Shown here: positions 1-64,000 of the stretch, in pieces
Position numbering within the stretch: position 1 is the first letter of the stretch
Layout of the letters: each line of letters opens with the position of its first letter
NCBI GenBank assembly: GCA_002410925.1
Contig: DHPR01000010.1
Location: 30,295-94,294 of the forward strand
Direction: 5' to 3'
Source of the DNA: a bacterium UBP13_UBA5359
Lineage (GTDB): Bacteria > UBP13 > UBA5359
Length of the DNA: 64,000 nucleotides
Position numbers and translations under genes: made by a program
Notes under the pieces: model-generated
Database searches by the model: none
What the model was told of the DNA's origin: nothing
Seen by the model: only the letters and a program-made list of their open reading frames with translations

Positions 1-725
1 TCGATATTGAAGCGGCTTTTGTCGTTTGCTATCAGGGCGGGCATTGCTCGCAGAACAACGGCTTTGTCGAAAGGGTTAAGGAAGAGCGTCTCTGGATATA
101 TCCTTTCGGATATTTGCAGTTCGATTCCGACAGCTTGCTCGATCAAGCCGTCAAACTGAACGAGCGCGGGCACTTCGGTCTGAGCTGTTATCTGGATGAA
201 ACCGATACAGGCGATTGGACGGCCTCAAAGCAGATGGATGCTTTCTGGGGATATATTGCTTCTCATAGAATGCCGCTCAGTTTGAACATACGGGCAGCAC
301 ATTGCCGGCCACTGGCGGGTGTCCTGGAGAGACATCCCGGCCTCATCATTCTTATCAGCCACATGGCCCGTCCCAGGATAATCGGAGGCAAACTGGACGA
401 AGAAGATTATGCATGGCTTCTAAACCTGGCCGGATACTTTGGTGTATATGTCAAGCTTTCCGGTTTCTACGCCTTCGCGGAAGAGGGATGGCGCTATCCG
501 CAGAGGATACTCTTTCAGGTAGTCGATCGACTTAAGGCAGCCTTTGGTGTCCAAAGACTGATATTTGCCTCTGATTTCCCTCCGGTATTGGAATATAACA
601 CCTTTCGACAGGCAATTGAACTGTTGCGGAAGGAGTATCAAGGCTTTACGCCTCGGGATCTGGAAGCCGTGTATAGAGATAATGCTCGGGGCATAATTGA
701 AAGGAGAAGAGAAAAATGGTTGTAG
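1..725 (+). CDS. Amidohydrolase-2 family metal-dependent hydrolase, 5'-truncated at window edge
   Basis: Reading frame is open from the window start (frame of 114..725). C-terminal region has the FASDFP-type signature of TIM-barrel amidohydrolases. Confidence 0.5.
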   Translation, partial: DIEAAFVVCYQGGHCSQNNGFVERVKEERLWIYPFGYLQFDSDSLLDQAVKLNERGHFGLSCYLDETDTGDWTASKQMDAFWGYIASHRMPLSLNIRAAHCRPLAGVLERHPGLIILISHMARPRIIGGKLDEEDYAWLLNLAGYFGVYVKLSGFYAFAEEGWRYPQRILFQVVDRLKAAFGVQRLIFASDFPPVLEYNTFRQAIELLRKEYQGFTPRDLEAVYRDNARGIIERRREKWL

Positions 726-1390
726 TGGAAAAACTGGGGCACTATCGCGTGGTGGATCTTAGCAAAGCTATTTATCCTGACAAAGAGGTCAGGCGGTGTG
801 AAATAATCCGCTACTACCAGGAATGGACCAAAGATTATCATTCCGACCTAAATATAGAGTCCCATCTGGGAACACATGTAGAAACCCCTTATCATTATAA
901 CGATGCCTGGCCGGATATTCTGGGCTTACCGCTTACCTCCTTTATTGGACGAGCGGTAGTGCTTGATCTGGATATAGCGCCTAAAGCTCCTGTTACCGCC
1001 AGGGAGTTGGAAGCGGCTGACATAGGCAGGATAAGGCCGGATGATGTGGTTATCCTTACCAGCTCGCACCACTGCGAACCTTTCAGCAATGATCCTGATG
1101 ATCAACGTCCTTATCTTTGTCGTGAATCGGGAGAGTGGTTAGCCGCCAAAAGAGTCAAAAGCATCGGTTTTGGTGATTCGGTAGCTATAGAGCATAGTGT
1201 AGAAGATGCCTGTGCCGTTCATGAAGCCGTCATGCCTTACGGTATCACCTTTTTGGAGGTGATGCAAAATTTAGATCAATTGCAAACCGATATTTTCCTG
1301 CTGATCTTTATGCCTATGCCTATAGAAGGGCTGGATTCCTGCTGTGTCAGAGCTGTAGCCGTAGAGGGAGTGCCGGGGTTCACCGCATGA
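716..1390 (+). CDS. Putative cyclase / kynurenine-formamidase-like hydrolase
   Basis: HxGTHxDxPxH motif (SHLGTHVETPYH) typical of the cyclase family. Overlaps the upstream gene by 10 nt. Confidence 0.6.
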   Translation: MVVVEKLGHYRVVDLSKAIYPDKEVRRCEIIRYYQEWTKDYHSDLNIESHLGTHVETPYHYNDAWPDILGLPLTSFIGRAVVLDLDIAPKAPVTARELEAADIGRIRPDDVVILTSSHHCEPFSNDPDDQRPYLCRESGEWLAAKRVKSIGFGDSVAIEHSVEDACAVHEAVMPYGITFLEVMQNLDQLQTDIFLLIFMPMPIEGLDSCCVRAVAVEGVPGFTA

Positions 1391-2538
1391 GAAAAGATGT
1401 CAAAACCATCCTCAGGGAGCTGATTGCTTTGCCCAGTATCAATCCTATGGGGCGGGAGGATCTTCCTGCCTGTTTGACCGGTGAGGCCCGGGTGGCGGAG
1501 TATGTGGAGGAGTTCATTAAATCACTGAGGTTGGAACCGATAATTCAGAAAACAGAATTACCTGAAAGATATAACATGGGTGCTATGCTTTTCAAGGGCG
1601 ATAAGCGCAAGACGGTGCTGTTACAGGCTCATATGGATACGGTGGGCTGTGAAGAAGAGGAACTAAAGCCGTCAGAGAGAGCCGGCAGAGTATATGGGCG
1701 GGGTGCCTGCGATGATAAAGGCAGCCTGGCAGCCATGTTATACGCTCTGGGAGAGGCTGCACGCCATCCGTCTCGGATTAATAACAATATTATCGTTATG
1801 GGCGTAGCCGATGAGGAATATACTTTCAAAGGCAGCCTGGCACTGATAGCACAATCGCCTACAAGGGAGGCAAGCTTCAGTATTGTAGGAGAGCCTACCG
1901 GGTGCGGTATCGTCAATGGCTACAAGGGGATAGCTCGTTGGAAGATAGAAACAACAGGCAAGAGTTGTCACAGCTCTGATCCCTGTCAGGGTATCAATGC
2001 TATTTATGCGATGGGAAGGATATTATGTTGTCTGGAGGAATACCGGACAGAGCTGGCGGCGATAAAGGATGATGAGCTTGGAACAGAGAGTATATCCGTA
2101 GGCACTATCTGCGGTGGAAGGGCGGTTAATATAGTACCTGATAAATGCGTCATAGAAATAGATCGCCGTTTGACCAGAAGATTCTCTCCGCGGCAGGCCG
2201 TGAAGGATGTAAACCGATACCTTGAGAGTAAAGGCATTGAATGTGAATATTTCATCTCTCCCTTATCCGATGCTCAAGCAGCCAATTATATCAGTGAGGA
2301 TCACCCGGGTGTCAAAGCATTACAGAATATTTGCCTTAAGCTGGGATTAAATCCTACTCCTTATTGTGTCAGTTACGGCTCTGATGCCTACAGAATGAAT
2401 GAGGCGGGCATAATCTCTGTTATCTGGGGGCCAGGCAGCATTCAAACGGCTCATACAGCCGGTGAAAATATATCGCTTCAGGAACTGGAGCAGGCGGTAT
2501 CTTTTTATCTGAACGTTATGCAGATGCCTGCGCTGTGA
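1387..2538 (+). CDS. M20 family metallopeptidase (ArgE/DapE-like deacylase)
   Basis: HMDTV and GRGACDDKG metal-binding motifs. 4-nt overlap with the upstream gene. Confidence 0.7.
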   Translation: MRKDVKTILRELIALPSINPMGREDLPACLTGEARVAEYVEEFIKSLRLEPIIQKTELPERYNMGAMLFKGDKRKTVLLQAHMDTVGCEEEELKPSERAGRVYGRGACDDKGSLAAMLYALGEAARHPSRINNNIIVMGVADEEYTFKGSLALIAQSPTREASFSIVGEPTGCGIVNGYKGIARWKIETTGKSCHSSDPCQGINAIYAMGRILCCLEEYRTELAAIKDDELGTESISVGTICGGRAVNIVPDKCVIEIDRRLTRRFSPRQAVKDVNRYLESKGIECEYFISPLSDAQAANYISEDHPGVKALQNICLKLGLNPTPYCVSYGSDAYRMNEAGIISVIWGPGSIQTAHTAGENISLQELEQAVSFYLNVMQMPAL

Positions 2539-2653
2539 TCTGCCAAAGGCAATACGACGCATTGACATAACACCGCTTCTAAAAGTATACTTTAGCTTGT
2601 TGGAATGATCATAGTTTTACTTGCGGGGAAATAAGCAGCGAGGTAATTCGGTT

Positions 2654-3100
2654 ATGCGTTTGGTTATCGGCAGCGACCACGGTGGTTATGAGTTAAAGGA
2701 GAGCCTGAAAGAGAACCTTGAAAAAGCCGGTTATAAATTTGATGATATCGGCACTTTTGGGCAGGAAGCCGTGGATTATCCGCAGGTCGGCTGGGAGCTG
2801 GCCCAGGCTGTCGCTGATGGACGTTATGATCGCGGCATTATATTGTGCGGTACCGGTATAGGCGTTTCCATTGTAGCTAATAAAGTTTCGGGTGTGAGAG
2901 CCTCTCTCTGCCATGATACCTTCTCCGCCAGGGCGGCAAGGGAGCATAATGACGCCAACGTTCTGGCTATGGGCGGAAGGGTGATCGGACCAGGCCTGGC
3001 AGCCGATATCGCTCTTGTCTGGCTGCAGACGGAGTTTTCCGGCGATGAGCGACATATGCGCCGTATAAGCATGATAGAGCCGGGTTCGCATATTGCCTGA
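2654..3100 (+). CDS. rpiB: Ribose-5-phosphate isomerase B
   Basis: [11 protein letters not shown] ... [15 protein letters not shown] signature. Start moved to the internal ATG of ORF 2621..3100. Confidence 0.8.
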
Positions 3101-3132
3101 AGGTTCTTTTTTCTGAGGAAGGAGAGAGTGTT

Positions 3133-4389
3133 TTGGAAAGACTTAGAGAGGTAGACCCTGAGGTTTATCATGCTATTGAGCATGAGCGTGAGCGCCAGGG
3201 AGCAAAGATAGAACTAATAGCTTCGGAGAACTTTGTGGATCGGGCTATTTTGGCAGCTCAAGGGTCAGTGCTGACCAATAAGTATGCTGAGGGATATCCC
3301 GGTAAGAGATATTACGGCGGCTGTGAGTTTGTAGATGTAGTGGAGAGGCTGGCCATAGAGAGAGCCAAAAAGCTTTTTGGCGCTGAGCATGTAAATGTAC
3401 AGCCGCATTCCGGCTCTCAGGCCAATATGGCGGCATACTTTGCTGTTTTGAAGCCTGGGGATACCGTTCTGGCTATGGATTTGGCCCATGGCGGCCATCT
3501 TACACATGGGCATAGATTGAATTTTTCCGGCATGCTCTATAATATCTGCTCTTACGGGGTTGGTCCTGAAGATCATCGCCTGGATTATGATGCATTGCTG
3601 GCTCAGGCTAAAGAGTGTAAACCTAAAATGATAGTAGCCGGTGCCAGTGCCTATCCACGCAAACTGGATTTCGAGCGTTTTCGAGCCATTTGTGATGAGG
3701 TGGGCGCTTACCTGATGGTGGATATGGCTCATATTGCCGGCTTGGTAGCAGCCGGGTTGCATCAAAGCCCCGTGCCTTACGCTGATTTTGTTACCACTAC
3801 CACGCATAAGACTCTTCGGGGGCCTCGGGCGGGTATGGTTATCTGCAAGGCGGAGCATGCCAGGGCACTGGATTCGGCACTTTTTCCCGGCTTGCAGGGC
3901 GGACCGCTCATGCATGTAATTGCCGCCAAGGCTGTGGCGCTGAAGGAGGCCATGACACCGGAGTTCAGGCAGTATCAGAGCAATATTCTCAGCAATGCCG
4001 CAACGCTGGCAAAGGAGCTTATAAAGCGTGGCTTTGAACTGAGCTCAGGCGGTACGGATAACCACCTGATGCTGGTAGATGTTACAACCAAGGATATGAC
4101 CGGTCTCGATGCCCAGTTGCTCTTGGATGAGATCGGCATAACCGTCAACAAGAATATGATACCGTTCGACAAGCAGAAACCTATGGTGACCAGCGGCATA
4201 AGAATAGGGACTCCGGCTGTAACTACCCGGGGTATGGGCACTGAAGAAATGAAGGAGATCGCTCATATTATCGACGAGGCGCTCTCTGATGCCGATAACC
4301 GTCTGACTCTGGAGCGGTCAAAATACCGGGTCAAGGACCTTTGCGGCAAGTTTCCGCTTTATCGGGATCTGGATAACACTTGCTGTTAG
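3133..4389 (+). CDS. glyA: Serine hydroxymethyltransferase
   Basis: Full-length SHMT with [20 protein letters not shown] and [12 protein letters not shown] motifs. TTG start preceded by a GGAAGGAGAGAG RBS. Confidence 0.9.
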
Positions 4390-4444
4390 TCCTGAATGAA
4401 TCAAAAATCGAGCTGCTTGAAGAGCGTACCTTGGGGATGTCTGA

Positions 4445-4930
4445 ATGAATAAAGAGATTATTGCCTCCGATTCGTCATCCATAGTCGATCGTCCGGACTG
4501 GGATAGATATTTTATGGAGATAGCAGGGGTGGTAGCCAGGCGAGCCACCTGTATGCGGCGCCGTGTGGGAGCCATTTTAGTTAAGGATAGGCGTATTCTG
4601 ACCACGGGGTATAATGGTGCGCCGTCCGGGTTACGGCATTGCAGAGAAGCAGGCTGCCTAAGAGAGCGTCTGGGGGTTCCTTCCGGTGAACGGGCGGAGC
4701 TCTGTCGCGGGCTGCATGCTGAGCAGAATGCCATTATTCAGGCTGCCTTACATGGTGTCCCTATAGAAGGCTCCGTCTTGTATTGTACCAATCAGCCTTG
4801 CACCATGTGTGCTAAAATGCTGGTGAATGCCGGTGTCAGGCGTATCGTCTTTACCGGCTCTTATCCTGATGAATTGGCTATGGATATCCTTGGCGAAGCC
4901 GGGGTAGAGATAATGATATTTAGGGGTTAA
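4445..4930 (+). CDS. dCMP / cytidine deaminase family protein (ComEB-like)
   Basis: Zinc-binding HAEQNAI and PCTMCAKML motifs. Confidence 0.8.
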
Positions 4931-4931
4931 T

Positions 4932-5885
4932 ATGGATTCCTCCATTTACTATGCTATATCCTTTATGGTGGCATTGATTGCATCTTTATTTCTTACACCG
5001 CTGATACGCTTTATGGCTGCCCGGTTTGGTATAGTTGATCATCCTCAATCACGCAAGGTACATAAGGAGCCGGTGCCCCTCTGGGGAGGATTGGCTATTT
5101 ATGCCGCTTTGGTTGTTGCAGTGACGGGTATCTCCATTTTGAGCGCTACGACAATGACCATGCTGATCGAAGGAATAATCGTCGGCGGGGCTTTTATCGT
5201 GGTTGTCGGTATGGTGGACGATGCTATCGGCATGCCGGCACGTTTGAAACTTGCCTTTCAGATAGTGGGCGCACTGATACTGATAGGCTTCGGCATAAGG
5301 ATAGAGCTGCTATCCAATCCCTTCAGCGGCGGATATATTTATCTGGGTTACTGGGGAATATTGATAACCATTTTCTGGGTAGTGGCTGTTACCAACGCCA
5401 TAAACCTTATCGATGGCCTGGATGGATTAGCTTCGGGGTTATCATGCATAGCTGCAATAGCCTTTTTTATTCTCTCTCTTAAATTTGGTCATCTTTCAAT
5501 CTCGATTATCTCCATGGCTCTTGCCGGGGCCTGCCTGGGCTTTCTCAGATACAACTTTAATCCGGCCAGTATATTCATGGGAGATACCGGCTCAATGCTG
5601 CTTGGTTATGTGTTGGCTGCTATCTCGGTAGCCGGAGCTTTTAAAGGTGCCGCCGCTGTCATGCTGACTTTACCGGTTATAGTATTGGGATTGCCTATCT
5701 TTGATGTCTCTTTTGCTATCTTGCGTCGTTTGCTTAAAGGTAATCCTATATTCCAGGCGGATAAGGGGCATCTGCATCACCGGCTGCTGAATAGAGGCCT
5801 GTCCCAACGCCGGGCCGTCATGGTATTATATATTATAGGTATAGCCTGCAGTTTGTTGGCTGTATATCTGTCTACTCTCCATTGA
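4932..5885 (+). CDS. Polyprenyl-phosphate N-acetylhexosamine-1-phosphate transferase (WecA/TagO/MraY family)
   Basis: Multi-TM protein with the NAINLIDGLDGLA motif. Sits next to a UDP-GlcNAc 2-epimerase. Confidence 0.7.
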   Translation: MDSSIYYAISFMVALIASLFLTPLIRFMAARFGIVDHPQSRKVHKEPVPLWGGLAIYAALVVAVTGISILSATTMTMLIEGIIVGGAFIVVVGMVDDAIGMPARLKLAFQIVGALILIGFGIRIELLSNPFSGGYIYLGYWGILITIFWVVAVTNAINLIDGLDGLASGLSCIAAIAFFILSLKFGHLSISIISMALAGACLGFLRYNFNPASIFMGDTGSMLLGYVLAAISVAGAFKGAAAVMLTLPVIVLGLPIFDVSFAILRRLLKGNPIFQADKGHLHHRLLNRGLSQRRAVMVLYIIGIACSLLAVYLSTLH

Positions 5886-5974
5886 CTATGAAAAGGGCAA
5901 GGGAGAGGGGCAAAGTTCTGAGCTGAGAACTCCGAACTACATTACTGTATTCTAAGGATAAGGAGAGAGATCAT

Positions 5975-7156
5975 ATGGAAAGTCCGAGACCAGCAACCGT
6001 ATTTACAGGACACCGGTCCCGGCCTAAAATAGCTGTAATCTTCGGAACCAGACCGGAGGCCGTCAAGATGGCTCCGGTGGTAAAAAGCTTTCAGGCGGAG
6101 GATCGCCTGGAGACCATCGTCATTGTCACTGCTCAGCACAGAGAGATGTTGGATCAGGTCATGGCCACCTTTAATATCAGTGCCGACTATGATCTCGATA
6201 TTATGTCTCCGGGGCAAAGCCTGGCGACTCTTACCAATCGTGTGCTAACCGGTATTGATGGCTTACTGCAGAAAATCTGTCCGGATATGATATTGGTCCA
6301 GGGAGATACTACCACCGTCTTTGCCTCCTCACTGGCAGCCTTTTACAACAAAGTGGCTATTGGTCATGTGGAGGCCGGGCTACGTACGGATGATAAATAT
6401 AACCCCTTCCCCGAAGAGATAAATCGTCGTCTTACCGGAACTATGGCAGATATACATTTTGCTCCTACTACTGTTTCACGGGACAATCTTCTGAATGAGG
6501 GAGTTCCTGCTGAGCGGATAATGGTTACGGGCAATACCGTTATCGATTCATTGATGATGGTGGCAAGCAGATCTTATTCCTTTGCCGGAGGAGAACTGTC
6601 CCGGCTGGAGAAGCATCCCGGCAGAGTGGTCCTGATAACGGCTCACCGCCGTGAAAATTGGGGTGCCCCCATGCAGCGCATAGTTCGCGTACTGGCTCGG
6701 CTGGCATATCGTTATTCCGATACCCTTTTCGTTTTTCCTATGCATCGCAACCCGGAGGTGCGCAGGGTCATAACCGGTGAATTGGCTAACCTGAGTAACG
6801 TTATGCTGGTAGAGCCGCAGGATTATGAACCTTTTATTCACCTCATGAAACGCAGCCATCTTATTATTACCGATTCCGGCGGCGTTCAGGAAGAGGCCCC
6901 ATCGCTGGGGATTCCTGTGCTTGTATTGCGCGAGCGCACCGAACGTCCGGAGGCAGTGGAAGTGGGCACTGTTCGTCTGGTAGGCACCGATGAGGAAAGT
7001 ATCTTCATACAGTCGGTTGAGCTGATGGATAGCGATGAAGCCCACCGAAAGATGTCAGGAACAGCCAACCCCTATGGCGACGGCAAATCAGCAGAGCGCA
7101 TCTTGGCCGGAGTTATACAATATTTCGGCCTGGAAGTTGCCGGCAAAGAGAATTAA
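5975..7156 (+). CDS. wecB: UDP-N-acetylglucosamine 2-epimerase (non-hydrolysing)
   Basis: IFGTRPEAVKMAPVV and HVEAGLRT motifs. True start may lie downstream of the ORF-track start. Confidence 0.85.
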   Translation: MESPRPATVFTGHRSRPKIAVIFGTRPEAVKMAPVVKSFQAEDRLETIVIVTAQHREMLDQVMATFNISADYDLDIMSPGQSLATLTNRVLTGIDGLLQKICPDMILVQGDTTTVFASSLAAFYNKVAIGHVEAGLRTDDKYNPFPEEINRRLTGTMADIHFAPTTVSRDNLLNEGVPAERIMVTGNTVIDSLMMVASRSYSFAGGELSRLEKHPGRVVLITAHRRENWGAPMQRIVRVLARLAYRYSDTLFVFPMHRNPEVRRVITGELANLSNVMLVEPQDYEPFIHLMKRSHLIITDSGGVQEEAPSLGIPVLVLRERTERPEAVEVGTVRLVGTDEESIFIQSVELMDSDEAHRKMSGTANPYGDGKSAERILAGVIQYFGLEVAGKEN

Positions 7157-7243
7157 CGGCTTTTCGAAACGGTAACAGCAGCATAATCATTTTTATCACA
7201 GGTTTTTTGGCAGATATGTTGAATAATTGAAGTAAGGCCTGGC

Positions 7244-7275
7244 GGCCGGAGAGCTCTCTCCGGCCGGGCTGCTTT
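7244..7275 (+). terminator. GC-rich hairpin (GGCCGGAGAG/CTCTCCGGCC) followed by a T-rich stretch, downstream of wecB
   Basis: Perfect 10-nt inverted repeat followed by GCTTTTGT, seen directly in the sequence. Confidence 0.35.
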
Positions 7276-7296
7276 TGTAATGGCGGAGGTGGTTAT

Positions 7297-7725
7297 ATGA
7301 AGTATAAATCAATTCTCGTTCCGATCAATGGTGCCGATTATGCGGAAGAAATGATTGACTTGGCTTGTAAGCTGGCAGATCGGGATGAGGCTGAGCTTCA
7401 TGCTTTATATGTTTTTGTCGTTCCGCGAACACTGCCCATCGATGCTTCGGTTCCTGCAGAAGAGAATAAAGGCGCAGAGATACTGGCCCGTGCAGAAGCT
7501 GCCGCCGCCTCTGCCGGCGTAAGCATCAGGACGCATTTCTATCAATCCCGTTCTGCCGGAGTATCCGTTTTGGATGCCATTGAACGTTTACAGGCAGATC
7601 TTGTTATTCTGGGCGTAAGCGGTGAACCTCGGGTGGGTGGTATATTCTTTGGCACCACAACCGATCTTGTTTTAAAAAATGCGCCCTGCCGGGTATTGAT
7701 CGGCAGAGCCGGCATGGAGGATTGA
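7297..7725 (+). CDS. Universal stress protein (UspA family)
   Basis: About 140 aa with the Usp fold pattern (ILVPINGADYAEE ... LVILGVSGEP ... VLKNAPCRVLI). Confidence 0.7.
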   Translation: MKYKSILVPINGADYAEEMIDLACKLADRDEAELHALYVFVVPRTLPIDASVPAEENKGAEILARAEAAAASAGVSIRTHFYQSRSAGVSVLDAIERLQADLVILGVSGEPRVGGIFFGTTTDLVLKNAPCRVLIGRAGMED

Positions 7726-7726
7726 A

Positions 7727-8380
7727 ATGAAGATAGTGATTATGGGCTGCGGGCGTGTGGGCGTATTGCTTGCCAGAATACTGGACAGCGAAGGGCATAA
7801 GGTAGCGGTGATAGACAGAGATAGCCAGGCGTTTGGCGGCCTTTGTGAAGAGTTTCAAGGGCGTATGATAGCCGGTAACGGCATTGATGCCGATGTGCAG
7901 CGTGAGGCGGGTATGGCAGAAGCCGATGCCTTTGTAGCCGCCACCAGGGATGACAATACCAACATCATGGCGGCCCAGGTGGCCAAAGAGATATTCGGTG
8001 TTTTCAAGGTAATAGCCAGGATATATGATTCGGAGAGAGAGCATATCTTTCATGAGCTCGGTCTGAAGACCATATGCCCCGTTACGGTGGGGGCCTTTCA
8101 GATAAGGAATGCTATTCTTGCCGATACACTAAGACGTATACCTTTGGAAGCAGCCAATAATCTAGAGCTTATCGAAACTGCGCTTCCGGAAGGTCTTGAC
8201 GGCAAGAAAGTGCGCGATATCCAGAGTCCCGGAGAGATCAGAGTTGTCGCTCTGGAAAGAGAGGGTTTATCTATCATACCCGGCGGGGATACCTTATTGA
8301 AGAGTGGCGATACCATAACTATCGTTATTTCCAGGGATGTAATGCCCAGGCTACAGGCTCTTATAGGTATAAAGGCATAA
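7727..8380 (+). CDS. RCK/TrkA-family K+ transport regulatory protein (KtrA-like)
   Basis: N-terminal Rossmann motif IVIMGCGRVG (RCK_N) plus a C-terminal RCK_C-like segment. Confidence 0.75.
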   Translation: MKIVIMGCGRVGVLLARILDSEGHKVAVIDRDSQAFGGLCEEFQGRMIAGNGIDADVQREAGMAEADAFVAATRDDNTNIMAAQVAKEIFGVFKVIARIYDSEREHIFHELGLKTICPVTVGAFQIRNAILADTLRRIPLEAANNLELIETALPEGLDGKKVRDIQSPGEIRVVALEREGLSIIPGGDTLLKSGDTITIVISRDVMPRLQALIGIKA

Positions 8381-8441
8381 TCATAATATCAGGCTTTAGG
8401 CTGAAACAGTTAAGGCATGATTATTGAAGGGAGAGAATCCT

Positions 8442-8885
8442 ATGTATGTGATATTGGTGGGAGGTGGCAAAGTAGGTTATTATCTTACCAAAACCTTGTT
8501 GTCCGAAGGATTTGAAGTTACGCTGATTGAAAAGGAGAGGACGATATTCGAAAAGCTTTTTCAGGAATTCAAGGATTCCGTGGTTCTGGGAGATGGTACG
8601 GATATTAGATTGCTGCATAACTCAGGCGCCGGCCGGGCTGATTTGCTGGTTTCAATTACCGGACATGATCAGGATAATCTGGTAGCTTGCCAATTGGCTA
8701 AAAGAAAGTTTGGAGTGGCTCATACCATCGCCAGGGTTAATAATCCCAAGAATGAGGATATTCTGCGCCGTCTGGGTGTCGATACCACACTCAGTAGCAC
8801 TAGAATTATTTTTAATCTGATTGAGCAAGAAGTAGCTGCTCAGGTAGGTAGGCTACAGGAAGCGGCGGCCAGGAGCCGGGAATAA
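8442..8885 (+). CDS. TrkA-N (RCK_N) domain protein
   Basis: ILVGGGKVGYYL Rossmann motif. Start taken at the internal ATG of ORF 8424..8885. Confidence 0.65.
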   Translation: MYVILVGGGKVGYYLTKTLLSEGFEVTLIEKERTIFEKLFQEFKDSVVLGDGTDIRLLHNSGAGRADLLVSITGHDQDNLVACQLAKRKFGVAHTIARVNNPKNEDILRRLGVDTTLSSTRIIFNLIEQEVAAQVGRLQEAAARSRE

Positions 8886-9189
8886 ATGGCTGAGAATATA
8901 CTTTCCAGAATAAGACGGGCGGAGGAAGAGGCCGCATTAACGATCTCAGCTGCCAGAGAGAGCGCTGCAGATATAATACGGCGTGCCTCTGCGGATGCCG
9001 AGGCCTTGCTGGCGGAAAAACGGCGGCAGGGAGAGGCTCAGGCAGCAGCTTTAATTGCCGAAGCAGAGGCTCTATCAAAGGCCGAAACAGAGGAGCTTAA
9101 GCGCTTGTCGAATCAACAAAAAGAACGCCTGATCGATATGGCTGAAAAGGGCTGTGAAGAGGCGACAGGCTACGTTCTGAAGGAGGCTC

Positions 9190-9212
<23 letters not shown>
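8886..9212 (+). CDS. V/A-type ATPase small coiled-coil subunit (H/G-like)
   Basis: Ala/Glu-rich coiled-coil protein of about 108 aa at the first position of a V-type ATPase operon. Confidence 0.45.
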
Positions 9213-11662
<2,450 letters not shown>

Positions 11663-11663
11663 T

Positions 11664-12275
11664 ATGTCGCTGGAAGCCATTGAAATGAGAATTTTGGCCG
11701 ATGCCCGGGCTGAAGCAGAGCGTATAATCGATGAGGCTCAGGCACGTGCAGCCGATATAGCATCGCATGCCGCCGATAATGGGCAGCGAATTACAGAAGA
11801 AATACTGGCCGAAGCAGAGAGCAAGGCCGAAGAGCAACGTCGGCGAGCATTGGGGATGGCCGGTTTGGAAAGGCGAAAAGAGCTGTTGCAGGAGAAGAGA
11901 TATCTGCTGGATACGCTCTTTGAATCTGCTATACGGCGTTTGAATGATCTACCGGCGGATGATTATTTCTCTCTTATTTCCGCCATGATAACTCAAGAAG
12001 CGCCGCATGGCGATAAAGAGCTGCTTTTAAGCGAAACGGATCTTGCACGCCTTCCGACAAGCTTTATGGAAGATCTTAATAAAAAACTGGCTGAGGCCGG
12101 CATTGATGGGGAACTAAGGCTCTCCCCCGAGCGACGCACTATAAGAGGAGGTTTTATGCTAAAATGCGGCGGATTGGAATTCAATGGCACCTTTGAGCGC
12201 TTGATAACAGGCATGAGATCCAAGCTTGAACCGGGAGTCATCGAGCGCCTGGGATTCGATAAAGCGAATGTATAA
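11664..12275 (+). CDS. atpE: V/A-type ATPase subunit E
   Basis: About 200 aa, N-terminal charged coiled coil. Start moved to the ATG immediately after the atpK stop. Confidence 0.75.
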   Translation: MSLEAIEMRILADARAEAERIIDEAQARAADIASHAADNGQRITEEILAEAESKAEEQRRRALGMAGLERRKELLQEKRYLLDTLFESAIRRLNDLPADDYFSLISAMITQEAPHGDKELLLSETDLARLPTSFMEDLNKKLAEAGIDGELRLSPERRTIRGGFMLKCGGLEFNGTFERLITGMRSKLEPGVIERLGFDKANV

Positions 12276-13320
12276 CGATATCCGCTATGCTTATGCTACA
12301 GGCCGTATAAGGTCTCTTCAAAAGGACCTGGTTGATGAAACAACGGTTCGCAGAATGCTGGAGACGCCTGATGAAGAAGCCGCCTTTGCCGTTATGATGG
12401 AAACCTCCTATGCGGCATATGCAACCGGGGCAGGAGTAAGCGATTACGAAAGGATGCTGGAAGCCGGGCTGATAGAGGCCTACAGGCTGGTGCGCTCCAT
12501 ATCCCCGGACGGCACTCTCACGGATATTCTGCTGCGTCGCTATGACCTGCATAACGTCAGGATAATTATCAAGGCGGAACATATTGGTGCGGATTATAAG
12601 CATCTGATAGTGCCTATGGGAAGAGTCGATCCCGATACTATCGCCGCCGCCTGGCATTTGAGACGTGAGGGATGGGAAGAGGGCAGTGAAAGTTCACATA
12701 TCTTACCTCCGGCATCTCAAATCTCGCTTCCCCGATGGCTGGAACGCCTTCTCTATCGGGCGGCTTTGATGATTGATAACAGCGGCGATCTCTATCTGGT
12801 GGATCTGATGCTGGATAAAGCCTGGTTTCGTGGCCTGAAAGCATGGTCGAAAGAAAACTCACATTATCTGTATGCCTGGCTGGTAGTCAGGATAGATGCC
12901 GTAAATATTATGGGAATGTTGAGATTAAGAGCTGGCGGCTGGTCCAGGGAACGGTGGCGTGAAATTTTTATCGAAGGCGGCAGGGTAAGCCGTAGTAAGC
13001 TGGAAAGCCTCTACGATCTTACGCCTGAGCAGGCCGCAGCCGGATTGATAGATACGGTTTACCGGCGTGAAATAGAGGGAGGATTGGAGGATTATCGAAA
13101 GTGCGGCGAACTGTCATATATGGAGGCGCTCTTTGAAGCTCGCCTTTTGGAGGTTTTGCGAGCCGAACGATACATAACCTTCGGCTCGCAGCCGTTGCTG
13201 GCTTATCTTCTTCGCAAAGAGGCTGAGGTTAGGGCACTACGGATGGTGATGATTGGGAAACTGAACGGATTGCCTCATGATATCATACATAAGCGCTTGA
13301 GAGCTTTTCTCTACAGGTGA
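12268..13320 (+). CDS. atpC: V/A-type ATPase subunit C (d-subunit homolog)
   Basis: About 350 aa helical protein at the conserved operon position; overlaps the atpE stop. Confidence 0.7.
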   Translation: MYNDIRYAYATGRIRSLQKDLVDETTVRRMLETPDEEAAFAVMMETSYAAYATGAGVSDYERMLEAGLIEAYRLVRSISPDGTLTDILLRRYDLHNVRIIIKAEHIGADYKHLIVPMGRVDPDTIAAAWHLRREGWEEGSESSHILPPASQISLPRWLERLLYRAALMIDNSGDLYLVDLMLDKAWFRGLKAWSKENSHYLYAWLVVRIDAVNIMGMLRLRAGGWSRERWREIFIEGGRVSRSKLESLYDLTPEQAAAGLIDTVYRREIEGGLEDYRKCGELSYMEALFEARLLEVLRAERYITFGSQPLLAYLLRKEAEVRALRMVMIGKLNGLPHDIIHKRLRAFLYR

Positions 13321-13338
13321 TCCGGCAAAGGAGCAGAT

Positions 13339-13665
13339 ATGGCGGCTGAAAATACCAGAATGGTATTGATAACGGATGACGATGCCCTGTGGGCCTTTGC
13401 AGCCTTTGGCATGAAAATGTACCGAGTCTATAACAGGGAGGAATTAGCCGGTGCCTGGCGTGAAGCCGTTGGCGGAGCTTATAGCCTGATCTTTATTACG
13501 GAGACGCTGGCCGCAGAGAATCCGGAGATGATCGTTGAAAATGAAGCTCCCTTTCCAATAATTGTTCTCTTGCCGGGTGCCCGCGGCAGCCGAGGAACAG
13601 CTGCCGAATATATCCGACAGGCGGTGGTGAAGGCATTAGGGGCAGATATAACCAAGACAGGTTAA
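13339..13665 (+). CDS. atpF: V/A-type ATPase subunit F
   Basis: 108 aa protein at the conserved position before the A subunit. Confidence 0.7.
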   Translation: MAAENTRMVLITDDDALWAFAAFGMKMYRVYNREELAGAWREAVGGAYSLIFITETLAAENPEMIVENEAPFPIIVLLPGARGSRGTAAEYIRQAVVKALGADITKTG

Positions 13666-13782
13666 AGCATTGAGGATAGAGCTCTGTTATTCTGGATGAG
13701 GATTCGTTTGTTTGAGAGGCGGGAAGTTTCAGCTCAGAAAAGAGAAACGAGAGACTGGAAAAGAGCTTCGAGGAGGACTTGC

Positions 13783-15624
13783 ATGGGAAGCGTGGAACCA
13801 ACAATCAACAAGCAACAACCGGCGGCGCACATGCAGAGCGCATCTTCGGCACAGGGAGTTATAACCAGGGTATCCGGCCCATTGGTAGTGGCTGACGATA
13901 TGAAAGACGCTCGCATGTATGATGTGGTCAGGGTTGGAGAAGAGAAGCTGATAGGCGAGATAATAGAGATCAGAGGCAATGCCGCCTCTATACAGGTGTA
14001 TGAAGAAACATCCGGGCTGGGTCCCGGCGATCCTGTATATGCCACCGGTGCTCCGCTCAGTGTCGAATTGGGTCCCGGTCTGCTGGAGTCCATCTATGAC
14101 GGTATTCAGCGCCCGCTCGACGTGTTGTCCTTGAAGTCCGGAGACATGCTGAAACGCGGTGTCGAGGCTCCCGGCCTTGATCCGGAGCGGCTCTGGGATT
14201 TTAGCCCCGTAGTGGAAACCGGTGCCATGGTCGGGCAGGGCGATGTTATCGGCATAGTGGAAGAGACGGAAGTGGTGGCACACCGCATCATGCTCCCACC
14301 CGGATTAACCGGGCGTATAATCGATATCCGGAGTGGTGCTTTTCATATAACGGATACCATTGCTCGTTTGCAGATGGAGGACGGAACTGTTAGGGAGATA
14401 GCTATGCTGCAGCGTTGGCCGGTACGTATGGGCCGTCCCTACAGATCGAAGCATCCGCCGCAGGAGCCGTTGATTACCGGGCAGAGGGTTATCGATACAT
14501 TCTTTCCCATTGTCAAGGGCGGCACAGCCGCCATACCCGGCCCCTTCGGCTCAGGCAAAACGGTTACTCAGCACCAGTTGGCCAAGTGGGCTGATGCTGA
14601 TATTGTCGTCTATGTAGGCTGCGGTGAGCGTGGCAATGAGATGACCGATGTTCTGATGGAATTTCCTCATCTCAGCGACCCGCGTACCGGCAAGCCTCTG
14701 ATGAAGAGGACGGTGCTGATAGCCAATACGTCGAATATGCCTGTGGCCGCCCGAGAGGCCTCCGTTTATACCGGTATCACTATTGCCGAGTATTATCGAG
14801 ATATGGGCTATAACGTAGCTCTCATGGCTGATTCTACCTCACGCTGGGCGGAAGCACTGCGGGAGATGTCCAGCCGTCTGGAGGAGATGCCGGGCGAGGA
14901 GGGCTATCCTGCATATTTGAGCTCCAGACTGGCCGGCTTCTATGAACGTGCCGGTAGCGTAACCTGTCTGGGCGGTGCAGATATTAAGGGATCTATCAGT
15001 GTTATCGGGGCAGTTTCTCCCCCCGGAGGCGATCTCTCCGATCCGGTAGTCCAGGCCACGCTTCGCGTAGTCAAGGTCTTTTGGGGATTGGATGCACAGC
15101 TGGCTTACAGACGGCACTTTCCGGCCATCAATTGGTTGTTGAGCTATTCTCTTTATGTGGATGTCATACGGCAATCCCTGCCGGCGGACCAGAAAGATCT
15201 TGTCATACTGAGAAACGAGGCTATGCAGATACTGCAGCAGGAGGCTGAGCTTCAGGAGATAGTACGCTTAGTCGGGGTGGATGCTTTATCGGTTGATGAG
15301 CGCCTGATACTGGAAACGGCCAGGTCGCTGCGGGAGGATTTTCTCTATCAGGAAGCTTTCAATGCCGTTGACACCTATGTTTCACTGGCCAAGCAGCATC
15401 TCATGCTCAGAAATATTTTGCGCTTCCATAATCTGGCCGGCCGGGCGCTGGCTGACGGCGTACCGCTTGATAAGATAACGGCATTGCCGGTAAGGGAGAG
15501 CATTGCGCGTATGCGTTACAATCCGGAGGACAGGATAAAGCGCCTGTCAGAGATAGGTGCAGAGATAGAGGCCTCGCTGAAAAAGCTCATAGATGAAGCG
15601 ACGGCTCTTGCGGAGGGATTATAA
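13783..15624 (+). CDS. atpA: V/A-type ATPase catalytic subunit A
   Basis: Walker A GPFGSGKT with the non-homologous insert region characteristic of A subunits. Start chosen at the ATG with an AGGAGG RBS. Confidence 0.95.
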
Positions 15625-16991
15625 TGCAGAAGGAATATCTCACCGTGGCGGAGGTAGTAGGGCCGCTGATGCTGGTGCGGGCTGTCGAAGGCGTAAAATT
15701 TGCTGAGCTGGCTGAGATAGAGTTGCCTGACGGGGAGACGAGGCACGGCCGTGTGCTTGAGATCAGCGGTGATACGGCTTTGATTCAGCTCTTTGAAGGT
15801 ACGACAGGGATGAATATTTACAGCAGCAGAGTGCGCTTTCTGGGGCGTAGCCTTGAGTTCGGAGTTTCAGAGGATATCCTGGGCAGGATTTTCGACGGTC
15901 TTGGACGCCCCATAGATGACGGCCCGGAAATTATCCCGGAAAAGAGACTGGACATAAACGGAGAGCCAATCAACCCTTATGCACGTGATTATCCCTCTGA
16001 ATTTATTCAGACAGGCATCTCTGCCATAGATGGTTTGAATACTTTAGTGCGCGGGCAGAAGCTGCCTATATTCTCTCTTTCCGGATTGCCGCATTCCAGA
16101 ATAGCCGCTCAAATAACCAGGCAGTCCAGGGTTCTCGGCACTGCAGAGAAATTTGCCGTAGTCTTTGGAGCTATGGGCATAACTTATGAGGAGGCGGAAT
16201 ATTTTATCAGCGATTTTCGTCGTACAGGTGCCGTAGACAGATCGGTTATCTTCATCAATTTAGCTAATGATCCGGCAGTAGAACGGATTGCCACTCCTCG
16301 GATGGCTTTAACGTCTGCCGAATATCTGGCCTTTGACAAGGGCATGCATGTGCTGGTTATTCTGACCGACATGACCAATTATGCTGAAGCCTTGCGGGAG
16401 ATATCCGCTGCCAGAAAAGAGGTGCCGGGACGTCGCGGCTATCCCGGCTATCTTTACACGGATTTGGCAACTATTTATGAACGGGCCGGGCGTATCAGAG
16501 GACGCGGAGGTTCAATTACCCAGATACCCATCCTCACTATGCCGGAGGACGATAAGACGCATCCTATTCCTGATCTCACCGGTTATATTACGGAGGGGCA
16601 GATTATTCTCAGCCGTGAGCTGCATCGTCGCGGTATCTATCCTCCTATTGATGTGTTACCGTCACTCTCCCGTCTGAAAGAGAAAGGTATAGGCAAGGGC
16701 AAAACACGTGAGGACCACTCCAGCCTTTCCAGCCAGCTCTTTGCCGCCTATGCCAGGGGCAAGGAGGCCAAGGAACTGGCCGTAGTTCTGGGTGAAGCCG
16801 CCCTGTCTCCGGAGGACAAGATGTTTGCCGATATGGCGGACGCCTTTGAGGAACGCTTTGTCAAACAGGGTGAGAATGAGGATCGCAGTGTCGAGCAGAC
16901 CCTCGATACCGGCTGGCGGTTGCTGGCGCTGCTGCCGCACGGTGAATTGAAGCGCGTCAGCGAAGAATATATCGAAAAATATATGGAGTAG
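15624..16991 (+). CDS. atpB: V/A-type ATPase subunit B
   Basis: Typical B-subunit sequence (GQKLPIFS ... [17 protein letters not shown]). Start overlaps the atpA stop. Confidence 0.95.
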
Positions 16992-16995
16992 AGAG

Positions 16996-17613
16996 ATGCG
17001 TATAGCCGTTAATCCCACCAGAATGGAGTTGCTGCAGCTCAGGCGCAGGCTGGCTATAGCCGTCAAGGGGCATAAGCTGCTAAAGGATAAGCAGGATGAG
17101 ATGATTCGACGCTTTCTTCTGATGACGGAAGAGGTGCGGGATTTGCGCCGGGAGACGGAACGGCTGCTGGGAAAAGTTTATAACCGTACTCTCATGGCGC
17201 GCGCGCAGCTTTCCGAAGCCGAACTGCGGGGAAATTTGCTTGTATCGACCGCTCCGCTCCAAATTGCCTGCGAGCGAGATGTCATCATGAATGTTCAGGT
17301 GCCGGCTTGCAGTATAGCTGAGGCTGGAGATCCCTTCTCCTATAGTCCTCTTTCCATGCCAGGCGAACTGGATGAAGCCGTAGCATCGCTGCGCAAAGCT
17401 ATGCCTCTTTTGATCAAACTGGCTCAGATGGAGAAAACCGTTCATCTTCTGGCTATAGAGATAGAGCGTATCCGGCGCCGGGTCAATGCCCTGGAGTATG
17501 TGCTTATTCCCAATTTACAGGAGACCATCAGATATATAAGCATGAAGCTGGACGAGCTGGAACGCGAGGGTATAGTAAGGTTGATGAAGATCAAGGAGAT
17601 AGTGCGGGGGTGA
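16996..17613 (+). CDS. atpD: V/A-type ATPase subunit D
   Basis: About 205 aa coiled-coil central-stalk protein at the end of the operon. Confidence 0.85.
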   Translation: MRIAVNPTRMELLQLRRRLAIAVKGHKLLKDKQDEMIRRFLLMTEEVRDLRRETERLLGKVYNRTLMARAQLSEAELRGNLLVSTAPLQIACERDVIMNVQVPACSIAEAGDPFSYSPLSMPGELDEAVASLRKAMPLLIKLAQMEKTVHLLAIEIERIRRRVNALEYVLIPNLQETIRYISMKLDELEREGIVRLMKIKEIVRG

Positions 17614-17833
17614 AGCGGCAGGGTTGCAATATTTGCTTGACGTCGTTTTTGAATATATTGGCGTCCGAGATACCAGTTCGAGCGCTTTTTTAAACACGAC
17701 AAATTGGCCGTCAGCGATTTCCAGATATCGGTGGTCGCAGAGAAATAAAGCATACTATAAATTCCTGTAAACAATTTATATCCGGGAGAAGGAGATTCTA
17801 AAATAGTGGCGAATATATAACATATATTAAAGT

Positions 17834-17851
17834 CTTATAAGTGACTATAAG
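17834..17851 (+). promoter_or_regulatory. Inverted repeat CTTATA-N6-TATAAG overlapping the RBS of the GntR-type regulator gene
   Basis: 6-bp arms with a 6-bp spacer, 9 nt upstream of the start codon. Could be an autoregulatory operator. Confidence 0.25.
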
Positions 17852-17859
17852 AGGCAGAC

Positions 17860-18972
17860 ATGACACGACGTATAAACAGAGAACAGGGCATTCCCATTTA
17901 CCGCCAGTTGAAAGAGATACTGCGCCGGGCTATTTTTGATGAATTCAATCCCGGCGATAAATTCTACTCCGAGGGACAGATCGCGCGGAAGTATGATGTT
18001 TCCAGCATGACTGTAAACAAGGTTATCTGCGAACTGGCGCTGGAAGGCCTGCTTTACAGGGTGCAGGGAAAAGGCACTTTTATAAGCAATAGAGAAGTTG
18101 GGCAGAAAAAAAATATAGTAGTTCTCTTGCCTCTGGAAACACCGGAGATATTCAGCGATGAGTTCTTCAGTATTATCTGGAAAGGCATGGAGAAAGAGGC
18201 TGGCATTCTGGGCCTGAATCTTATCACGGTCGGCTACTCCGAGCATAAGCGCAAGATGGAAGAGTATATAAATGTTTTGGATCATAACGGAATCAAAGGC
18301 GCCGTTTTACTGGATATCGGAGCCAATGAATTGCTCTATCTGCGGGATGCCGGCATTCCTGTGGTTCTGCTCGATTATATCCGTTCCACAGGCGATGGCA
18401 TTGTCAGCATATCCACCGATAATGTCGACGGTGCGATAGAGATCGTCGAATATCTGATCGGCCTGGGGCATAAAAGGATTGCCTGTATAGGTGCTCTGAC
18501 GGAAAGCCCCAGTTTCTCCGAGAGGATCAAAGGCTACAGGACAGCTTTGACGAGACGAGGGCTGAAGGCCGATGAAGAGCTGATACGCATCAGCGACCGG
18601 AGCTTGCTGAAAGACAGAGGCAAAGCGGCCATGTTTAATTGCGGCTATCGGACCATGAAGGAGTTGCTGAAGAGCAAAAAGCATTTCACGGCTGTTTTTG
18701 CCGTCAATGATACCATAGCGTTAGGCGCCGTCAAGGCTATAAAGGAGGAGGGGCTATCCATTCCTCAGGATATCAGTATCGCCGGCTTTGACGGGACTGT
18801 CTCGGCTGGAAAGTCCGACCCGCCCTTGACCACTATGAACATCTTTACCGAAAAGATGGGGCGATTGGCGGTGCGGATGCTGAACGATATTACGGTTGCC
18901 GATGAACCCAGGGAGATAATGATATCTTCGCAGTTGATTGTCAGGGAATCCTGCCGGCGCCTGGACGGATAG
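17860..18972 (+). CDS. Transcriptional regulator, GntR-type HTH fused to a LacI/PBP1-type sugar-binding domain
   Basis: N-terminal GntR winged helix (YRQLKEIL ... SEGQIARKYDVSSMTVNKVICEL). C-terminal LacI-like core (AVFAVNDTIALGAVKAIKEEGLSIPQDISIAGFDG). Confidence 0.75.
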   Translation: MTRRINREQGIPIYRQLKEILRRAIFDEFNPGDKFYSEGQIARKYDVSSMTVNKVICELALEGLLYRVQGKGTFISNREVGQKKNIVVLLPLETPEIFSDEFFSIIWKGMEKEAGILGLNLITVGYSEHKRKMEEYINVLDHNGIKGAVLLDIGANELLYLRDAGIPVVLLDYIRSTGDGIVSISTDNVDGAIEIVEYLIGLGHKRIACIGALTESPSFSERIKGYRTALTRRGLKADEELIRISDRSLLKDRGKAAMFNCGYRTMKELLKSKKHFTAVFAVNDTIALGAVKAIKEEGLSIPQDISIAGFDGTVSAGKSDPPLTTMNIFTEKMGRLAVRMLNDITVADEPREIMISSQLIVRESCRRLDG

Positions 18973-19030
18973 ACCAGCAAGGGGATAAAAACATATCTTT
19001 AAAAGGGGTTTTGAAAGGAGGGAGCCGATA

Positions 19031-19735
19031 GTGCCGATGACAGCACATTTTATTTATCGAAAAAAGAAGGGCTTTACTTTAATCGAACTTTTAGTCGTTA
19101 TTGCTATAATAGCATTGCTGGCAGCCATATTATTTCCTGTCTTTTCACGGGTCAGAGAGAAGGCCAGGCAGACGACCTGTGCCAATAATCTCAAGCAGAT
19201 TTACCTGGCGATATCGATGTATGCCAGCGATAACGATGGCTATTTCCCGTCCGGTTGGCAATATTATCCTTATCATGGAGGTTATCCTTACGTTGGAGCC
19301 TGGGCATGGATGACAGGGCTTTATCCGTCATATGCGCCCTCCAAGGAAATATTCTTTTGTCCGGGCACCAGCAGCGCCTTCAAGGGACGAGAGCACTTTA
19401 TAAAAACTTGGGGGGGCTACCAAACCGGGTATTTTTACTGGCCTGATTGCGACGGACGGTGGGCCGGCGGGGTGGCATATGGGTATTATCGTAGCTATAT
19501 GGGGCGCTCGGCCGGTTACGTGGCGCCTTTGGGGCCTGTCGCGGAGGATGACGATCACGGGAAGCCCATCGTGCAGGACGCGTGGGTGGGAAGAGGGGCT
19601 GCTAACAGCAATCATGCGGCACCGGGAGGCCAGCCCTACGGCTTGAACTGTCTCTTTTTTGAAGGCAATGTTATTCATTATCCGTCAGAGAAATTATCAT
19701 TGTACGGCAGTGGTACTTTGATATGCCGACCGTAA
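19031..19735 (+). CDS. Prepilin-type N-terminal cleavage/methylation domain protein (DUF1559-like)
   Basis: Class III signal [46 protein letters not shown] and a degenerate C-terminal NCLFFEGNV element. Confidence 0.7.
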
Positions 19736-19773
19736 GGCGGTTTTTAAAATTAATTGTAAGGAGATGGTCGATA

Positions 19774-21042
19774 ATGAAGATGATAAAAGTTTTGTCTGGT
19801 ACGGCAATTTATTTGCTTTTGAGCTTGCTGTTCGCAAGCATCGTTTGTGCGGATACGGGGCAGGGTGAAGAGAAGAGAATATACTTTCCGGTAACCGCTC
19901 TGGGAAATCCCGGCTTCGAGATAGGCGCCCTGGCGGAAAAAATTAGCTCACCGATGTGGGGCCTGGCACAGGTTACCCGGGTTGGCAGCTACGGTTTGGA
20001 TACCAATGATGCTTGCAGCGGAACGGCCTCTTATAAGATCAGTTCCGAAAGTGCGGAAGGATGGGGCTATCTGACTGGAAATAGCATAGGAGCCTGGCGG
20101 ATAGTTCCAGGGGCCAAGTACCGCCTGAAGGTCTGGATGAAGGGAGAGGGGATCTCGTCCGGTGCCGCATGGGCGAATTTAGTCTGGTACAAGGAAGATG
20201 GAAGTATTATTAGAGGCGGCGGTGTTTCAGTGCGTGCTGCAGAGCAATCTTTTGTCTGGAAGGAGTTTGTTTCTCAATCGGTTGAGATTCCGGTTGATGC
20301 CAGTCATTATTGCATTCAAATCGGTGTCGGTCCTAAGTTTGCAGGCACCGTTCGCTTTGATGACATAGCGCTCGAAGTCGATCGTCCGCTGGAAGTGCCT
20401 ACGGCGAAGAAGGGCTTGGTGGCCTACTGGAATTTCGATGAAGGCCAGGGGGAGATACTACACGACAGCTCCGAATATGGAAACAACGGCCAGATTACCA
20501 ATCCCGTTTGGCAGGAGGGTATAGCCGGAAAAGCGCTTCTTTTAAGCAAGGATACTCGCGTAATGGTGCCGCACCATCCGTCATACATCTTTCGTGATGG
20601 TGAATTCAGTCTGGAAGCGTGGGTCAAGCCGCTGAAAAAAAGCGGTCACAATGTTATTCTTTTCAAGGGTGTGAACATCAATCTTCCGTGTGAATACTAC
20701 TTCGGCACGCTGAACAATGATATCCGCCTGCTTGGCGGCGACATACAGGAAAGCTATATTCGTACAGCGCTTGCTGAAAATGAATGGAATCACCTGGTTG
20801 TCAGCGGAGATGGTAAAGTAGCTAGAGTTTATCACAACGGCAGATTTTACGGCGTTTGTAACTATTCATACCTCTATTTCACGACTCGCCCTTTATGGAT
20901 TGGTTTTGAGCCGGGGTATGGGACATCTTTCAATGGTCTTGTTGATGAACTGAAGATCTATAACAGAGCGCTTTCCCGAGAGGAAATCAATGACCATTAT
21001 GAGCAGTTTGCCGTGCCCGTCGCAGAACAACAAAAGAAGTGA
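19774..21042 (+). CDS. Secreted LamG / concanavalin-A-like lectin domain protein
   Basis: Signal peptide after the ATG with an AAGGAG RBS. C-terminal LamG pattern (LVAYWNFDEG ... LVDELKIYNRALSREEI). Confidence 0.6.
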   Translation: MKMIKVLSGTAIYLLLSLLFASIVCADTGQGEEKRIYFPVTALGNPGFEIGALAEKISSPMWGLAQVTRVGSYGLDTNDACSGTASYKISSESAEGWGYLTGNSIGAWRIVPGAKYRLKVWMKGEGISSGAAWANLVWYKEDGSIIRGGGVSVRAAEQSFVWKEFVSQSVEIPVDASHYCIQIGVGPKFAGTVRFDDIALEVDRPLEVPTAKKGLVAYWNFDEGQGEILHDSSEYGNNGQITNPVWQEGIAGKALLLSKDTRVMVPHHPSYIFRDGEFSLEAWVKPLKKSGHNVILFKGVNINLPCEYYFGTLNNDIRLLGGDIQESYIRTALAENEWNHLVVSGDGKVARVYHNGRFYGVCNYSYLYFTTRPLWIGFEPGYGTSFNGLVDELKIYNRALSREEINDHYEQFAVPVAEQQKK

Positions 21043-21050
21043 GGAAGCGA

Positions 21051-22997
21051 ATGATGTCCGGAATAACAAAAGTACGGCTGCTGGGGGTTCTTCTTTTCAT
21101 TGCCTGCTCCTGCTTCACGCAACTGCGGGTTGCTGCAGGCGATAAACTGACGCAATATATAGTCGGAGCTGTTTGCCGTCCTGATCGGTTGCAGGATGCC
21201 GCCGGCAGATCGGTAATATATCGGGAGAATCTCCATATATATATATCCAATCCTGGAAAGGAATCTTTGAAGATTGAGAGTGTAAGGATAAACGGCAAAG
21301 ATTTGCAGGCAGAAATAACCGCCGATAATATCCTGTGGTATACCATCAATCCTTTGGAAGTATCGCCATTGGCATATGGAGAGTTGATCGTTCGATATAT
21401 GGAGACAGGCATGGCGCCGACTGCTGTCAAAGTGGAATTGCTTGATGCTCAAAAAAGGGTTTTAGGCAGTGGCACAGTACCGGTGATTTTACAGGAACCG
21501 GTCATCTGCCAAGCCATAGGTTTTGAGGAAGACTACAAAACAATCTATCTTTATATTTCACCGGCGAATATAGAGAATGTCACCATAAAAGAAGTTTATT
21601 GCAATGGTAAAAAAGTTGCATTTGGGGGGGAAGGCATATTAAAAAAGGGTTGTATAAGCCCTATGGTTATCGGTCTTTCTCAGCCGGTCGGCAAGCATGA
21701 ATTTGTCATGCTTGAACTGATAACCGATAAAGGAACCAGTCGCCTTTTTTCCAGGGTCATTGAGCCTTTTTTCTCTATCGGCATGTACCGTTGTCACAGG
21801 TACGGCGGTAATTTTCAACCGGCGCAGCGCAACAGATATGAACGTAATTTTGGTAAATGGGCGCAACCATATCTGGAATATCTTACGGGGCCGGACCGGG
21901 CCGGTTATGCTGTGCCGGAGTGGCTTGACGATTGCCGAAAGCATCTTATCAATACGATAGCGCCCGATTTTACTACTTGGATCAGCCCTTTGAAAGCGGT
22001 TGATTTACTGAAAGAAAGAGATCTAAGATTGGTCAGTACAAAATACGGTCAGGAAATAATCTCTTACCCCGGCTTACACTCCCTTTATCTGGCCGACGAG
22101 CCGGCCGGCATTGATGCGGCGCGCTCATTGACCGAACGCTTGCAGAAGTTGCGTAAATCTTGTAATTCCGGTATCCCTTGCAAAATCGTCTTTTGCAATC
22201 TGGGCTGCTCACCCTGCGATTTCACTTATATTGATGCCGCTGATTTTGACACTTATCCCATAGGCGCCTCGGCTCAGGGAAGACCATTTGGCATCGGCGG
22301 CGGCGTAAGAGCCTTGCGAGAAATAATGGCGCCGCGGCCGATAGGTTTTGTACCGCAGGCTTTTCGCAGTCATCCTGATAAGAAGACGGGAGGGGGTTGG
22401 AGACGCTTCCCTACACCTGATGAAGAGCGATGGATGGTATACAGCGCCGTTGCCAACGGTGCCAAAAGCATCACCTACTTTGCCTACTCTCTGGAAACAT
22501 ATGAACCCGTCGAGGGTGTGGGAACGGCAGCTCTTGTCGGTATCCCCGAGGCTGTAAACCTTTGGCGGGAGATCGGACGTCTCAATCTGGAATTAACCGT
22601 CATGGGGCCCTGGCTGATGAGAAGTTGCGTGCTGAAACAATACCGGACAAACGGTATAGAGATATCGGTTATAGGTGTCGGGGAAACTACATTGATTGTT
22701 ATACCTGTAAATCACAACTATTCTCTGTCGAAGGGCGAGCTTTACGAAGAATTTGTTCCAAAAGCCATGAAGAATATTCTTTTGCCTGTAAGCCTGCCCT
22801 CTTATATGAGTACAATTAAGAGTGCCTTTGAAGTTACTTATAAAGGCATGGAAGATCTGAATTTCACCATTACCGGAAGAGAGGCGGCAATCAACTTGCC
22901 TGCTTTGGAAACCGGTAAAATGATTGTTCTGACCTCGGCCTCAGACTTAAAAAACGAAGTAGAGGCCAGGCGACTATCCTTTGCCGGCATAGAGTAG
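21051..22997 (+). CDS. Secreted hypothetical protein, possible carbohydrate-active enzyme
   Basis: N-terminal signal peptide; no motif I can assign. Begins 8 nt after the upstream stop. Confidence 0.4.
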   Translation: MMSGITKVRLLGVLLFIACSCFTQLRVAAGDKLTQYIVGAVCRPDRLQDAAGRSVIYRENLHIYISNPGKESLKIESVRINGKDLQAEITADNILWYTINPLEVSPLAYGELIVRYMETGMAPTAVKVELLDAQKRVLGSGTVPVILQEPVICQAIGFEEDYKTIYLYISPANIENVTIKEVYCNGKKVAFGGEGILKKGCISPMVIGLSQPVGKHEFVMLELITDKGTSRLFSRVIEPFFSIGMYRCHRYGGNFQPAQRNRYERNFGKWAQPYLEYLTGPDRAGYAVPEWLDDCRKHLINTIAPDFTTWISPLKAVDLLKERDLRLVSTKYGQEIISYPGLHSLYLADEPAGIDAARSLTERLQKLRKSCNSGIPCKIVFCNLGCSPCDFTYIDAADFDTYPIGASAQGRPFGIGGGVRALREIMAPRPIGFVPQAFRSHPDKKTGGGWRRFPTPDEERWMVYSAVANGAKSITYFAYSLETYEPVEGVGTAALVGIPEAVNLWREIGRLNLELTVMGPWLMRSCVLKQYRTNGIEISVIGVGETTLIVIPVNHNYSLSKGELYEEFVPKAMKNILLPVSLPSYMSTIKSAFEVTYKGMEDLNFTITGREAAINLPALETGKMIVLTSASDLKNEVEARRLSFAGIE

Positions 22998-23051
22998 AGT
23001 GCTTTGGGCACTGCTCCCGATTTATCAATACTTGTGTGAGAGGTTGTTGTT

Positions 23052-26036
23052 ATGGCCTGGATGAAAAAAGCCGTGAAAGTATCTTTGTCGTTGTTTATTG
23101 CCGTTTTGTTCTTCGGCGGTGCCAAGGGTGACCGTGCCTGGTCGGAAGAAGTGGTTTTCGATAAGCATTTTGCCAATACGACGTGCATACCCGGCTATTT
23201 TGGCGGGCAAGCTTGGGAGTTTGACGGCCAAAAGAGCCATGCAATCTTTAAAACGCCTTTAAGGGAACTCGATAAATTCTCGGTCTCTTGTCGAGTAAAG
23301 CCTTACAGCTTTCAAAGCGGTACGATCATGGAGATACCGGGAAAACTAGGTTTATATCTCGATATTTTCAATACACACTGGGTGCGTTTCAAAACAAGTT
23401 TTAATAATCATATTCTTTTCACACCCGGTAACATCGTCATTGGGCATGATGTTTGGACTCATGTTGCCGTCACTTACGATGGTCGGCAACTGAAACTGCT
23501 TGTCAACGGGGTGCCGCTGGCCGAAAAAACAATAGCAGGTCAAACCCTGACTATCGACAAGGTTTATTGGGGTGCGGGAGATAAAGGTCAAGCATCTTTT
23601 CAAGGCGGAATTGATGAGCCGACTGTAACTGCCGGCTTCTCCGATTTCACAGGCCTCCTTGAGAAAGATTTTATGCAAAAAATGAATTTGTCGAAAAAGA
23701 ATGGATCGATGGCAATAACCGATGTTTCATATAGGAATGGCTATTGCGTTGTCTGGGTAACGGGACCAACGGAGATGATAGCCAGAGATGCGGAGCCTGC
23801 TTTATCGAAGAAGGATGCCAAGGTGGAAATGGCGCAAAATGAAGTGGAAAGCCTACAGATCGTTATTCGTCCCTTGCAGGATCTGGATAATGTCGAAATA
23901 AAGGTCTCCGATCTCAAAAATGAGCGGGGGGATATGTTCCCTGCATCCGGGATCACCCTTCACAAAATAAAGTATATCTATAACCCGCCGGAGCTTTTCG
24001 GCACTGGATGTCGTCGGAAAAAGGATGGCTTCTATCCGGATGCGTTGCCAATAGTGAATGATCCTTGCAAGCTTCAATCATCAACAGGCAATCAGCCCTT
24101 TCTGCTTAGCTTTTCCACTTTTGACGGGGTGGCATCCGGAAAGTACAGCGGTCGCCTGGTGATTGAATCTGTAAACGCCCCGGCGATGACTATTCCGCTG
24201 GATGTTACTGTTTGGGACTTTGCTTTGACTCGGGAGTCCCATCTGCGTGGCGAGTTCAACATTCTTTATGGTCGGGGATGGAGGTTCCTCGAGAAGCATT
24301 ATGGCCTTAAATGGGGGAGCAAGGAATTAACGACGATGTATAAAAAATACTATCAGATGCTGCTGAATCATCGTTTAAATCCGAAGGAGATACCGGTGGA
24401 TCTCTTTTCCAGGGAAGCAGACGATTACTTGCGCGATTCGCGGTTGAACAGTCATCCTGTTTTTGAATATAGCGGCGGCTTGCGTTGGATAAAACGCAAA
24501 GGCGCATTTCCGGCAGAGGAATCAATAGATTATGTCGATAAAAGCAAATTGGAAAGAGCGGTTTCCCTATTGAAGCAGAAGGGGCATTGGCACAAGAGTT
24601 ATTTTTGCCCTCAAAATATTATTGATGAAGCAGGTCCAGCAGAGGCTCATTATGTTCATAGAGTAAAGAAGCTTTTCACGGAGATTGCTGCGGATGCCAA
24701 GTTGGCATTGGCATGCAACTATCACTCTGAACTGGAGGGAGCGGTAGATATTTGGATGCTGCATTGCCTGAAGTTCAACCCCTTTCTGGCTAAAATGCTT
24801 CAGGCGAAGGGCAACGAAGTATATCTTTATTTGGCCGACAGCATGGGAGGACGATATCCGAATTATTACCTCAGTTTTCCCCGTTCTGAAACCAGAGCAA
24901 TGGGTTGGTTATATTGGCTTTATGATCTTCAGGGATATGAATATTATTCCGTTAATTTATGGTACAAGAACCCTTGGCAAAAAGCCATGCCCAGTAACAA
25001 CGAGGATGAGAATTTCCAGGGTGTGCTCATCTATCCTGGTCCGGACGGCCCAGTCAGTTCTTTGCGATTGGAGGCCATCAGGGATGGTATGGAAGATTAT
25101 GAATATTTATGGCAGCTAAAAAAAAGGCTCCGTTCGGTCTCTGAAAAGCTAAACCTGTCCGATGAGGGTATAGATAAAATGGTAAAGCGATGCTGCGAAT
25201 TTGTTGCACCGGCATTAAACAGAGTGCCGAACAAGCCGAGCGTAATCTATAAAATGAGAAAAAGACTCGCTGAGAAAATACTTCTTTTGGATAGAGATAT
25301 CTGGCTTGATGTTCCGTTCGATAAAATATTCATCGGCCATGACGAAAAAAATATCATGATAAAGGGCAAAGTTCTCTCTGGAACATTTTTGCAAATTAAT
25401 GATCAAAAAATCAAAGTCGCCGAGGACGGAACCTTTAGTTTTGAATGGCGTATACCGCATGGCAATGAAGTCTGCATAACGATAAACAATGGTACCCTTA
25501 CCTTTTATCGTGAAAAGAAGAGAATGAACGATAAATATGGTTGGGCGGAAACAATCGATGTCGCTGACGGCAGCCCTGCCGGGCGATATGATTTCAACCT
25601 GGATATTGTCAGGGTGGCAAAGAAGAATCCTGCTTTGGATCTAGTGAACTATGTTATGCCGAATATTCCCATGGTGGGACTGATGGAAAAGGGAAAAGCC
25701 TTTGTTGATTTTCAGATTGCCATCCCACAGAGCATCAGGACTTGTCAGCTCTCTTTTGCCTCGCTTCAAGGAGCGAACAGCGGGAATTATGTAAATGTAT
25801 ATGTCGGAAGCGCCGGCAGTTGGAAGAGGGTCTATGAAGGGAAAAACGGCTACAGTGATTGCCGGCTTTACGATGTGACTATTTCTGCTGATGACCTGCT
25901 TCCGCATTGTAGCGCCAAAGAATCTTTATTGCTTCGTCTGGAGTTTGTGAATATCTCCGGCAGAGGCTTTGCAGGTATCTCTTCGCATTCATGTAAGCCG
26001 TTTTTTACGGCTCTTTGCAATGGTATCGATATGTAG
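23052..26036 (+). CDS. Secreted LamG-domain protein with DUF4091/GH123-like region
   Basis: Signal peptide and an N-terminal LamG-like domain. Shares the motif YPGPDGPVSSLRLEAIRDGMEDYEYL with the 27195..28847 gene product. Confidence 0.45.
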   Translation: MAWMKKAVKVSLSLFIAVLFFGGAKGDRAWSEEVVFDKHFANTTCIPGYFGGQAWEFDGQKSHAIFKTPLRELDKFSVSCRVKPYSFQSGTIMEIPGKLGLYLDIFNTHWVRFKTSFNNHILFTPGNIVIGHDVWTHVAVTYDGRQLKLLVNGVPLAEKTIAGQTLTIDKVYWGAGDKGQASFQGGIDEPTVTAGFSDFTGLLEKDFMQKMNLSKKNGSMAITDVSYRNGYCVVWVTGPTEMIARDAEPALSKKDAKVEMAQNEVESLQIVIRPLQDLDNVEIKVSDLKNERGDMFPASGITLHKIKYIYNPPELFGTGCRRKKDGFYPDALPIVNDPCKLQSSTGNQPFLLSFSTFDGVASGKYSGRLVIESVNAPAMTIPLDVTVWDFALTRESHLRGEFNILYGRGWRFLEKHYGLKWGSKELTTMYKKYYQMLLNHRLNPKEIPVDLFSREADDYLRDSRLNSHPVFEYSGGLRWIKRKGAFPAEESIDYVDKSKLERAVSLLKQKGHWHKSYFCPQNIIDEAGPAEAHYVHRVKKLFTEIAADAKLALACNYHSELEGAVDIWMLHCLKFNPFLAKMLQAKGNEVYLYLADSMGGRYPNYYLSFPRSETRAMGWLYWLYDLQGYEYYSVNLWYKNPWQKAMPSNNEDENFQGVLIYPGPDGPVSSLRLEAIRDGMEDYEYLWQLKKRLRSVSEKLNLSDEGIDKMVKRCCEFVAPALNRVPNKPSVIYKMRKRLAEKILLLDRDIWLDVPFDKIFIGHDEKNIMIKGKVLSGTFLQINDQKIKVAEDGTFSFEWRIPHGNEVCITINNGTLTFYREKKRMNDKYGWAETIDVADGSPAGRYDFNLDIVRVAKKNPALDLVNYVMPNIPMVGLMEKGKAFVDFQIAIPQSIRTCQLSFASLQGANSGNYVNVYVGSAGSWKRVYEGKNGYSDCRLYDVTISADDLLPHCSAKESLLLRLEFVNISGRGFAGISSHSCKPFFTALCNGIDM

Positions 26037-26107
26037 CAAAAAGGTTGGGATAGAAGCTTGTCCGGTAATCTCTGTTTCTAAAAAAGCGATGTCGGAGGGA
26101 TAAGATA

Positions 26108-27202
26108 ATGCGGATGAAAATTGCTTTGGTGGTTTTACTCTTTTTAGCCATACCCGTGAAGAATATTTCCGCGCTGGTGTATGACCTGGATTGCTCTGCT
26201 CCGGCAGTAAACGGCATGGTAGTTAATGAAAAAGGAGTTCCTATCTTTAATGCTGTCAGCATGATGGTCTCCGTTGATCCGGGTGCAACATTCAAATACT
26301 ATATGGTGAGTGATTTCAACGGCTGGCTTTTTTATGATCATTTTGATGCTCTGGAAGTGGGCTACAGAGGCGGATTTGCGGTAACGGCTTATCATCATGG
26401 TCATGAAACGGCTACCGCTTACGGCGTTGTTGCCGGAGATATGCTGTATGGGAAAAAGTCTTTGAAATTGAAGAAGGGAAAACGGAGCAGCAAAACAGAA
26501 TTTGTAGGAGGGACCGTTACTGCCGCACCACCGGGTGTTTATCTGGCTTTTTGGAAAAACGAGATATTGAAACGCTACGATGCGGTCGTTTTTTGTTCGC
26601 TTCCCTGGCGGAATATTAGCCTGCGCGTGGCCAGTGGCAGTAAAAGCGAAAATCGGGCTAAGCAATACAATAATAGCTACTTTTTTCACTATTCACCGGC
26701 TGCATCCGAGCGATTCGCTGTGTTTAAATTGCAAGGATACGACAACCGCGGCAAAAGATGTGAACGGTTATTCAAGATGAACTTTGATGCCGATTATCAA
26801 AACACCGGTTTTCTTTCTCGTAACGGAGGCGTTATTCCCATTGGCAAGGATGATCGAAGCCGGCTGGAGGTATTGCCGGGAACTTATTCGGGCAGGCACA
26901 ATGTAGCCATAACCATCAGGCGTTACTCTTCAAAGGAGCCTTCTCAACCGGGATATATTTATGAACTTGCGCCTGAATTGAGTTTTCGCCGGGATGCGGA
27001 TCTGGTTCTGGCTCTACCCGAATGGGGTGCGCCTGCGGCCTGGAAGGTGGCTCGCTATGATGAAGAAACGAAAAAGTGGCTGAAGTGCCGATATGATACG
27101 GATGCCGCTGCCGGAGTTGTACGCATCAAAACGAGACGGACGGGCAAGTTTCGTCTCAGCCTGGAGGAGAAAATGTTAGGGGAGGACAAAGGAGATGAGT
27201 AA
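26108..27202 (+). CDS. Secreted hypothetical protein
   Basis: Signal peptide (MRMKIALVVLLFLAIPVKNISA). The stop overlaps the next start. Confidence 0.4.
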   Translation: MRMKIALVVLLFLAIPVKNISALVYDLDCSAPAVNGMVVNEKGVPIFNAVSMMVSVDPGATFKYYMVSDFNGWLFYDHFDALEVGYRGGFAVTAYHHGHETATAYGVVAGDMLYGKKSLKLKKGKRSSKTEFVGGTVTAAPPGVYLAFWKNEILKRYDAVVFCSLPWRNISLRVASGSKSENRAKQYNNSYFFHYSPAASERFAVFKLQGYDNRGKRCERLFKMNFDADYQNTGFLSRNGGVIPIGKDDRSRLEVLPGTYSGRHNVAITIRRYSSKEPSQPGYIYELAPELSFRRDADLVLALPEWGAPAAWKVARYDEETKKWLKCRYDTDAAAGVVRIKTRRTGKFRLSLEEKMLGEDKGDE

Positions 27203-28847
27203 TACCGCGAAAATAAACAACCATGATCAATCCGGAATAATCAGTGTCTGGCTGGCAAACTCGTTACGCCGTTTCTACTTGGCATCACCAGCGGAAGAGT
27301 ATAAGCCACTGTTGCTTGAGGCTGCCCGGGGAGAACGTTGTTCTTTTCAGGTTGTTATCCGTACCGGAGAACGCCCGCTAACAGTTTGCGCCGAGGCGCA
27401 TGCTATCGGCGATTTGCCTGTAGAGGTGCGTCTGGCAGGTTATGTACCCATTCGGCATCTGACTATGGAAACACCGCTTGATGATATTGAGGGAGCCGGT
27501 TTCCTTCCCGGATATGCGCCGGACCCTCTTCTGCCAGTGAGTTTAGTGCAGGCAGGAGCGCATGAAACACATTCCTTCTGGATTACCGTTCAGGTGGGAA
27601 CGGAGGTCACACCAGGGCGCCATACGATTATGGTTATAATCCGGTCAGGGAAGTTAACGCCGCTATCCTGCGAGGTTACAGTGCTGGTGCACCGAGCCAT
27701 ATTACCGCCACGACGCAATTTCCCGGTAACACAGTGGTTCTATGCTGATGCACTTTGCGATTGGTACAAAGTGGAGCTCTTTGAAGAGCCTTTCTGGAAA
27801 ATCTTGAAAAGGTATTTATCCGATCTAAGCTTGCATGGGCAGGATACCGTCTATGTGCCGGCCTTCACGCCTTCCCTTGACGGAGTTAAGCGCCCGACAC
27901 AACTCTTGGATGTGCAAATCGAACAGGGTGAATACCGTTTTGACTGGTCCATGGTGGCTGCCTGGGTAAAAATGGCCAGAGAATGCGGCTTGTCCCGGTT
28001 TGAATGGCCGCATCTCTTTACTCAGTGGGGGGCAGACCGGGCAATCCGCATTTACGAGGGCCGGGCGGAAAACGGTAATCTTCTATGGCCGCCGGAAACC
28101 GGAGCGCTTTCCGAAACCTATCGCCGTTTCCTAGCTCGGTATCTTAGCGAACTGGAGCGCTTTCTGCATCTGGAAAAACTGACTGATTGCAGCTTTTTTC
28201 ATCTCTCTGACGAACCTCATGAGGACAGTCATTTTATCAACTATCGTGCAGCCAGAGGCATGTTAAGAGAACTGGCTCCGTGGATGAAGATCACGGATGC
28301 CTTGAGTGAACTTAAGTTTGCTTACGAGGGCTTGGTAGATATACCTGTGCCCGGTGTGCAACATGCTCCTGATTTTGTGGAGAAGGACTTCTTTGCCTGG
28401 GCTTATTTTTGTTGCGGCCCGCGCGGTCGCTATCTGAATCGTTTTCTGGATACACCTCTACTCAAATTAAGAATGGCCGGGTGGCTCTTTTTTAAACTGC
28501 AGGCCAGGGGATTTCTACATTGGGGGTATAACTACTGGTATAGATTTCAGACGACAGAGCTTATCGATCCGTATGCTGTTACCGACGGCCTTGCTTGGCC
28601 TAAAATCCCGCCCGGCGATACCTTTGTCGTCTATCCGGGAACGGACGGTCCGGTAGATTCCCTGCGCTGGGAAGTCTTTGCCGAGAGCCTTCAGGATTAT
28701 ACTTTGCTGCAGGCTGCCGCATCTGATCCAAACGCCCCAATGCTTGCCGGCATTCATGACTATGCCGATTTCCCACGTGATGTCGGCTGGATTGCTGCCC
28801 GTCGCAGCAAACTTCTGGCTGAGTTGGATAAGATAAATATGAAATAA
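27195..28847 (+). CDS. DUF4091/GH123-like protein, cytoplasmic paralog of the 23052..26036 C-terminal region
   Basis: No signal peptide. Motif VYPGTDGPVDSLRWEVF is paralogous to the motif in the upstream LamG fusion. Confidence 0.4.
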   Translation: MSNTAKINNHDQSGIISVWLANSLRRFYLASPAEEYKPLLLEAARGERCSFQVVIRTGERPLTVCAEAHAIGDLPVEVRLAGYVPIRHLTMETPLDDIEGAGFLPGYAPDPLLPVSLVQAGAHETHSFWITVQVGTEVTPGRHTIMVIIRSGKLTPLSCEVTVLVHRAILPPRRNFPVTQWFYADALCDWYKVELFEEPFWKILKRYLSDLSLHGQDTVYVPAFTPSLDGVKRPTQLLDVQIEQGEYRFDWSMVAAWVKMARECGLSRFEWPHLFTQWGADRAIRIYEGRAENGNLLWPPETGALSETYRRFLARYLSELERFLHLEKLTDCSFFHLSDEPHEDSHFINYRAARGMLRELAPWMKITDALSELKFAYEGLVDIPVPGVQHAPDFVEKDFFAWAYFCCGPRGRYLNRFLDTPLLKLRMAGWLFFKLQARGFLHWGYNYWYRFQTTELIDPYAVTDGLAWPKIPPGDTFVVYPGTDGPVDSLRWEVFAESLQDYTLLQAAASDPNAPMLAGIHDYADFPRDVGWIAARRSKLLAELDKINMK

Positions 28848-28866
28848 TCTAAGGGGCGATTTACCG

Positions 28867-29886
28867 ATGAAGATACAAAGGCATGCCGGCAACCCTATAC
28901 TTAAACCCGAACCCCTTAATCCCTGGGAGAGTATGGCAGTTTGCAATCCTACCGTTTGGTATGAGAACGGTCTCTTCCGCATGCTCTACCGGGCTGCCGG
29001 TGATGATGAGGCACACCGTATTTATCTGGGCCTGGCGGAGAGCCGGGACGGCATCAACTTTAAACGCGTATCTAACGATCCCGTGCTGGCCCCAAGTGCG
29101 GACGGCCCTGATGCCGGCTGCATTGAAGATCCTCGGGTGGTGAGGTTCGAAGGAGTCTTTTACATTACCTATGCCTATCGCCCCTTCCCTCCCGGGCGCT
29201 ACTGGCTGCATCCGGAAGGCATGGCTTACGCTCCCGGCAGCCCTGAAGGAGCGCCGCGGCTGATAAGAGAAAACCTGACCAATACCGGCCTGGCCATGTC
29301 TACCGATCTGCAAACTTTTATCCGGCTGGGACGCTTGACCGAAGCTAATTCAGATAACCGTGACGTGATGTTTTTTCCCGAGCGCATAAAAGGCAAATAT
29401 GTCCTTTTGCATCGAAAAAAGGAGTTGCCGGATACACCTTTCCCATCCATAAGGATCTCCTTTATGGAAGATCTGTTCGATTATAACGATGGTTTTCTGT
29501 TGGCCAGAAACCGGTACTGGTGGGAAACTAAAATGGGCGCCGGTTGCCCGCCGCTACGGACGGACGACGGCTGGCTGCTAATATACCATGCGGTCTGCCG
29601 CAAGGGAATATATCGTGCCGGGGCCATGCTTCTTGATCTGGAGAATCCTCGGGAAGTGATTGCACGCACGGCGGAACCTATACTTGAGCCGAAGTGTAAT
29701 TACGAGTGTTCCGGGCTTTACAGCGATTGCGTTTTTCCTACCGGTGCCGTCGTCGTTGGTGATATCCTCTATATTTACTATGGGGCGGCTGACAAGTGCA
29801 TCTGCTTGGCTACATGCAAGTTAAGCCGGCTTATAGATCACCTGTTGAAGAGAAGAAGGTTGATGCTCTTTGGAGCAAGCCTCTGA
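28867..29886 (+). CDS. GH130 family glycoside phosphorylase (beta-mannoside phosphorylase-like)
   Basis: N-terminal NPILKP ... WES ... CNPTV ... LYRAAG ... LGLAESRDGINF and a C-terminal YIYYGAADKCI pattern. Confidence 0.7.
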   Translation: MKIQRHAGNPILKPEPLNPWESMAVCNPTVWYENGLFRMLYRAAGDDEAHRIYLGLAESRDGINFKRVSNDPVLAPSADGPDAGCIEDPRVVRFEGVFYITYAYRPFPPGRYWLHPEGMAYAPGSPEGAPRLIRENLTNTGLAMSTDLQTFIRLGRLTEANSDNRDVMFFPERIKGKYVLLHRKKELPDTPFPSIRISFMEDLFDYNDGFLLARNRYWWETKMGAGCPPLRTDDGWLLIYHAVCRKGIYRAGAMLLDLENPREVIARTAEPILEPKCNYECSGLYSDCVFPTGAVVVGDILYIYYGAADKCICLATCKLSRLIDHLLKRRRLMLFGASL

Positions 29887-30532
29887 AGAATTCTTGAGAG
29901 GGTTATTAGTTAAGCCTTATTCTCAAAGGGTATGCCAATTATCTGCTGGCTCATAAGATTCTTCCTCTTCGATGTAACGGATGCCGTGCCGCCGGCATAG
30001 TGCTTCTAGTTTAAGAGAGAAGCGTAAGAGAAAGAATGCCATGTATGTCGCCAACAGAGATTACGGGTATAGCCGCGAGAGATAAGCGATTGTCCGAGAC
30101 CGCATCACTCAATCGCCGGCAAGATTATCTTAAGCTTGAAAAGCAATCAATTGAAAAAGTGATCACATAAGCCGGTAATAAATTGTTGCCCTTATCTTCA
30201 TAAGTTATTTGCTATGGGAGGCCAACCGTTTGAAGATAAACGCTCGTCTTCTCTATAGTACCATAGAGATTACAGCTATTGCTGTTATTTGCCGGCAAGC
30301 GTATTTGCCTTCGCTCTTCAAGTAAACTCCAATGCCGGATTCACAGTTGATAATTCCCCCCGCTTTTGCTACTATCCAATAGTAAGACAAAACTTTAAAG
30401 GAATTACGCAGTTGCCTGCCAAACGGATAAAGCTGTTGCCCTGCTTGCTTTGAACGACCATGCACACCAGCCAAGCTGTAATTCGTACCATGAACCGGCC
30501 ATCCAAAAAACCACAGACGAAAGGTTACTGTT

Positions 30533-31111
30533 TTGCAACGCAAAGAAATCGAAAAGAAGCTTGAAAAAATGATTGGCCGTGAGCGGCTGCTGCATTCCAT
30601 TGGCGTGGCTGATGTTGCTGCTGATCTGGCCGTGATACATGGATGTGACAGAGAGAAGGCTCAGACAGCCGGCTTGCTGCATGATTGTGCCAAGGCTCTT
30701 ACGCCTGAAGATATGATGAAGCTGATCTCTTCCGAAGGATTGGCAATCGATGAAGAGGAGAGATTGGAGCCCGGTTTACTCCATGCCCCGGTAGGTGCTA
30801 TAATTGCCAGTAAGAGTTTCGGTGTGGAAGACAGGGATATCCTGAGAGCGATAGCAAGACATACGACCGGAGACAGTGATATGACCTGTCTGGATAAGAT
30901 AATATATTTGGCGGACGCCATCGAGCCGGGACGAACGTTTCCCGGGGCGGATGAGCTTAGAAAGCTGAGCCGCCGTGACCTCGACGAAGCCGTTCTTATG
31001 CTTCAGGAGAGGACGATAAATCGCTTGCTTCACAGGAGAACCATTATCCACAGCCGGACTATTGCTGCCAGAAACGATCTGCTGAAAAGGCATATGCACC
31101 GGAGAGGTTAA
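30533..31111 (+). CDS. yqeK: HD-domain bis(5'-nucleosyl)-tetraphosphatase (YqeK family)
   Basis: HSIGVA ... AGLLHDCAK HD motif; about 190 aa. Confidence 0.75.
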   Translation: MQRKEIEKKLEKMIGRERLLHSIGVADVAADLAVIHGCDREKAQTAGLLHDCAKALTPEDMMKLISSEGLAIDEEERLEPGLLHAPVGAIIASKSFGVEDRDILRAIARHTTGDSDMTCLDKIIYLADAIEPGRTFPGADELRKLSRRDLDEAVLMLQERTINRLLHRRTIIHSRTIAARNDLLKRHMHRRG

Positions 31112-32316
31112 TGGTTGATCAGAATAGCGATAGTAAATCATTAGAGCATAAGAATAAGCGGGATATCATAGATAATCTCATTTTAATTGCCGTTGTTGCT
31201 ATTCTGGTAGTGTTGCTGGTTCAGGCATATTCTCTTTGGAAGGGTATCAAAGGTCCTATCGATATATTCAATCCGCCCTTTCAGGGCAGGGAAGAGCTTA
31301 CCATTCTCCTTGTAGGTGTGGATGGGGTTGGGGAACATCAGCGAACGGACACTATAATGCTGGCCCGCATGAATTTAAAGAATAAGTATATGGGCATTCT
31401 CTCCATACCTCGTGATTCCAGAGTAGATATACCGGGATACGGCATAGAAAAGGTGAATGCAGCTTTTGCTCGCGGCGGCATAGAGCTGACCAAAGATACT
31501 CTTCAAAGCGTAATAGGCTTGCCTATGGATTATTACGTCATCGTTGATTTTGACGGGTTTAAATCTTTTATCGATGCTCTGGGCGGGGTAGATATAGTTG
31601 TGGATAAGAGAATGCGTTATCGCGACCGATCCCAAAAATTGAATATAGATTTGCATCCCGGCCTGCAGCATCTTAACGGCGAGCAGGCTATGGGCTTTGT
31701 TCGTTTTCGCCATGATGTTATGGGGGATATTACTCGTATAGGACGCCAGCAGCAGTTTGTTCAGGCAGTCAGCAAGCGTTTTATGTGTGCTTACAATATA
31801 GCCAAATTGCCATCATTGGTGGAGCAGCTTCGGGATAATATCAAAACCGATATGTCGACAAAAGACCTTATTACCCTGGCCAAGATAATGAAAAAAGAGG
31901 ATCAGCTTGCAATTAAGGCAGCTACTCTTCCGGGAACCCCGACCAATATCGGAGGTATAAGCTTTTGGCAGATAGACTCTGAGGCTGCCTATAGAGAGAT
32001 CAACAGCATCTTCTTTCCGCCATTTGAGGAGGAAAAGAGGAGCGGCAATAAAGAGATGGGTGTAGAAGTTTTAAACGGGTGCGGCATAGCCGGCATAGCC
32101 GACCAGGTGGCGAAAGCTCTCTCGGATAAGGGATACGGCATCCATAAGACCGGCAATGCCGATCACTTCGATTATCGTTCTTCCAAAGTAATAGTCAGCC
32201 GATCTGCTACCAGAGAGGGGCGCCGTATTTGCGATCTCCTTAGCATAAAGAATATGCAGGTTGATAAAAAGAAGGATTGCATAACCGTTATTATAGGATT
32301 CGATTATTGCCCTTAG
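31111..32316 (+). CDS. LytR-CpsA-Psr (LCP) family cell-envelope glycopolymer transferase
   Basis: N-terminal TM segment, LCP core (TDTIMLARMN ... SIPRDSRVDIPGYG ... VNAAFARGG) and a C-terminal LytR_C-like region. Confidence 0.8.
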   Translation: MVDQNSDSKSLEHKNKRDIIDNLILIAVVAILVVLLVQAYSLWKGIKGPIDIFNPPFQGREELTILLVGVDGVGEHQRTDTIMLARMNLKNKYMGILSIPRDSRVDIPGYGIEKVNAAFARGGIELTKDTLQSVIGLPMDYYVIVDFDGFKSFIDALGGVDIVVDKRMRYRDRSQKLNIDLHPGLQHLNGEQAMGFVRFRHDVMGDITRIGRQQQFVQAVSKRFMCAYNIAKLPSLVEQLRDNIKTDMSTKDLITLAKIMKKEDQLAIKAATLPGTPTNIGGISFWQIDSEAAYREINSIFFPPFEEEKRSGNKEMGVEVLNGCGIAGIADQVAKALSDKGYGIHKTGNADHFDYRSSKVIVSRSATREGRRICDLLSIKNMQVDKKKDCITVIIGFDYCP

Positions 32317-32344
32317 TCAGCTATGTAACAGCCTAAATACCGGG

Positions 32345-34726
32345 TTGCGGGGTCTGACTATGACAGGATTTCGATTCGAGTATATTCTTTTGCTTATCGT
32401 AGCCGCTCTTATATCGGCTGCGGTTATAGCTTTGTACCGCCGGCGTTTGACCAAGGCTCTTATTGTTGTTCCGGGTGCTGAAGAGAATCCATTTGAAGCT
32501 GAGACAGCCTTGCTTCAGCTGCTATCAGGCCCGGCCCTTTCGCCGGACAAGATAGAACTACAACTACAGAAGCGCATCGGAGAGCTATCGCTCCTTTTCA
32601 GCCTGGGGCAATCTCTTGCGCATACAGCAGACTCGGAGCATGCCGTACAGACTATTATTTCTTATACTATGCATATATTGCAGGTTAAAAGATGTATCTG
32701 CCTAAAATATAATGAAGTTCGCGATATAATTGATATCGATGGATATCATGGTTTGAGCCGCTTATTCTTATCCGCTTACCGCTCTTGCCCGCCTGATGAA
32801 ATTGTGAGCATGGCTATTCATGAGGGGCGCACCATCAAGGTGGCTTTAGAAGATGATCTCATGGCCGGCAAGCACAAGCTGTACAAAGCTGAAGGCGTTG
32901 GCGGGCTTCTTGCCGCACCGCTTATTTATGGCGGCAGGCCCGCGGGCGCATTGTTGGTTTTTTCCGATCAAGATGAGAATTTCAAGCCCGAGGCCGGAAG
33001 GCTGCTGACCAGCGTGGCGCATCAGGCGGCTGCTGCGGTTCGAAATACGGCGTTATGCTCGAAGTTGGAGATGCGTAACCAGCAGATTGCTGCTCTGAGT
33101 GATGTTTCCGGGGCTATAAATTCTCTGATGGTGCTTGAAGCCGTGATGCAAAAGATATTATGGTCGATAACATCCATCTTTGAGGCTCGCGCCTGCCTGC
33201 TCTTTCTCTTTGATGAGAGAGAGGAACTGCGACTGGATTCATATTGCGGTTATACAGTGAAAGACCTGCCCGATGAGCCGATCAAAAGAGGACAGGCTGT
33301 AACGACGGTTTTGGCTACAGGCAATCCGCAGTCTGCCGGTTACGAGGAGGCTCCGGAAATATTTGAACTTATCAGTTATCCCGACAATTGCCTGGCAGTA
33401 TTGCTGCCTCTGGCTATCAAAAACAGGCCTGCGGGTATTATGGCTGTAGTCTTGCCCTTTGATCATCCTCTGACGATGGATGACCGAGCTCTTATGATGA
33501 CCTTTGCTACTCAGGTGGCCATTGCGATAGAGAACAATCAACTTTATGACAGCATGGAGCACCGTATAAATGAATTGACAACACTGGTGCGCGTGGTAGC
33601 ATCGATAGCATCTACACTGGATTTAAAGTTTGTTCTGGATACGATAGTGCAATTGGCGGCACATGTTATGAATGGTGCTCTCTGCTCTATTCGTCTCATA
33701 GATGAAGAGAGCGGCACATTGAAGATATTTTCCAGTCTGGGAATGAGTGAGAATCTCTCCGGTGAGTATGGCGACCGAAGTAAGGGTGAGGCGTTGAGTA
33801 TCAGTGTGATTGAGGACGGCAGGCCGGTTATAATACCGGATGTTGCTATTGATTTCCGTTTAACTGCACATGGGAAAGCTGATAATCACGGCTTGCACTC
33901 TTACCTGGGAGTGCCTCTTATATGTCAGGGTGAAACTATAGGTGTTCTGGAGATCTATTGTCGTTACAGGAAACAGTTCAATGAGGCGGAAGTCAGGCTT
34001 TTCTGGGCTTTTGCCGACCAGGCGGCTATCGCCGTGCATAACGCACGGCTCTTTGATCAGGTTCAAAATTACTCTCGTCAATTGAGCGTAATTATGCAGG
34101 AGGTCCACCATCGCGTCAAAAACAATCTTCAGGCAGTAGCGGATTTGCTTTCGCTGGAGATGCTTCAAACTGCCGGCAGGTCCTCCCATGAGATTTTGCA
34201 CAATAGTATCAACAGAATAAAGAGCATTGCAGCCGTTCATGATTTGCTATCGCATGAAGATGTTGAACTGACCGATATGAAGCACATTTCCCAGAGGATT
34301 ATGGATATTGTCGAGGATATGGTCGACTCAGGAAAAAAGGTATGCTTCAGCATTACAGGCAGCAGGATATTCCTGCGTTCAAAGCAGGCTACCTATCTGG
34401 CGCTGGTATTAAACGAGCTATTGGTAAATACTATCAAGCATGCCTTTGAAGGTAAAGAAAAAGGCCGGGTCAGCGTTGAAATGAGCGAAGAAGAGCGCTT
34501 TGTTTCTCTGGTGGTCAGGGATGACGGAAAGGGTATACCTGAAGGCTTTGACATCGATTCTCACAGTCATCTGGGATTGCAGATAGTTCGCAATCTGGTA
34601 GAGCGTGACCTGCACGGCACCCTAGCATATCATAATGATCAGGGTGCCGTATGGAATATAAGATTTGCTAAGGATATGAAGGAGGATAAATTCGCTGTCT
34701 ATGGGAATGAAGGTAGTAATCGCTGA
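32345..34726 (+). CDS. Sensor histidine kinase with N-terminal TM segment, tandem GAF domains and HisKA_2 + HATPase_c
   Basis: H-box HHRVKNNLQAVADLLSLE (HisKA_2 type) and a C-terminal ATPase region. Repeated GAF-like blocks. Confidence 0.75.
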   Translation: MRGLTMTGFRFEYILLLIVAALISAAVIALYRRRLTKALIVVPGAEENPFEAETALLQLLSGPALSPDKIELQLQKRIGELSLLFSLGQSLAHTADSEHAVQTIISYTMHILQVKRCICLKYNEVRDIIDIDGYHGLSRLFLSAYRSCPPDEIVSMAIHEGRTIKVALEDDLMAGKHKLYKAEGVGGLLAAPLIYGGRPAGALLVFSDQDENFKPEAGRLLTSVAHQAAAAVRNTALCSKLEMRNQQIAALSDVSGAINSLMVLEAVMQKILWSITSIFEARACLLFLFDEREELRLDSYCGYTVKDLPDEPIKRGQAVTTVLATGNPQSAGYEEAPEIFELISYPDNCLAVLLPLAIKNRPAGIMAVVLPFDHPLTMDDRALMMTFATQVAIAIENNQLYDSMEHRINELTTLVRVVASIASTLDLKFVLDTIVQLAAHVMNGALCSIRLIDEESGTLKIFSSLGMSENLSGEYGDRSKGEALSISVIEDGRPVIIPDVAIDFRLTAHGKADNHGLHSYLGVPLICQGETIGVLEIYCRYRKQFNEAEVRLFWAFADQAAIAVHNARLFDQVQNYSRQLSVIMQEVHHRVKNNLQAVADLLSLEMLQTAGRSSHEILHNSINRIKSIAAVHDLLSHEDVELTDMKHISQRIMDIVEDMVDSGKKVCFSITGSRIFLRSKQATYLALVLNELLVNTIKHAFEGKEKGRVSVEMSEEERFVSLVVRDDGKGIPEGFDIDSHSHLGLQIVRNLVERDLHGTLAYHNDQGAVWNIRFAKDMKEDKFAVYGNEGSNR

Positions 34727-35276
34727 TGATGAAGCAATAAGATTGATGACGCTTAAAGCTCAATTGACCAACCTGGGGCATCAGGTAGTGGGTGATGCTT
34801 GCACCGGTGAGGAAGCTATCGAGATGATAGTTAAGACCGCACCCGATCTGGCTATTATGGATATTCGCATGCCCGGTTTGGATGGTATTACGGCGGCTCG
34901 TAAAATAATGGAGATTCACCCTATCCCCATAATTATACTTACGGCCTACAGCGAACGAGAGCTGGTCAAATCAGCTACGGATGCGGGAGCCTTTGCTTAT
35001 CTCATAAAGCCTGTATCAGAGCAGGACTTGATGCCGGCTATAGATATGGCTATTTCTCGTTTCAAGGAACTGGATTTTCTCAGGCGCGAAGTCGGTAACC
35101 TCAATCGGGCTCTTGATGTACGGTCTGATGTTGAAAAGGCTAAAGGTATCCTTATGGAGCGTTGCCGTGTGGATGAAGAGAAAGCTTTCAATATGTTGCG
35201 ACAAAGGAGTAGCCAGGAGGGAATGAAGGTAGTCGATATCGCGCGTGCTATTATTATGGCGCACAAACTCTTTTAG
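34707..35276 (+). CDS. ANTAR-domain response regulator (REC + ANTAR RNA-binding antiterminator)
   Basis: REC domain (VVIADDE ... MDIRMPGLDG) and C-terminal ANTAR (VEKAKGILMERCRVDEEKAFNMLRQRSSQEGMKVVDIA). Overlaps the kinase gene. Confidence 0.8.
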   Translation: MKVVIADDEAIRLMTLKAQLTNLGHQVVGDACTGEEAIEMIVKTAPDLAIMDIRMPGLDGITAARKIMEIHPIPIIILTAYSERELVKSATDAGAFAYLIKPVSEQDLMPAIDMAISRFKELDFLRREVGNLNRALDVRSDVEKAKGILMERCRVDEEKAFNMLRQRSSQEGMKVVDIARAIIMAHKLF

Positions 35277-35353
35277 ACCTGTTTCAGTAATTAAAAGAGC
35301 TTGCTCTGAAGGCTGAAGCAGAACGCTCAAGCATAATTAGGCTGAAGGCTCCT

Positions 35354-35387
35354 GCAACAGCCTGCCAGAGCCCGGGCAGGCTGTTGC
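35354..35387 (+). terminator. Perfect 13-bp stem hairpin (GCAACAGCCTGCC / GGCAGGCTGTTGC) downstream of the kinase/ANTAR operon
   Basis: Seen directly. No U-tract, so it could be a Rho-dependent or processing site rather than a canonical intrinsic terminator. Confidence 0.4.
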
Positions 35388-35478
35388 GGCAAAAGCGCTC
35401 CAATTGTATAATTATAAGCAGAAAACTTATACATTTTAAAGGGTTATTCATATTTACTGTAGCCCTTAAAGGAGCAAG

Positions 35479-36162
35479 ATGAACCGGGTGGAGAATATTA
35501 TAAACATTATGAATATGGAGAGAGCTTTTTCGGAAGAGGAGCTGATCAGACCCTTTGACCGTAAGGATATCAAATCTCGTGAGGGTGCTTATGGAAAAAG
35601 GCTGGATTACATCGAAGGGCATAAGGTTATAGAGCGCTTGAATAGAGCTACCGGTAACAGATGGAGCTCCGAAGTCATATCCGTACAAAAGCATCAGGCT
35701 GAGCAGCGCACTGATAAGCGTACCGGAGAGAGCATTTCTTATCCATCTTACTGGTCGGCTTTGGTCTCCCTGACCATACCCTCTATGGGTAGTCGTATGC
35801 AAGTTGGAACAAAGGCTATAAACGGCAATGAAGAGGATGATATCAAAGGAGCCATAACGGATGGCTTAAAGAAAGCGGCTACACTCTTCGGCGTTGGTCT
35901 GGAGCTGTATGAAACCGCTGATGAAGAGGCTGATATACGCTATTCGGCAGAACCGGAGCGACGAAGAGAGCCCGATAAAATAACCGAAGGACAGCGTAAA
36001 CTTCTTTTCACTATCTGTGAGGAAATAGGTATCCCCGTTGAAAAACAGCGTGAGCATATAGAAGCTAAGCTGGGGGCCATCATCGAGGGTGCTACGCGAG
36101 GCATGGCTACCATAGCTATTCAGGAGCTCAAAGCTGAGAAACGCCTCTTACGTGCCGGCTAA
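35479..36162 (+). CDS. Rad52/Rad22-family single-strand annealing protein (DdrA/Sak-like)
   Basis: DYIEGHKVIERLNRATGNRWSSEV and KGAITDGLKKAATLFGVGLELY match the two conserved Rad52 N-terminal blocks as I recall them. Confidence 0.6.
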   Translation: MNRVENIINIMNMERAFSEEELIRPFDRKDIKSREGAYGKRLDYIEGHKVIERLNRATGNRWSSEVISVQKHQAEQRTDKRTGESISYPSYWSALVSLTIPSMGSRMQVGTKAINGNEEDDIKGAITDGLKKAATLFGVGLELYETADEEADIRYSAEPERRREPDKITEGQRKLLFTICEEIGIPVEKQREHIEAKLGAIIEGATRGMATIAIQELKAEKRLLRAG

Positions 36163-36392
36163 TCCTCTTTATTAAGAGTACTTCCGCTGTCTTGCTTGCC
36201 GTGTGAATGGGCGGCTGATAACCAGGATTAAAGAAAAGCTTTAAAGGTCTCCTTTGTCAGCTCTTTTGGCTTTAAAATTGCAGATATTGCAACAGGCAGG
36301 CTTTCAGGTGCTTTCTCAATCTGCATATATACAAGGAGCAGACCAGGTGTGCGGCATAATCCCCGGCAGGGAAGGCTGTTAGGAGGTAAGGA

Positions 36393-36725
36393 ATGGATAA
36401 GAGGATAGACAGGCAGATGGATCTTAAGGTTGAAGTTGTCTATGAAGAGGGCAATCCATATGTCAATCTTTCGGGTGAAATGGATGTCTACACTTCGCCC
36501 AGAGTCAAGCAGGCGGCACTGAATCTTATTGCCGAGGGCAAGCATCATTTGATCTTCGATCTTACCAGAGTGGATTATATAGATACCGCCGGCCTGGGAG
36601 TGCTGGTGGGCATCCTCAAAAGAGCCAGGGAAGTTGGCGGGAATGTTGAACTCTGTTATTCCGATCAGGTAAAGAAAGTTTTTGAAATAACCGGATTGAA
36701 TAAGATATTCTCTATCAGAGAATAA
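36393..36725 (+). CDS. STAS-domain anti-sigma-factor antagonist (SpoIIAA/RsbV-like)
   Basis: 110 aa STAS fold with the conserved DYIDTAGLGVL segment. Confidence 0.75.
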   Translation: MDKRIDRQMDLKVEVVYEEGNPYVNLSGEMDVYTSPRVKQAALNLIAEGKHHLIFDLTRVDYIDTAGLGVLVGILKRAREVGGNVELCYSDQVKKVFEITGLNKIFSIRE

Positions 36726-36837
36726 ATTTATTTTGCACTGTGCAGGAAATCAAAATTTTACGTCGAATAATTAATTTAGCCGATTAAATTGAATATGGGT
36801 GCCTATGACGCGGGTGCCGGCTTGTGAAGGCCTTAAT

Positions 36838-36873
36838 GATCGCCTTCTCCATTTTGGGGGCGGTCTTTTTTTA
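36838..36873 (+). terminator. Intrinsic terminator candidate: 7-bp stem with GU pair followed by T7
   Basis: GATCGCC ... GGCGGTC hairpin followed by TTTTTTTA, between the two STAS genes. Confidence 0.45.
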
Positions 36874-36902
36874 TCCGCTCCAGTAAAAACGGAGGTAATA
36901 TC

Positions 36903-37277
36903 ATGAAGTCTTTCTTTCCCCTGAGCATATCCGTTTCCGGAGAAGCCGTATCACGTGTTAAGCTTAAAGGTGAACTGGATGTCTATACCTCTCCAAAGCT
37001 CAGCGCAGTCCTGGGCGACCTTCTGGAACAGGGATGCATCCATATTATTCTGGACTTAGGTCGGCTGCAATTTATAGACAGCGCCGGCCTTGTTACTCTT
37101 GTAAGGCATAATGAAGAAGCCGCCAGAGCAGGCGGCAGCCTGATATTGCTGGACCCCGGCGCCCAGCTGAGAAAAGTGCTCAGGCTAACAGCTTTGGACC
37201 GTCATCTGCGGATAGAATTCAGCGCTGTGCGGAACAAGGAGACGGCTCCCCAAATGAAGGGGGCGGGTTATGCTTGA
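36903..37277 (+). CDS. STAS-domain anti-sigma-factor antagonist, second copy
   Basis: STAS pattern (KLKGELDVYTSPKL ... LQFIDSAGLVTLV). Confidence 0.7.
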   Translation: MKSFFPLSISVSGEAVSRVKLKGELDVYTSPKLSAVLGDLLEQGCIHIILDLGRLQFIDSAGLVTLVRHNEEAARAGGSLILLDPGAQLRKVLRLTALDRHLRIEFSAVRNKETAPQMKGAGYA

Positions 37278-37632
37278 GACGACAATATCTCTGCCTGGAA
37301 TGGATAAAGAGGCCATGCTTCTATGCGATAAAGGCATGAACTCCTTTCTGAAACTGGATATAATTCTTTTTTATCACAACAAGCGGTTATCCGATGCTGA
37401 TATAAATGAGCTTGCTCGCTATACGGGCAGATCACCGGTAGAGGTTGGAGATGCCGTATCGGCTTTGATCGAAGATGGCTTGCTGGAGTTATCTTCCAAT
37501 CGCAATGAAAGATACAGGCTTAGCGGTTTTCCCGATATCCCCAGGCTCTTGAACAAGTTCCTGGAAGCGTATAATCGATTGCCTCAGCGGCTTGCCATCC
37601 TGTCCAAGTTCTTGCGTGAGAATAGGTATTAG
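37270..37632 (+). CDS. Hypothetical protein, possible winged-helix domain
   Basis: 120 aa, no recognisable catalytic motif; overlaps both neighbours, suggesting co-translation in the partner-switching operon. Confidence 0.3.
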   Translation: MLETTISLPGMDKEAMLLCDKGMNSFLKLDIILFYHNKRLSDADINELARYTGRSPVEVGDAVSALIEDGLLELSSNRNERYRLSGFPDIPRLLNKFLEAYNRLPQRLAILSKFLRENRY

Positions 37633-39307
37633 CTGCGGGAATAGGGCGGGTGAAGAATTGAACGAAGATCTTCTCAGCGCATTGCGGAAATACTTTGAGC
37701 TCATGGCTGCTGCAGCACATCCGGGAAATATGAAGCAGGCATTTGCCGATATATTGGATAATACGATATCGGTTTTATCGGCAAACGGCGCGGCACTTTA
37801 TGCGAATACAGGCTCTGAAACTATGGGTGAGATCTTCATATGCAGAGAATTGCCGGATAATCTGTGTGATGAGCTGCAACGGCTCGGAGGTGCTGACAGC
37901 CTCAATGCGGATGCCAGGGAGGAGAACGTGAAAAGGGTCGACGGCGGCTTTTTGTATTCAGTGCTTATACGTCAAAAGCCGGTAATATGTCATCTCTTTG
38001 TATTGTATGAAAAGTGGCTTCCGGGTGAAGCCGAAAAGAAGGTGGCCTGCTCTCTGGCCGAGCTCTTTCTGGCATTGATATGCGAGCAAAGCCATTATCG
38101 GGAATTGGAGCAGCGTATGTATGAGAGCGTTGCTTTAGCCAGTATCGGGCGTACTATCGTTTCCACACTCGATATGGAAAGGGTCCTCAATCAAGTTGTC
38201 AAAATGGTTGCCTATGTAATGAACGCCGCCGTCTGCCTGATTGTTCTTTATGACGAAGAGGAAGGAGAACCGGCAGTGGGAGCTGCTTTCGGTATGGAAC
38301 GATTGGAAGAGAGTTCCGGCATTGTACGCCACGCGATAAATATATACAAGAGGGTGGAAGCGTTGCATAACGGTATTGATTGCAATACTGCAGAGAAATA
38401 CCTGGGCAGATTATGCTATATGGCGGTTCCACTCTTCTCCGGTGAGAGGATCAACGGAGTCGTAATTGTATACAGGGAAGAGGCTTTTTTTGAACATGAA
38501 AGGTCACTGATGCAGGCAACCGCTGCTCAGGCCTCGATTGCCCTGGAAAACGCACGCTTGCACAGCAGCCTGGCATCATTTACAGAACGTGAACTGCGTT
38601 TGGCTGCCGGAATACAGCAAGGCTTGCTTCCCAGGTCTCTGCCCCATACTGCTCAATACGATTTCGGTAGCAAGATACATTTTATGCGTGAAGTCGGCGG
38701 AGATTATTATGACATAATATCCCTCGGCAACGGGCGGCAAGGCATAAGTATCGGTGATGTATCCGGCAAGAGCGTTCCTGCTGCCATTCTGGTGGCTATG
38801 GCAAAGTACGTTTTGCGTGCTTCAGCAGTGACGGAGAATGACCCTGCGAGATCTCTGGAAGCCGTCAATCGCAATATTATCAATGATCTCTCTCCGGAGA
38901 TGTTTATAAGCATGTTCTATGGAATTCTGAATCTTGCCGATAACAAGCTTGTTTATGCCAATGCCGGTCATGAGCCGCCGCTGCTTTTCAGAGAACGTAG
39001 CCATAGCTGCCGTTTTTTGCAGGCGACAGGCGTAGTGCTGGGCGTAATGAGTAATAGTTCTTATCAGCACGCTACTGTGAAGCTTGAACAGGGTGATTGG
39101 CTGGTTCTATATACTGATGGCGTTACTGAGGCCAGGAAGAGCGACGGTGAACTTTTCGGCAGCCGTCGCGTTTGTGAAGCTCTTGAGCGCAATCATCATA
39201 TGCCTGCTCAGATTATGGCGGAGTATCTCTTCAAGGAGGTTTATGATTACTCCACCGGTAAGATAAGCGATGATGTAGCAATTCTGGCGATTAATAGAAT
39301 TGAATAA
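37592..39307 (+). CDS. GAF-domain PP2C-type serine phosphatase (RsbU/SpoIIE family)
   Basis: C-terminal SpoIIE/PP2C block (VGGDYYDII ... GDVSGKSVPAA ... LYTDGVTEA). The N-terminal start is uncertain because the ORF overlaps the upstream gene. Confidence 0.8.
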   Translation: MPSCPSSCVRIGISCGNRAGEELNEDLLSALRKYFELMAAAAHPGNMKQAFADILDNTISVLSANGAALYANTGSETMGEIFICRELPDNLCDELQRLGGADSLNADAREENVKRVDGGFLYSVLIRQKPVICHLFVLYEKWLPGEAEKKVACSLAELFLALICEQSHYRELEQRMYESVALASIGRTIVSTLDMERVLNQVVKMVAYVMNAAVCLIVLYDEEEGEPAVGAAFGMERLEESSGIVRHAINIYKRVEALHNGIDCNTAEKYLGRLCYMAVPLFSGERINGVVIVYREEAFFEHERSLMQATAAQASIALENARLHSSLASFTERELRLAAGIQQGLLPRSLPHTAQYDFGSKIHFMREVGGDYYDIISLGNGRQGISIGDVSGKSVPAAILVAMAKYVLRASAVTENDPARSLEAVNRNIINDLSPEMFISMFYGILNLADNKLVYANAGHEPPLLFRERSHSCRFLQATGVVLGVMSNSSYQHATVKLEQGDWLVLYTDGVTEARKSDGELFGSRRVCEALERNHHMPAQIMAEYLFKEVYDYSTGKISDDVAILAINRIE

Positions 39308-39318
39308 GAGAAAGAGGG

Positions 39319-39484
39319 GAAAGGGGTCTCAAGGCCAGACCCTCGAAGGAGACACCATTCTTGGAATGCTAAATGGCAACACCAGAGCTTCGAAGGAAGG
39401 CTAGTGTTGGCGATAGCCGTAAATAGTGTTAAAATCTGATATGGGTTAAAAGAGGAAAGGGGTCCCAACATCAGGACCCCGAAG
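39319..39484 (+). repeat. Two paralogous 30-nt hairpin elements (GAAAGGGGTCyC ... GACCCyGAAG) flanking a third small hairpin in a 200-bp intergenic region
   Basis: Copy 1 at about 39319-39348 and copy 2 at about 39455-39484 differ by compensatory changes that preserve pairing. Confidence 0.45.
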
Positions 39485-39508
39485 CATAAAGGGGGCAGAA
39501 GAACTTTC

Positions 39509-41050
39509 ATGTCGGGAGGCGTTATGCAGACTAAAAAAGAGGTAACTGATAATCTCGACCAGCTGTTGCAGGTGCTTCCGCCTTCGATCAGGAAGAATCT
39601 GGAAGCGCAACGGAATTTGAGTGATCTCATAGAGGTTGTTCTGGATTTGGGACGAGAGCCGGAAGCTCGCTTTCCGGATAAGTTCGTTTATCTTGAAAAC
39701 AAGTATGTTTTCGAAAGTGATCTGGAGTATGTAACCGCCCGGGTGAGCGATTTCGGTAAAGATAATCGTGCCGGAATAGAGCGTACGCTGCATCGCATTT
39801 CGGCCGTACGTAACCGCCAGGGTAAGATAATAGGACTCACCTGCCGCGTAGGACGTGCTATATACGGCACAATCGATATTATCAGAGATATAGTTGAGCA
39901 GGGCAAGAGTATCCTCCTGTTAGGCCGTCCTGGTGTAGGCAAAACCACCAAACTGAGAGAGGTGGCACGCGTTCTCAGCGATGAGCTCTTGCAGCGCGTT
40001 ATAATAGTTGATACTTCCAATGAGATCGCCGGCGACGGCGATGTGCCTCATCCCGCTATCGGCCATGCCCGGCGTATGCAGGTGGCTTCTCCCGAACTTC
40101 AACATGACGTCATGATAGAGGCAGTGGAGAACCATATGCCCCAGGTGGTTATCGTGGATGAGATCGGCACGGCGCTGGAAGCCTTTGCCGCCAGAACCAT
40201 AGCAGAAAGAGGTGTGCAACTGATTGCCACGGCACACGGTAACACTCTGGATAACCTGATAGTCAACCCTACTCTATCCGATCTGGTCGGAGGAATACAG
40301 ACGGTTACCCTGAGTGATGAGGAGGCCAAACGGCGTGGCAGCCAAAAATCGGTGCTGGAACGTAAAGGACCGCCTGCCTTTGATCTTCTGATCGAGATCA
40401 TGGATAAAAACAAGATGGCTGTACATCATGATTTGGCACATGTAGTAGACCAATTTCTGAGAGGTGTTCTGCCTCGACCGGAAATAAGAGTGATCACGTC
40501 GGATGGTCTGGTAGAGAAGATACGTCCTACAGAATTGGAAAATGCTCTTACCAGGCAGCCGGAACGCTATGAAGCCAGAGAGAATGTGCCGGCGTTGCTC
40601 AGGCTCTTCCCTTACGGCATCAGTCGCAACCGTTTGGAGCGGGCTATTCGGGAATTGAGGGTACCGGTTCAAATTACAAAGTTTATGGATGACGCCGATA
40701 TGATTATTACTACCAAGGCTCAACAGCGGCGTGAGCCCAGAGTGCTGCATCAGGCAGAAGAGACGGGTAAGCCATTGCATATCCTGAAAAGCAACACAGT
40801 TTCACAGATAGCTTCCTGCCTGCGGGAGATCTTCAAAATTACTGATACCTCGGAAGAAGAGGAGGCACTGAGTGAGACCGAGGAGGCTATCGAAGAGGTC
40901 GTTTCCGGGCAGGTGGAAACGTTGGAGCTCAGGCCCAGGAATGCATATATCAGGCGTTTGCAGCATCAGCTTATAGAGGAGCATGGTATTCAATCGGAAA
41001 GTATAGGGAGGGATCCCTATCGCAGAGTAAGAGTGTATAAGGAATGGTAG
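39509..41050 (+). CDS. AAA-family ATPase with C-terminal R3H nucleic-acid-binding domain (SpoIIIAA/Ycf45-like)
   Basis: Walker A LLGRPGVGKTT, Walker B VVIVDEIG, and a C-terminal R3H-like segment. An alternative start is the ATG about 15 nt downstream. Confidence 0.6.
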   Translation: MSGGVMQTKKEVTDNLDQLLQVLPPSIRKNLEAQRNLSDLIEVVLDLGREPEARFPDKFVYLENKYVFESDLEYVTARVSDFGKDNRAGIERTLHRISAVRNRQGKIIGLTCRVGRAIYGTIDIIRDIVEQGKSILLLGRPGVGKTTKLREVARVLSDELLQRVIIVDTSNEIAGDGDVPHPAIGHARRMQVASPELQHDVMIEAVENHMPQVVIVDEIGTALEAFAARTIAERGVQLIATAHGNTLDNLIVNPTLSDLVGGIQTVTLSDEEAKRRGSQKSVLERKGPPAFDLLIEIMDKNKMAVHHDLAHVVDQFLRGVLPRPEIRVITSDGLVEKIRPTELENALTRQPERYEARENVPALLRLFPYGISRNRLERAIRELRVPVQITKFMDDADMIITTKAQQRREPRVLHQAEETGKPLHILKSNTVSQIASCLREIFKITDTSEEEEALSETEEAIEEVVSGQVETLELRPRNAYIRRLQHQLIEEHGIQSESIGRDPYRRVRVYKEW

Positions 41051-41057
41051 CGCTTTA

Positions 41058-41735
41058 ATGGAAACCGCGGAACGGCAAATACGAAAAGGGATTTTTATAT
41101 GTATTGAGGGGCCGGAGGGCGCAGGCAAGAGTACGCATTTGAATCGGCTGAGGGGTGCGCTGGCAACAGAAGGTTACGATGCTATCTTAACCAGAGAGCC
41201 AGGGGGAACAGCGATAAGTGATTCTATAAGAACATTATTGTTGGATGCAAGCAACGGTAATATGGCTTCCCTGACGGAGCTTCTCCTTTATGCTGCCGCC
41301 CGGGCACAGCATATGCAGGAATTGATAATGCCCTCCTTGCAGGCAGGAAGAGTTGTTCTTTGCGATCGCTTCACCGCTTCTACCATTGCTTATCAGGGCT
41401 ATGGCAGAGGGCTGGATATTCAATTAATCAAAGAGCTTAATGATCTGGCGACGGGTGGCGTCTATCCTCATTTAACGATAATTCTGGATCTTGATCCGGC
41501 TCTGGGACTTGAAAGAGTGAATCGCTTTCGGCACGGTGGCCAGGATAGCAGGGATAGGCTGGAGAGAGAGGATATCTCCTTTCATCAACGTGCTCGTAAA
41601 GGCTTTTTACGATTAGCGGCAGAAGAGCCTGCCGGATATCGAATAATAGATGCTTCGCGCTCGGTTGAGGATGTCTTTGCATCACTTTTTGCAACGGTAA
41701 CGGATTATCTCCGGCATGGCAGGCAAGAATCATGA
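41058..41735 (+). CDS. tmk: Thymidylate kinase
   Basis: P-loop IEGPEGAGKST and the DRF motif. Confidence 0.9.
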   Translation: METAERQIRKGIFICIEGPEGAGKSTHLNRLRGALATEGYDAILTREPGGTAISDSIRTLLLDASNGNMASLTELLLYAAARAQHMQELIMPSLQAGRVVLCDRFTASTIAYQGYGRGLDIQLIKELNDLATGGVYPHLTIILDLDPALGLERVNRFRHGGQDSRDRLEREDISFHQRARKGFLRLAAEEPAGYRIIDASRSVEDVFASLFATVTDYLRHGRQES

Positions 41736-42673
41736 TATTCTCTGATATAATAGGTCATGCTGCTGCCAGGAAATCTCTTTGCGATGCTGTTAAGCGTAAT
41801 CGTATCAGTAATGCTTATATCTTCTGCGGCCAGCCGGGCATAGGAAGAACTTCTTTGGCGATGGCATACGCTGCCTATCTTAACTGTAATAGCAGAAGAT
41901 CTGATGATGCCTGTGGTGTTTGCTCCTCCTGCCTGAAAATTGCTTCGGGCGGGCATCCGGATGTGGTAGTTCTAAAGCCGGAGCGCGCGGTTATTAGAAT
42001 AGATGATGTCAGAGAGATGATCAGGGATTGCGTCTATCCGCCCTTTGAAGGCAATTGGAAGGTCTATATCATTGATGATGCAGATCGCCTGGGCGAAGGA
42101 GCAGCCAACGCTATGCTTAAAACGCTGGAGGAGACTCCTGCCAGGGCAGTCTTCATTCTTATTGCCGGAAGTGCCGCAAAGCTCCTGCCGACCATAGTTT
42201 CACGTTGCCAAATTGTGAAATTAATCATGCCGTCCAGTGATGAATTGCTCGCTGGATTGCAACGGAACGCTGCCTCAACCGATGTGAGCAGAGTGGATGA
42301 AGCATATCGGCTGTCAGGAGGATTGCCATCCAAAGCATTTAAAATCCTTAGGGGAGAGGATCTCCTGATAAAAAAGGATTTATGGGGAGAGCTAATGGAG
42401 CATATCCTTTCCAGAAATCCTCTCAGAGCTTTGCGGGCGGTAGAGTGTATACAGATAATGGCGATGGAGTATGGTGATAGGGCGGAAGGAATAATAGGTG
42501 TTTTGGATGAAGTGTGCCGTCGAATAATACACAAGGCCATTGAAAATGCAGGATGGTCGCCGGCAGCTATTGCAATATCGCTGGCTGAAGAAGCGAAAGC
42601 CGCTCTTCGGCTTAACGCCAATCCGCAATTGACCCTGGAGAGTTTTATTATACAATTACAATTACGGGGCTAA
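41732..42673 (+). CDS. holB: DNA polymerase III subunit delta'
   Basis: Degenerate Walker A GQPGIGRTS, Cys-rich zinc module (CGVCSSC) and SRCQ motif; tmk-holB synteny. Confidence 0.8.
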   Translation: MIFSDIIGHAAARKSLCDAVKRNRISNAYIFCGQPGIGRTSLAMAYAAYLNCNSRRSDDACGVCSSCLKIASGGHPDVVVLKPERAVIRIDDVREMIRDCVYPPFEGNWKVYIIDDADRLGEGAANAMLKTLEETPARAVFILIAGSAAKLLPTIVSRCQIVKLIMPSSDELLAGLQRNAASTDVSRVDEAYRLSGGLPSKAFKILRGEDLLIKKDLWGELMEHILSRNPLRALRAVECIQIMAMEYGDRAEGIIGVLDEVCRRIIHKAIENAGWSPAAIAISLAEEAKAALRLNANPQLTLESFIIQLQLRG

Positions 42674-42740
42674 AGGCTGAAAAAATATAAGGGATCAGCT
42701 CTTTATCCTTGAAAGAGAATGAAGTGGGGGAAGAAAATAA

Positions 42741-43580
42741 ATGCATACGGTAGTCGGAGTAAGCTTCAAAGAGGCCGGCAAGATATACTATTTTGATCCG
42801 CAAAATATCGAGCTTCATGAGGGAGATGTTGTAATCGTCGAGACTGTTTCCGGCCTCGAGAGCGGGCATATCGTTACCGGCAGTAAGCGTATTTCTCCTG
42901 AAGAGATCACTACTCCGCTTAAGCGAGTACTGCGCCGTGCCGACGATCAGGATATGAGGCGCCTGGAAGAGAATAAGCAGAAAGAACGTGCTGCTCTCGA
43001 AATCTGCCAAAAGAAGGTGGATGAGCTGGATCTGGCTATGAAGCTGGTGGAAGCCGAGTACACATTTGATCGTAGCCGAATAGTCTTCTACTTTACCGCA
43101 GATGGCCGTATCGATTTCAGAGAGCTTGTACGTAGATTGGCAGCGGCCTTGAAAACCAGGATTGAGATGCATCAGATAGGAGTCCGTGACGAAGCCAAGA
43201 TGATAGGCGGCCTGGGCATGTGTGGACGCTCTCTCTGCTGCGCCACCTTTCTGGAGGGTTTTCAGCCCGTATCTATTAAAATGGCCAAAGAACAGAATCT
43301 TTCACTCAATCCTACCAAGATATCGGGTATATGCGGACGCTTGATGTGCTGTCTTAATTATGAGAACGATTATTACAAAGAGGTCAGGTCACGGCTTCCT
43401 AAAATCGGTACTCAGGTTGAAACAGAGCATGGGCGAGGCACTATTATAGAGGTTAATGTTCCCAAGGAGAGCGTAATTGTGAGGCTTCTGGAGGCTGCCG
43501 GCCAGCTGGAACTGCCGGCGGGCAGTGTTAAATGCAATCCATGCAGTGGCCAGTGTAAAAAGAAGCAAGAGAAGATATAA
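42741..43580 (+). CDS. ricT: PSP1-domain protein RicT/YaaT
   Basis: PSP1 C-terminal domain with Cys cluster (CGRSLCCATF ... CGRLMCCLNYE); conserved position after holB. Confidence 0.8.
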   Translation: MHTVVGVSFKEAGKIYYFDPQNIELHEGDVVIVETVSGLESGHIVTGSKRISPEEITTPLKRVLRRADDQDMRRLEENKQKERAALEICQKKVDELDLAMKLVEAEYTFDRSRIVFYFTADGRIDFRELVRRLAAALKTRIEMHQIGVRDEAKMIGGLGMCGRSLCCATFLEGFQPVSIKMAKEQNLSLNPTKISGICGRLMCCLNYENDYYKEVRSRLPKIGTQVETEHGRGTIIEVNVPKESVIVRLLEAAGQLELPAGSVKCNPCSGQCKKKQEKI

Positions 43581-43582
43581 AG

Positions 43583-43607
43583 GCCGGGCACATACTATGT
43601 GCCCGGC
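43583..43607. terminator. Bidirectional GC-rich hairpin between convergent genes
   Basis: Perfect palindrome GCCGGGCACATA-C-TATGTGCCCGGC between the ricT stop and the minus-strand DUF378 stop. Confidence 0.5.
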
Positions 43608-43635
43608 AGTCTCTCCAGGCATCAGCTGCTGGGAC

Positions 43636-43860
43636 TTAGGTTCTTGCCATCCGAGTTTCTTCACGTAGCATTGGCGATATAACGGCCATGTATACGGCGG
43701 ACAATCCTACCAGCACATAGATTATTCTTGATATGACCGTCATGTCACCAAAGATGGCGGCTACCAGATTGAACCCGAATGCCCCGATAAGACCCCAGTT
43801 CAGACCACCGATGATCAGCAGCACCAGAGCCGTCCAATCGAGAGTGCCTAACCCTCTCAT
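43636..43860 (-). CDS. DUF378-family small membrane protein
   Basis: GGLNWGLIGAFGFNLVAAIFG motif. Start set at the ATG (MRGLG...) preceded by a GGAGGTG RBS rather than the upstream GTG. Confidence 0.6.
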   Translation of the reverse strand: MRGLGTLDWTALVLLIIGGLNWGLIGAFGFNLVAAIFGDMTVISRIIYVLVGLSAVYMAVISPMLREETRMART

Positions 43861-44123
43861 GATATCCACCTCCTTGATATTTTTTGCCGGCGATGGTCTG
43901 CCTTATGGGCGGACATCGTCGCTATTCGTCAATCCAGTGCCGTTATATATATACCCATATATGACGATCTTTTTCAAACATTTTAAATCGGGAAGATTTA
44001 AAACTTGATGTAGCTGTTTTCAGTTGAATTTGTAATTACTGATTTATCCGTCCGGGCGCACAGCTGCTGATAGGTTGCCTCTTGCTTTTAAAAGCTGTTT
44101 GAACGTGAAGATTGAGGTTCTTA

Positions 44124-44210
44124 TGGTGCCGAAGCGGGGAGTTGAACCCCGACGAGCCATCGCTCACTAGGTCCTGAACCTAGCGCGTCTACCAATTCCG
44201 CCACTTCGGC
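44124..44210 (-). tRNA. tRNA-Leu (anticodon CAG)
   Basis: Reverse complement reads GCCGAAGTGGCGGAATTGGTAGACGCG ... with a perfect 7-bp acceptor stem, anticodon loop TTCAGGA, long variable arm, T-arm GGTTCAACTCC and 3' CCA. Confidence 0.8.
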
Positions 44211-44588
44211 ACGCTCGGCTTCTGCAGAAGCCTTATTGCAAAAGATATGATAGCAAAAAATATAAAAGATGTAAACCTGCAAATGCCCGGGCACTATCAA
44301 TGAAGGGGATCGGCTCTTCCTCTTGATTATTGCCTATAGCCTGGGTTAAGATGATACTCATGATGCTTGTCATTGCCCTGAATATAAATATCGACAGAGC
44401 ATATGCCGTTCCGGGTTCAAGGCCGGCGCTCTTTCGCTCCGAGAGCGTGCAATCCTGTGGCAGCGGCAAGAGCGTAAATGTGGCCGGAATTATGCTGCTG
44501 TTAATACTCTGATACTCGGTTCGGGTTTTTGCCGCCTGTTTGGTATCCGGCATACCGCAGGAATGATTACGACGGAGGAGAAACTATT

Positions 44589-45368
44589 TTGAATGACGGC
44601 ATATATAGAGATTTAGCTGATATATATGATGATCTTATGAGCGATGTTCCCTACGGCCGATGGATCGAGTATATCGAAAAAGTTTTCAGGCGCTTCGATG
44701 CCGATCCCGCTCTGGTTTTAGATTTGGCTTGCGGTACAGGCACAATATCATTGGGCTTGGCCGAAAGGGGATACAATGTTATCGGCGTAGACCGGGCACA
44801 GAGGATGATTGAAAAGGCTGAAGCCAAACGGAAAGCCGGTGTAAATCCACGATTTCTCTGCCAGGATCTTTGCAGTATGGATTTGCCCGGGATTCAGGCT
44901 GATGCCGCTGTCTGTCTCTTCGATTCATTGAATTATATCATCGATTATAATGATCTGTGCAACGCTTTTAAATGTACGGCCAGGTATCTTAATCCGGGAG
45001 CTTTATTTGTTTTTGATGTCAACACCGAGCTGGCGCTGGCTGAAGAGCTCTTTACGCAGGATAATCTGGCGGATAAGAATACCAATCTGTATTATGTATG
45101 GAAAAGCAGATATGATAAGGAAGAGCGACTTAGCCGAGTGAAGATGCTTTTCTTTATACGACAGCCGGATGGCAATTATCAGACATTGGAAGAGGAGCAT
45201 TGGCAGCGGGCCTATTTGACAGAGGAATTGATTTTCGGCCTGGAAATGGCCGGTTTTTCAGTAGAGGGGCTACATGATGAGGCTACGTTAAGGCCGGCAG
45301 GGGCAAAGACTGAACGCATGTATGTCATTGCCAGGCGTAACAAAGCGGGAATAGATATTAACTATTGA
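44589..45368 (+). CDS. Class I SAM-dependent methyltransferase
   Basis: Motif I VLDLACGTGTISLGLA. Start chosen at the TTG 8 nt after a GGAGGAG RBS; ORF-track start 44529 is the alternative. Confidence 0.6.
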   Translation: MNDGIYRDLADIYDDLMSDVPYGRWIEYIEKVFRRFDADPALVLDLACGTGTISLGLAERGYNVIGVDRAQRMIEKAEAKRKAGVNPRFLCQDLCSMDLPGIQADAAVCLFDSLNYIIDYNDLCNAFKCTARYLNPGALFVFDVNTELALAEELFTQDNLADKNTNLYYVWKSRYDKEERLSRVKMLFFIRQPDGNYQTLEEEHWQRAYLTEELIFGLEMAGFSVEGLHDEATLRPAGAKTERMYVIARRNKAGIDINY

Positions 45369-45423
45369 AATTTTAGATAATGATCTCTAATTCTATTTGA
45401 TAGCAAACTGAAGGAGGCAAAAT

Positions 45424-45774
45424 ATGGCTCTTGAAACCAGTTTAACCGTAATAGCCGTTTGCATGATTGTTTTGGTGGCTGCTCTGCTGATGGTAGCCGT
45501 TGCAGCTTTGATCCTGGTTGCAAAATTAATCAGAGTTATCGGTAAGGCCGGCAAGACTGTGCAGGAAGTCAGGCAGCAGATCATGCCGTTGATCTCTCAG
45601 TTTCAATCGACAGGCAGGGAGATAAGTGAAACGGTGCTGTCCGTTACCGGAAGAATTTCCGAGACCGTCAACAGTATCATCCGGATGGTTGAATACTTCA
45701 CGAGCAATCCATTTAAAACAATTGCTCAGATCGTTGCCCGGTTTCGGCGGCAGCATACATCCAACGGCAGGTGA
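45424..45774 (+). CDS. Small membrane-anchored protein (DUF948/YtxH-like, putative general stress protein)
   Basis: N-terminal TM helix followed by a helical soluble region; family assignment is tentative. Confidence 0.35.
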   Translation: MALETSLTVIAVCMIVLVAALLMVAVAALILVAKLIRVIGKAGKTVQEVRQQIMPLISQFQSTGREISETVLSVTGRISETVNSIIRMVEYFTSNPFKTIAQIVARFRRQHTSNGR

Positions 45775-45780
45775 CAATAA

Positions 45781-45820
45781 AGCGCTGAGACTGCCTCAGT
45801 GTTGCAACAGTCTCAGCGCT
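45781..45820. terminator. Bidirectional hairpin between convergent genes (13-bp perfect stem)
   Basis: AGCGCTGAGACTG ... CAGTCTCAGCGCT with a 14-nt loop, between the DUF948-like stop and the clpP-like stop. Confidence 0.5.
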
Positions 45821-45824
45821 TCAG

Positions 45825-46361
45825 TTAACTCGGATAGATGATCCTATCTATAAGATGATACTGGAGCGCCGCTTCAGGGGTCAGATAGTAATCCTTCATA
45901 GTATCTATGCTGACCTCCTCGATGCTTTTGCCCGTATGGTGAGCAATTATGCTGTTCAATTGATGCTTCAGTCTGACGATCTCCAAGGCTGATGTTTCTA
46001 TCTCGCTGGCAGTACCAAAGGCTTTCCCGGAAGGCTGATGAATCAGCATGCGCGAGTTCGGCAGTGCAAAACGTTTCTCGGGGGCACCGCCTGCTAGAAC
46101 AATGGCTCCCATGGAACAGGCCTGCCCTACGCAGACAGTGATGACGTCGGGTTTGACGGTCTGCATAACATCATATATAGCCAAACCGGCCGTCACCAGT
46201 CCTCCAGGAGAATTAACGTATAGAGTTATATCCTCTGTCGGGTTTTCACATTCCAACTGAAGAAGCTTATCAATGATTTCATAACTGCTGGAATCATTAA
46301 TCTCCCCCTTGAGAAGGACTATACGTCTGTTGAGCAGATCCGAAGATTTATTGTCATGCAA
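45825..46361 (-). CDS. clpP: ATP-dependent Clp protease proteolytic subunit paralog, short N-terminus
   Basis: Catalytic Ser in GQACSMG, His in MLIHQP and a conserved Asp region. TTG start with an AAGGAAG RBS. Lacks the canonical N-terminal axial-loop residues. Confidence 0.8.
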   Translation of the reverse strand: MHDNKSSDLLNRRIVLLKGEINDSSSYEIIDKLLQLECENPTEDITLYVNSPGGLVTAGLAIYDVMQTVKPDVITVCVGQACSMGAIVLAGGAPEKRFALPNSRMLIHQPSGKAFGTASEIETSALEIVRLKHQLNSIIAHHTGKSIEEVSIDTMKDYYLTPEAALQYHLIDRIIYPS

Positions 46362-46403
46362 GGTCTTTTCTTCCTTTCAATATAGAAGTTTAATGCAAAA
46401 AGT

Positions 46404-46428
46404 TATACACATTGTAACAATGTGTATA
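46404..46428. promoter_or_regulatory. 25-bp perfect palindrome TATACACATTGT-A-ACAATGTGTATA, candidate operator
   Basis: 12-bp perfect arms. Lies 43-67 bp upstream of the clpP-like start and overlaps the predicted -10 and spacer of its promoter. Confidence 0.5.
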
Positions 46429-46439
46429 TGGAGCGTCAA
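46411..46439 (-). promoter_or_regulatory. Sigma-70/SigA-type promoter for the clpP-like gene (-35 TTGACG, 17-bp spacer, -10 TACAAT)
   Basis: Near-consensus hexamers on the minus strand with correct spacing. Confidence 0.45.
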
Positions 46440-46587
46440 TAAATAGACGCCCATAACACAAGAGCCCGCATGTTTAGCTTCAATTTTGCCAGGGTATATC
46501 TAGGCACGGGTAGCTGGCTCTGCATGGTATCCCTTAGGGATCAGCACAGAAATCCGGGTTGAATATTTATGGCGAAATGGAGAACCA

Positions 46588-47472
46588 TTGATGCCGAGTA
46601 TAGGAATTGCCACGGCATATCCGGAGGCTGATTGGCACAGCAGGCAACTTATAGATGCCGCTTCCAGAAGAGCAAAGACCATGGTGATAGATCCGGGAGA
46701 TCTATCAGTCAATATCGGTGATTACGGCATATCGGTTAGGACGAGCACCGGCAGCCTCGACGGACTGGACGGGCTGATTCTGCTGCGGGCTATAAACGAA
46801 AAGGGCAATCCGGATCATCAGATAGAGATATATAGAGCATTGAGCGGCGCGGGATTGCCGATGATGAATAATATTCAAGCTGCTTTGGCGGCACAGGATA
46901 AGTTCAGGAGCAGCTTCGCCTTCCGGCAGGCAGGCCTGCCCTCTCCCAGAGTTGTTACTGTTCAAAACTTCAGGGAGGGCGTCAGCTACTTACGAGAGAT
47001 GGGGGAGGTAGTGATAAAGCCGATATATGGATCTCTTGGCGAGGGGATAATGCGTCTTTCTGCAGATGATGAGGGAATATTCTTTTTGAAGAGATATCTT
47101 GAGCGAGATGGAGTAGCATATCTGCAGAAATACATCGACAAACCGAATCGGGACATTAGAGTTTTTGTTATAGGAGGAAGAGCTGTAGCTGCCGTATACA
47201 GGGTGGCGAGTGAAGGAAAATGGTTAACGAATATACACTGTGGTGCTCGGGCTCTTCCTTGCAAGCTCTCTTCTGAAACGGAAGCGCTCAGTATAAAGGC
47301 CGCTGCTTCTATAGGTCTGGATTATACAGGGGTTGATATTATTGAAACAGATCGGGGTCCTCAGGTTATTGAAGTAAATGGTTCGCCGCACTGGCAGGGA
47401 GTACATCAGGCTACAGGAAAGGATATAGCCGGCTTGATAGTAGAGCATATGCTGAAGAGAATAGAAGACTGA
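46588..47472 (+). CDS. RimK-family ATP-grasp ligase (alpha-L-glutamate ligase-like)
   Basis: ATP-grasp fold pattern (VVIKPIYGSLGEGI ... YLQKYI ... DIRVFVIGGR ... GVDIIETDRGPQVIEVNGSP). ATG at 46591 is an alternative start. Confidence 0.75.
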   Translation: MMPSIGIATAYPEADWHSRQLIDAASRRAKTMVIDPGDLSVNIGDYGISVRTSTGSLDGLDGLILLRAINEKGNPDHQIEIYRALSGAGLPMMNNIQAALAAQDKFRSSFAFRQAGLPSPRVVTVQNFREGVSYLREMGEVVIKPIYGSLGEGIMRLSADDEGIFFLKRYLERDGVAYLQKYIDKPNRDIRVFVIGGRAVAAVYRVASEGKWLTNIHCGARALPCKLSSETEALSIKAAASIGLDYTGVDIIETDRGPQVIEVNGSPHWQGVHQATGKDIAGLIVEHMLKRIED

Positions 47473-47498
47473 TTTCATTGGGAAAGGGGGTGAAAAGC

Positions 47499-47690
47499 AT
47501 GGCAGAGAATAAGGGCAAGATAACGGTTGGCGAGGCCGGCCATAAGGGCGGGGAGTTGGGCGGTGAAAAGGGCGGAGAGACTACCCGTGAGCGCTATGGT
47601 CATGAATTTTATGAAGAGATCGGCCATAAAGGCGGCCAGAAGGTTAAAAAACTGATTGAAGAGGGTAAAAGAGCATTGGGCGAAAAGTAA
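47499..47690 (+). CDS. GsiB-like KGG-repeat stress protein (hydrophilin), copy 1
   Basis: MAENKGKITVGEAGHKGG ... RERYGHEFYEEIGHKGGQKVKKLIEEGK. Own RBS GGGGGTGA. Confidence 0.8.
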   Translation: MAENKGKITVGEAGHKGGELGGEKGGETTRERYGHEFYEEIGHKGGQKVKKLIEEGKRALGEK

Positions 47691-47777
47691 CTCTATGCAG
47701 AAGCATAATGAGTTTAGCATTATGTGTGAGTCCGTATGTGATTGAACGTAATGCCGGGAAAGAAGGGGGTGAAAAGC

Positions 47778-47939
47778 ATGGCAGAAAACAAGGGCAAGAT
47801 GACGGTCAGCGAGGCCGGCCAAAAGGGTGGAATAACCGTACGGAACAAGTATGGCCATGAATTTTATGAAGAGATCGGCCATAAGGGCGGCCAGAAGGTT
47901 AAAAAACTGATTGAAGAGGGCAAGCGTTCAGGCGGCTGA
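47778..47939 (+). CDS. GsiB-like KGG-repeat stress protein, copy 2
   Basis: MAENKGKMTVSEAGQKGG ... YGHEFYEEIGHKGGQKVKKLIEEGKRSGG; one internal repeat. Confidence 0.8.
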   Translation: MAENKGKMTVSEAGQKGGITVRNKYGHEFYEEIGHKGGQKVKKLIEEGKRSGG

Positions 47940-47996
47940 CTTACAATTCTCGGATAACAGGTTAAATAAGAAAGAATTACGGAGGGGGTGAAAATC

Positions 47997-48278
47997 ATGG
48001 CAGAGAATAAGGGTAAGATGACGGTCAGCGAGGCCGGCCAGAAGGGCGGGCGCACGACCAAGCAGCGCTATGGTCACGGTTTTTACGAAGAGATAGGCAA
48101 GAAGGGCGGGATGACCGTGCGCGATAAATATGGCCATCCTTTCTATGAGGAGATTGGCGGTAAAGGCGGCGAAGCAGTACGCGATAAATATGGTACGCCT
48201 TTCTATGAAGAGATCGGACACAAAGGCGGTCAGAAGGTTAAAAGGTTGATCGAGGAAGGTAAGAAGAGTATGAAATAA
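47997..48278 (+). CDS. GsiB-like KGG-repeat stress protein, copy 3
   Basis: Three YGxxFYEEIGxKGG repeats. Confidence 0.8.
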   Translation: MAENKGKMTVSEAGQKGGRTTKQRYGHGFYEEIGKKGGMTVRDKYGHPFYEEIGGKGGEAVRDKYGTPFYEEIGHKGGQKVKRLIEEGKKSMK

Positions 48279-48370
48279 CCGTAGTTCGCAAACTCATAGC
48301 TCGATCAAAGGCCTGATGGCAGCTTGAATGGTAAATAAGCAATAAATCGAGCATGGAAGGGGGTGAGAGG

Positions 48371-48604
48371 ATGGCAGAGAATAAGGGCAGGATGACGGTC
48401 AGCGAGGCCGGCCAGAAGGGCGGACGCATGACCAGGGAGCGTTACGGTCACGGTTTTTATGAGGAAATAGGGCAAAAGGGCGGCGAGATAGGTGGCGAGA
48501 CCACCAAGGAGCGTTATGGCCATCCCTTCTATGAGGAGATCGGGCACAAAGGCGGTCAGAAGGTTAAAAAGCTGATTGAAGAGGGCAAAAAGAGTGGAGG
48601 CTGA
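48371..48604 (+). CDS. GsiB-like KGG-repeat stress protein, copy 4
   Basis: Two YGHxFYEEIGxKGG repeats and the conserved C-terminus. Confidence 0.8.
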   Translation: MAENKGRMTVSEAGQKGGRMTRERYGHGFYEEIGQKGGEIGGETTKERYGHPFYEEIGHKGGQKVKKLIEEGKKSGG

Positions 48605-48725
48605 TTCATAGCGCATGCCGTGCAACTCATAGCTTGCCAATGTTCTAATCGTTGCTTTGGACGGAGCGTAGAGCAACTGTAAAGGAGCGATGAGGTGCGG
48701 GTACTGAGCAAGGAGGTGATTGCAA

Positions 48726-49085
48726 ATGCCTGAAGAGAAAAAAGGCAAGATGACGGTTGGTGAAGCTGGACAGAAGGGCGGCGAGAGCACTAGTCGCAAA
48801 TACGGCAAGCCCTTTTACGAAGAAATCGGCGAGATGGGCGGGGAAACAACTAAAGAACGCTATGGCCATGAGTTCTATGAAGAGATTGGTCAAAAGGGTG
48901 GCGAAAAGGGTGGCGAAACCACCAGGGAGCGTTACGGCCATGAGTTTTATGAAGAGATAGGTGAAAAAGGCGGCGAGACCACCAGTCAGAAATATGGCAA
49001 ACCCTTCTACGAGGAGATTGGGCACAAAGGCGGTCAGAAGGTTAAAAAGCTGATTGAAGAGGGCAAGAAAGCTGAACATGAATAG
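48726..49085 (+). CDS. GsiB-like KGG-repeat stress protein, copy 5
   Basis: Four repeats. ATG after an AAGGAGGTGA RBS. Confidence 0.8.
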   Translation: MPEEKKGKMTVGEAGQKGGESTSRKYGKPFYEEIGEMGGETTKERYGHEFYEEIGQKGGEKGGETTRERYGHEFYEEIGEKGGETTSQKYGKPFYEEIGHKGGQKVKKLIEEGKKAEHE

Positions 49086-49125
49086 GCTGTGAATTTAAAC
49101 AAAGAATCGATAAGGAGGTGTAAAG

Positions 49126-49344
49126 ATGGCAGAAAAAGGCAAGATGACGGTCAGCGAGGCCGGGCAGAAGGGAGGGCGCACTACCAGGGAGCGTTACGGC
49201 CATGAGTTCTACGAGGAGATAGGTGAAAAGGGTGGAACCACGGTACGTGAGAAGTACGGCACGCCCTTCTACGAGGAGATCGGCCATAAGGGTGGACAAA
49301 AGGTTAAAAAGCTGATTGAAGAGGGCAAGAAGGCCATGGGATAA
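49126..49344 (+). CDS. GsiB-like KGG-repeat stress protein, copy 6
   Basis: Two repeats. RBS AAGGAGGTG. Confidence 0.8.
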   Translation: MAEKGKMTVSEAGQKGGRTTRERYGHEFYEEIGEKGGTTVREKYGTPFYEEIGHKGGQKVKKLIEEGKKAMG

Positions 49345-49440
49345 AGTGAACGTATGGCGAGCGAAGGTTAGCAGATGTAATAAGGCAAGAGGCAGGGTTA
49401 CTATTTGACCCATGCCTCTTCCTCTTTGAGAGGAGAGCAT

Positions 49441-50499
49441 ATGCTGGTAGATATACTAAAAACGAGCCGTTCCATTCTGCTGCAAAAGCTGCCGTCGTTC
49501 GTTTATGGTGCGCCTGAATTGTATGGCCCTCCTGTCTTTATTTATCACCGAATTGATCCTGCAAGCTTCGAGAGGGATTTGAAGTATCTTACCGATAACG
49601 GCTATCTCTTTCTGAATGATGTATGCCTGCAAGCTATTATACAGGGCGATTATCCTTTTACCGGAAGAGAGGTAGCTCTGACCTTTGATGATGGCTATGA
49701 CGATCTATTACAGGTAGCAACACCTCTCTTACGCTCCTACGGCGCGGTTGCTACGGCCTTTATTGTCCCGGGTCTTATAGGATATCCCGGATATCTCAAC
49801 TGGGAAGATCTCTATCGTCTGTCATTATCAGGGGTGATCAGTATAGGTGCACATTCATACCGGCATGCCAAGATATTTGTTTCCGATATATTGGAGCAAT
49901 TTTATGTGCCTGACGATGCCGTAGAAGAGATTATAGTGCGCTGCAATGGATGTGACACTCTTCTATCGGTTGATGGTCGGTATGGCCGACCGTTATATCG
50001 TACCTCCTCCAGGCTGGGCGACCGTCCCAGATATCTGGAAGACGAGCAGCTGACCGCTTTATGCGTAGAGCGCACAGCGGAGATAACCTCCCTGCCGGGT
50101 AGCGAAGCATGGATGCGAGAGCTTTATTCTCTGTGCCGCCTTTACAAGAACAGGTATGGCGGCGGCAGGCTGGAAACATCTCAGGAGCAGGAGAGTGCTG
50201 TGCACGAGGAGCTGGCGTATGCAAAAGAGGTTCTGGAAACAAAGCTGAAGCATCGTATTATTTCACTATGCCTTCCCTGGAATGAGGGTGGAGAGCTGGT
50301 GCGCCGTCTCTGCCGCCCGGCAGGATATGATCTCTGCTTTGCCGGCTATATTGATGGTAATAAATCCAATGCTCCCGGAACAGATCCTTACGCAATATGC
50401 CGCCTAAGCGGAGATTTCGTCAGAACTCTTCCGGGTAGAGAGCGTGTCGGTCTGGCCTCTGTCTTAGCCGGCAAAATAGGAAGAAGGCTGAAGAGCTGA
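49441..50499 (+). CDS. Polysaccharide deacetylase (NodB-homology domain)
   Basis: TFDDGYDD and HSYRH motifs. Start taken at the internal ATG with a GAGAGGAGAG RBS. Confidence 0.7.
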   Translation: MLVDILKTSRSILLQKLPSFVYGAPELYGPPVFIYHRIDPASFERDLKYLTDNGYLFLNDVCLQAIIQGDYPFTGREVALTFDDGYDDLLQVATPLLRSYGAVATAFIVPGLIGYPGYLNWEDLYRLSLSGVISIGAHSYRHAKIFVSDILEQFYVPDDAVEEIIVRCNGCDTLLSVDGRYGRPLYRTSSRLGDRPRYLEDEQLTALCVERTAEITSLPGSEAWMRELYSLCRLYKNRYGGGRLETSQEQESAVHEELAYAKEVLETKLKHRIISLCLPWNEGGELVRRLCRPAGYDLCFAGYIDGNKSNAPGTDPYAICRLSGDFVRTLPGRERVGLASVLAGKIGRRLKS

Positions 50500-52169
50500 T
50501 GGATGAGCACACATTGCATCGGAATCTTGGCAGCTATATTCATCGCTATGAGGAGATAGCGAGTGTACTGGCTCGATATGGATTATATCGTCTGGCTCTC
50601 TCCCTTGGCCTGGGACGCTATGTTCGCTGGCGACCTGAACTTTCTTTTGGAACAGAAGTGCCTCGTGCCGCTGCGATTCGTTTTATACTTGAAGAATTGG
50701 GCCCGGCTTTTGTAAAGATGGGACAGTTGCTCAGTACCAGAGCGGATCTGCTTCCGCCGGATTATATTGATGAACTATCCAAGCTACAGGAAAGCGTTCA
50801 TCCCGAATCTCTGGAGATGGTGCTGCAAACAATCGAGGAGGAGTTTGGCCTAATACCGTTCAGCCGTATATCCGATAAGCCGCTGGCAGCAGCCTCCATG
50901 GGCCAGGTGCATGACGTAACTATCCCGGGCGGCAGAGAGGCTGTGGTAAAAGTGCAACGTCGGGGAATAAGAGAGAGCATAGCGGTGGATGCCGACATTA
51001 TGTTGAGTTTGGCCGGGATTGCCGAACGCCGCTGGGAACGGGCCCGGCTTTATAATCTTAGAGAATTGGTCAAGGAATTTACGGATAATTTGAAAGAGGA
51101 GCTCGATTACTGTAATGAAGGCAAGAACGTAGAGCGTATCAGGGAAAACCTCAAAGATGATAGGAATATATATATACATGGAGTGGAATGGGTATTCACC
51201 ACTGAGCGCGTTCTGACTGTTGAGCATGTGAGAGGAATCAGGATAACGGATACGGTTGCTTTGCGTAATCAAGGGCATAATCTTCAGGAGATAGCGCGCA
51301 ATCTGGTATCCTCCTTTATGGAACAGGTTTTTATCAACGGGTTCTTTCATGGAGATCCGCATCCTGGAAATATAAAGATTATGGATGACGGCAGAATAGC
51401 TTTGCTCGATTTCGGTCTGGTAGGGAGTATAGACCCAGCTATGCAGCGCCGTCTCAGCGATCTCTTTATCGGTTATGTGGAGGGAGATACGCTGCGCTTC
51501 AGCGATGCATTGATAGGTATGGGGTACCGGTGCGGCGAGCTGAATAAAGAGGCGTTTCAGCATGATGCCGAACAGCTTTTACAGGCATATTATAATATGC
51601 CTGTCGAGAGAGTGAGCTTTGCCGGAACTTTTCAACAGGCCATGCGCCTGGCCGGCGATTATCATTTGCTGTTGCCCACTAACTATGCCATATTGGCTAA
51701 AGTTTTTATGCAATTGGAGGGCATCAGCAAGCAATTGGACCGTAATTTCAATCTGCTCGATATCGCCAGGCCCTTTGCTATGCGCATTCTTCGTCGCAGG
51801 CTTATCAGTGTCGGCCCCTCCGCAGGTGTAAATATAAGCAGCAGCCTGGTGGATCTTAAAGATTTTATCATAAATTTGCCCTATTATATGAATAATATCT
51901 TCAGACAGGCGGCTGATGGTAGCTTTAATGTGAGATTTGAGCATCATCACCTGGAAGGCTTTACAGCGCAGCTAAGCAAAATAGGGAATCGTCTGGCCTT
52001 TAGCTTCATTGTGGCGGCGCTTCTATTGAGTACAGCTCTCTTTGCAGAATCCAATTTGGGTCCTTTTATCTTTAACTACCCGTTGTTTGCAGTTATGGGT
52101 TTTGTTCTTTCCGCTTTTGCCGGTGTATGGCTGTTGGTTTCTATAATCAGATCCGGGGAACTGGGGTGA
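50499..52169 (+). CDS. ABC1/UbiB-family atypical protein kinase
   Basis: Kinase-like core (AAASMGQVH ... HGDPHPGNI ... LLDFG) and C-terminal TM helices. Start overlaps the upstream stop. Confidence 0.8.
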   Translation: MDEHTLHRNLGSYIHRYEEIASVLARYGLYRLALSLGLGRYVRWRPELSFGTEVPRAAAIRFILEELGPAFVKMGQLLSTRADLLPPDYIDELSKLQESVHPESLEMVLQTIEEEFGLIPFSRISDKPLAAASMGQVHDVTIPGGREAVVKVQRRGIRESIAVDADIMLSLAGIAERRWERARLYNLRELVKEFTDNLKEELDYCNEGKNVERIRENLKDDRNIYIHGVEWVFTTERVLTVEHVRGIRITDTVALRNQGHNLQEIARNLVSSFMEQVFINGFFHGDPHPGNIKIMDDGRIALLDFGLVGSIDPAMQRRLSDLFIGYVEGDTLRFSDALIGMGYRCGELNKEAFQHDAEQLLQAYYNMPVERVSFAGTFQQAMRLAGDYHLLLPTNYAILAKVFMQLEGISKQLDRNFNLLDIARPFAMRILRRRLISVGPSAGVNISSSLVDLKDFIINLPYYMNNIFRQAADGSFNVRFEHHHLEGFTAQLSKIGNRLAFSFIVAALLLSTALFAESNLGPFIFNYPLFAVMGFVLSAFAGVWLLVSIIRSGELG

Positions 52170-52173
52170 GCAT

Positions 52174-52437
52174 ATGGAACGAGAGCTTTTGCTGAATGAG
52201 GTCAGAAAGAGGCTGGCAGCCGAAGTGGGGGCTCTGGATATATTGGTGGAGATTGTTGATGATTCCGTCAGACTGTCAGGAGAGGTTGATAACCCTTGGC
52301 AGAGCGAGGCGGCCGTTCGCTCTTTACGTGATCTGGCCGGGCGAAGGAGAATAATCAACAATCTGGCAGTCCGGCAGATAAAAAGGCCGGATATATACCA
52401 TGAAATGATAACATCTGAGGAAAGGGAACGCAGATGA
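52174..52437 (+). CDS. BON-domain protein (putative)
   Basis: 87 aa with a BON-like pattern (VEIVDDSVRLSGEVDNPWQSEAAVRSLRDLAGRRRIINNLAV). Confidence 0.45.
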   Translation: MERELLLNEVRKRLAAEVGALDILVEIVDDSVRLSGEVDNPWQSEAAVRSLRDLAGRRRIINNLAVRQIKRPDIYHEMITSEERERR

Positions 52438-53156
52438 TCAGAGTCGCCGCCGTGGGTGATATACATTTCAGAGAGAGCTTTCGGGGTGGGGTAAGGGCAG
52501 CTTTCCGAACCGTCAGCCGGGAGGCGGATCTCTTGACAATTGCTGGAGATCTTACTGGAATAGGGCGCCCTGAGGAAGCTCTCATTTTATGTCGGGAACT
52601 GAGCATTGTCAGCATACCAACGGTAGTAGTTCTGGGCAATCATGATTATCATTCAGATTGTGAGGAAGATATCAAAAGTATATTGAAAGATAGCGGTGTT
52701 ATCGTCCTGGACGGAGATGCCTATAAACTGGAGATTCGAGGAACCAGCCTAGGGTTGGCCGGAACCAAGGGGTTTTGCGGTGGCTTCGGCATACGTCAGA
52801 TAACACCTTTTGGAGAAATAGGAATCAAGGATTTTCTTAAGCATGTAGAGATGGAGACGGATAAGCTGGACAGGGCATTGTCCAGCTTGAAAACCGATAT
52901 GAAGCTGGTCATTCTGCATTACTCACCGGTCGTAGATACATTGGTAGGCGAATCCATGGAGCTCTATCCCTTTCTCGGTTGCTCCATGCTGAGCATACCT
53001 ATTGATCGCTATGGGACAGATCTGGCGGTGCATGGGCATGCTCATCACGGTATGGAGATAGGGCGAACAGATGGAGGAGTGCCTGTGCGTAATGTGGCTA
53101 TGCAGGTGCTAAGGCGCTATTATACCATTTATGATCTTGTCGGAGCGGGAGGATAG
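52434..53156 (+). CDS. Calcineurin-like metallophosphoesterase
   Basis: GDIH, GDLT, GNHD and HGHAH metal-binding motifs. ATGA overlap with the upstream gene. Confidence 0.7.
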   Translation: MIRVAAVGDIHFRESFRGGVRAAFRTVSREADLLTIAGDLTGIGRPEEALILCRELSIVSIPTVVVLGNHDYHSDCEEDIKSILKDSGVIVLDGDAYKLEIRGTSLGLAGTKGFCGGFGIRQITPFGEIGIKDFLKHVEMETDKLDRALSSLKTDMKLVILHYSPVVDTLVGESMELYPFLGCSMLSIPIDRYGTDLAVHGHAHHGMEIGRTDGGVPVRNVAMQVLRRYYTIYDLVGAGG

Positions 53157-53162
53157 CCTGAG

Positions 53163-55406
53163 ATGCTGCTACGGCGTATCAGGCACGGTTTTATTATTAT
53201 CTTGATATCGGTTTGCTCTCTTCTTTTTGGTACCATGGCCGGCATGAGTATAGGTTTCTGGCAGCAAGTGCCTCTTCCGGGAGAACTCCAGGTGGATAAT
53301 CTATTGCAAACCACACGTATCTACGATGTGCATGGAGGTTACCTGGCCTCCATTTATATAGAAAATCGTGAGATCGTATCCCTTGACAGAGTACCGCGGC
53401 ATGTTCGTGCAGCTTTTGTAGCTATGGAAGATACACGCTTCTATAAGCATCATGGCTTTGATGTTAAAGGTATTGCAAGAGCTGCCTGGGTGAATCTTCG
53501 TCACGGTAGGATAATCCAGGGAGGTAGTACCATAACCCAGCAGGTGGCCCGCAATTTTTATTTGAATGATAAGCGAACATACTCTCGTAAGGTGCGTGAA
53601 ATAATCCTGGCTGTGAAGCTGGAACGGCATTACACCAAGGATGAAATTCTCGAGGCTTATCTGAACCAGATTTATTTTGGAGCCGGAGCATACGGTATAG
53701 CCGTAGCCTCGCATATTTATTTTCATAAAGAACCCTCAAAACTTAATCTGGCTGAGGGGGCGATGCTGGCCGGACTTGTAAAGGCACCCTCCAAATACTC
53801 CCCCCGGCATGACCGTCGGCAATGCCTGCTTCGTCAAAGGATTGTTCTGCGACGTATGCGCGAACGAGGATATATCACTTTTCATGAAGCGGATAGAGCC
53901 TCCGCTTCCCTGCCGTCCCTGACATCCGGGAATGAGATGCTGCGCAGCAGGCATGCTCCTTACTTTGTCGATTATGTTTTGCAGGAGCTGCTGCGGCATT
54001 ATTCGTCACAGCAGGTTTACGGCGGCGGCCTTGAGGTGCGGACTACTCTTGAGCCGTACATCCAGCACCATGCGGAAAGAAGCCTGTCCGGAGCACTATC
54101 CGGCTACGGACAGGAATTGCAGGGAGCGGTAGTGGTGTTGAGCCCCGATAGCGGGCGTATTCTGGCTATGGTAGGAGGAAGAGATTATACTAAAACAGAG
54201 TTTAACAGGGCATGGCAGGCGCATCGTCAGCCGGGATCGGCCTTCAAGGCGTTCACCTATACGGAGGCTATAGCAAACGGGTATTCCCCTCTTACCATGC
54301 TCAACGACATGCCGGTATCTTACAGAGTAGGTAATCGCCTATGGAAACCGCGAAATTATTCCGGCACTTTCAGCGGGCAGACGACACTGCGTCAGGCATT
54401 GGAACGATCTATCAATGTGGCATCTGTTGATCTTTTCAATCGTTTGAGAGCGGAATCCGTTATTGCCCGTGCCAGGGAAATGGGAATAGAATCTCGGCTT
54501 GTTCCCTGCATATCTCTGGCATTGGGATCGGCAGAGGTTACGCCGCTTGAAATGGCCGTTGCCTACTCCACCCTCGACAACGGTGGCTTCAGAATACACC
54601 CCACATCCATTATCAGTGTTAAAGGGCCGCATATTGCTCAGGCTTATGCTTCAGCATCCTTGAGCCGAGAAGCCATCCTTGACCCCGGAGTTTGCTATAT
54701 TATGACCGATATATTGCGAGGTGTCATAACACGAGGCACCGGAAGGCGTGCCTCCATAGGCCGTCCTGCTGCCGGCAAGACCGGCACCAGCAGCGACTAC
54801 CGTGATGCATGGTTTATTGGCTATACACCCGGATTGCTGGCAGCCGTCTGGATTGGCCGCGATGATAACCGTTCTATGAGAGGATTGACCGGGGGCAGCC
54901 TGCCGGCTGATATCTGGCGCAACATCATGAGTTCCGTCCTGAGAGGCAATCGTGTCAGGCAGTTCGAACGCCCTGCCGATGTAATATGGCTGACAATATG
55001 CAAGGATAGCGGGCTTAAGGCGCTCTCCTCTTGTCCCGTCAGGAAAGGGGATATCATGCTGACTTATGCCGCTCCATCCGCTTTCTGCGGCATACATATT
55101 TCAAATGCGCCCTCTTCCGGCGATTCGATAAAAAGCCCGGTTCCGATAGAAGAAAAGCCGGATCCGGCGCCAGGCAATAATCCTGCAAATAGTACATCGA
55201 ATCCGGCGCCGGAAGCACCGAATCCTGGCATTGAATCTCCTGCAAACCCGGTGAATGAAAGAGCGCCGGATAATTCTGATAAGGAGAGAATCTCTCTGTT
55301 CGTCTGTGAGCTGAGCGGGCGGTTGCCCGCGCCCGGATGCCCGGTGCTGATCAAAAGGCTTTTCAAGACAGGATCAGCACCGAAGGAGATATGTAATTTG
55401 CATTAA
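53163..55406 (+). CDS. Class A penicillin-binding protein (PBP1A, transglycosylase + transpeptidase)
   Basis: GT51 motifs (EDTRFYKHHG, GGSTITQQ), transpeptidase SAFK, and a low-complexity Pro/Ala-rich tail. Confidence 0.85.
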   Translation: MLLRRIRHGFIIILISVCSLLFGTMAGMSIGFWQQVPLPGELQVDNLLQTTRIYDVHGGYLASIYIENREIVSLDRVPRHVRAAFVAMEDTRFYKHHGFDVKGIARAAWVNLRHGRIIQGGSTITQQVARNFYLNDKRTYSRKVREIILAVKLERHYTKDEILEAYLNQIYFGAGAYGIAVASHIYFHKEPSKLNLAEGAMLAGLVKAPSKYSPRHDRRQCLLRQRIVLRRMRERGYITFHEADRASASLPSLTSGNEMLRSRHAPYFVDYVLQELLRHYSSQQVYGGGLEVRTTLEPYIQHHAERSLSGALSGYGQELQGAVVVLSPDSGRILAMVGGRDYTKTEFNRAWQAHRQPGSAFKAFTYTEAIANGYSPLTMLNDMPVSYRVGNRLWKPRNYSGTFSGQTTLRQALERSINVASVDLFNRLRAESVIARAREMGIESRLVPCISLALGSAEVTPLEMAVAYSTLDNGGFRIHPTSIISVKGPHIAQAYASASLSREAILDPGVCYIMTDILRGVITRGTGRRASIGRPAAGKTGTSSDYRDAWFIGYTPGLLAAVWIGRDDNRSMRGLTGGSLPADIWRNIMSSVLRGNRVRQFERPADVIWLTICKDSGLKALSSCPVRKGDIMLTYAAPSAFCGIHISNAPSSGDSIKSPVPIEEKPDPAPGNNPANSTSNPAPEAPNPGIESPANPVNERAPDNSDKERISLFVCELSGRLPAPGCPVLIKRLFKTGSAPKEICNLH

Positions 55407-55517
55407 TCTTTTCTCCGTTCCGGCAAGCTCTCTGAAGGCGTCCCAGGGAGCAACTCTTGATGACATGTTTTCCTCTTTTCAAACTTTTTCAAGAGCATGT
55501 TTTCATTTTTATTGCTA

Positions 55518-55546
55518 TTGACACCGGAAGGGCTTTCTGATAACAT
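55518..55546 (+). promoter_or_regulatory. Sigma-70-type promoter candidate (-35 TTGACA, 17-bp spacer, TGaTAACAT extended -10)
   Basis: Seen directly. Would give a leader of about 260 nt ahead of the guaB-like gene. Confidence 0.4.
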
Positions 55547-55815
55547 CAAGAATTAATTACAGGCTATCAACAAATGATGTTTCCGCAGCTTTCCTATCTG
55601 TTCCGAAAAAGGTGCAGAACATAAAGGCACAGAGGCACAAGGGGTTGAGGCCCGTTCGTAATGCTACCCATAAGGACTTTTAATCTTTCATGGTGGCGCC
55701 TACGGCGTCATGGAAGGCGGGCTGAGGGGTGTCAGCTCAGCAACCTTGATTTTTAAGTTTTGAACTGCGCTCGAAGAACGCATTTTCAATCGAATAAGGA
55801 AATGGGGGATTCCCG

Positions 55816-56976
55816 ATGCATTTAACTGTTGGACGCGGCCGGACGGCACGCAGGGCGTACGGCTTTGATGAGATAGCTATTGCTCCTTCTACTCTTACTA
55901 TCGATCCTGAAGACACCGATATTTCCACCTCCATAGGTGATGTAAAGCTCGATGTTCCTATATTGGCTGCAGCCATGGATGGCGTGGTGGATGTTCGCCT
56001 GGCGGCAGAGATGGGGCACCTGGGCGGATTGGCAGTGCTCAATCTTGAGGGAGTTCAGGCCAGATATGAAGATCCTGTTGCCGTAATCGACAGGATAACA
56101 TCTGTTTCACCGGAAGAAGTTGTGCCTCTGATACAGGAGATATACCGTGAGCCTATCAAGGAAGAGCTTATCAGGCGCCGCATAAGAGAGATGAAAGAGA
56201 GCGATATTACGGTAGCTGTTTCTTCGTCGCCGTTGAATGCCGAGCGTTTCGGCACCATAGCTGCAGAAGAGGGCGTGGATCTTTTTGTGGTGCAGGTAAC
56301 CGTTACCAGCGTTAAGTTCGAATCCTCCAGGGCCAGCGCCCTATCTTTGGAAAAGCTATGTGCTATGTTGCCTATGCCTGTTGTGGCCGGCAACTGTGTT
56401 ACTTATGAAGCAGCTCTGGAACTGATGCAGACAGGCGTCAAGGGTATTCTGGTAGGCGTCGGCCCCGGCGCTGCCTGTACCACGAGGCGCGTTCTGGGCA
56501 TAGGAGTGCCGCAGGTAACGGCTGTAGCCGATGCTGCTGCCGCTCGCAATGAGTACCTTGCTGCCACAGGTAATTACGTAGCCGTTATAGCCGATGGCGG
56601 TATGAGAACCGGCGGTGATATCTGCAAAGCCGTTGCCAGCGGTGCCGATGCTGTTATGATAGGTTCGCCTATTGCCGGAGCTGCGGAAGCGCCCGGGCGC
56701 GGATATCACTGGGGCATGGCCACTGCCAGCCCGGGATTGCCGCGTGGAACCCGTATTCGTGTGGGTGAACTGGGAACTCTTAAAGATATCCTCTTCGGGC
56801 CGGCTAAAACAGATGATGGAACACTTAACTTTGTGGGTGCTCTTAAGACATGTATGGGAACCTGCGGTAAGCGCAGCATACAAGAGCTGCAACAAGTGGA
56901 GATAGTTATAGCCCCTTCGCTTCCCTCGGAAGGGAAAGCGAAGCAGCATGAACAGCACGTCGGTATGGGTAAGTAA
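55816..56976 (+). CDS. IMP dehydrogenase/GMP reductase family protein (GuaB-related, no CBS pair)
   Basis: N-terminal [20 protein letters not shown] and TIM-barrel motifs ([27 protein letters not shown]). Confidence 0.7.
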
Positions 56977-56995
56977 GCTGAAAGGAAGAAGTGCG

Positions 56996-58537
56996 ATGTC
57001 CACGGCATCCCAGATGGTAATAGTTCTCGATTTCGGTGCGCAGTACAGCCAGTTGATAGCTAGAAGGGTGCGAGAGAGCAAGGTTTACTGCGAGATAATG
57101 CCTTACGACACGCAGATAAGCACTCTAAAGAAAAGGGCGCCCAGGGCCATTATACTTTCCGGCGGTCCCAACAGCGTCTATGATGAAGGTGCACCGCGTG
57201 TAGATCCTCAGCTTTTTAACATGAACGTACCGATACTGGGTATCTGTTACGGTATGCAATTGCTGGCTCATGTTCTGGGTGGAAGAGTAGCGCCCGGCAC
57301 AGTCAGAGAATATGGTAAAACCGAGCTGCATGTTCTGGATAACAGCGATTTCTTTATGGATCTCAATAAGGATCTTACCTGTTGGATGAGTCATGGCGAT
57401 ACGGTGGCCGAGATGCCCCCCGGCTTTGACATTCTGGCGACCACAGATAATACGCCTATAGCGGCTATGGCCGACAAAGGCCGCCGGTTCTACGGTATTC
57501 AGTTCCATCCCGAAGTAGCTCACACTCCATGGGGTGTTGAGGTCTTTAAAAATTTTCTGCATAAGATTTGCGGTTGCTCTCCGAGCTGGACTATGGGCTC
57601 CTTTGTCGAGACACAGATAAAGCAGATCAGGGAACGGGTGGGAAACGCAGGAGTTATCTGTGCTCTCAGCGGTGGCATAGATTCTGCAGTCACTGCAGTG
57701 TTGGTACATGAGGCCATCAAGGACCAGCTTACCTGTATTTTTGTAGATCACGGCTTTCTGCGTAAGGATGAGGCGGAAAAGGTCTGCAGGACCTTCCGCG
57801 ATAACTATAAAATAAACCTTATACATATTGAAGCTCAGGAGCGCTTTCTTAATCAACTTAAGGGTATATCCGATCCAGAGAAGAAGCGTATGGCCATAGG
57901 CAAGGAGTTTATAAAGATTTTTGAGGAAGAATCCAAGAAAATGAAGGGGATGGCCTATCTGGCACAGGGAACTCTCTATCCTGATGTTATCGAGAGTGGG
58001 ACCAAGGGCTCTGCCACCATCAAGACTCATCATAATGTAGGAGCCGTCCTTCAGGAAGAGATGGATCTCAAACTTCTTGAACCGCTCAGATACCTTTTCA
58101 AGGATGAAGTGCGCGGTGTGGCCGCTGAGCTGGGACTGCCGTCCGACATGATCTGGCGACAGCCCTTTCCCGGCCCCGGACTGGCTATCAGAATTATCGG
58201 CGAGGTTACCAAAGAGCGCCTTGATATATTAAGGGAGGCCGACGCCATAGTTGGAGAAGAGATAAAGAAGGCGGGACTTTATCGAAAGGTCTGGCAGGCA
58301 TTCGCTGTGTTGCCGACGATCAGGAGCGTAGGCGTGATGAAAGACCAACGGACCTACGCTTATCCGATAGTGTTGCGAGCAGTGACCAGTGAAGATGCTA
58401 TGACGGCCGACTGGGCTAAGCTGCCTTACGAAGTGCTGGAGAGGATCTCCAGCCGAATTATGAATGAGGTACCGGATATCAATCGTCTGGTATATGATAT
58501 AAGCTCTAAACCGCCATCAACCATTGAATGGGAGTGA
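56996..58537 (+). CDS. guaA: GMP synthase (glutamine-hydrolysing)
   Basis: GATase domain (GICYGMQL), PP-loop SGGIDS and the conserved C-terminal dimerisation region. Start at an ATG after an AAGGAAG RBS. Confidence 0.9.
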
Positions 58538-58543
58538 GCATCT

Positions 58544-59113
58544 GTGAACGATAGAATGTCCGACATGATGAGCGATATTGAGGAAATACTGATCTCCGAG
58601 GAAGATCTGCAGGAGCGGATAAAAACCCTGGGCATGCAGATTGCTGCTGATTACGAGGGTAAGGATCTCGTTTTGGTAGGCGTATTGAAGGGCGCAGTGC
58701 TCTTCATGGCCGATATAATGAGGTATATCAATATCCCCCTTTCTTTCGACTTCATGGCCATGTCCAGCTATGGCAATGATACAAAGCCCTCCGGCGTTAT
58801 GCGTATATTGAAGGATTTGGATGAGGATGTAGAGAGCCGGCATGTTCTGATAATAGAAGATATCATTGATACCGGCTTTAGTCTCAGCTATCTGACGGCG
58901 AATCTGCGTTCCAGAAACATTGCCAGTCTGAAGATATGTACGCTGCTGGATAAGCCTGAGAGACGCAAAGTCAATGTCAAGGTGGATTACAACGGTTTCA
59001 GCATACCGAATCGTTTTGTTGTGGGTTATGGGCTGGATTTTGCCCAGCGTTATCGTAATCTGCCCTTTATCGGAGTACTCAAACCCGAAGTTTACGGAGG
59101 TACCGAAGCTTAA
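58544..59113 (+). CDS. hpt: Hypoxanthine phosphoribosyltransferase
   Basis: PRPP-binding motif VLIIEDIIDTGFSL. Confidence 0.85.
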   Translation: MNDRMSDMMSDIEEILISEEDLQERIKTLGMQIAADYEGKDLVLVGVLKGAVLFMADIMRYINIPLSFDFMAMSSYGNDTKPSGVMRILKDLDEDVESRHVLIIEDIIDTGFSLSYLTANLRSRNIASLKICTLLDKPERRKVNVKVDYNGFSIPNRFVVGYGLDFAQRYRNLPFIGVLKPEVYGGTEA

Positions 59114-59268
59114 TTTTTAGACATTTTCTTCTCATTGCTAATATTTTTAGCCTTGCTCCTGTTTTAGCCTGCTTGCGTAAGAGAGGTTAATCTCTACGGC
59201 TGGTAATGATGCAACATGCTTTGCCGATAAATAGTCTTAATCAAGGAACAGGAGCTCAGGATATGTCG

Positions 59269-59282
59269 ATCGGCATGCCGAT
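59269..59282. promoter_or_regulatory. 14-bp perfect palindrome ATCGGCATGCCGAT in the rho leader
   Basis: Seen directly, about 85 nt upstream of the rho start. Confidence 0.25.
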
Positions 59283-59367
59283 TCTCTGCTTCGACTAATA
59301 TGATCAATTGCTTTCTTGATTTTTTATATATCGAATTATAGAGCCATCATTGAAAGGGGAATGAACC

Positions 59368-61002
59368 TTGGATCGTTCCGAACTTATGTCCAAGAAACTG
59401 ACTGAACTGCATGCTATTGCCGAGGCGCTGCGTATCAAAAACTATCGGCGCCATCGTAAGGGAGAGTTAGTAAACATTATTATGGCCGGAGGAGAGGAAG
59501 ACTCCCCGGTAAAAAAAGCAGACGAGCAGGTGGAGAGAGATGCTTCGCAGCGCCCCAGGCGCGAACGGCCCTCGCCTTCAACGCCTACTTCCGCCCAGGG
59601 GCAACCTGCTCGGCAAACCGCGAGTGAGGTTGCTTCCACACCGGAAGCAGCTGTGGCCAAGCAAAAAGGTGCGGGCAAGTTTCCAGCTGCTACACAAAAA
59701 GGCATGCGTAAGGCATCGGCCATGCCGGAAGGAACGATTTCCACTGCTGTGCCGGAATATAATACCGCTCCGATAGCTGCTACTCCGGCACCAACCTCAG
59801 TACCAACCGTTCCGCCGGTTCCTGTTTATGAACCCGTCTATCATCATGAACCGGTAAGGGTTCTTTATGGCGAGGGCGTATTGGAAATATTGCCCGATGG
59901 ATACGGTTTTCTGCGTCGTGAGCGCTATCTTCCCGGTCCGGATGATATATATATATCCGCTACGCAGATCAAACGCTTTAACCTTAGAACCGGTGATACC
60001 GTCAACGGCCAGGTGCGTCCTCCTAAAAATACCGAACGATATCACGGTTTATTAAAGATAGAATCCATCAACGGCCATGAACCGGATGCTATGGGGCGCC
60101 GCCCACATTTCGATTATCTGACTCCGATATATCCTGACGAGCGCTTGAGATTGGAGATGGAGCCATCCGAAGTTTCCAATCGGTTGATAGATATTGTAGC
60201 CCCTATAGGGAAAGGACAGCGCGGCCTTATAGTTTCTCCTCCCAAGGCAGGTAAAACCACCTTGCTGAAGAAGATTGCAAACGGTATTGTTCATAATCAT
60301 CCCGAAGTAGTCTTATTGGTATTACTAGTGGATGAACGTCCTGAAGAGGTCACGGATATCAAGCGTTCCGTTCGCGGCGAGGTGATCAGTTCTACCTTTG
60401 ATATGCCGCCGGAAAACCATGCCCAGGTATCGGAATTATTATTGGAAAAAGCCAAACGCCTGGTAGAAGAAGGACGGGATGTGGTGGTTCTTATGGATAG
60501 TATCACCAGAATGTCCAGAGCCTATAATGTAACCATACCACCCAGCGGCAGAACACTCTCAGGAGGTCTTGATCCCAGTGCGCTCCATAAACCGAAGCGC
60601 TTCTTTGGCGCCGCTCGTAATATTGAAGAAGGCGGTAGCCTGACCGTTATTGCCACCGCTCTGGTGGATACCGGCAGCCGCATGGATGATGTTATCTTTG
60701 AAGAGTTCAAGGGCACCGGCAACATGGAACTGGTCTTAGACAGGTCCCTGGCTGAGCGCCGTATCTTCCCGGCTATAGATGTCAAACGTTCCGGAACCCG
60801 GCATGAAGAATTGCTCTTTGATCCCGACGAGCAGCGGGTTATTTGGGCACTGCGACGGTTGCTCGGCTCCTGGGGCTCAGCCGAATCCACAGAATTGCTA
60901 ACCGACAGGCTGAGAAAGACCGCCAGCAACCACGAGTTTTTACGCGTGATTGAGGAGTTCATCAAGGCAGTGGAAAAGGGTAAAAACGGATATAGCGAGT
61001 AA
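59368..61002 (+). CDS. rho: Transcription termination factor Rho with low-complexity N-terminal insertion
   Basis: Rho_N helix ([13 protein letters not shown]), about 110 aa Pro/Ala/Thr-rich insert, then RNA-binding (GYGFLR) and the RecA-like ATPase ([18 protein letters not shown]). Confidence 0.9.
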
Positions 61003-61067
61003 AAAGAGGGTCTGGCCTCTTACAAGAGACCAGGGCTTGAAGATAACATTTTCAGGGAAGGGTAATC

Positions 61068-62150
61068 ATGAAGGTTGGCATAATCGGTTTGCCCCTATCG
61101 GGTAAATCGACTGTTTTTAATAGCCTGACAGGCGGAAATGCCGCTGTCAGGTCCTGGCAGAGCAAGAGCGAGGAGGCCAACATCGGTACCATAAAGGTGC
61201 CTGATGAACGCTTGCAACGCCTGAGTGAGATCTATACACCCAGGAAGACCACCCCGGCGGAGGTGGTATTTGTGGATATGCCCGGATTGGAAAGCGATCC
61301 TGCTTCAGCTCGCGGCCTGGATAGTGTCTTTGTGCAGCAAGTTCAGGATGTCAATGCATTTGCTCTGATTCTGCGTGCCTTTGCCGATGCCAATCTGCCC
61401 CATCCCCTTGGGCGCATCGATCCATTGGAAGATTTCAAATCCGTCATTATGGACCTTATTCTCTCCGATATGTCGGTGATTGAGCGCCGTCGCGAGCGGT
61501 TGACCCGTGATATACAGCGCGGCAAAGAAGAGGCTCGCCGAGAGATGGCCGTCATCGAGCGGTGTGCCGCTTTGCTGGAGGATGAGCAATTGCTTTATCA
61601 GCAGGAGTTTAGCGATGAAGAGAGTCGCTGGCTGCGCGGCTATCAATTTATGACTATGAAACCGTTATTGGCGGTTATAAATGTGGATGAAAATCCGGAT
61701 GATAGCTTGCTGGCGTCCCTGAAGGATTATCTCGCCGGGCGCAAGCTGCAATTTATCCAGCTTTCCGCCAGGATAGAGATGGAGATAGCTCAATTACCGG
61801 CTGAAGAGCAGGCTGAATTTTTGGAAGAGCTCGGTATCACCGTCTCTGCCAGGGATCGTTTTATCCGGGCTGCTTATGGTCTTTTGAACCTGTCATCCTT
61901 CTTTACCGTCGGCCCCGATGAAGTCAGAGCCTGGACCGTTGAAAAGAACGAGCCGGCGGTTGAGGCCGCCGGAGCCATTCACTCGGATATTTCCCGTGGC
62001 TTTATTCGGGCGGAGGTCATTGCCTATGATGATTTCATGCGCGTGGGCGGCGACATGAATGCCGCCAAAGCCCAGGGGCTGCTTCGCCTGGAAGGCAAGA
62101 CCTATCCTGTTCAGGACGGGGATATCATCAATTTCAGGTTCAACGTCTGA
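61068..62150 (+). CDS. ychF: Redox-regulated ribosome-binding ATPase YchF
   Basis: G1 motif GIIGLPLSGKST and a C-terminal TGS domain. Confidence 0.9.
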   Translation: MKVGIIGLPLSGKSTVFNSLTGGNAAVRSWQSKSEEANIGTIKVPDERLQRLSEIYTPRKTTPAEVVFVDMPGLESDPASARGLDSVFVQQVQDVNAFALILRAFADANLPHPLGRIDPLEDFKSVIMDLILSDMSVIERRRERLTRDIQRGKEEARREMAVIERCAALLEDEQLLYQQEFSDEESRWLRGYQFMTMKPLLAVINVDENPDDSLLASLKDYLAGRKLQFIQLSARIEMEIAQLPAEEQAEFLEELGITVSARDRFIRAAYGLLNLSSFFTVGPDEVRAWTVEKNEPAVEAAGAIHSDISRGFIRAEVIAYDDFMRVGGDMNAAKAQGLLRLEGKTYPVQDGDIINFRFNV

Positions 62151-62173
62151 TCTGTAAATGGTGGTGATACGGC

Positions 62174-63151
62174 ATGGGCATTCCGGAACTCCCGCGCGGG
62201 AGGAGCGCCCTCTTCACCGGCAGGCTGGGCTTTGCCGTCAAGGTGCTGGGAAAGGGCGGTCTGCCTTCACACGATACCCGGCGCTGGCAGAGCGGGCCAC
62301 ATCTGCGCGTCAGCCTGGCTTATCTGGACAGAGTTCTCGATTATCTGGACGAAAATGATATTCGCATGTACCGCATGAGCTCCGATATCGCTCCTTATCT
62401 GACCCACCCGGAACTGCTGCAATTCCATCATCAACTGGAGGAATGCGCCGCCGGTCTGGCCGCCTTAGGGGCCAAAGCCCGCCGCCTGGATATCCGGTTG
62501 AGTCTACACCCATCCCAGTTTGTGGTGCTCAATTCTACGGATGAGGAGATTGCCGCCAAGGCAGCCCGTGATCTGGAAGCCCAGTCCTCCATCCTGGATG
62601 CCATGGGTCTGGACGATGAGGCTGTGGTGGTCACTCACGTCGGCGGGCTCTACGGTGATCGCGAGGCGGCCATTAAGCGCTTCATCGCCCGTTACTCCGG
62701 GCTGGATAAGGCGGCCAAACGCCGGGTGGTGCTGGAAAACGACGAGCCTCTCTTCAGCGTAGCCGATATCCTGCGCGTTCATCAGGCCACCGGCGTCAGA
62801 CTGATATTCGATTATCTGCATCACATGCTCAACAATCCTGAAGGCCTCGCTCTGCGTCCCTCCCTGGAAGCCTGTCTCCATACCTGGCAGGACAGGGGCA
62901 GGCCGAAAATCCATTTCAGTTCACCCCGCACCGAGATGAGAGAGGTCGCTCGCAAAGAGAGCGGACGTAAACTCACGGAACTGCTGCCGCCCGATTACAC
63001 CGGCCATTCCGACTACATCAACCCCTTTGAGTTCACCCTCTTTATCGGAGAAACCACAGGCCTCGAATTCGATATAATGCTGGAAGCCAAGGCCAAGGAT
63101 CTGGCCTTGCTGAGATTGCGGGAAATTCTGTCCGCTCCGCCGGTTATCTGA
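62174..63151 (+). CDS. uvdE: UV DNA damage endonuclease
   Basis: Blocks LHPSQFVVLNS, VLENDE, FDYLHH, IHFSSPRTE and DIMLEAKAKDLALLRL are collinear with UvdE/UvsE as I recall it. Confidence 0.85.
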   Translation: MGIPELPRGRSALFTGRLGFAVKVLGKGGLPSHDTRRWQSGPHLRVSLAYLDRVLDYLDENDIRMYRMSSDIAPYLTHPELLQFHHQLEECAAGLAALGAKARRLDIRLSLHPSQFVVLNSTDEEIAAKAARDLEAQSSILDAMGLDDEAVVVTHVGGLYGDREAAIKRFIARYSGLDKAAKRRVVLENDEPLFSVADILRVHQATGVRLIFDYLHHMLNNPEGLALRPSLEACLHTWQDRGRPKIHFSSPRTEMREVARKESGRKLTELLPPDYTGHSDYINPFEFTLFIGETTGLEFDIMLEAKAKDLALLRLREILSAPPVI

Positions 63152-63279
63152 TGCCCTTTCCGTAGCACTATGAGTGTTACTTTTCGGCAACGGCAATATT
63201 CTTGCTGTTGCAGGAAATGGAAGGGCTGTTATAATATATGTTGAATTCAAAATGCCTTTGAAAGATGGAGGAGACATTG

Positions 63280-64000
63280 ATGCCAAAATCCAGAGTGCGT
63301 CTGTTTGTTGCCTATATCATTTTGCTCGGTATTATCTTCATCAGCGGAGGTTACTTGCTGGGAGGAAAACTTCCGCTCAAAACCTCTGTGTTTAACCAAT
63401 CCGCTCCGCCGCTATCGGCTCCCACAGCTGATGAAGTGGCTTCCGGCGAGGCCATATCCCGGGCAGCCGAAGCCGTCCGTCCGGCGGTGGTCAATATAGA
63501 CACCACCGTTATGGTACAGCGGCCCAGCATCAGCAATCCCTTCAATTTCTTCTTCGGCGATAGTGGGCCGTCGCGCAGAGTTCCGCAAAAAGGCCAGGGG
63601 TCAGGTGTAATAGTCCAGACAGATAAGGGCAAGCTGGTTCTGACCAATGAGCATGTCATTCACGGAGCTCAGGATATTAAGATTACGTTGCTTGACGGCA
63701 GAAAGTTCACCGGCCGAGTGACCGGCTCCGATCCCACGACCGATATTGCCGTTATCAAGATAGATGGGGATAAGCTTCCCACAGCCAGGCTGGGCAATTC
63801 TTCTAAGCTAAGACCGGGCGAATGGGCTATAGCCATCGGCAATCCGCTGGGTTTCCAGCATACCGTTACGGTGGGTGTTATCAGTGCCACCGGGCGTTCT
63901 ATGGGCGCCGAAGGTAAGCTGTATGATCACTTTATTCAGACAGATGCCTCCATCAATCCCGGCAACTCCGGCGGTCCGCTGGTCAATATCCGCGGCGAAG
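63280..64000 (+). CDS. HtrA/DegP-family trypsin-like serine protease, 3'-truncated at window edge
   Basis: Open frame from the ATG (RBS GATGGAGGAG) to the window end: N-terminal TM anchor, catalytic His (LTNEHVI), Asp (DIAVIKI) and Ser (GNSGGPL). Absent from the ORF track because no stop lies in the window. Confidence 0.8.
   Translation, partial: MPKSRVRLFVAYIILLGIIFISGGYLLGGKLPLKTSVFNQSAPPLSAPTADEVASGEAISRAAEAVRPAVVNIDTTVMVQRPSISNPFNFFFGDSGPSRRVPQKGQGSGVIVQTDKGKLVLTNEHVIHGAQDIKITLLDGRKFTGRVTGSDPTTDIAVIKIDGDKLPTARLGNSSKLRPGEWAIAIGNPLGFQHTVTVGVISATGRSMGAEGKLYDHFIQTDASINPGNSGGPLVNIRGE

Follow-up and report, generated by a model that had tools for sequence, protein, structure and literature searches.

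Within the 64-kb window, by which we mean the whole stretch of DNA analysed here, positions 35479–36162 (+ strand) hold a complete gene for a Rad52/Rad22-family single-strand annealing protein (SSAP). In our reading, to which we assign a probability of roughly 0.6, the product is a functional Rad52-type SSAP that derives from the exonuclease–annealase module of a phage or mobile element, and the gene, having lost the nuclease and the mobile context, is now inherited vertically as a host gene. The data establish membership in the Rad52-type SSAPs, the fold, the conservation of the groove residues, a setting outside mobile elements, synteny and purifying selection, and the host probably uses the gene. 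The family, the fold and the likely chemistry are already known; what is new is that the gene, in a deep-branching uncultivated lineage, is an orphan inherited vertically, a status that is well supported.

The open reading frame begins with an ATG located 4 nt downstream of a ribosome-binding site, AAAGGAG (35468–35474, + strand; read from the sequence and conserved in the relative L004), in line with the ribosome-binding site of its own that an initial annotation of this DNA had given the gene. It encodes a product of 227 aa, and the same protein is found on NCBI and ENA contigs. Some gene callers choose an alternative start at M13, which yields 215 aa (P0001); because residues 1–12 are conserved in relatives and are modelled as a helix by AF2, we prefer the longer product. 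The assignment to the Rad52/Rad22 family, also made in the initial annotation, was borne out by the profile search proposed there: the Pfam profile PF04098 (Rad52_Rad22) gave a strong match (E 4.5e-20) of 72.5 bits, above the gathering score of 20.3 bits and extending over profile positions 7–148 of 153, i.e., most of the domain. The eukaryote-type NCBIfam model TIGR00607 (rad52) scored 27.2 bits and stayed below its cut-off of 224.8; judged by its sequence, the protein is outside the eukaryote-type RAD52 subfamily. Phage SSAP families of PHROGs match weakly (E 4.8e-5 and 1e-3), and a phmmer search of the PDB with the window protein retrieves human RAD52 (E 0.007).

Structure prediction, the second check suggested at the outset, led to the same family. 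The AF2 model of the 227-aa protein, built on 32 homologues, has a mean pLDDT of 88.6, and its N-terminal annealing domain (aa 20–157; 35536–35949, + strand), delimited from the Pfam envelope and Foldseek, is predicted to adopt the RAD52 N-terminal annealing fold of a beta-sheet, a long helix and a beta-hairpin. Searching with this model, Foldseek ranked human RAD52 first (probability 1.00, E 6.6e-9), followed by Mgm101 and the Sak protein of phage 80-alpha, the latter also represented among the fold matches by the Sak–Stl structure 8qe9; the best low-rmsd superposition was obtained with yeast Mgm101 (9yi6; rmsd 2.6 Å over 133 columns). The inner ssDNA groove of human RAD52 contains the basic and aromatic residues R55, Y65, K152, R153 and R156. 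In the phmmer alignment to 1h2i, the first four of these residues align with R34, Y44, K131 and K132 of the window protein, and the position of R156 is occupied by T135, such that four of the five groove residues are kept. In the alignment of the 32 homologues no exchange is seen at R34, K131 or K132, and conservation of Y44 reaches at least 90%. Two further features set off parts of the model. An insertion of ~15–19 aa (aa 72–90; 35692–35748, + strand), modelled as an extra beta-hairpin with strands at 75–78 and 85–88, is found in the clade of the window protein and in P0005, P0175 and P0176 and is missing from the other homologues aligned, making it a marker of the subfamily. A linker (aa 150–162; 35926–35964, + strand), with pLDDT values below 50 and a length and sequence that vary among homologues, is predicted to be flexible.

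Beyond the linker lies a three-helix domain (aa 169–226; 35983–36156, + strand), which is modelled by AF2 with a pLDDT of 95.7 when taken alone and shows 72–85% identity within the clade. Among low-rmsd matches in the PDB, the top ones are structures of the C-terminal domain of lambda Red-beta, either with lambda exonuclease (6m9k) or with the C-terminal peptide of SSB (8tfu and 8tg7), at TM scores of 0.61–0.70, an rmsd of ~3 Å and E-values of 0.7–1.5, which are not significant for a domain this small. The modelled domain thus resembles the partner-binding domain of Red-beta, in a match that is statistically non-significant. A helix-turn-helix C-terminal domain of the Red-beta type has been noted in a survey as common to several SSAP families (PMC8093625). 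In sequence searches, the window's own C-terminal domain matched no family in Pfam, those of its relatives matched weakly to DUF3072 (8 of 19) or Mu GemA (3 of 19), some relatives carry a precomputed GemA annotation (PF06252), and a profile of the domain retrieved only designed repeat proteins and noise from the PDB sequences.

The region upstream of the gene contains several conserved elements. A putative sigma-70-type promoter (TTGCGG, 17 nt, TATAAT; 35384–35412, + strand) was read from the sequence; a consensus scan overlooked it, the -35 element matching at 3 of 6 positions, though three species show no change in the -10 hexamer or in the TTG of the -35 despite a dS of up to ~1.4. Overlapping the -10 is an inverted repeat, TGTATAA-N15-TTATACA (35405–35433), that is unique in the window, where 0.03 occurrences are expected by chance, and that has each of its arms retained in L004 and L005. 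From these sequence features we infer that the Rad52 gene has a dedicated promoter of its own and possibly an operator. Upstream of this promoter, between it and the preceding regulator gene, a GC-rich RNA hairpin lacking a U-tract is predicted (35352–35389, + strand); it includes a perfect 13-bp inverted repeat and has a fold z-score of -4.2. Of the 16 pairs predicted by RNAalifold, four have changed on both sides in a compensatory manner, and where one side alone has changed, G-U pairing is possible on the + strand only. The hairpin probably marks the 3′ end, or serves as the terminator, of the upstream kinase–regulator operon. The spacer also contains short repeats (window positions 35306–35350) that follow the pattern GGCTGAAG. 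In L005, where the spacer is 320 nt long as opposed to 202 nt in the window, these have grown at ~7660–7830 into a long inverted repeat (AGGCTGAAGGCTGAAG ... CTTCAGCCTTCAGTCTTCAGCC) around ~100 nt, and may represent a small repeat element or structured RNA. Control by the SOS response was considered and rejected, as the motif GAAC-N4-GTTC of a LexA box does not occur anywhere in the 64-kb window.

The initial annotation had placed the gene between a two-component system and a partner-switching module. The former stands, with a GAF-HisKA_2 kinase and a Response_reg-ANTAR regulator directly upstream; of the latter (36393–39307), two STAS proteins, a 120-aa protein and a GAF-SpoIIE phosphatase are present, but an RsbW/SpoIIAB-type kinase is not recognizable within this locus. 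The 120-aa protein has no match in Pfam and a weak one to a PHROG "transcriptional regulator" (E 8e-4). This arrangement raises the alternative that Rad52 is an output of the flanking signalling, either through antitermination by the kinase and ANTAR regulator at the hairpin or through the STAS/SpoIIE module, so that stress-induced DNA protection would form one regulon with its neighbours. The strictly conserved order regulator–Rad52–STAS fits such a view, as do the position of the covarying hairpin between the ANTAR gene and Rad52 and the lack of a predicted canonical terminator in the interval from Rad52 to the first STAS gene (STAS1). However, ANTAR antitermination was rejected because the three orthologous spacers contain no conserved pair of hairpins with the A..G.. 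hexaloop and Rfam yields nothing at gathering or relaxed thresholds. The hairpin, without a U-tract and lying upstream of the TTG-17-TATAAT promoter, probably ends the operon before it. Moreover, in the next-closest kinase–regulator pairs elsewhere (51–57% identity) the downstream genes are unrelated. Downstream of Rad52, at 36267–36282 and ~110 nt upstream of STAS1, lies TGGCTTTAAAATTGCA, which conforms to TGGC-N7-TTGCA with the -24/-12 spacing of sigma-54 promoters; as 1.6 such patterns are expected by chance in the window, its conservation in all three species is the sole support for this element. By this sequence criterion the STAS/SpoIIE module may be sigma-54-dependent, and a separate element before STAS1 suggests that Rad52 is a transcription unit of its own. 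We therefore regard a role as signalling output as unlikely, though it fares better than the other alternatives considered below.

The origin of the gene is best approached through its relatives outside the clade. All of those sampled for which the context was examined reside in a prophage or mobile element, usually beside a PD-(D/E)XK nuclease. The nearest outgroups, P0005 (57% identity) and P0175 (58%), share the hairpin insertion and directly follow a PDDEXK_1 nuclease gene in phage- or ICE-like contexts: CobS–CobT/VWA–PDDEXK_1 nuclease–Rad52 with overlapping gene ends for P0005, and ParB, Phage_rep_O, DUF932 and PDDEXK_1–Rad52–RadC for P0175. P0007, P0027, P0026 and P0255 belong to prophages that also encode serine or tyrosine recombinases, CI-like repressors, HNH, RusA and methylases, and ten Rad52-family loci were found on IMG/VR viral contigs. 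In a census of two ORFs on each side at 37 non-redundant loci, PDDEXK_1 was the commonest neighbour (15 loci), followed by DUF6908, DUF932, ThiF, RadC and Mu Gam. Because the insertion also occurs in both of the nearest outgroups, we consider it most probable that the host clade arose from an exonuclease–annealase module of which the nuclease was lost.

Some genomes in this set carry the family in several copies. Five to seven Rad52-family genes per MAG are present in some Myxococcota MAGs (L026–L047) and in a CAWFUX MAG (L012–L016 and L052), and some "delta proteobacterium" MAGs likewise have five to seven. The repeated block comprises genes of ~207 and ~210 aa upstream of Rad52 and one of ~260–270 aa downstream, the latter probably a PDDEXK nuclease, which points to a multicopy mobile element in L026–L047, L012–L016 and L052. 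By comparison, the Rad52-family genes of a Zixibacteria MAG (L007, 9908–10612) and a Hatepunaea MAG (L051, 9968–10432) lie between large genes on the opposite strand and have no small ORFs on the same strand as neighbours; these may be further orphan, non-mobile copies.

Another alternative is that the gene is a selectively neutral leftover, the last surviving gene of a decayed prophage or integrative element, with no function for the host. The mobile location of all sampled relatives outside the clade is in keeping with this, an SSAP without its exonuclease is what an eroded module would be expected to leave behind, and 8 kb downstream (44124–44210) there is a gene for tRNA-Leu, of a kind often used as an integration target. 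Against it stands the evolutionary record of the gene. Several public contigs carry an identical Rad52 protein with the same neighbours, and orthologues occur in two other species-level MAGs (L004, 88% identity; L005, 81%) and on a metagenome contig (L059), the gene order HD–LytR–kinase–regulator–Rad52–STAS being identical in the window, L004, L059 and L005. Between the window and L004, Rad52 has a dN/dS of 0.19 at a dS of 0.30, with a dS of 0.28–0.31 for the neighbouring kinase, regulator and LytR genes; between the window and L005 the values are 0.08 and 1.37, with 1.35–1.77 for the same neighbours. As its dS equals that of the neighbours and its dN/dS is low, Rad52 has diverged together with them under purifying selection, and the data indicate vertical inheritance. 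An open frame that is intact in three species at such divergence, with the annealing domain, the C-terminal domain and the promoter region all conserved, speaks against a leftover.

Composition leads to the same conclusion. The codon usage of Rad52 is typical of the window (chi2/df 1.31 against a median of 1.25) and thus fully ameliorated, its GC3 is 0.47 as compared to 0.515 ± 0.049, and no GC anomaly is seen at the gene. Direct repeats flanking Rad52 that might resemble att sites were restricted to short, chance-level matches. No other remnant was found up to the tRNA, the STAS, SpoIIE, tmk, holB and yaaT genes in that interval being core genes. We therefore judge the leftover reading very unlikely and return to that of a retained host gene.

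The claim of the initial annotation that the gene is chromosomal and free of phage context was upheld over the full window. About 60 ORFs, nearly all on the + strand, were scanned with Pfam or PHROGs; all that could be assigned are housekeeping genes, and neither a prophage remnant nor any phage gene, be it for an integrase, a terminase, a capsid or another function, was found among them. Upstream of Rad52 are the HD, LytR, kinase and regulator genes, and downstream the two STAS genes, the gene for the 120-aa protein, GAF-SpoIIE, SpoIIIAA-like/R3H, tmk, holB and yaaT. Elsewhere the window encodes rpiB, glyA, a dCMP deaminase, a wecA-like protein, UDP-GlcNAc 2-epimerase, Usp, two TrkA, a V-type ATPase operon and a sugar-utilisation cluster with GH123 and GH130, as well as tRNA-Leu, ClpP, RimK, PBP1, guaA, hpt, rho, ychF, uvdE and HtrA. 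Ten ORFs had no match in Pfam; eight of these were scanned against PHROGs and gave no phage-structural or integrase match. Four consecutive small ORFs on the minus strand (47475–49440; 135, 97, 167 and 132 aa), in a region otherwise on the + strand, had no match in Pfam or PHROGs. The features that define an exonuclease–SSAP module are likewise absent within the window: the immediate neighbours of Rad52 encode the ANTAR regulator and a STAS protein, no nuclease or ssb partner gene is found in the 64 kb, and the location is not that of a prophage, ICE or plasmid. Beyond these 64 kb, the genome may still encode an exonuclease partner or harbour a prophage.

The last alternative, that the annealase is kept for foreign DNA, whether for recombination of incoming ssDNA during transformation or as a decoy or means of interference against phages, draws on satellites and defence systems being known to target phage SSAPs or to be triggered by them (PMC11846896), on the 80-alpha Sak–Stl complex among the fold matches and on a C-terminal domain of a type common to many mobile-element proteins, but it is slightly less probable still than the leftover reading, as PADLOC gives no match for Rad52 and nothing beyond noise for its neighbours, the locus lies among core replication and housekeeping genes and not in a defence island, and competence genes are absent nearby. 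One protein of the region, the SpoIIIAA-like/PTPase/R3H protein encoded next to tmk (39509–41050), has a weak PADLOC match to mad8 over residues 129–208 (E 3.8e-7), which is probably due to shared similarity of the ATPase domain.

How widely the gene is shared can be described for a small group of genomes. YchF (61068–62150) has matches of 94% and 88% identity in the two species-level relatives L004 and L005 and is at most 52% identical to anything further among 5.8 billion proteins; judged by this sequence, the lineage of the window organism is very isolated. We scanned metagenomes with the ANTAR regulator for a sister lineage that has the regulator and STAS genes without Rad52 and found none among 80 loci; one of these (L059) is orthologous, and it carries Rad52. 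This outcome is explained by the isolation of the lineage, given the 52% identity of YchF to its nearest outsider, and the statement that the gene is fixed in the lineage rests on few genomes, that is, on three or four species-level members. A member with 70% identity (P0004) is known from one 928-bp contig only. With respect to the affiliation of the organism, the gene orders rpiB–glyA and tmk–holB–yaaT and the families LytR_cpsA_psr, DUF948 and DUF378 look Bacillota-like, and an N_methyl/DUF1559 protein (19031–19735) is more typical of the PVC group.

The initial annotation had also taken Rad52, together with a uvdE gene, as consistent with DNA end-protection or repair capacity. The uvdE gene is real (62174–63151; PF03851, E 2.9e-51), but the association is not supported. 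The two genes are 26 kb apart with ~25 unrelated genes between them, and they differ in composition: uvdE is atypical for the window (GC 0.586; GC3 0.68 versus 0.515 ± 0.049), with a codon chi2/df of 2.35 that lies beyond the 90th percentile of the window, which hints at a more recent horizontal acquisition. On the grounds of distance, intervening genes and composition, a functional link between Rad52 and uvdE was rejected.

If the gene is indeed a retained host annealase, a mechanism can be proposed by analogy with characterized relatives. The N-terminal domain would assemble into an oligomeric ring, in which the basic groove containing R34, Y44, K131 and K132 would bind ssDNA with the bases exposed, and complementary strands bound in the groove might be annealed and/or 3′ ends shielded. 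Annealing and protection are indistinguishable here, because DdrA of Deinococcus protected ends in vitro without annealing them. The C-terminal three-helix domain, on its flexible linker, may recruit the protein to a partner. As no cognate exonuclease is encoded nearby, the most likely candidate is the C-terminal tail of the host SSB on SSB-coated ssDNA. In the cell, the protein could act independently of RecA in single-strand annealing repair, end protection or gap repair, in analogy with DdrA, and it would be transcribed from its own conserved promoter, overlapped by the conserved inverted repeat as a possible operator. All of these points, from the ring and the annealing or end protection to SSB binding and regulation, are inferred. 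Taken to its full extent, the proposal is that of a second independent domestication after DdrA, fixed in all known members of the lineage, free of an exonuclease, recruited to host SSB via a Red-beta-like domain, active in RecA-independent annealing or end protection and controlled by a repressor–operator of its own; this combination is more tentative than the main reading, and we rate its chances at somewhat below even.

Bacterial Rad52-type annealases have been treated almost entirely as phage equipment, with DdrA as the one studied host-encoded example, and surveys that catalogue more than 1,100 bacterial Rad52-family proteins pool those of bacterial and phage origin (PMC11783212). If our reading is correct, bacterial hosts have more than once taken over phage annealases to serve in their DNA metabolism, and the window protein would offer a compact SSAP of 227 aa, with a defined partner-binding domain at its C-terminus, on which SSB-dependent loading could be tested and which could be added to recombineering libraries. 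In practical terms the consequence is modest, as close homologues are already correctly named in public annotation; the 81% homologue is labelled "Rad52/Rad22 family DNA repair protein" by NCBI.

Among known systems, the nearest precedent in function is DdrA (DR0423) of Deinococcus radiodurans. Both genes are chromosomal, lie outside a prophage and have no adjacent exonuclease gene, and both proteins are assumed to work at ssDNA ends in repair that does not depend on RecA; the window gene shares with ddrA the combination of a chromosomal location, vertical inheritance and a position outside mobile elements. DdrA forms an oligomer of ~8–10 subunits that attaches to the 3′ ends of ssDNA and shields them from exonuclease I; it did not anneal strands in vitro, and it has a part in recovery that is independent of RecA (PMC515370). 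Neither DdrA nor any other Deinococcus protein was among the homologues found for the window protein, which we liken to DdrA by description and not by sequence; orthology is unlikely for this reason, and an independent domestication is the most likely explanation. Unlike DdrA, the window protein belongs to a different deep-branching host lineage and has a Red-beta-like C-terminal domain, and its gene, with no LexA box in the window, gives no sign of induction by damage.

Sak-type SSAPs, such as those of lactococcal phage ul36 and staphylococcal phage 80-alpha, which are part of exonuclease–SSAP or SSAP–SSB modules, belong to the same Pfam family and have the same fold and architecture, consisting of the annealing domain, a linker and a small helical C-terminal domain, and the nearest relatives of the window protein (57–58%) are themselves members of PDDEXK_1 nuclease–SSAP modules. 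In contrast to these modules, the window has no nuclease, ssb, replication-module, integrase or structural genes, and the gene has host-like codon usage and is vertically inherited. Eukaryotic RAD52 and mitochondrial Mgm101 have the same N-terminal annealing fold, with R55, Y65, K152 and R153 of human RAD52 conserved, but identity is only 20–23%, R156 is replaced by T135, and the window protein has the extra hairpin insertion and lacks the C-terminal half with which RAD52 binds RPA and RAD51. Lambda Red-beta differs in its N-terminal part, which belongs to the RecT/Red-beta family as opposed to the Rad52/22 family, and its C-terminal domain, which the modelled domain of the window protein resembles at non-significant E-values, is 9–13% identical; in Red-beta that domain binds lambda Exo and the C-terminal tail of SSB, as given in the titles of the structure entries.

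Follow-up and report, generated by a model that had tools for sequence, protein, structure and literature searches.

Does the perfect palindrome that lies on the promoter of a clpP-like gene serve as the operator of a dimeric repressor, as an earlier note on this DNA had proposed, or does its symmetry come with the promoter itself? The locus that raises this question belongs to a 64-kb stretch of DNA (hereafter the window, meaning the whole stretch that was analysed), in which the intergenic region 46362-46587 separates two divergent genes, clpP-like on the minus strand and ATP-grasp on the plus strand.

The palindrome and the promoter it covers

The palindrome is real: it spans 25 bp and consists of two arms of 12 nt, 100% complementary and separated by a single nucleotide (Table 1), as the earlier note had described it. 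Symmetry of this kind, expected of the operator of a dimeric repressor, is above chance: a perfect 12+12 repeat with a spacer of 0-5 was found in 0 of 60 simulated 64-kb windows (first-order Markov), and dyads matching at 11 or more of the 12 positions occurred on average 0.77 times per simulated window, the six spacer lengths being summed. The real window contains three perfect 12+12 palindromes with a spacer in this range, at 43583, 46404-46428 and 51581. That at 43583 is a GC-rich terminator hairpin located after yaaT. The one at 51581-51604 (24 bp, ACAGGCATATTA followed by TAATATGCCTGT, 12+12 with no spacer) lies inside a UbiB/ABC1-kinase-like ORF (50499-52169), and its centre reads TATAAT on both strands.

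The second feature expected of a repressor operator, overlap with the core promoter or the start, is also present: on the clpP strand the palindrome extends from about -25 to +1, a span that includes the -35/-10 spacer as well as the TG-extended -10 and the predicted start. A sigma-A-type promoter is recognized by hexamers resembling TTGACA and TATAAT, 16-18 bp apart, upstream of a ribosome-binding site (RBS) and a start codon, and conserved. Here, TTGACG and TACAAT (10/12 matches) are separated by 17 bp, with a TG preceding the -10, conservation in seven variants, an RBS 26 nt downstream of the predicted start and a start codon beyond it. A promoter match of such quality is not above chance in the region (one found versus 1.4 expected); we consider the promoter real because its -35 and -10 are invariant in orthologues, the match score alone being at chance level. 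The near-consensus promoter that the palindrome had been said to overlap is thereby confirmed.

Table 1. Features of the clpP-like/ATP-grasp locus, with positions in the window
Feature	Coordinates	Strand	Basis
Candidate operator, palindrome TATACACATTGT-A-ACAATGTGTATA	46404..46428	.	12+12 repeat; no other copy in window
Promoter-proximal (downstream) arm; 5/6 of the -10 bases plus GTGTATA to the predicted +1; well conserved	46404..46415	-	variant comparison
Promoter-distal (upstream) arm, within the -35/-10 spacer; inner CACATTG kept, outer TATA drifts	46417..46428	-	variant comparison
-35 hexamer TTGACG	46434..46439	-	promoter scan; unchanged in 7/7 variants
-10 hexamer TACAAT (TATAAT in every other lineage); TG extension at 46419-46418	46411..46416	-	scan and variants
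Predicted transcription start, ~46404, about 7 nt past the -10	46403..46406	-	inferred from promoter geometry
RBS GAAAGGAAG for the TTG start at 46361	46370..46378	-	sequence; kept in orthologues
ClpP-like serine protease gene, 178 aa, TTG start at 46361	45825..46361	-	Pfam CLP_protease 3e-66
DnaA-box match TTATACACA, perfect to the consensus TTATNCACA	46403..46411	+	consensus scan
Mirror-arm DnaA-box-like ATATACACA, 1 mismatch to TTATNCACA	46421..46429	-	consensus scan
Candidate sigma-B-type promoter GTTTAG-N14-GGGTAT of the ATP-grasp/KGG operon	46472..46497	+	only strict match in window
RimK-family alpha-L-glutamate ligase (ATP-grasp), first gene of the divergent operon	46588..47472	+	TIGR00768, 189.6 bits vs cut-off 143.4
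Six tandem small KGG/LEA_5-like (GsiB-like) ORFs	47478..49344	+	after the RimK-family gene

The gene served by this promoter is unusual: it encodes a ClpP with an intact catalytic triad and without axial loops, and it lies beside a sigma-B-type stress operon. The Ser-His-Asp catalytic motifs (GQACSMG, IHQP and KD) are kept. Alignment to solved ClpPs starts at residue 7 of the query, which faces residue 20-38 of the various ClpP constructs and corresponds to about residue 20-23 in standard ClpP numbering; the protein therefore lacks the ~20 N-terminal residues that make up the axial loop region. In ClpP, the N-terminal axial loops gate the pore and dock the unfoldase. The protein scores below every NCBIfam ClpP cut-off, and its close relatives, which all come from uncultured 'bacterium' MAGs, form only eight protein clusters (87-100% identity); after these come ordinary ClpPs at 57% identity or less, with no relatives between 57% and 87%. 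Fermentation and other metagenome assemblies contribute 15 contigs that encode the identical protein. As for the host, YaaT places it in Bacillota, where named relatives (Thermincola, Clostridium, Caloranaerobacter) do not exceed about 64% identity. A longer annotation of the ClpP, of 195 aa and extended upstream in frame (P0004, on some contigs), was rejected as an artefact: the window has a stop in that frame, and the added codons begin within the -10.

The palindrome had also been placed between the clpP-like gene and an ATP-grasp/KGG operon. The flanking genes are indeed those, a polysaccharide deacetylase gene also lying downstream of the ATP-grasp gene along with the six KGG/GsiB-like ORFs; the palindrome, however, is not shared by the two units. 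A separate sigma-B-type promoter serves the operon, its -35 starting 44 bp past the palindrome. In the six distinct variants covering this promoter, the hexamers are kept and the spacer is variable. The hexamers agree with the B. subtilis SigB consensus, GTTTAA-N15(+/-2)-GGGTAT; gsiB belongs to the classic members of the SigB regulon (PMC9847131). Together, the promoter and the GsiB-like genes suggest that this uncultured, Clostridia-like lineage of Bacillota has a general stress regulon of the SigB kind. The six KGG proteins share the motif YGHEFYEEIGHKGG and a C-terminal KKLIEEGKK, and we speculate that they are substrates of the adjoining RimK-family ligase.

Conservation across related loci

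The promoter was compared in seven distinct variants, taken from orthologous loci of related MAGs and contigs and from one metagenome match (L045); the set spans 87-100% ClpP identity and amounts effectively to only ~4 independent lineages (Table 2). All seven variants share one and the same -35, TG and -10, the sole exception being the C of TACAAT in the window. This C is derived, since all other variants carry TATAAT, including one (L007) whose ClpP protein is identical to that of the window but whose contig has a coverage of only 2x.

Table 2. Variants of the clpP-like promoter, written in the clpP direction (core, CACATT-N5-AATGTG)
Variant	ClpP identity	-35	Spacer	-10	Downstream	Dyad	Core
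Window		TTGACG	CTCCATATACACATTGT	TACAAT	GTGTATAAC	12/12	6/6
L007		TTGACG	CTCCATATACACATTGT	TATAAT	GTGTATAAC	11/12	6/6
L014 group	96-97%	TTGACG	CTCTATATACACATTGC	TATAAT	GTGTATAAC	10/12	6/6
L011	90%	TTGACG	CCGTGAAGACACATTGT	TATAAT	GTGTATAAC	9/12	6/6
L045		TTGACG	TCCTATATGCACATTGA	TATAAT	ATGTATAAC	8/12	5/6
L041	92%	TTGACG	CGGCCAGACCACGTTGA	TATAAT	GTGTATAAC	5/12	5/6
L013	87%	TTGACG	CTCCAGAACCGCACTGT	TATAAT	ATGTTTATA	6/12	3/6

Such a pattern could arise with no dedicated regulator. The conserved block would then be an extended promoter (TG-extended -10, discriminator and initially transcribed sequence), and the dyad a by-product of an AT-rich promoter, perfected either through drift or through a quasi-palindrome (template-switch) mutation. 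The invariant positions do include all that a sigma-A promoter needs, and promoter-like matches of equal quality arise by chance in the region. Conservation nevertheless continues past the hexamers to an extent that sigma-A promoters normally lack: the 13 nt past the -10, GTGTATAACTTTT, are identical at 13/13, 12/13, 12/13 and 9/13 positions in four diverged lineages, versus 12-14 of 21 (about 57%) for the adjacent 5'UTR. Within the downstream arm, GTGTATA is identical at 7/7, 7/7, 7/7, 6/7, 7/7 and 5/7 positions across the variants. Upstream of the -10, a CACA at about -21 to -18 is kept (4/4, 4/4, 3/4 and 3/4 in four diverged versions) within an otherwise variable spacer, the distal part of which is identical at only 1-2 of 5 positions in three of the four; this also speaks against a promoter and nothing else. 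A block of ~27-31 bp, CACATTGnTATAATGTGTATAACTTTT, which contains the dyad core, is far better conserved than the neighbouring 5'UTR and is under constraint exceeding the needs of a sigma-A promoter.

The symmetry of the palindrome is a different matter. Constraint is distributed asymmetrically, in that it covers the downstream arm but not the outer part of the upstream one. The four outermost bp of the upstream arm (identical at 2/4, 3/4, 0/4 and 1/4 positions in the diverged lineages) evolve like neutral sequence, as would be expected if the dyad were a by-product of the promoter. One pair was gained by the derived T-to-C change and one lost in a sister lineage, again as drift predicts. In the closest pair of lineages, the palindrome changes at the same rate as its surroundings (2/25 positions, versus 9/120 in the remaining intergenic region); the window type and the 96-97% type differ by two substitutions, both within the central 5 bp, which leaves 10+10 unbroken. 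To judge from the variants, perfect 12+12 symmetry is recent and confined to the lineage of the window, where it arose through the change from TATAAT to TACAAT. On the other hand, an ancestral 11/12 dyad centred exactly on the -10 is improbable as a product of chance, given the frequency of such dyads in the simulated windows, and the dyad core CACATT-N5-AATGTG is kept at 5/6 or better in six of the seven variants. As to conservation in orthologues, on which the earlier note had made the operator depend, the promoter is kept throughout, the dyad only in part: its core in most variants, the perfect 12-bp arms in the lineage of the window alone. The functional dyad is probably a core of about 7+7, ACACATT-N5-AATGTGT, rather than the full 12+12. 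On balance, we consider it rather unlikely that the promoter accounts for the whole conserved block with no regulator involved.

A more distant orthologous locus was sought by means of YaaT, and the next relative (L046) was without the whole clpP-like/ATP-grasp island. In the 90% lineage (L011), insertions beside the clpP-like gene have brought in two DUF5665 genes and one for a PfkB kinase (4530-5377 and 6189-7130 of the L011 contig), and the 5'UTR of the ATP-grasp gene, which is variable or partly deleted in orthologues, has a deletion of ~44 nt. These insertions and this deletion indicate that the island is plastic outside its two promoters. In the 96% lineage, a JGI contig (L018) carries a UPF0236-family (transposase-like) gene between the methyltransferase and DUF378 genes (6264-7565).

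Motif matches, further copies and candidate regulators

Seventeen operator consensus sequences were compared with the palindrome region (CtsR, CIRCE, LexA, Fur, PerR, Rex, NrdR, CRP/FNR, OhrR, PadR, TnrA, cre, WalR, DnaA, CopY/BlaI, GntR and AraR). This comparison, suggested in the earlier note as a check, gave no match among the 17 sequences other than the DnaA box. DnaA regulates promoters in B. subtilis, and the arms might bind it as a transcription factor that ties expression of the protease gene to replication status. Indeed, one arm matches the DnaA 9-mer exactly and the mirror arm with one mismatch (Table 1); TTATACACA, the R2 box of E. coli oriC, is exactly kept in five of the seven variants, and the window holds the origin-proximal genes tmk, holB and yaaT. 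Several observations nevertheless make this explanation improbable. There are one or two boxes only and no cluster; matches with one mismatch number 53 in the window, and the count of perfect boxes comes close to chance (4 observed versus about 2 expected). Nor are the boxes conserved as a pair: the upstream one (its TTAT part) is lost in three of the seven variants, and the downstream one is degraded at specified positions in two (L045 and L013). The match is likely a chance resemblance, because it emerged after many motif comparisons. We know of no link between DnaA and ClpP regulation, and the site differs from DnaA-regulated ones in its location, a protease promoter instead of oriC or a known DnaA-regulated gene, as well as in its patchy conservation. 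Elsewhere in the 64 kb, three perfect TTATCCACA DnaA boxes (9842, 31044 (+) and 31599 (-)) are present versus about 0.5 expected; all are inside ORFs and unclustered.

It is most improbable that the arms form, on the minus strand, an RNA hairpin which together with a UUUUU run would act as an intrinsic terminator or attenuator before the clpP-like gene: although the consensus scan flags the hairpin and its ACTTTTT as terminator-like, the predicted RNA fold reaches -10.7 kcal/mol (z = -3.2) and the T-run is conserved, the stem is not GC-rich (only 3 G-C pairs), the U-run is offset by 3 nt, no unit encoded upstream on the minus strand needs termination, and the stem cannot form in the clpP-like transcript because the predicted start of the sole promoter is inside the downstream arm. 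In addition, substitutions in orthologues break pairs uncompensated, leaving 5-6 of the 12 in two lineages; that arm substitutions are never compensatory in the seven variants argues against an RNA stem and is expected for a protein site. An Rfam search of the whole window returned one tRNA only, with no riboswitch or leader in the clpP-like/ATP-grasp intergenic region.

A search for further half-sites had been suggested in order to define a regulon. In the 64-kb window, the 25-mer has no second match with up to 3 mismatches, half-site matches are at chance level, a 10+10 mask scan likewise gives nothing beyond chance, and the 7+7 core does not recur even when 3 mismatches are allowed (1.9 matches expected by chance). 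In GTDB representative genomes, the exact 9+9 pattern ATACACATT-N5-AATGTGTAT has 20 matches. One is the orthologous clpP site (L038, same contig as L017) in the sole related MAG of the set, a genome in which the exact pattern occurs at the clpP locus only. The others are unrelated (Lachnospiraceae, Oscillospiraceae, Gammaproteobacteria and other taxa): 14 are inside longer hairpins whose complementarity extends into the flanks, some of them clearly terminator-like, and the remaining five are bare and at about chance level. A metagenome scan anchored on the neighbouring sigma-B-type promoter gave two matches, namely the new variant L045 and an unrelated locus (L044) adjoining thioredoxin and ribonucleotide reductase genes; its negatives are weak because JGI contigs in which the site is known to be present (L018-L020 and L043) escaped it. 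As neither the 64-kb window nor the related GTDB genome yielded a further copy, a regulon could not be defined; with this coverage, its absence is weak evidence. The arm sequences were also looked for in the literature, where they matched nothing but unrelated eukaryotic or primer sequences.

No transcription factor or other DNA-binding regulator gene was found within about 9 kb of the palindrome, in agreement with the earlier note, which had seen none adjoining it. As a candidate, the vicinity offers just one 120-aa protein, encoded ~9 kb away (37270-37632 (+)), whose winged-helix match (MarR_2/HVO_A0114) is sub-threshold. Its gene belongs to a partner-switching-like module (36393-39307 (+), 7-10 kb off) that also comprises two STAS genes, of the anti-sigma antagonist type, and a gene for a GAF-PP2C phosphatase of the SpoIIE type; the annotated part of the window (about 28.9-63.2 kb) showed neither a gene for an anti-sigma kinase nor one for a sigma factor. 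Further away (32345-35276 (+)), a sensor histidine kinase gene is followed by that of a response regulator whose output domain is of the ANTAR type (RNA-binding antiterminator). The lack of another copy (in the window and the related GTDB genome) and of a regulator (within about 9 kb) also counts in favour of a promoter with no dedicated regulator.

The operator reading and known systems

We favour an operator because of the invariant promoter, the conserved block CACATTGnTATAATGTGTATAACTTTT and the presence of the dyad core in most variants, and we give about even odds to its serving a homodimeric repressor of the helix-turn-helix type. The proposal of the earlier note is upheld by the conservation past the hexamers and by the dyad core; it is weakened by the decay of the symmetry to 5/12 and by the failure to find a further copy. 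Confinement of the full symmetry to one lineage, asymmetric conservation, and the lack of a regulator nearby or of a consensus match also stand against it. In the mechanism that we infer, a dimeric repressor encoded elsewhere in the genome would bind over the stretch from about -25 to +1, which takes in the spacer, the extended -10 and the start site, and the bound dimer would block RNA polymerase at the clpP-like promoter. A signal would free the repressor from the operator, and the clpP-like gene would be switched on. The binding protein, the signal and the site of transcription initiation are all conjectural parts of this scheme, as is repression itself.

If a repressor does bind, a putative accessory ClpP of an uncultured Bacillota lineage would be controlled outside the textbook CtsR/HrcA systems, and a defined 19-25-bp probe would offer a handle for fishing out the regulator. 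It is possible, if doubtful, that the palindrome is the operator of an undescribed clp regulator unrelated to CtsR, HrcA or ClgR, which would control a gate-less, N-terminally truncated ClpP arranged back to back with a sigma-B-type general-stress island made up of the RimK-type ligase and the six GsiB-like KGG proteins. Were this true, it would represent a new stress-proteolysis circuit in an uncultured lineage of Bacillota from anaerobic digesters and fermenters.

How does such an operator compare with known systems? At the clpP, clpC and clpE promoters of Bacillota, CtsR likewise overlaps the -35, the -10 or the start of a clp protease gene, and the expected logic is alike, repression being relieved by stress. 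The sites differ: that of CtsR is a tandem direct heptad repeat, RGTCAAA-NAN-RGTCAAA, whereas the repeat found here is inverted. The CIRCE element of HrcA, an operator located at heat-shock promoters of Bacillota, is an inverted repeat like the palindrome, but with arms of 9+9 and a 9-bp spacer (TTAGCACTC-N9-GAGTGCTAA). In agreement with the earlier note, which had set the palindrome apart from both elements, the consensus sequences gave no match in 46380-46450, either for the CtsR heptad repeat with up to 3 mismatches or for CIRCE with up to 5.

ClgR, in Actinobacteria, is a dedicated helix-turn-helix activator that recognizes a palindromic, GC-rich site at the promoters of clpP paralogues. 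It resembles the present case by its palindromic site at a clpP promoter and differs by being an activator, by the GC-richness of its site and by its phylum. The operators of dimeric repressors of the MarR/OhrR or Fur/PerR type can overlap the -10, and that of B. subtilis ohrA contains TACAAT. The likeness lies in a near-perfect, AT-rich inverted repeat at or next to TACAAT or TATAAT, from which a bound repressor would exclude RNA polymerase sterically; the difference is that the OhrR, Fur, PerR and PadR consensus sequences have no centred match here and that no MarR- or Fur-type gene adjoins the site. A palindrome over the -10 is among the commonest regulatory layouts in bacteria, and the present case touches no long-standing open question. 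Seen against these systems, the palindrome is an ordinary candidate operator, another instance of a very common kind of element.

Follow-up and report, generated by a model that had tools for sequence, protein, structure and literature searches.

A RimK-family ATP-grasp ligase gene associated with arrays of KGG hydrophilin genes: a candidate two-component stress module

Ligases of the RimK/LysX family provide two precedents for action on a protein substrate. In E. coli and Pseudomonas, RimK carries out the poly-α-L-glutamylation of S6 at a protein C-terminus that ends in Glu-Glu, and in Thermus, Sulfolobus and Thermococcus the ligases LysX and ArgX work together with the carrier protein LysW, a small-protein substrate encoded beside its ligase and activated at a Glu γ-carboxyl. 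The TTLL glutamylases are likewise ATP-grasp enzymes, and they add Glu to the γ-carboxyl of an internal Glu within a disordered, Glu-rich segment.

How cells are protected from desiccation and osmotic stress by hydrophilins and LEA-type proteins has long been an open question. To our knowledge no regulatory or maturation chemistry has been described for hydrophilins and LEA-type proteins, and we know of no modification of GsiB, YciG or Em. Our literature search returned no paper linking RimK or another ATP-grasp enzyme with KGG, GsiB, YciG, LEA or hydrophilin proteins, and neither a RimK structure paper nor a graspetide survey mentions a link between ligase and KGG genes. The original prediction, made from the DNA sequence alone, knew of no described precedent for the modification of KGG proteins, and we likewise found none published.

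The ligase gene and the KGG array

The window, by which we mean the whole stretch of 64,000 nucleotides analyzed here, carries on its forward strand an open reading frame from 46588 to 47472 encoding a carboxylate-amine ligase. The probable start is the ATG at 46591, which has GGAG 8 nt before it and corresponds to the methionine from which a 90% identical homologue (P0001) has been called, giving a protein of 293 residues (46591..47472, with the TGA stop ending at 47472). The protein scores 189.6 bits against the NCBIfam model TIGR00768 ("RimK family alpha-L-glutamate ligase", cutoff 143.4) and 106 bits against Pfam RimK (PF08443, threshold 21), so that the earlier assignment as a RimK-like ATP-grasp enzyme is upheld. 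The PDB sequences related to it, at about 30% identity, belong to LysX and RimK, with the LysX/ArgX structures 3VPD and 1UC8 as the best matches. An AlphaFold2 model of a 75% identical homologue (P0002; pLDDT 95) has RimK as its closest fold (TM 0.82/0.89), and the graspetide ligases PsnB, PruB and AMdnB are found as structural neighbours at TM values of about 0.65-0.72.

Downstream of the ligase gene six small genes follow on the same strand, all of them matching Pfam KGG (PF10685) at 23-56 bits, above the gathering threshold of 20.4. KGG1 (47499..47690, 63 residues) is of a single-repeat type with GGELGGEKGGETT, a type also found 3' of the ligase gene in Armatimonadota and at several Myxococcota loci. 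The others consist of repeats plus a tail, namely one repeat in KGG2 (47778..47939, 53 residues), three in KGG3 (47997..48278, 93 residues), two in KGG4 (48371..48604, 77 residues), four in KGG5 (48726..49085, 119 residues) and two in KGG6 (49126..49344, 72 residues). KGG3 (40.4 bits) and KGG5 (54.0 bits) also exceed the threshold of 40 for LEA_5 (PF00477), while the remaining four stay below it (22-37.5 bits). Five of the six proteins are basic (pI 8.0-9.6), KGG5 being the sole acidic paralogue (pI 5.7).

It had been claimed that these proteins combine a repeated core rich in Glu, Lys and Thr with conserved termini. This holds for the N-terminal MAENKGKMTVSEAGQKGG and for a subterminal tail, KGGQKV[KR]xLIEEGK[KR], both conserved in the window; with M(T/S)V.EAG.KGG at the N-terminus and with their repeat these proteins resemble GsiB. 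It does not hold for the extreme C-termini, which differ between the proteins (EK, GG, MK, GG, HE and MG), nor for Thr, which has no conserved position in the repeat core. The residues past the tail number from 3 to 18, are variable in sequence and mostly not acidic, and end in R, K, E, G, T or S.

The ligase stop and the first KGG start (ATG 47499) are separated by exactly 26 nt, as originally stated. This spacer (47473..47498, forward strand) contains a Shine-Dalgarno sequence, GGGGGTG, and folds weakly (-3.2 kcal/mol), and a scan of the forward strand from 46300 to 49600 found no terminator-like site, in agreement with the claim that no hairpin separates the two genes. None of the five intergenic regions between KGG genes folds significantly better than its own shuffles. 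Beyond KGG6 the region 49345-49440 folds at -31.7 kcal/mol (z = -2.9) and holds a terminator-like hairpin (49388..49427, forward strand) with a 13-bp stem with one bulge (49388-49419) followed by CCUCUUUG, which is probably the end of the transcription unit. About 95 nt 5' of the ligase start lies GTTTAG-N14-GGGTAT (46472..46497, forward strand), a promoter-like element of the sigmaB type that would place the transcript start near 46505. It is invariant between the window and loci L001, L006 and L005 (90%, 75% and 56% ligase identity, respectively), although the rest of the intergenic region has diverged, and it is the sole intergenic match to GTTT-N14-17-GGGWAW in the 64-kb window, so that no further promoter of this type lies between the KGG genes. 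The sigmaB consensus, as for B. subtilis gsiB, is GTTTAA-N12-14-GGGTAT. A partner-switching module of STAS and PP2C genes is located 9 kb upstream, and no sigB gene was seen. An Rfam scan of the window returned tRNA only, with no riboswitch or leader 5' of the operon.

Because there is a single conserved upstream promoter-like element, no internal terminator, a terminator-like hairpin only after KGG6 and a conserved order from ligase to KGG genes, these sequence signals strongly support co-transcription of the ligase gene and all six KGG genes as an operon of about 2.9 kb, which extends the suggestion that the ligase and at least the first KGG gene share one transcript. All KGG genes have a strong Shine-Dalgarno sequence and the ligase gene a weak one, which fits many substrate copies per enzyme.

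A ligase clade and its KGG neighbours

Model scores and the tree set the window ligase apart from S6-RimK, LysX, MptN, CofF and the graspetide maturases. It scores 99 bits against the S6-RimK equivalog NF007764 (cutoff 331), 163 against LysX/ArgX TIGR02144 (275.6), 56 against CofF TIGR04443 (300), 153 against the GAK-system ATP-grasp model TIGR04356 (300) and 31 against the graspetide maturase model TIGR04187 (350), compared with 190-240 for the glutamate-ligase models. The MptN equivalog NF040720 is its top NCBIfam model and still falls short (241 bits, cutoff 350). Among 1.84 billion proteins the KGG-linked ligases form a small clade of their own, comprising about 24 clusters at 50% identity, which is monophyletic in the tree and has E. 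coli RimK as a distant outgroup rather than as a neighbour. The nearest sister clade (Paraburkholderia L068 and relatives) is found in a gene cluster for a tetrahydromethanopterin-type (H4MPT) C1 cofactor. Present annotations of clade members are either generic or mislabelled as S6 or tetrahydromethanopterin ligases.

Four further clade ligases also exceed the TIGR00768 and Pfam RimK cutoffs. Residues K104, K143, R190, D249, E261 and N263 are invariant in the clade and align with K100, K141, R189, D248, E260 and N262 of E. coli RimK, which are catalytic and ATP/Mg positions; as judged from the structural model and this alignment, the KGG-linked ligase is an ATP-grasp enzyme with an intact nucleotide/Mg2+ and catalytic core. 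Position 77 is Gln in the clade and Arg in 89% of the outgroup set, drawn mainly from the MptN/CofF cofactor ligases and their bacterial homologue in H4MPT-type gene clusters, and the N-domain of the clade ligases is acidic (D14 in 99%, E12/E13, D73 and D75).

It is clear from the gene neighbourhoods that the association with KGG genes is not peculiar to the window. A same-strand KGG gene lies directly adjacent to the ligase gene in 45 of 46 species-level clade members (44 downstream and one upstream), compared with 0 of 34 outgroup RimK-family loci (Fisher p = 8e-22), and in the lone exception the contig stops 74 bp past the ligase. The same adjacency is found at all metagenome and assembly loci that carry a clade ligase. 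The carriers belong to at least four phyla (Myxococcota, Armatimonadota, Actinomycetota and the Bacillota-like lineage of the window) and include the cultured Anaeromyxobacter oryzae Red232, A. terrae, A. oryzisoli and strain PSR-1. The number of KGG genes per ligase locus ranges from one to seven. The gap between ligase and KGG genes has a median of 28 nt as an upper bound (82 loci), and the genes are often near-abutting or overlapping, by 4 nt at L011. Neither of the two outcomes named beforehand as counting against the original prediction was observed: the ligase does not cluster with S6-RimK, and the adjacency is conserved in related as well as distant genomes.

The flanking genes are unrelated between lineages. 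When the flanks of 23 diverse loci were compared all against all, only the ligase and KGG genes recurred, with no other conserved partner such as a protease, transporter or regulator and no conserved cofactor-biosynthesis or ribosomal genes, and adjacent lysW or lysZYJK-type genes are absent from the ligase locus of every lineage examined. A divergent clpP paralogue occurs near the locus in the Bacillota-like lineage only. KGG genes with the same tail exist with no ligase within 1-7 kb, but the converse, a ligase without KGG, was not found among the 46 species apart from the contig-end case, and such a one-way dependency is the pattern expected of an accessory modifying enzyme. Collectively, these data strongly support a functional link between the ligase and the KGG genes.

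In one homologue (P0002, found in two samples) the ligase continues in frame into the C-terminal 28 residues of KGG1, and AlphaFold2 predicts a helical fused tail (pLDDT 71-85). A neutral deletion that kept the reading frame could have produced this fusion. A supposed ligase-KGG fusion at L051 was ruled out, its long ORF and the ligase being in different frames. The protein P0111 ends "...VPDLIEAGKRSGRE", which suggests a frameshift with read-through into a KGG gene, an ambiguous case.

KGG proteins as candidate substrates

We propose, with a probability of roughly 0.45, that the locus encodes a two-component stress module in which a dedicated RimK/LysX-family ligase is paired with its most likely substrates, the KGG/LEA_5 hydrophilins of the array, which are small, basic and disordered. 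From sequence and by analogy with the described systems we infer the KGG proteins as substrate, the modified residue and the added group (most likely glutamylation). At the expense of ATP, the ligase would activate a glutamate carboxylate of a KGG protein as an acyl-phosphate, and the best acceptor candidate is a side chain in the Glu-Glu dyad of the repeated FYEEIG motif, by analogy with LysX and its γ-carboxyl acceptor; candidate sites of Glu addition are the Glu of YGHEFYEEIGHK or of the tail. An amine, most likely free L-glutamate, would then be ligated, resulting in mono- or poly-glutamylation that may alter the charge and the hydration behaviour of the hydrophilins under stress. The narrower proposal, that KGG hydrophilins are glutamylated or otherwise amidated on the internal FYEEIG Glu by a dedicated RimK-family ligase and that the two gene families travel as a cassette mobile between phyla, we regard as more tentative.

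The proposal that KGG proteins are substrates is based on the adjacency (45/46 versus 0/34) with unrelated flanks, tight packing and one-way dependency, on the P0002 fusion, and on the family precedents of a protein substrate encoded beside its ligase (LysW-LysX) and of an EE acceptor (S6-RimK). Two further contrasts argue for it, both of them not phylogenetically independent, since Anaeromyxobacter dominates the ligase-linked proteins and few ligase-free ones were available: the median pI is 5.8 for the clade ligases and 8.4 for other family members, giving an acidic ligase opposite basic KGG proteins, and the EE dyad is kept in the internal repeats of 86% of ligase-linked proteins, compared with 38% at ligase-free loci and 21% among the KGG6 homologues that match best (mostly singletons). 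Counting against it, the sister clade in a cofactor cluster and MptN as the best HMM indicate that the nearest relatives may act on small molecules.

The conserved tail also counts against the substrate proposal. It was ruled out as a ligase-specific recognition tag, since ligase-free KGG genes share it with an identical position-by-position profile; it occurs in 119 of the 120 best KGG6 homologues. Growth of the chain from a conserved acidic C-terminus in the manner of RimK is disfavoured as well, because what follows the tail differs in length and sequence, and the suggestion of glutamate addition at a conserved terminus therefore fits poorly.

The strongest competitor, which we nevertheless consider unlikely, is that the ligase makes a free product (poly-α-glutamate, a Glu di- or oligopeptide, or an osmolyte) that acts alongside the KGG proteins in a co-regulated, jointly transferred desiccation cassette, where coacervates or glasses could arise from a polyanion together with the basic KGG proteins. 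RimK itself yields free poly-α-Glu in vitro according to one report (PMC10375531), and the cofactor and small-molecule glutamate ligases to which both the best HMM and the sister clade belong, the basic character of five of the six KGG proteins and a tail that is not ligase-specific are all consistent with such a product. A stand-alone enzyme should, however, sometimes be found away from KGG genes, which it never is in 46 species, and the frequent near-abutting or overlapping spacing and the in-frame fusion to a KGG tail are hard to reconcile with it, while an acidic enzyme surface fits oddly with making or handling a polyanion.

Cross-linking as in graspetides, with Lys-Glu isopeptide or Thr/Ser-Glu ester bonds formed inside a KGG repeat or from one repeat to another and no free Glu added, is improbable. 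An ATP-grasp gene beside tandem small genes with repeated cores rich in Lys, Glu and Thr does resemble multi-core graspetide loci, neither the Lys of KGG nor the Glu of YEEIG varies, and the graspetide ligases named above are structural neighbours. The graspetide-type enzyme that had been considered nevertheless lacks sequence support at 31 bits; the fold is nearer to RimK and LysX, the Thr positions of the repeat are not conserved, the conserved module has no leader-peptide motif, protease or exporter, and KGG is not mentioned in the graspetide phylogenomic survey. Equally improbable is that the ligase acts elsewhere, on S6 as a classical RimK or on a cofactor tail as MptN/CofF, with the KGG proteins as enzyme chaperones, regulators or co-regulated neighbours, for despite its family membership and MptN as top equivalog model all three equivalog scores fall short (S6-RimK 99/331, MptN 241/350, CofF 56/300 bits), E. 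coli RimK lies far away in the tree, the neighbourhoods share no cofactor-biosynthesis or ribosomal genes, and the strict KGG adjacency is left unexplained.

Comparison with known systems

If KGG proteins are indeed modified by the ligase, this would be the first enzymatic modification system for any hydrophilin or LEA protein, a prokaryotic counterpart of tubulin polyglutamylation and, with S6 and LysW already known, a third class of protein substrate for the RimK/LysX family, and it could show that hydrophilin function is controlled by charge tuning through glutamylation. The analysis delimits a small, sharply bounded enzyme clade, and its cultured Anaeromyxobacter carriers make genetics feasible.

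With RimK/S6 the system shares the ATP-grasp fold, the match to TIGR00768, the catalytic Lys, Arg, Asp, Glu and Asn residues and an EE motif in the (here putative) protein substrate. The KGG-linked ligase is, however, far off in the tree and acidic instead of basic, and unlike S6 its putative substrates are encoded next to the ligase, are basic and disordered, occur as several paralogues and have no conserved acidic C-terminus. The resemblance to LysX/ArgX-LysW lies in the top PDB matches and in a RimK-family gene beside one or more small-protein genes with a putative substrate role, but the LysX score is too low, there are no LysZ/Y/J/K-type genes nearby, and KGG proteins have neither the globular zinc-finger domain nor the EDWGE C-terminus of LysW and are encoded by one to seven genes instead of one. 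MptN and CofF are approached through the top model and the sister clade, and differ in score, in the absence of cofactor genes at KGG-linked loci and at position 77.

Graspetide maturase loci (microviridin, plesiocin) similarly combine an ATP-grasp gene with several small adjacent genes with repeated cores, and a conserved helix of the small partner could dock on the enzyme in KGG proteins as in graspetides; the KGG-linked ligase is nevertheless nearer to glutamate ligases in sequence and fold, and KGG proteins, unlike graspetide precursors, are widespread stress proteins, mostly ligase-free and not secreted or cleaved. The array itself resembles GsiB, YciG and plant Em in the Pfam KGG match of all six proteins, two of which also reach the LEA_5 threshold, and, as for gsiB, in a sigmaB-type promoter-like element, but the subfamily in the window has the C-terminal amphipathic tail and is coupled to a ligase in one clade of genomes. 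The TTLL glutamylases resemble the proposed mechanism, although they are eukaryotic and belong to another ATP-grasp family, for which we claim no homology beyond the fold.

The ligase gene, the KGG array and their transcription

The ligase reading frame flagged in the original prediction is real and encodes 293 amino acids when read from the ATG at 46591 (46591-47472, plus strand), which lies 8 nt past a GGAG and is the same Met from which P0001, a 90% identical ligase, was called. The protein scores 106 bits against Pfam RimK, and the sole NCBIfam cutoff that it passes is the subfamily-level one for "RimK family alpha-L-glutamate ligase" (189.6 against 143.4 bits). Its stop codon ends at 47472 and KGG1 begins at 47499, leaving the predicted spacer of 26 nt, which carries GGGGGTG. 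The six hydrophilin genes on the same strand, KGG1 (47499-47690), KGG2 (47778-47939), KGG3 (47997-48278), KGG4 (48371-48604), KGG5 (48726-49085) and KGG6 (49126-49344), all pass the Pfam KGG threshold, two of them also that of LEA_5, and no further KGG or ligase gene was found elsewhere in the 64-kb window. The encoded proteins (53-119 amino acids) are Gly-rich (19-24%) and strongly hydrophilic, and five of the six are basic (pI 8.0-9.6). Each has the N-terminal element MAENKGKMTVSEAGQKGG, a middle part with one to four repeats ending in FYEEIGxKGG, and, close to the C-terminus, a tail KGGQKV[KR]xLIEEGK[KR], beyond which only a few, variable residues remain.

The absence of a terminator between ligase and KGG1 was borne out, as no internal terminator-like site was found on the plus strand in 46300-49600 and the folding energy of the spacer is -3.2 kcal/mol. 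For the five KGG-KGG intergenic regions, folding was in no case better than that of shuffled sequences. Past KGG6 lies a 13-bp terminator-like hairpin (49388-49419) with CCUCUUUG after it, and the stretch 49345-49440 folds at -31.7 kcal/mol (z = -2.9). The polysaccharide deacetylase gene that comes next (49441-50499, plus strand) probably starts at ATG 49441 and not at TTG 49405, and the hairpin is therefore intergenic. Alignment of the upstream region with those of three relatives (ligase identity 90%, 75% and 56%) revealed a single invariant block, ATGTTTAGCTTCA...GGGTATAT. Inside this block GTTTAG-N14-GGGTAT (46472-46497) fits the Bacillus sigmaB consensus, as in gsiB, and it is the only intergenic match to such a pattern in the window; by its fit to the consensus and its conservation we regard it as a sigmaB-type promoter-like element. 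Shine-Dalgarno sequences are strong at all KGG genes and weak at the ligase. The most economical reading, in keeping with the predicted co-transcription, is that the ligase and all six KGG genes would be carried on one stress-induced transcript. About 9 kb upstream of the promoter-like element (36903-39307, plus strand) lie genes for a STAS-domain protein (124 amino acids), an unassigned 120-amino acid ORF and a GAF-PP2C phosphatase of the SpoIIE family (571 amino acids); the STAS and GAF-PP2C pair are hallmarks of a partner-switching stress pathway.

Conservation of the ligase-KGG pair

The adjacency is present in close as well as distant relatives of the window ligase. Relatives with 90%, 75% and 56% ligase identity keep the order clpP, ligase, KGG, while ligases at 41-46% identity have entirely different flanks, yet carry two to seven KGG genes directly 3', in one case with a 4-nt overlap. 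One such distant group is flanked by rpoZ-dnaJ-DUF1444 and a histidine kinase/response regulator, another by a metallophosphatase and a Ser/Thr kinase. A GTDB scan with one genome per species gave at least 80 loci, of which at least 46 were clade-level (profile score of 286 bits or more). Among the matches listed these were all bacterial, from Anaeromyxobacter (including the cultured A. oryzae Red232, A. terrae, A. oryzisoli and strain PSR-1), other Myxococcota, Armatimonadota, Actinomycetota and unclassified MAGs. Directly adjacent KGG genes on the same strand were found at 45 of the 46 clade-level loci among the matches listed, 44 downstream and one directly upstream (L059), and at the lone remaining locus the contig ends 74 bp past the ligase. 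None of the 34 lower-scoring ligases listed, from archaea, Acidobacteriota and Burkholderiales, had a KGG gene nearby (Fisher p = 8e-22 for the matches listed). Spacing was measured at 82 loci between the stop codon of the ligase and the conserved "MTV" codon in the first KGG gene, which gives a maximum for the intergenic gap; the median is 28 nt, with 160-280 nt in an Actinomycetota-like subgroup. When the flanking ORFs of 23 diverse loci were all compared with one another, no third family common across lineages emerged, and the conserved unit therefore has exactly two components.

The dependency is one-way. In a metagenome scan with a KGG alignment, 13 loci with more than 1 kb of sequence on each side had tail-bearing KGG genes and no ligase, including arrays of three, four and seven genes. 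No ligase lies within 5 kb of the genes of two large and abundant families, P0305-type and P0281-type (L173-L178), whose members are single-copy KGG proteins with three repeats; they carry the same C-terminal tail, their internal repeats read FYE[T/Q/A/S]IG, and FYEEIG is kept in the last repeat only. The tail motif is identical position for position in ligase-linked and unlinked genes. Judged at the locus level, the ligase requires KGG genes and KGG genes do not require the ligase, as one would expect if an accessory enzyme acted on proteins that already existed as a family.

Several neighbouring features were also recorded. A short ClpP paralogue of 178 amino acids (45825-46361, minus strand; 220 bits, below the NCBIfam equivalog cutoff of 308) is divergent from the ligase, an arrangement seen only in Bacillota-like relatives (L001-L005) and without counterpart in other phyla, and it is outside the conserved module. 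It is reminiscent of RimB, the protease partner of Pseudomonas RimK. A 25-nt palindrome with 11-bp arms, TATACACATTGTTACAATGTGTATA (46404-46428, reported on the minus strand), kept in part in L005 and L006, overlaps an extended -10 sigma70-like promoter TTGACG-17-TACAAT (46439-46411, minus strand) facing the clpP paralogue and may be its operator. Nearby are a DUF948 protein (45424-45774, plus strand; weak Pfam match, 29 versus 37 bits) and a BON-domain protein, annotated at 11585-11848 in the 90% relative L001 (approximately 52170-52430 in the window). A tRNA-Leu(CAG) gene (44124-44210, minus strand) lies between a PSP1-like gene and a methyltransferase, and a Rad52/Rad22-family recombination protein (35479-36162, plus strand; 73 bits) is of a kind unusual in bacterial chromosomes and often phage-derived. 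In one lineage a second, unrelated ATP-grasp protein of 398 amino acids (L099 7207-8403, minus strand; also L098 and L123; Pfam CPSase_L_D2, ATP-grasp_3 and ATPgrasp_Ter) is encoded on the opposite strand within the KGG array, besides the RimK-like ligase, and could be a further modifying enzyme, such as one half of an initiator/elongator pair.

Placement of the ligase in its family

Neither the window ligase nor four further clade members reach any equivalog cutoff; the window ligase scores 241 bits for MptN (cutoff 350), 163 for LysX (275.6), 153 for the GAK system (300), 56 for CofF (300) and 31 for graspetide maturases (350). Clustering with the RimK of ribosomal protein S6, which had been named as a point against the original prediction, was not found (99 bits, cutoff 331). 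In a neighbour-joining distance tree of 112 sequences, without support values, all KGG-linked ligases form one clade with a proteobacterial set (Paraburkholderia, Azohydromonas, Jiella) as sister group, LysX and the homologues from archaea lie further out, and E. coli RimK falls far outside as an outgroup. In the one sister-group locus read (Paraburkholderia, L068 2797-9486) the ligase lies among genes resembling a tetrahydromethanopterin-type C1-cofactor cluster, judged by eye from ORF translations: methenyl-H4MPT cyclohydrolase-like, another ATP-grasp, dihydroneopterin-aldolase-like and pterin-binding.

Among solved structures, sequence identity is highest (about 30%) to Thermus LysX and to the RimK enzymes of Pseudomonas and E. 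coli, and an AlphaFold model of the 75% identical P0002 (pLDDT 95, pTM 0.90) superimposes best on RimK (TM 0.82/0.89), then on LysX/ArgX and then, at about 0.7, on graspetide ligases. Residues for ATP/Mg binding and catalysis are intact. The clade N-domain has D14 in 99% of members, acidic positions 12-13, a one-residue insertion with an invariant Gly (G72) and a loop with a GDPD-type motif; position 77 is Gln, versus Arg in 89% of the outgroup set, and E. coli RimK and LysX likewise lack Arg at the equivalent position. Clade ligases are acidic (median pI 5.8, versus 8.4 for other family members in the set). Searching 1.84 billion representative proteins with the clade profile gave 2,076 matches at E <= 1e-30, only about 24 of them at clade-level scores, and the family is therefore small and sharply delimited. 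Its members are variously annotated as "RimK family", "S6--L-glutamate ligase" or "tetrahydromethanopterin:alpha-L-glutamate ligase", and no clade-specific model exists in NCBIfam, Pfam or the other libraries searched.

KGG proteins as candidate substrates

We give the reading that KGG proteins are the substrates of the ligase, on which the original prediction had speculated, a probability of about 45%. In P0002, the 75% identical ligase, the enzyme reads straight on into the 28 C-terminal residues of KGG1 (…LLQKIK|FYEETGHKGGHKVKKLIEEGKRALDEGR), an in-frame fusion seen in two independent metagenomes (L006 372-1334 and L007 263-1225) and produced by a deletion of the ligase stop codon, the spacer and KGG1 codons 1-36. 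The appended tail is modelled as a helix (pLDDT 71-85), and the fusion could be neutral. The representative-library protein P0111, ending in "...VPDLIEAGKRSGRE", could be another such case, arising by read-through or frameshift. Acidic clade ligases face basic KGG proteins in a pI comparison whose counts ignore kinship, reversing the charges of RimK and LysX, basic enzymes that act on acidic S6 and LysW. In the FYEEIG motif, the Glu-Glu dyad persists in 201 of 234 internal repeats (86%) of ligase-linked proteins, in 6 of 16 (38%) at ligase-free loci and in 21% for the 120 best KGG6 homologues, mostly ligase-free singleton families with FYE[TQAS]IG, all counts again ignoring kinship. Collectively, the fusion, the charge pairing and the dyad hint at a direct enzyme-substrate relationship and are suggestive only.

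To our knowledge, every characterised family member uses ATP to activate a glutamyl-type carboxylate and couples it to the amino group of either L-Glu or 2-aminoadipate. In the case of LysX it is the side-chain gamma-carboxyl of a small protein encoded beside it that is modified. Side-chain glutamylation is favoured over C-terminal extension because the KGG proteins vary in their C-termini, most of which are not acidic, and have their invariant acidic positions internally. With less confidence than we place in the substrate assignment itself, we propose that the ligase would glutamylate side chains, as branches, at the YEEIG dyad of the repeats, the LIEEGK tail being a less likely site, and that the hydrophilins, otherwise basic, would thereby gain negative charge under stress.

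It is unlikely, though the best of the alternatives, that the ligase makes a free product, poly-alpha-Glu or a Glu-peptide/osmolyte, that works alongside the basic hydrophilins; a sister clade of cofactor ligases and the in vitro polymerase activity of RimK, as reported in PMC10375531, would fit, but the adjacency is never broken among the matches listed, the spacing is tight and P0002 is a fusion. Graspetide-like cross-linking of KGG proteins is improbable, since the reminiscent locus architecture is set against weak sequence and fold evidence. That the ligase acts elsewhere, on S6 or on a cofactor, and that the KGG proteins are bystanders or regulators, is equally improbable given the equivalog scores, the tree placement and the lack of relevant neighbour genes.

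A full-text literature search across 8 million papers found none linking RimK or ATP-grasp with KGG, GsiB, YciG, LEA or hydrophilin, and the link is unmentioned in a RimK structural paper treating genetic contexts and in a phylogenomic survey of graspetide ligases. Ligases of the RimK/LysX type are a known kind of enzyme, and what is new here, and sets the KGG-linked ligase apart from them, is the adjacent, new class of small-protein partner.

Follow-up and report, generated by a model that had tools for sequence, protein, structure and literature searches.

What could lead a bacterium to keep six genes for small, very hydrophilic proteins side by side on one strand, and does such an array stand alone or belong to a larger unit? 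The question is raised by a locus in the DNA of bacterium UBP13_UBA5359, of which we analysed a stretch of 64,000 nucleotides (hereafter called the window). Our answer, to which we give a probability of about 70%, is that the six hydrophilin genes of this uncultured, Armatimonadota-like bacterium would form a stress-induced operon of seven genes together with a ligase gene in front of them, starting from a promoter of sigma-B type and ending in a hairpin (table 1).

Table 1. Elements of the locus, in window coordinates
Feature	Position	Strand	Description
Sigma-B/sigma-F-type promoter motif	46472-46497	+	GTTTAG-N14-GGGTAT; located 91 nt before the start of the ligase gene
Ligase gene	46591-47472	+	ATP-grasp alpha-L-glutamate ligase of the RimK family; 293 aa counted from ATG; ORF opens with TTG at 46588
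g1	47499-47690	+	KGG/LEA_5 hydrophilin, 63 aa, 1 unit with ELGGEKGG insert
g2	47778-47939	+	KGG hydrophilin, 53 aa, 1 unit
g3	47997-48278	+	KGG/LEA_5 hydrophilin, 93 aa, 3 units
g4	48371-48604	+	KGG hydrophilin, 77 aa, 2 units
47-nt stretch in g4	48542-48588	+	Identical to 49020-49066; site where crossover gave the g4/g5 fusion variant
g5	48726-49085	+	KGG/LEA_5 hydrophilin, 119 aa, 4 units
Partner 47-nt stretch in g5	49020-49066	+	Exact match to 48542-48588
g6	49126-49344	+	KGG hydrophilin, 72 aa, 2 units
Stem-loop	49383-49423	+	Probable terminator; -29.7 kcal/mol, z = -3.6; downstream of g6

That the array of six hydrophilin genes is genuine is confirmed. As an initial annotation of the sequence had described, the open reading frames at 47499-49344 are six tandem genes of the same strand, whose products contain 1-4 tandem units of 20 residues; the number of units does vary along the array, being 1, 1, 3, 2, 4 and 2 from g1 to g6, and Tandem Repeats Finder detects a period of 60 nt within g3. 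The termini shared by all six proteins, MAENKGKMTVSEAGQKGG at the N-terminus and GHKGGQKVKKLIEEGKK at the C-terminus (with the conserved blocks MTVSEAG and KVKKLIEEGK, respectively), were also correctly recognized, as was the separate Shine-Dalgarno sequence of each gene (GGAGG or GGGGGTG, lying 6-9 nt 5' of the ATG). Invariant Glu and Lys are present in every unit, and the positions of Thr vary from unit to unit. The product of g5 is the sole acidic member of the array (pI 5.7) and ends with AEHE. The nucleotide identity between copies, said to be high with the spacers included, is so only in the conserved coding blocks, which are 75-95% identical among the paralogs; the spacers, of 26-121 nt, do not align, reaching 53-78% when the short strings are forced into a global alignment, and are similar only in the approximately 20-35 nt that surround the ribosome-binding site and the start codon. 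A repetitive region of metagenomic source could conceivably be a single gene misassembled into an array, but the chance of this is negligible: the copies differ clearly in sequence and length, no two of them share an exact match longer than 47 nt, orthologous arrays are present in other species, and an ENA assembly (L002), which is possibly the window's own source, contains the six-gene sequence with 100% identity.

Profile searches uphold the initial assignment of the proteins to the KGG family. All six pass the Pfam KGG model (PF10685) with 23.1, 26.0, 36.8, 36.6, 56.1 and 36.3 bits, against a whole-protein gathering score of 20.4 bits; the related LEA_5 model (PF00477, gathering score 40 bits) is passed by g3 (40.4 bits) and g5 (54.0 bits), whereas g6 (37.5 bits), g4 (29.4 bits), g2 (24.1 bits) and g1 (21.8 bits) remain under the cutoff mainly because they are shorter. 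No NCBIfam family matched any of the six array proteins. Hydrophilins, according to the definition of Garay-Arroyo, have more than 6% Gly and a mean hydrophilicity above 1 (GRAVY below -1); with GRAVY values of -1.11 to -1.54 and 19-24% Gly, all six proteins fall inside this definition and have the hydrophilic character originally ascribed to them. The AlphaFold2 model of g6, built with 32 homologs, consists of one long helix (pLDDT 80, pTM 0.35), and the protein is predicted to have no globular fold. The products of the array are small and rich in Gly and charged residues, with a propensity for helix; given their homology to GsiB, YciG and the plant Em proteins, they are most likely protectants that would be abundant under water, osmotic or stationary-phase stress. 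Were it not linked to the ligase, the array would be unremarkable within this known family.

How old is such an array? The initial annotation saw in it a recent dosage amplification, or a set diversified by repeat slippage, of a GsiB-like gene that is normally single. The similarity of the paralogous coding blocks fits this idea, as do the 3' ends of g1/g2 and of g4/g5, which are more alike than expected, and the copy-number variants that the population contains. The comparison with two related metagenome-assembled genomes (MAGs), designated L006 and L007, points elsewhere. Both have the array genes in identical order: L006 has orthologs at all six positions, with equal repeat numbers and the same quirks (EMGG, EIGG, ELGGEKGG), and L007 keeps five of the six, g1 being absent. 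These orthologs are 90-99% identical in amino acids and 79-93% in nucleotides, the differences being many at synonymous and few at non-synonymous sites, and since the flanking proteins are 72-97% identical to those of the window (only 72-90% in L007), L006 and L007 are not one strain. Judged from these sequences, the paralogs are old and each of them is under strong purifying selection. Moreover, single genes are not the usual state in this subfamily, for 52 of the 78 genome loci surveyed hold 2-7 tandem KGG genes, in phyla that include Armatimonadota, Actinomycetota and Myxococcota; arrays of this size are its norm. Together with the dissimilar spacers, the conserved orthologous arrays largely refute a recent amplification, which we consider improbable. 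Across deep lineages, paralogs of the same genome are closer to one another than to the genes of other lineages, a clustering that would also be compatible with recent amplification; in deeper time, each lineage expanded or homogenised its own KGG array.

Recombination does shape the array, as had been proposed, yet its action is local. Synonymous sites show homogenisation within L007, and likewise in the pairs g1/g2 and g4/g5. Copy-number variants are indeed found in other metagenomes: three five-gene versions (L001, L003 and L004) miss the 478 bp between the two 47-nt repeats, so that their fourth gene combines the body of g4 with the tail of g5 (KAEHE) and no separate g5 exists. Three independent assemblies carry this g4/g5 fusion, and a fourth (contig L005) has a deletion of g1. 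Variants with four to six genes still arise by gene conversion and unequal crossover that act locally between the 5' and 3' blocks common to the genes. In the array one has a clean natural case of paralogs that differ in repeat number and are kept for long by purifying selection while local gene conversion and unequal crossover go on.

Which gene accompanies the array? The stop codon of the ligase gene lies 26 nt before the ATG of g1; the initial annotation had overlooked this neighbour. Its product matches Pfam RimK with E = 2e-30 and passes the NCBIfam model for the RimK family (TIGR00768, rimK_fam) with 189.6 bits, the cutoff being 143.4. None of the equivalog models is passed: the best scoring of them, MptN (NF040720), gives 241 bits under a cutoff of 350, LysX (TIGR02144) gives 163 bits under 275.6, and RimK proper (S6--L-glutamate ligase, NF007764) gives 99 bits under 331. 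The closest solved relatives are LysX (E = 1e-33) and RimK, with which the ATP-grasp motifs of the ligase align throughout.

A promoter motif of sigma-B type precedes the ligase gene and not each of the KGG genes, as judged by sequence match; it, too, had escaped the initial annotation. The pattern GTTTA-N13-16-GGGTAT has one match in the 64-kb window, where 0.03 would be expected by chance, and L006 and L007 keep both hexamers unchanged around a variable spacer. Of the 42 genome loci that bear the ligase gene, 10 have the motif before it, the background being 0.009 matches per 300 nt; all ten come from MAGs of the Armatimonadota group or Actinomycetota. A like motif occurs upstream of ligase or KGG genes in other loci of Armatimonadota and Actinomycetota, and no motif of this type was found at the Myxococcota loci. 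At the other end of the array, the stem-loop after g6 is kept in L006, and in L007 the same place is taken by a different GC hairpin followed by a run of T. Scanning the plus strand inside the array for sigma-70 promoters and terminators gave nothing above chance, and the only Rfam match in the whole window is a tRNA, with nothing in the array. Hence, transcription would begin at the sigma-B-type promoter, proceed through the ligase gene and then g1-g6, each of these being translated independently of the others, and stop at the hairpin that closes the unit. The use of promoter and terminator is suggested by pattern and fold, respectively, and we infer a stress function for the seven genes as a unit. 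About 9 kb upstream, the window also encodes a STAS protein and a GAF-PP2C phosphatase, which are parts of a partner-switching cascade.

The association of ligase and KGG genes is not restricted to this genome. In 39 of the 67 testable loci, belonging to several phyla, the ligase lies directly upstream of KGG genes and on the same strand, at distances of -25 to +514 nt, and arrays with multiple genes are associated with its presence (37/2 vs. 12/16; Fisher p = 2.5e-6). No other family among the neighbours of KGG arrays is conserved across phyla; the search for a third conserved gene of the module across phyla returned just the ligase, the KGG genes and their antisense shadow ORFs. In all five sampled members of the ligase clade, KGG genes follow immediately downstream; one of the five is that of the cultured Anaeromyxobacter oryzae (L084; AP025591.1, 6352453-6361397), in which, as in L085 and L088, the reading frames of ligase and KGG gene overlap. 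The first protein outside the clade adjoins CofE and not KGG genes; the clade closest to the KGG-linked one is, therefore, of F420 type. Ligase and KGG genes thus constitute a two-part module conserved across phyla. The ligase is absent beside the remaining 28 of the 67 loci, among them a six-gene array (L026), and no KGG locus of Patescibacteria, Eremiobacterota, Chloroflexota or Methanocella has it; hence, KGG proteins do not need a ligase in cis. We found no description of this pairing: a full-text search of the literature gave no relevant joint mention of KGG, YciG or GsiB with RimK or ATP-grasp, even if the amidoligase survey of 2009 (Iyer et al.) might hold one.

What would the ligase act upon? 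We tentatively suggest the KGG proteins themselves, to which it would add glutamates, for example at a carboxyl group. A wider proposal would make the whole clade a dedicated glutamylating or amino-acid-adding enzyme for group-1 LEA/KGG hydrophilins, providing from Armatimonadota to Myxococcota and Bacillota a stress-induced, ATP-dependent tuning of the charge and hydration of protectants; this appears rather unlikely to us but, if true, the size of the array and its diversity in repeat number would supply a graded set of substrates. RimK adds glutamates to ribosomal protein S6, yet an acceptor signature of the S6 or LysW type is not evident in the KGG proteins, because their C-terminal tails are variable (120 homologs) and ends with Glu or Asp are not enriched at ligase-linked loci (29/48 vs. 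15/35 of the others), even if some arrays include proteins that end with EEEE or EGD. Among the best 150 representatives, nearly all shorter than 380 aa, there are no fusions of ligase and KGG protein.

These two observations are in line with another possibility that we hold just as loosely, namely that ligase and KGG genes are only co-regulated, the enzyme producing a small molecule or a free polymer (poly-alpha-glutamate, a glutamyl osmolyte) or modifying another protein such as S6, and the KGG proteins remaining unmodified. Its best equivalog match, MptN, is a cofactor glutamyl ligase, the CofE-linked outside clade lies nearest to it, and KGG loci devoid of ligase are frequent; moreover, RimK makes free poly-Glu in vitro, as also stated by PMC10375531. 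Mere co-regulation would account less readily for the tight adjacency, constant orientation and overlapping or near-abutting frames seen in distant phyla, or for a ligase clade tied so specifically to KGG genes, and the module has no further conserved gene for biosynthesis or transport. Furthermore, RimK and LysX, two characterised branches of the RimK family, both act on small proteins.

The order of genes also recalls the biosynthetic clusters of graspetides, of microviridin or plesiocin type, in which an ATP-grasp gene is followed by tandem genes for short peptides with variable core repeats (PMC8939145). Given this superficial likeness and the invariant Glu and Lys of each unit, the ligase could be imagined as a macrocyclase and the KGG genes as multi-core precursors, their N-terminus serving as leader and the 20-mers as cores. 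The scores of the enzyme led us to reject this reading, which is very improbable: on the graspetide maturase model (TIGR04187) the ligase obtains 31 bits against a cutoff of 350, while passing the RimK family, and the graspetide enzyme PsnB is a remote relative (E = 9e-10) in comparison with LysX. Nor are the Thr positions conserved, and cross-link residues that are conserved specifically at ligase-linked KGG loci were not found, the Glu/Lys motif being conserved also at loci that have no ligase. The same motif is conserved in GsiB and in plant Em proteins. Unlike graspetide clusters, finally, the module of the window has an enzyme from a different ATP-grasp family and no conserved protease or exporter.

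Returning to the operon of ligase and hydrophilin genes, its interest lies in the fact that group-1 LEA/KGG proteins span from bacteria to plant seeds and their mechanism is poorly understood. A partnership with a ligase, if conserved at the level of the operon, would provide a concrete and testable handle on these protectants, and the presence of the module in cultured Anaeromyxobacter makes it directly accessible to experiment. Should the KGG proteins be enzymatically modified, the modification would be new among the post-translational ones of bacteria, and the RimK family would gain a third branch directed at proteins; alternatively, the protectants may work jointly with the product of the ligase.

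Among known systems, RimK with S6 and LysX with LysW resemble the window in the enzyme, which shares with them the family model TIGR00768 and the ATP-grasp motifs, and lysX adjoins lysW as our ligase adjoins genes for small proteins; unlike in those systems, the ligase remains under the cutoffs of RimK, LysX and MptN, and its neighbours have no conserved C-terminal Glu tail. YciG and YmdF of E. coli, which are stress-induced and RpoS-dependent, are small proteins of the same Pfam KGG family, but the units of YciG lack the YGxxFYEEIG core, and it neither forms arrays nor is known to have an ATP-grasp neighbour. The plant group-1 LEA or Em proteins (LEA_5) share the 20-mer motif with the array, of which g3 and g5 pass their model and the other four fall below it. 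Barley B19.1, B19.3 and B19.4, with one, three and four 20-mers, are likewise paralogs that differ mainly in the number of this motif; the plant genes, however, belong to eukaryotes and are expressed in seeds, outside any operon and without a partner ligase. Bacillus subtilis GsiB, finally, has the same 20-residue unit in tandem, ending with FY(E/Q)EIGxKGG, the same extreme hydrophilicity and Gly content, and a promoter of sigma-B type, GTTTAA-N12-14-GGGTAT, matched here in sequence by the motif upstream of the transcription unit. The gsiB gene, which is under sigma-B control, is single and monocistronic, and its product has five near-identical units without the C-terminal helix QKVKxLIEEGK; it is not known to have an adjacent ligase. 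The array of the window differs in comprising six genes with 1-4 units each, framed by the MTVSEAG and KVKKLIEEGK blocks and placed behind a ligase.

All six KGG genes claimed between 47478 and 49344 are present on one strand when ORFs are counted from the ATG after each Shine-Dalgarno sequence, and they are preceded by a gene for a RimK-family ATP-grasp ligase that the initial annotation had overlooked (table). The proposed family holds, as all six proteins pass the gathering score of the Pfam KGG model, g3 and g5 passing also that of LEA_5 (plant Em or group-1 LEA) with the shorter proteins just under the cutoff, while an NCBIfam search of the six returned no model for KGG proteins. Their common N-terminus, M(A/P)E..KGKMTV(S/G)EAG(Q/H)KGG, is followed by one to four copies of a unit that has roughly 20 residues and closes with YGxxFYEEIGxKGG (the group-1 LEA 20-mer, also present in Bacillus subtilis GsiB), and then by QKVK(K/R)LIEEGK and a short variable tail; Tandem Repeats Finder detects a 60-nt period inside g3. 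Hydrophilin character is common to all six (Gly 19-24%, GRAVY -1.11 to -1.54), five being basic (pI 8.0-9.6) and g5 acidic (5.7). The AlphaFold2 model of g6, built with 32 homologs, is a single long helix (pLDDT 80, pTM 0.35) and indicates helix propensity without a globular fold, as expected of LEA-type proteins. The minus strand of the array (47475-49440) holds long stop-free ORFs of 135, 167, 144, and 132 aa, and such antisense ORFs also face the KGG genes at 20 further loci; rather than genes, these seem to be shadow ORFs due to repetitive GGN/GAR/AAR codons.

Features of the KGG array and its surroundings (window positions)
Feature	Position	Strand	Remarks
STAS-domain protein	36903-37277		about 9 kb upstream
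ORF between STAS and phosphatase genes			120 aa; no Pfam match
GAF + SpoIIE/PP2C phosphatase	37592-39307		about 9 kb upstream
Sigma-B/sigma-F-type motif, GTTTAG-N14-GGGTAT	46472-46497		clpP-ligase intergenic region
RimK-family ATP-grasp ligase	46588/46591-47472	+	stop 26 nt 5' of g1
g1	47499-47690	+	63 aa, 1 unit
g2	47778-47939	+	53 aa, 1 unit
g3	47997-48278	+	93 aa, 3 units
g4	48371-48604	+	77 aa, 2 units
g5	48726-49085	+	119 aa, 4 units
g6	49126-49344	+	72 aa, 2 units
Strong hairpin after g6	49383-49423		z = -3.6

When one genome per GTDB species was scanned, genes for close relatives turned up at 78 loci. Armatimonadota MAGs have five to six tandem KGG genes (the unit numbers 1-2-2-1-3-2 and 2-1-2-2-3 recur), Actinomycetota and 'Aquicultor' three to seven, and Myxococcota one to four, as do Patescibacteria. 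Tandem arrays are the rule in this subfamily and not the exception, and given these counts the premise that KGG genes usually occur singly fails for it. The host itself is an Armatimonadota-like uncultured bacterium, to judge from its GuaA, the named matches of which (64-70% identity) carry Armatimonadota labels almost throughout (Armatimonadota/Armatimonadetes, Abditibacteriales, Capsulimonadaceae), two being called just 'bacterium'.

How old is the array? It is not an assembly artefact of a single gene, because the copies are too different from each other: No two of them have an exact match of more than 47 nt, even with 40 nt of upstream sequence included. The six-gene sequence is also identical in ENA assembly L002, and orthologous arrays occur in other MAGs. 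Two of these, L006 and L007, have the locus with flanking proteins 80-97% and 72-90% identical to those of the window, respectively. L006 has all six genes with the same order, repeat numbers, and quirks (ELGGEKGG in g1, EIGG in g4, EMGG in g5, tail AEHE), and L007 carries g2-g6 without g1. The window genes share 95-99% of amino acids and 90-93% of nucleotides with their L006 orthologs, and 90-98% and 79-86% with those of L007; with many synonymous and few non-synonymous changes, the paralogs are therefore old, each under strong purifying selection, and the recent duplication initially supposed must be abandoned. Homogenization is nevertheless visible in a 75-nt 3' block common to the copies, where all five L007 genes share the synonymous codons GTC AAG ... 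ATC GAA GAA and all window and L006 genes have instead GTT AAA ... ATT GAA GAG. In this block, g1 and g2 are 95-97% identical to each other in both the window and L006, and the window's g4 and g5 are 93% identical, g5 being only 88% identical to its L006 ortholog. Paralogs within a lineage are, on deeper comparison, closer to one another than to genes of other lineages, so that arrays expanded or were homogenized independently in each major lineage.

Copy number varies too. Contigs of three other assemblies (L001, L003, and L004), matching the window at 98-99.96%, are without 478 bp between 48592 and 48968; the junction lies within a 47-nt stretch identical in g4 (48542-48588) and g5 (49020-49066), and the fused gene has the g4 body and the g5 tail KAEHE. 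L001 comes from another strain and not from a collapse of the same reads, because its downstream flank differs (99.3%); the assembler k-mers in the contig ids (119, 127) exceed the 47-nt repeat. In L005, a contig of 702 nt, g1 is deleted and the ligase 3' end is joined straight to g2 through a 35-nt identical ribosome-binding-site and start region. From this fusion and this deletion, unequal homologous recombination appears to produce haplotypes of four to six genes. The gene conversion that the initial annotation offered as one option is borne out by the 3' block, and recombination by these variants; the high spacer identity it reported is not, conservation of paralog spacers being confined to the surroundings of the ribosome-binding site and start.

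Regarding regulation, the sigma-B/sigma-F-type pattern has its sole match in the window (0.03 expected by chance) before the ligase, and L006 and L007 keep its two hexamers unchanged but not the spacer between them. Among 42 genome loci with a ligase, 10 have a slightly relaxed form of the pattern before it (background 0.009 per 300 nt), all of them from Armatimonadota-group or Actinomycetota MAGs, and the strict one also stands before several individual KGG genes in Actinomycetota; the motif was not found at Myxococcota loci. A scan found no terminator-like site on the plus strand within the array, and in L007 the place of the window's hairpin after g6 is taken by another, different GC hairpin plus a T run. 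The stretch 36903-39307 looks like an RsbV/RsbU-type partner-switching module, fitting sigma-B-like regulation here. Taken together, motif, uninterrupted array, hairpin, and STAS/PP2C genes point to an operon of seven genes that would be controlled, like gsiB, by a general-stress sigma factor. The best-supported reading of the sequence is a stress-induced operon that would yield a graded series of protectants of the group-1 LEA/KGG kind plus the RimK-family ligase.

Other elements lie nearby. The divergent clpP/ligase intergenic region holds a perfect 25-nt palindrome, TATACACATTGTAACAATGTGTATA (46404-46428), overlapping a sigma-70-like clpP promoter (TTGACG-17-TACAAT, 46439-46411, minus strand) and with its core conserved in L006 and L007; matching neither the usual CIRCE nor the usual CtsR box, it is a candidate operator for a repressor. 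The polysaccharide deacetylase ORF 3' of the array (49405-50499, with a TTG start at 49405 by ORF finder), conserved in the closest relatives only, most likely starts near 49441, at an ATG preceded by the hairpin and by GAGAGGAG as ribosome-binding site. An ANTAR response regulator (34701-35276) is encoded just upstream of a Rad52/Rad22-family single-strand annealing protein (35479-36162, E = 4.5e-20), of a kind uncommon in bacterial chromosomes outside prophages. The single Rfam match in the whole window is a tRNA gene (44127-44210, minus strand).

The ligase matches Pfam RimK (E = 2e-30) and passes TIGR00768 rimK_fam (189.6; cutoff 143.4), remaining below the cutoffs for the equivalogs MptN (241 vs. 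350) and LysX (163 vs. 276), GAK-system ATP-grasp (153 vs. 300), S6-glutamate ligase or RimK proper (99 vs. 331), and graspetide maturase (31 vs. 350). Its closest solved structures are LysX (1e-33) and RimK (5e-29 to 4e-25), with ATP-grasp motifs aligned throughout, and PsnB, the graspetide ligase, is a distant match (9e-10). A graspetide-type cluster of ligase and KGG genes is consequently very improbable, the ligase belonging to the wrong ATP-grasp family.

By tblastn of the window neighbours against all loci, the ligase is the sole match outside the closest relatives. Of the 67 loci with sufficient upstream sequence, 39 have it immediately 5' of the KGG genes and in the same orientation (gaps -25 to +514 nt), across Armatimonadota, Actinomycetota, Myxococcota, and MAGs labelled Pseudomonadota; a Bacillota MAG (L061) has part of it where the contig ends. 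Arrays of several genes go together with the ligase (37 multi-gene and 2 single-gene loci with it, 12 and 16 without; Fisher p = 2.5e-6), and when all neighbouring ORFs are clustered, ligase and KGG are the only families common to several phyla. Homologs of the ligase scoring >=219 bits (40-56% identity) make up a clade, below which scores fall to <=179 bits. All five sampled members, including cultured Anaeromyxobacter oryzae, have a gene of ~130 aa and then a shorter one directly 3'; in A. oryzae these encode four-unit and one-unit KGG proteins, and at another locus, L085, the first encodes a four-unit KGG protein. The ligase overlaps the first KGG gene in A. oryzae, L085, and L088, and the nearest protein outside the clade adjoins CofE instead. 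Only ~20 clusters exceed ~190 bits among 7390 RimK-like matches in a 50%-identity representative library, and none of these is a ligase-KGG fusion. Anaeromyxobacter-type loci (L084, L085, L089, and L090, Myxococcota) have a GlnD-like PII uridylyltransferase gene 5' of the module, replaced in L088 by separate HD- and ACT-domain genes, and most have Sua5/YciO, XerC-like, and M50 peptidase genes 3' of it; this is lineage-specific synteny.

Could the KGG proteins be substrates of the ligase? In favour are an adjacency and orientation kept strictly from phylum to phylum, frames that overlap, linkage specific to the clade, the lack of any other conserved partner, and the precedents of RimK with S6 and LysX with LysW; against it stand the many KGG loci without ligase, the variable C-terminal tails, in which Glu/Asp endings are not enriched at ligase-linked loci, and the best-scoring model, MptN, which is a cofactor ligase. 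We give the substrate role roughly one chance in three, and rate it equally likely that ligase and KGG proteins are co-regulated but independent. In several Armatimonadota arrays, some proteins end in AEEE, AEED, or AEGD, and the four-unit KGG proteins after the ligase in L061 (a Fredinandcohnia MAG) and L074 (a MAG labelled Pseudomonadota) have encoded poly-Glu tails (...TSEEEE, ...SSEEEE), recalling the S6 C-terminus that RimK extends.

No description of a conserved ligase-KGG module was found in freely accessible full-text literature. The proteins belong to the known KGG/group-1 LEA family, and plant paralogs differing in 20-mer number are known (barley B19), as g1-g6 differ; the six-gene array alone is therefore ordinary, if neat. 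A ligase modifying LEA-type proteins, which is less likely than not, would if true be more interesting.
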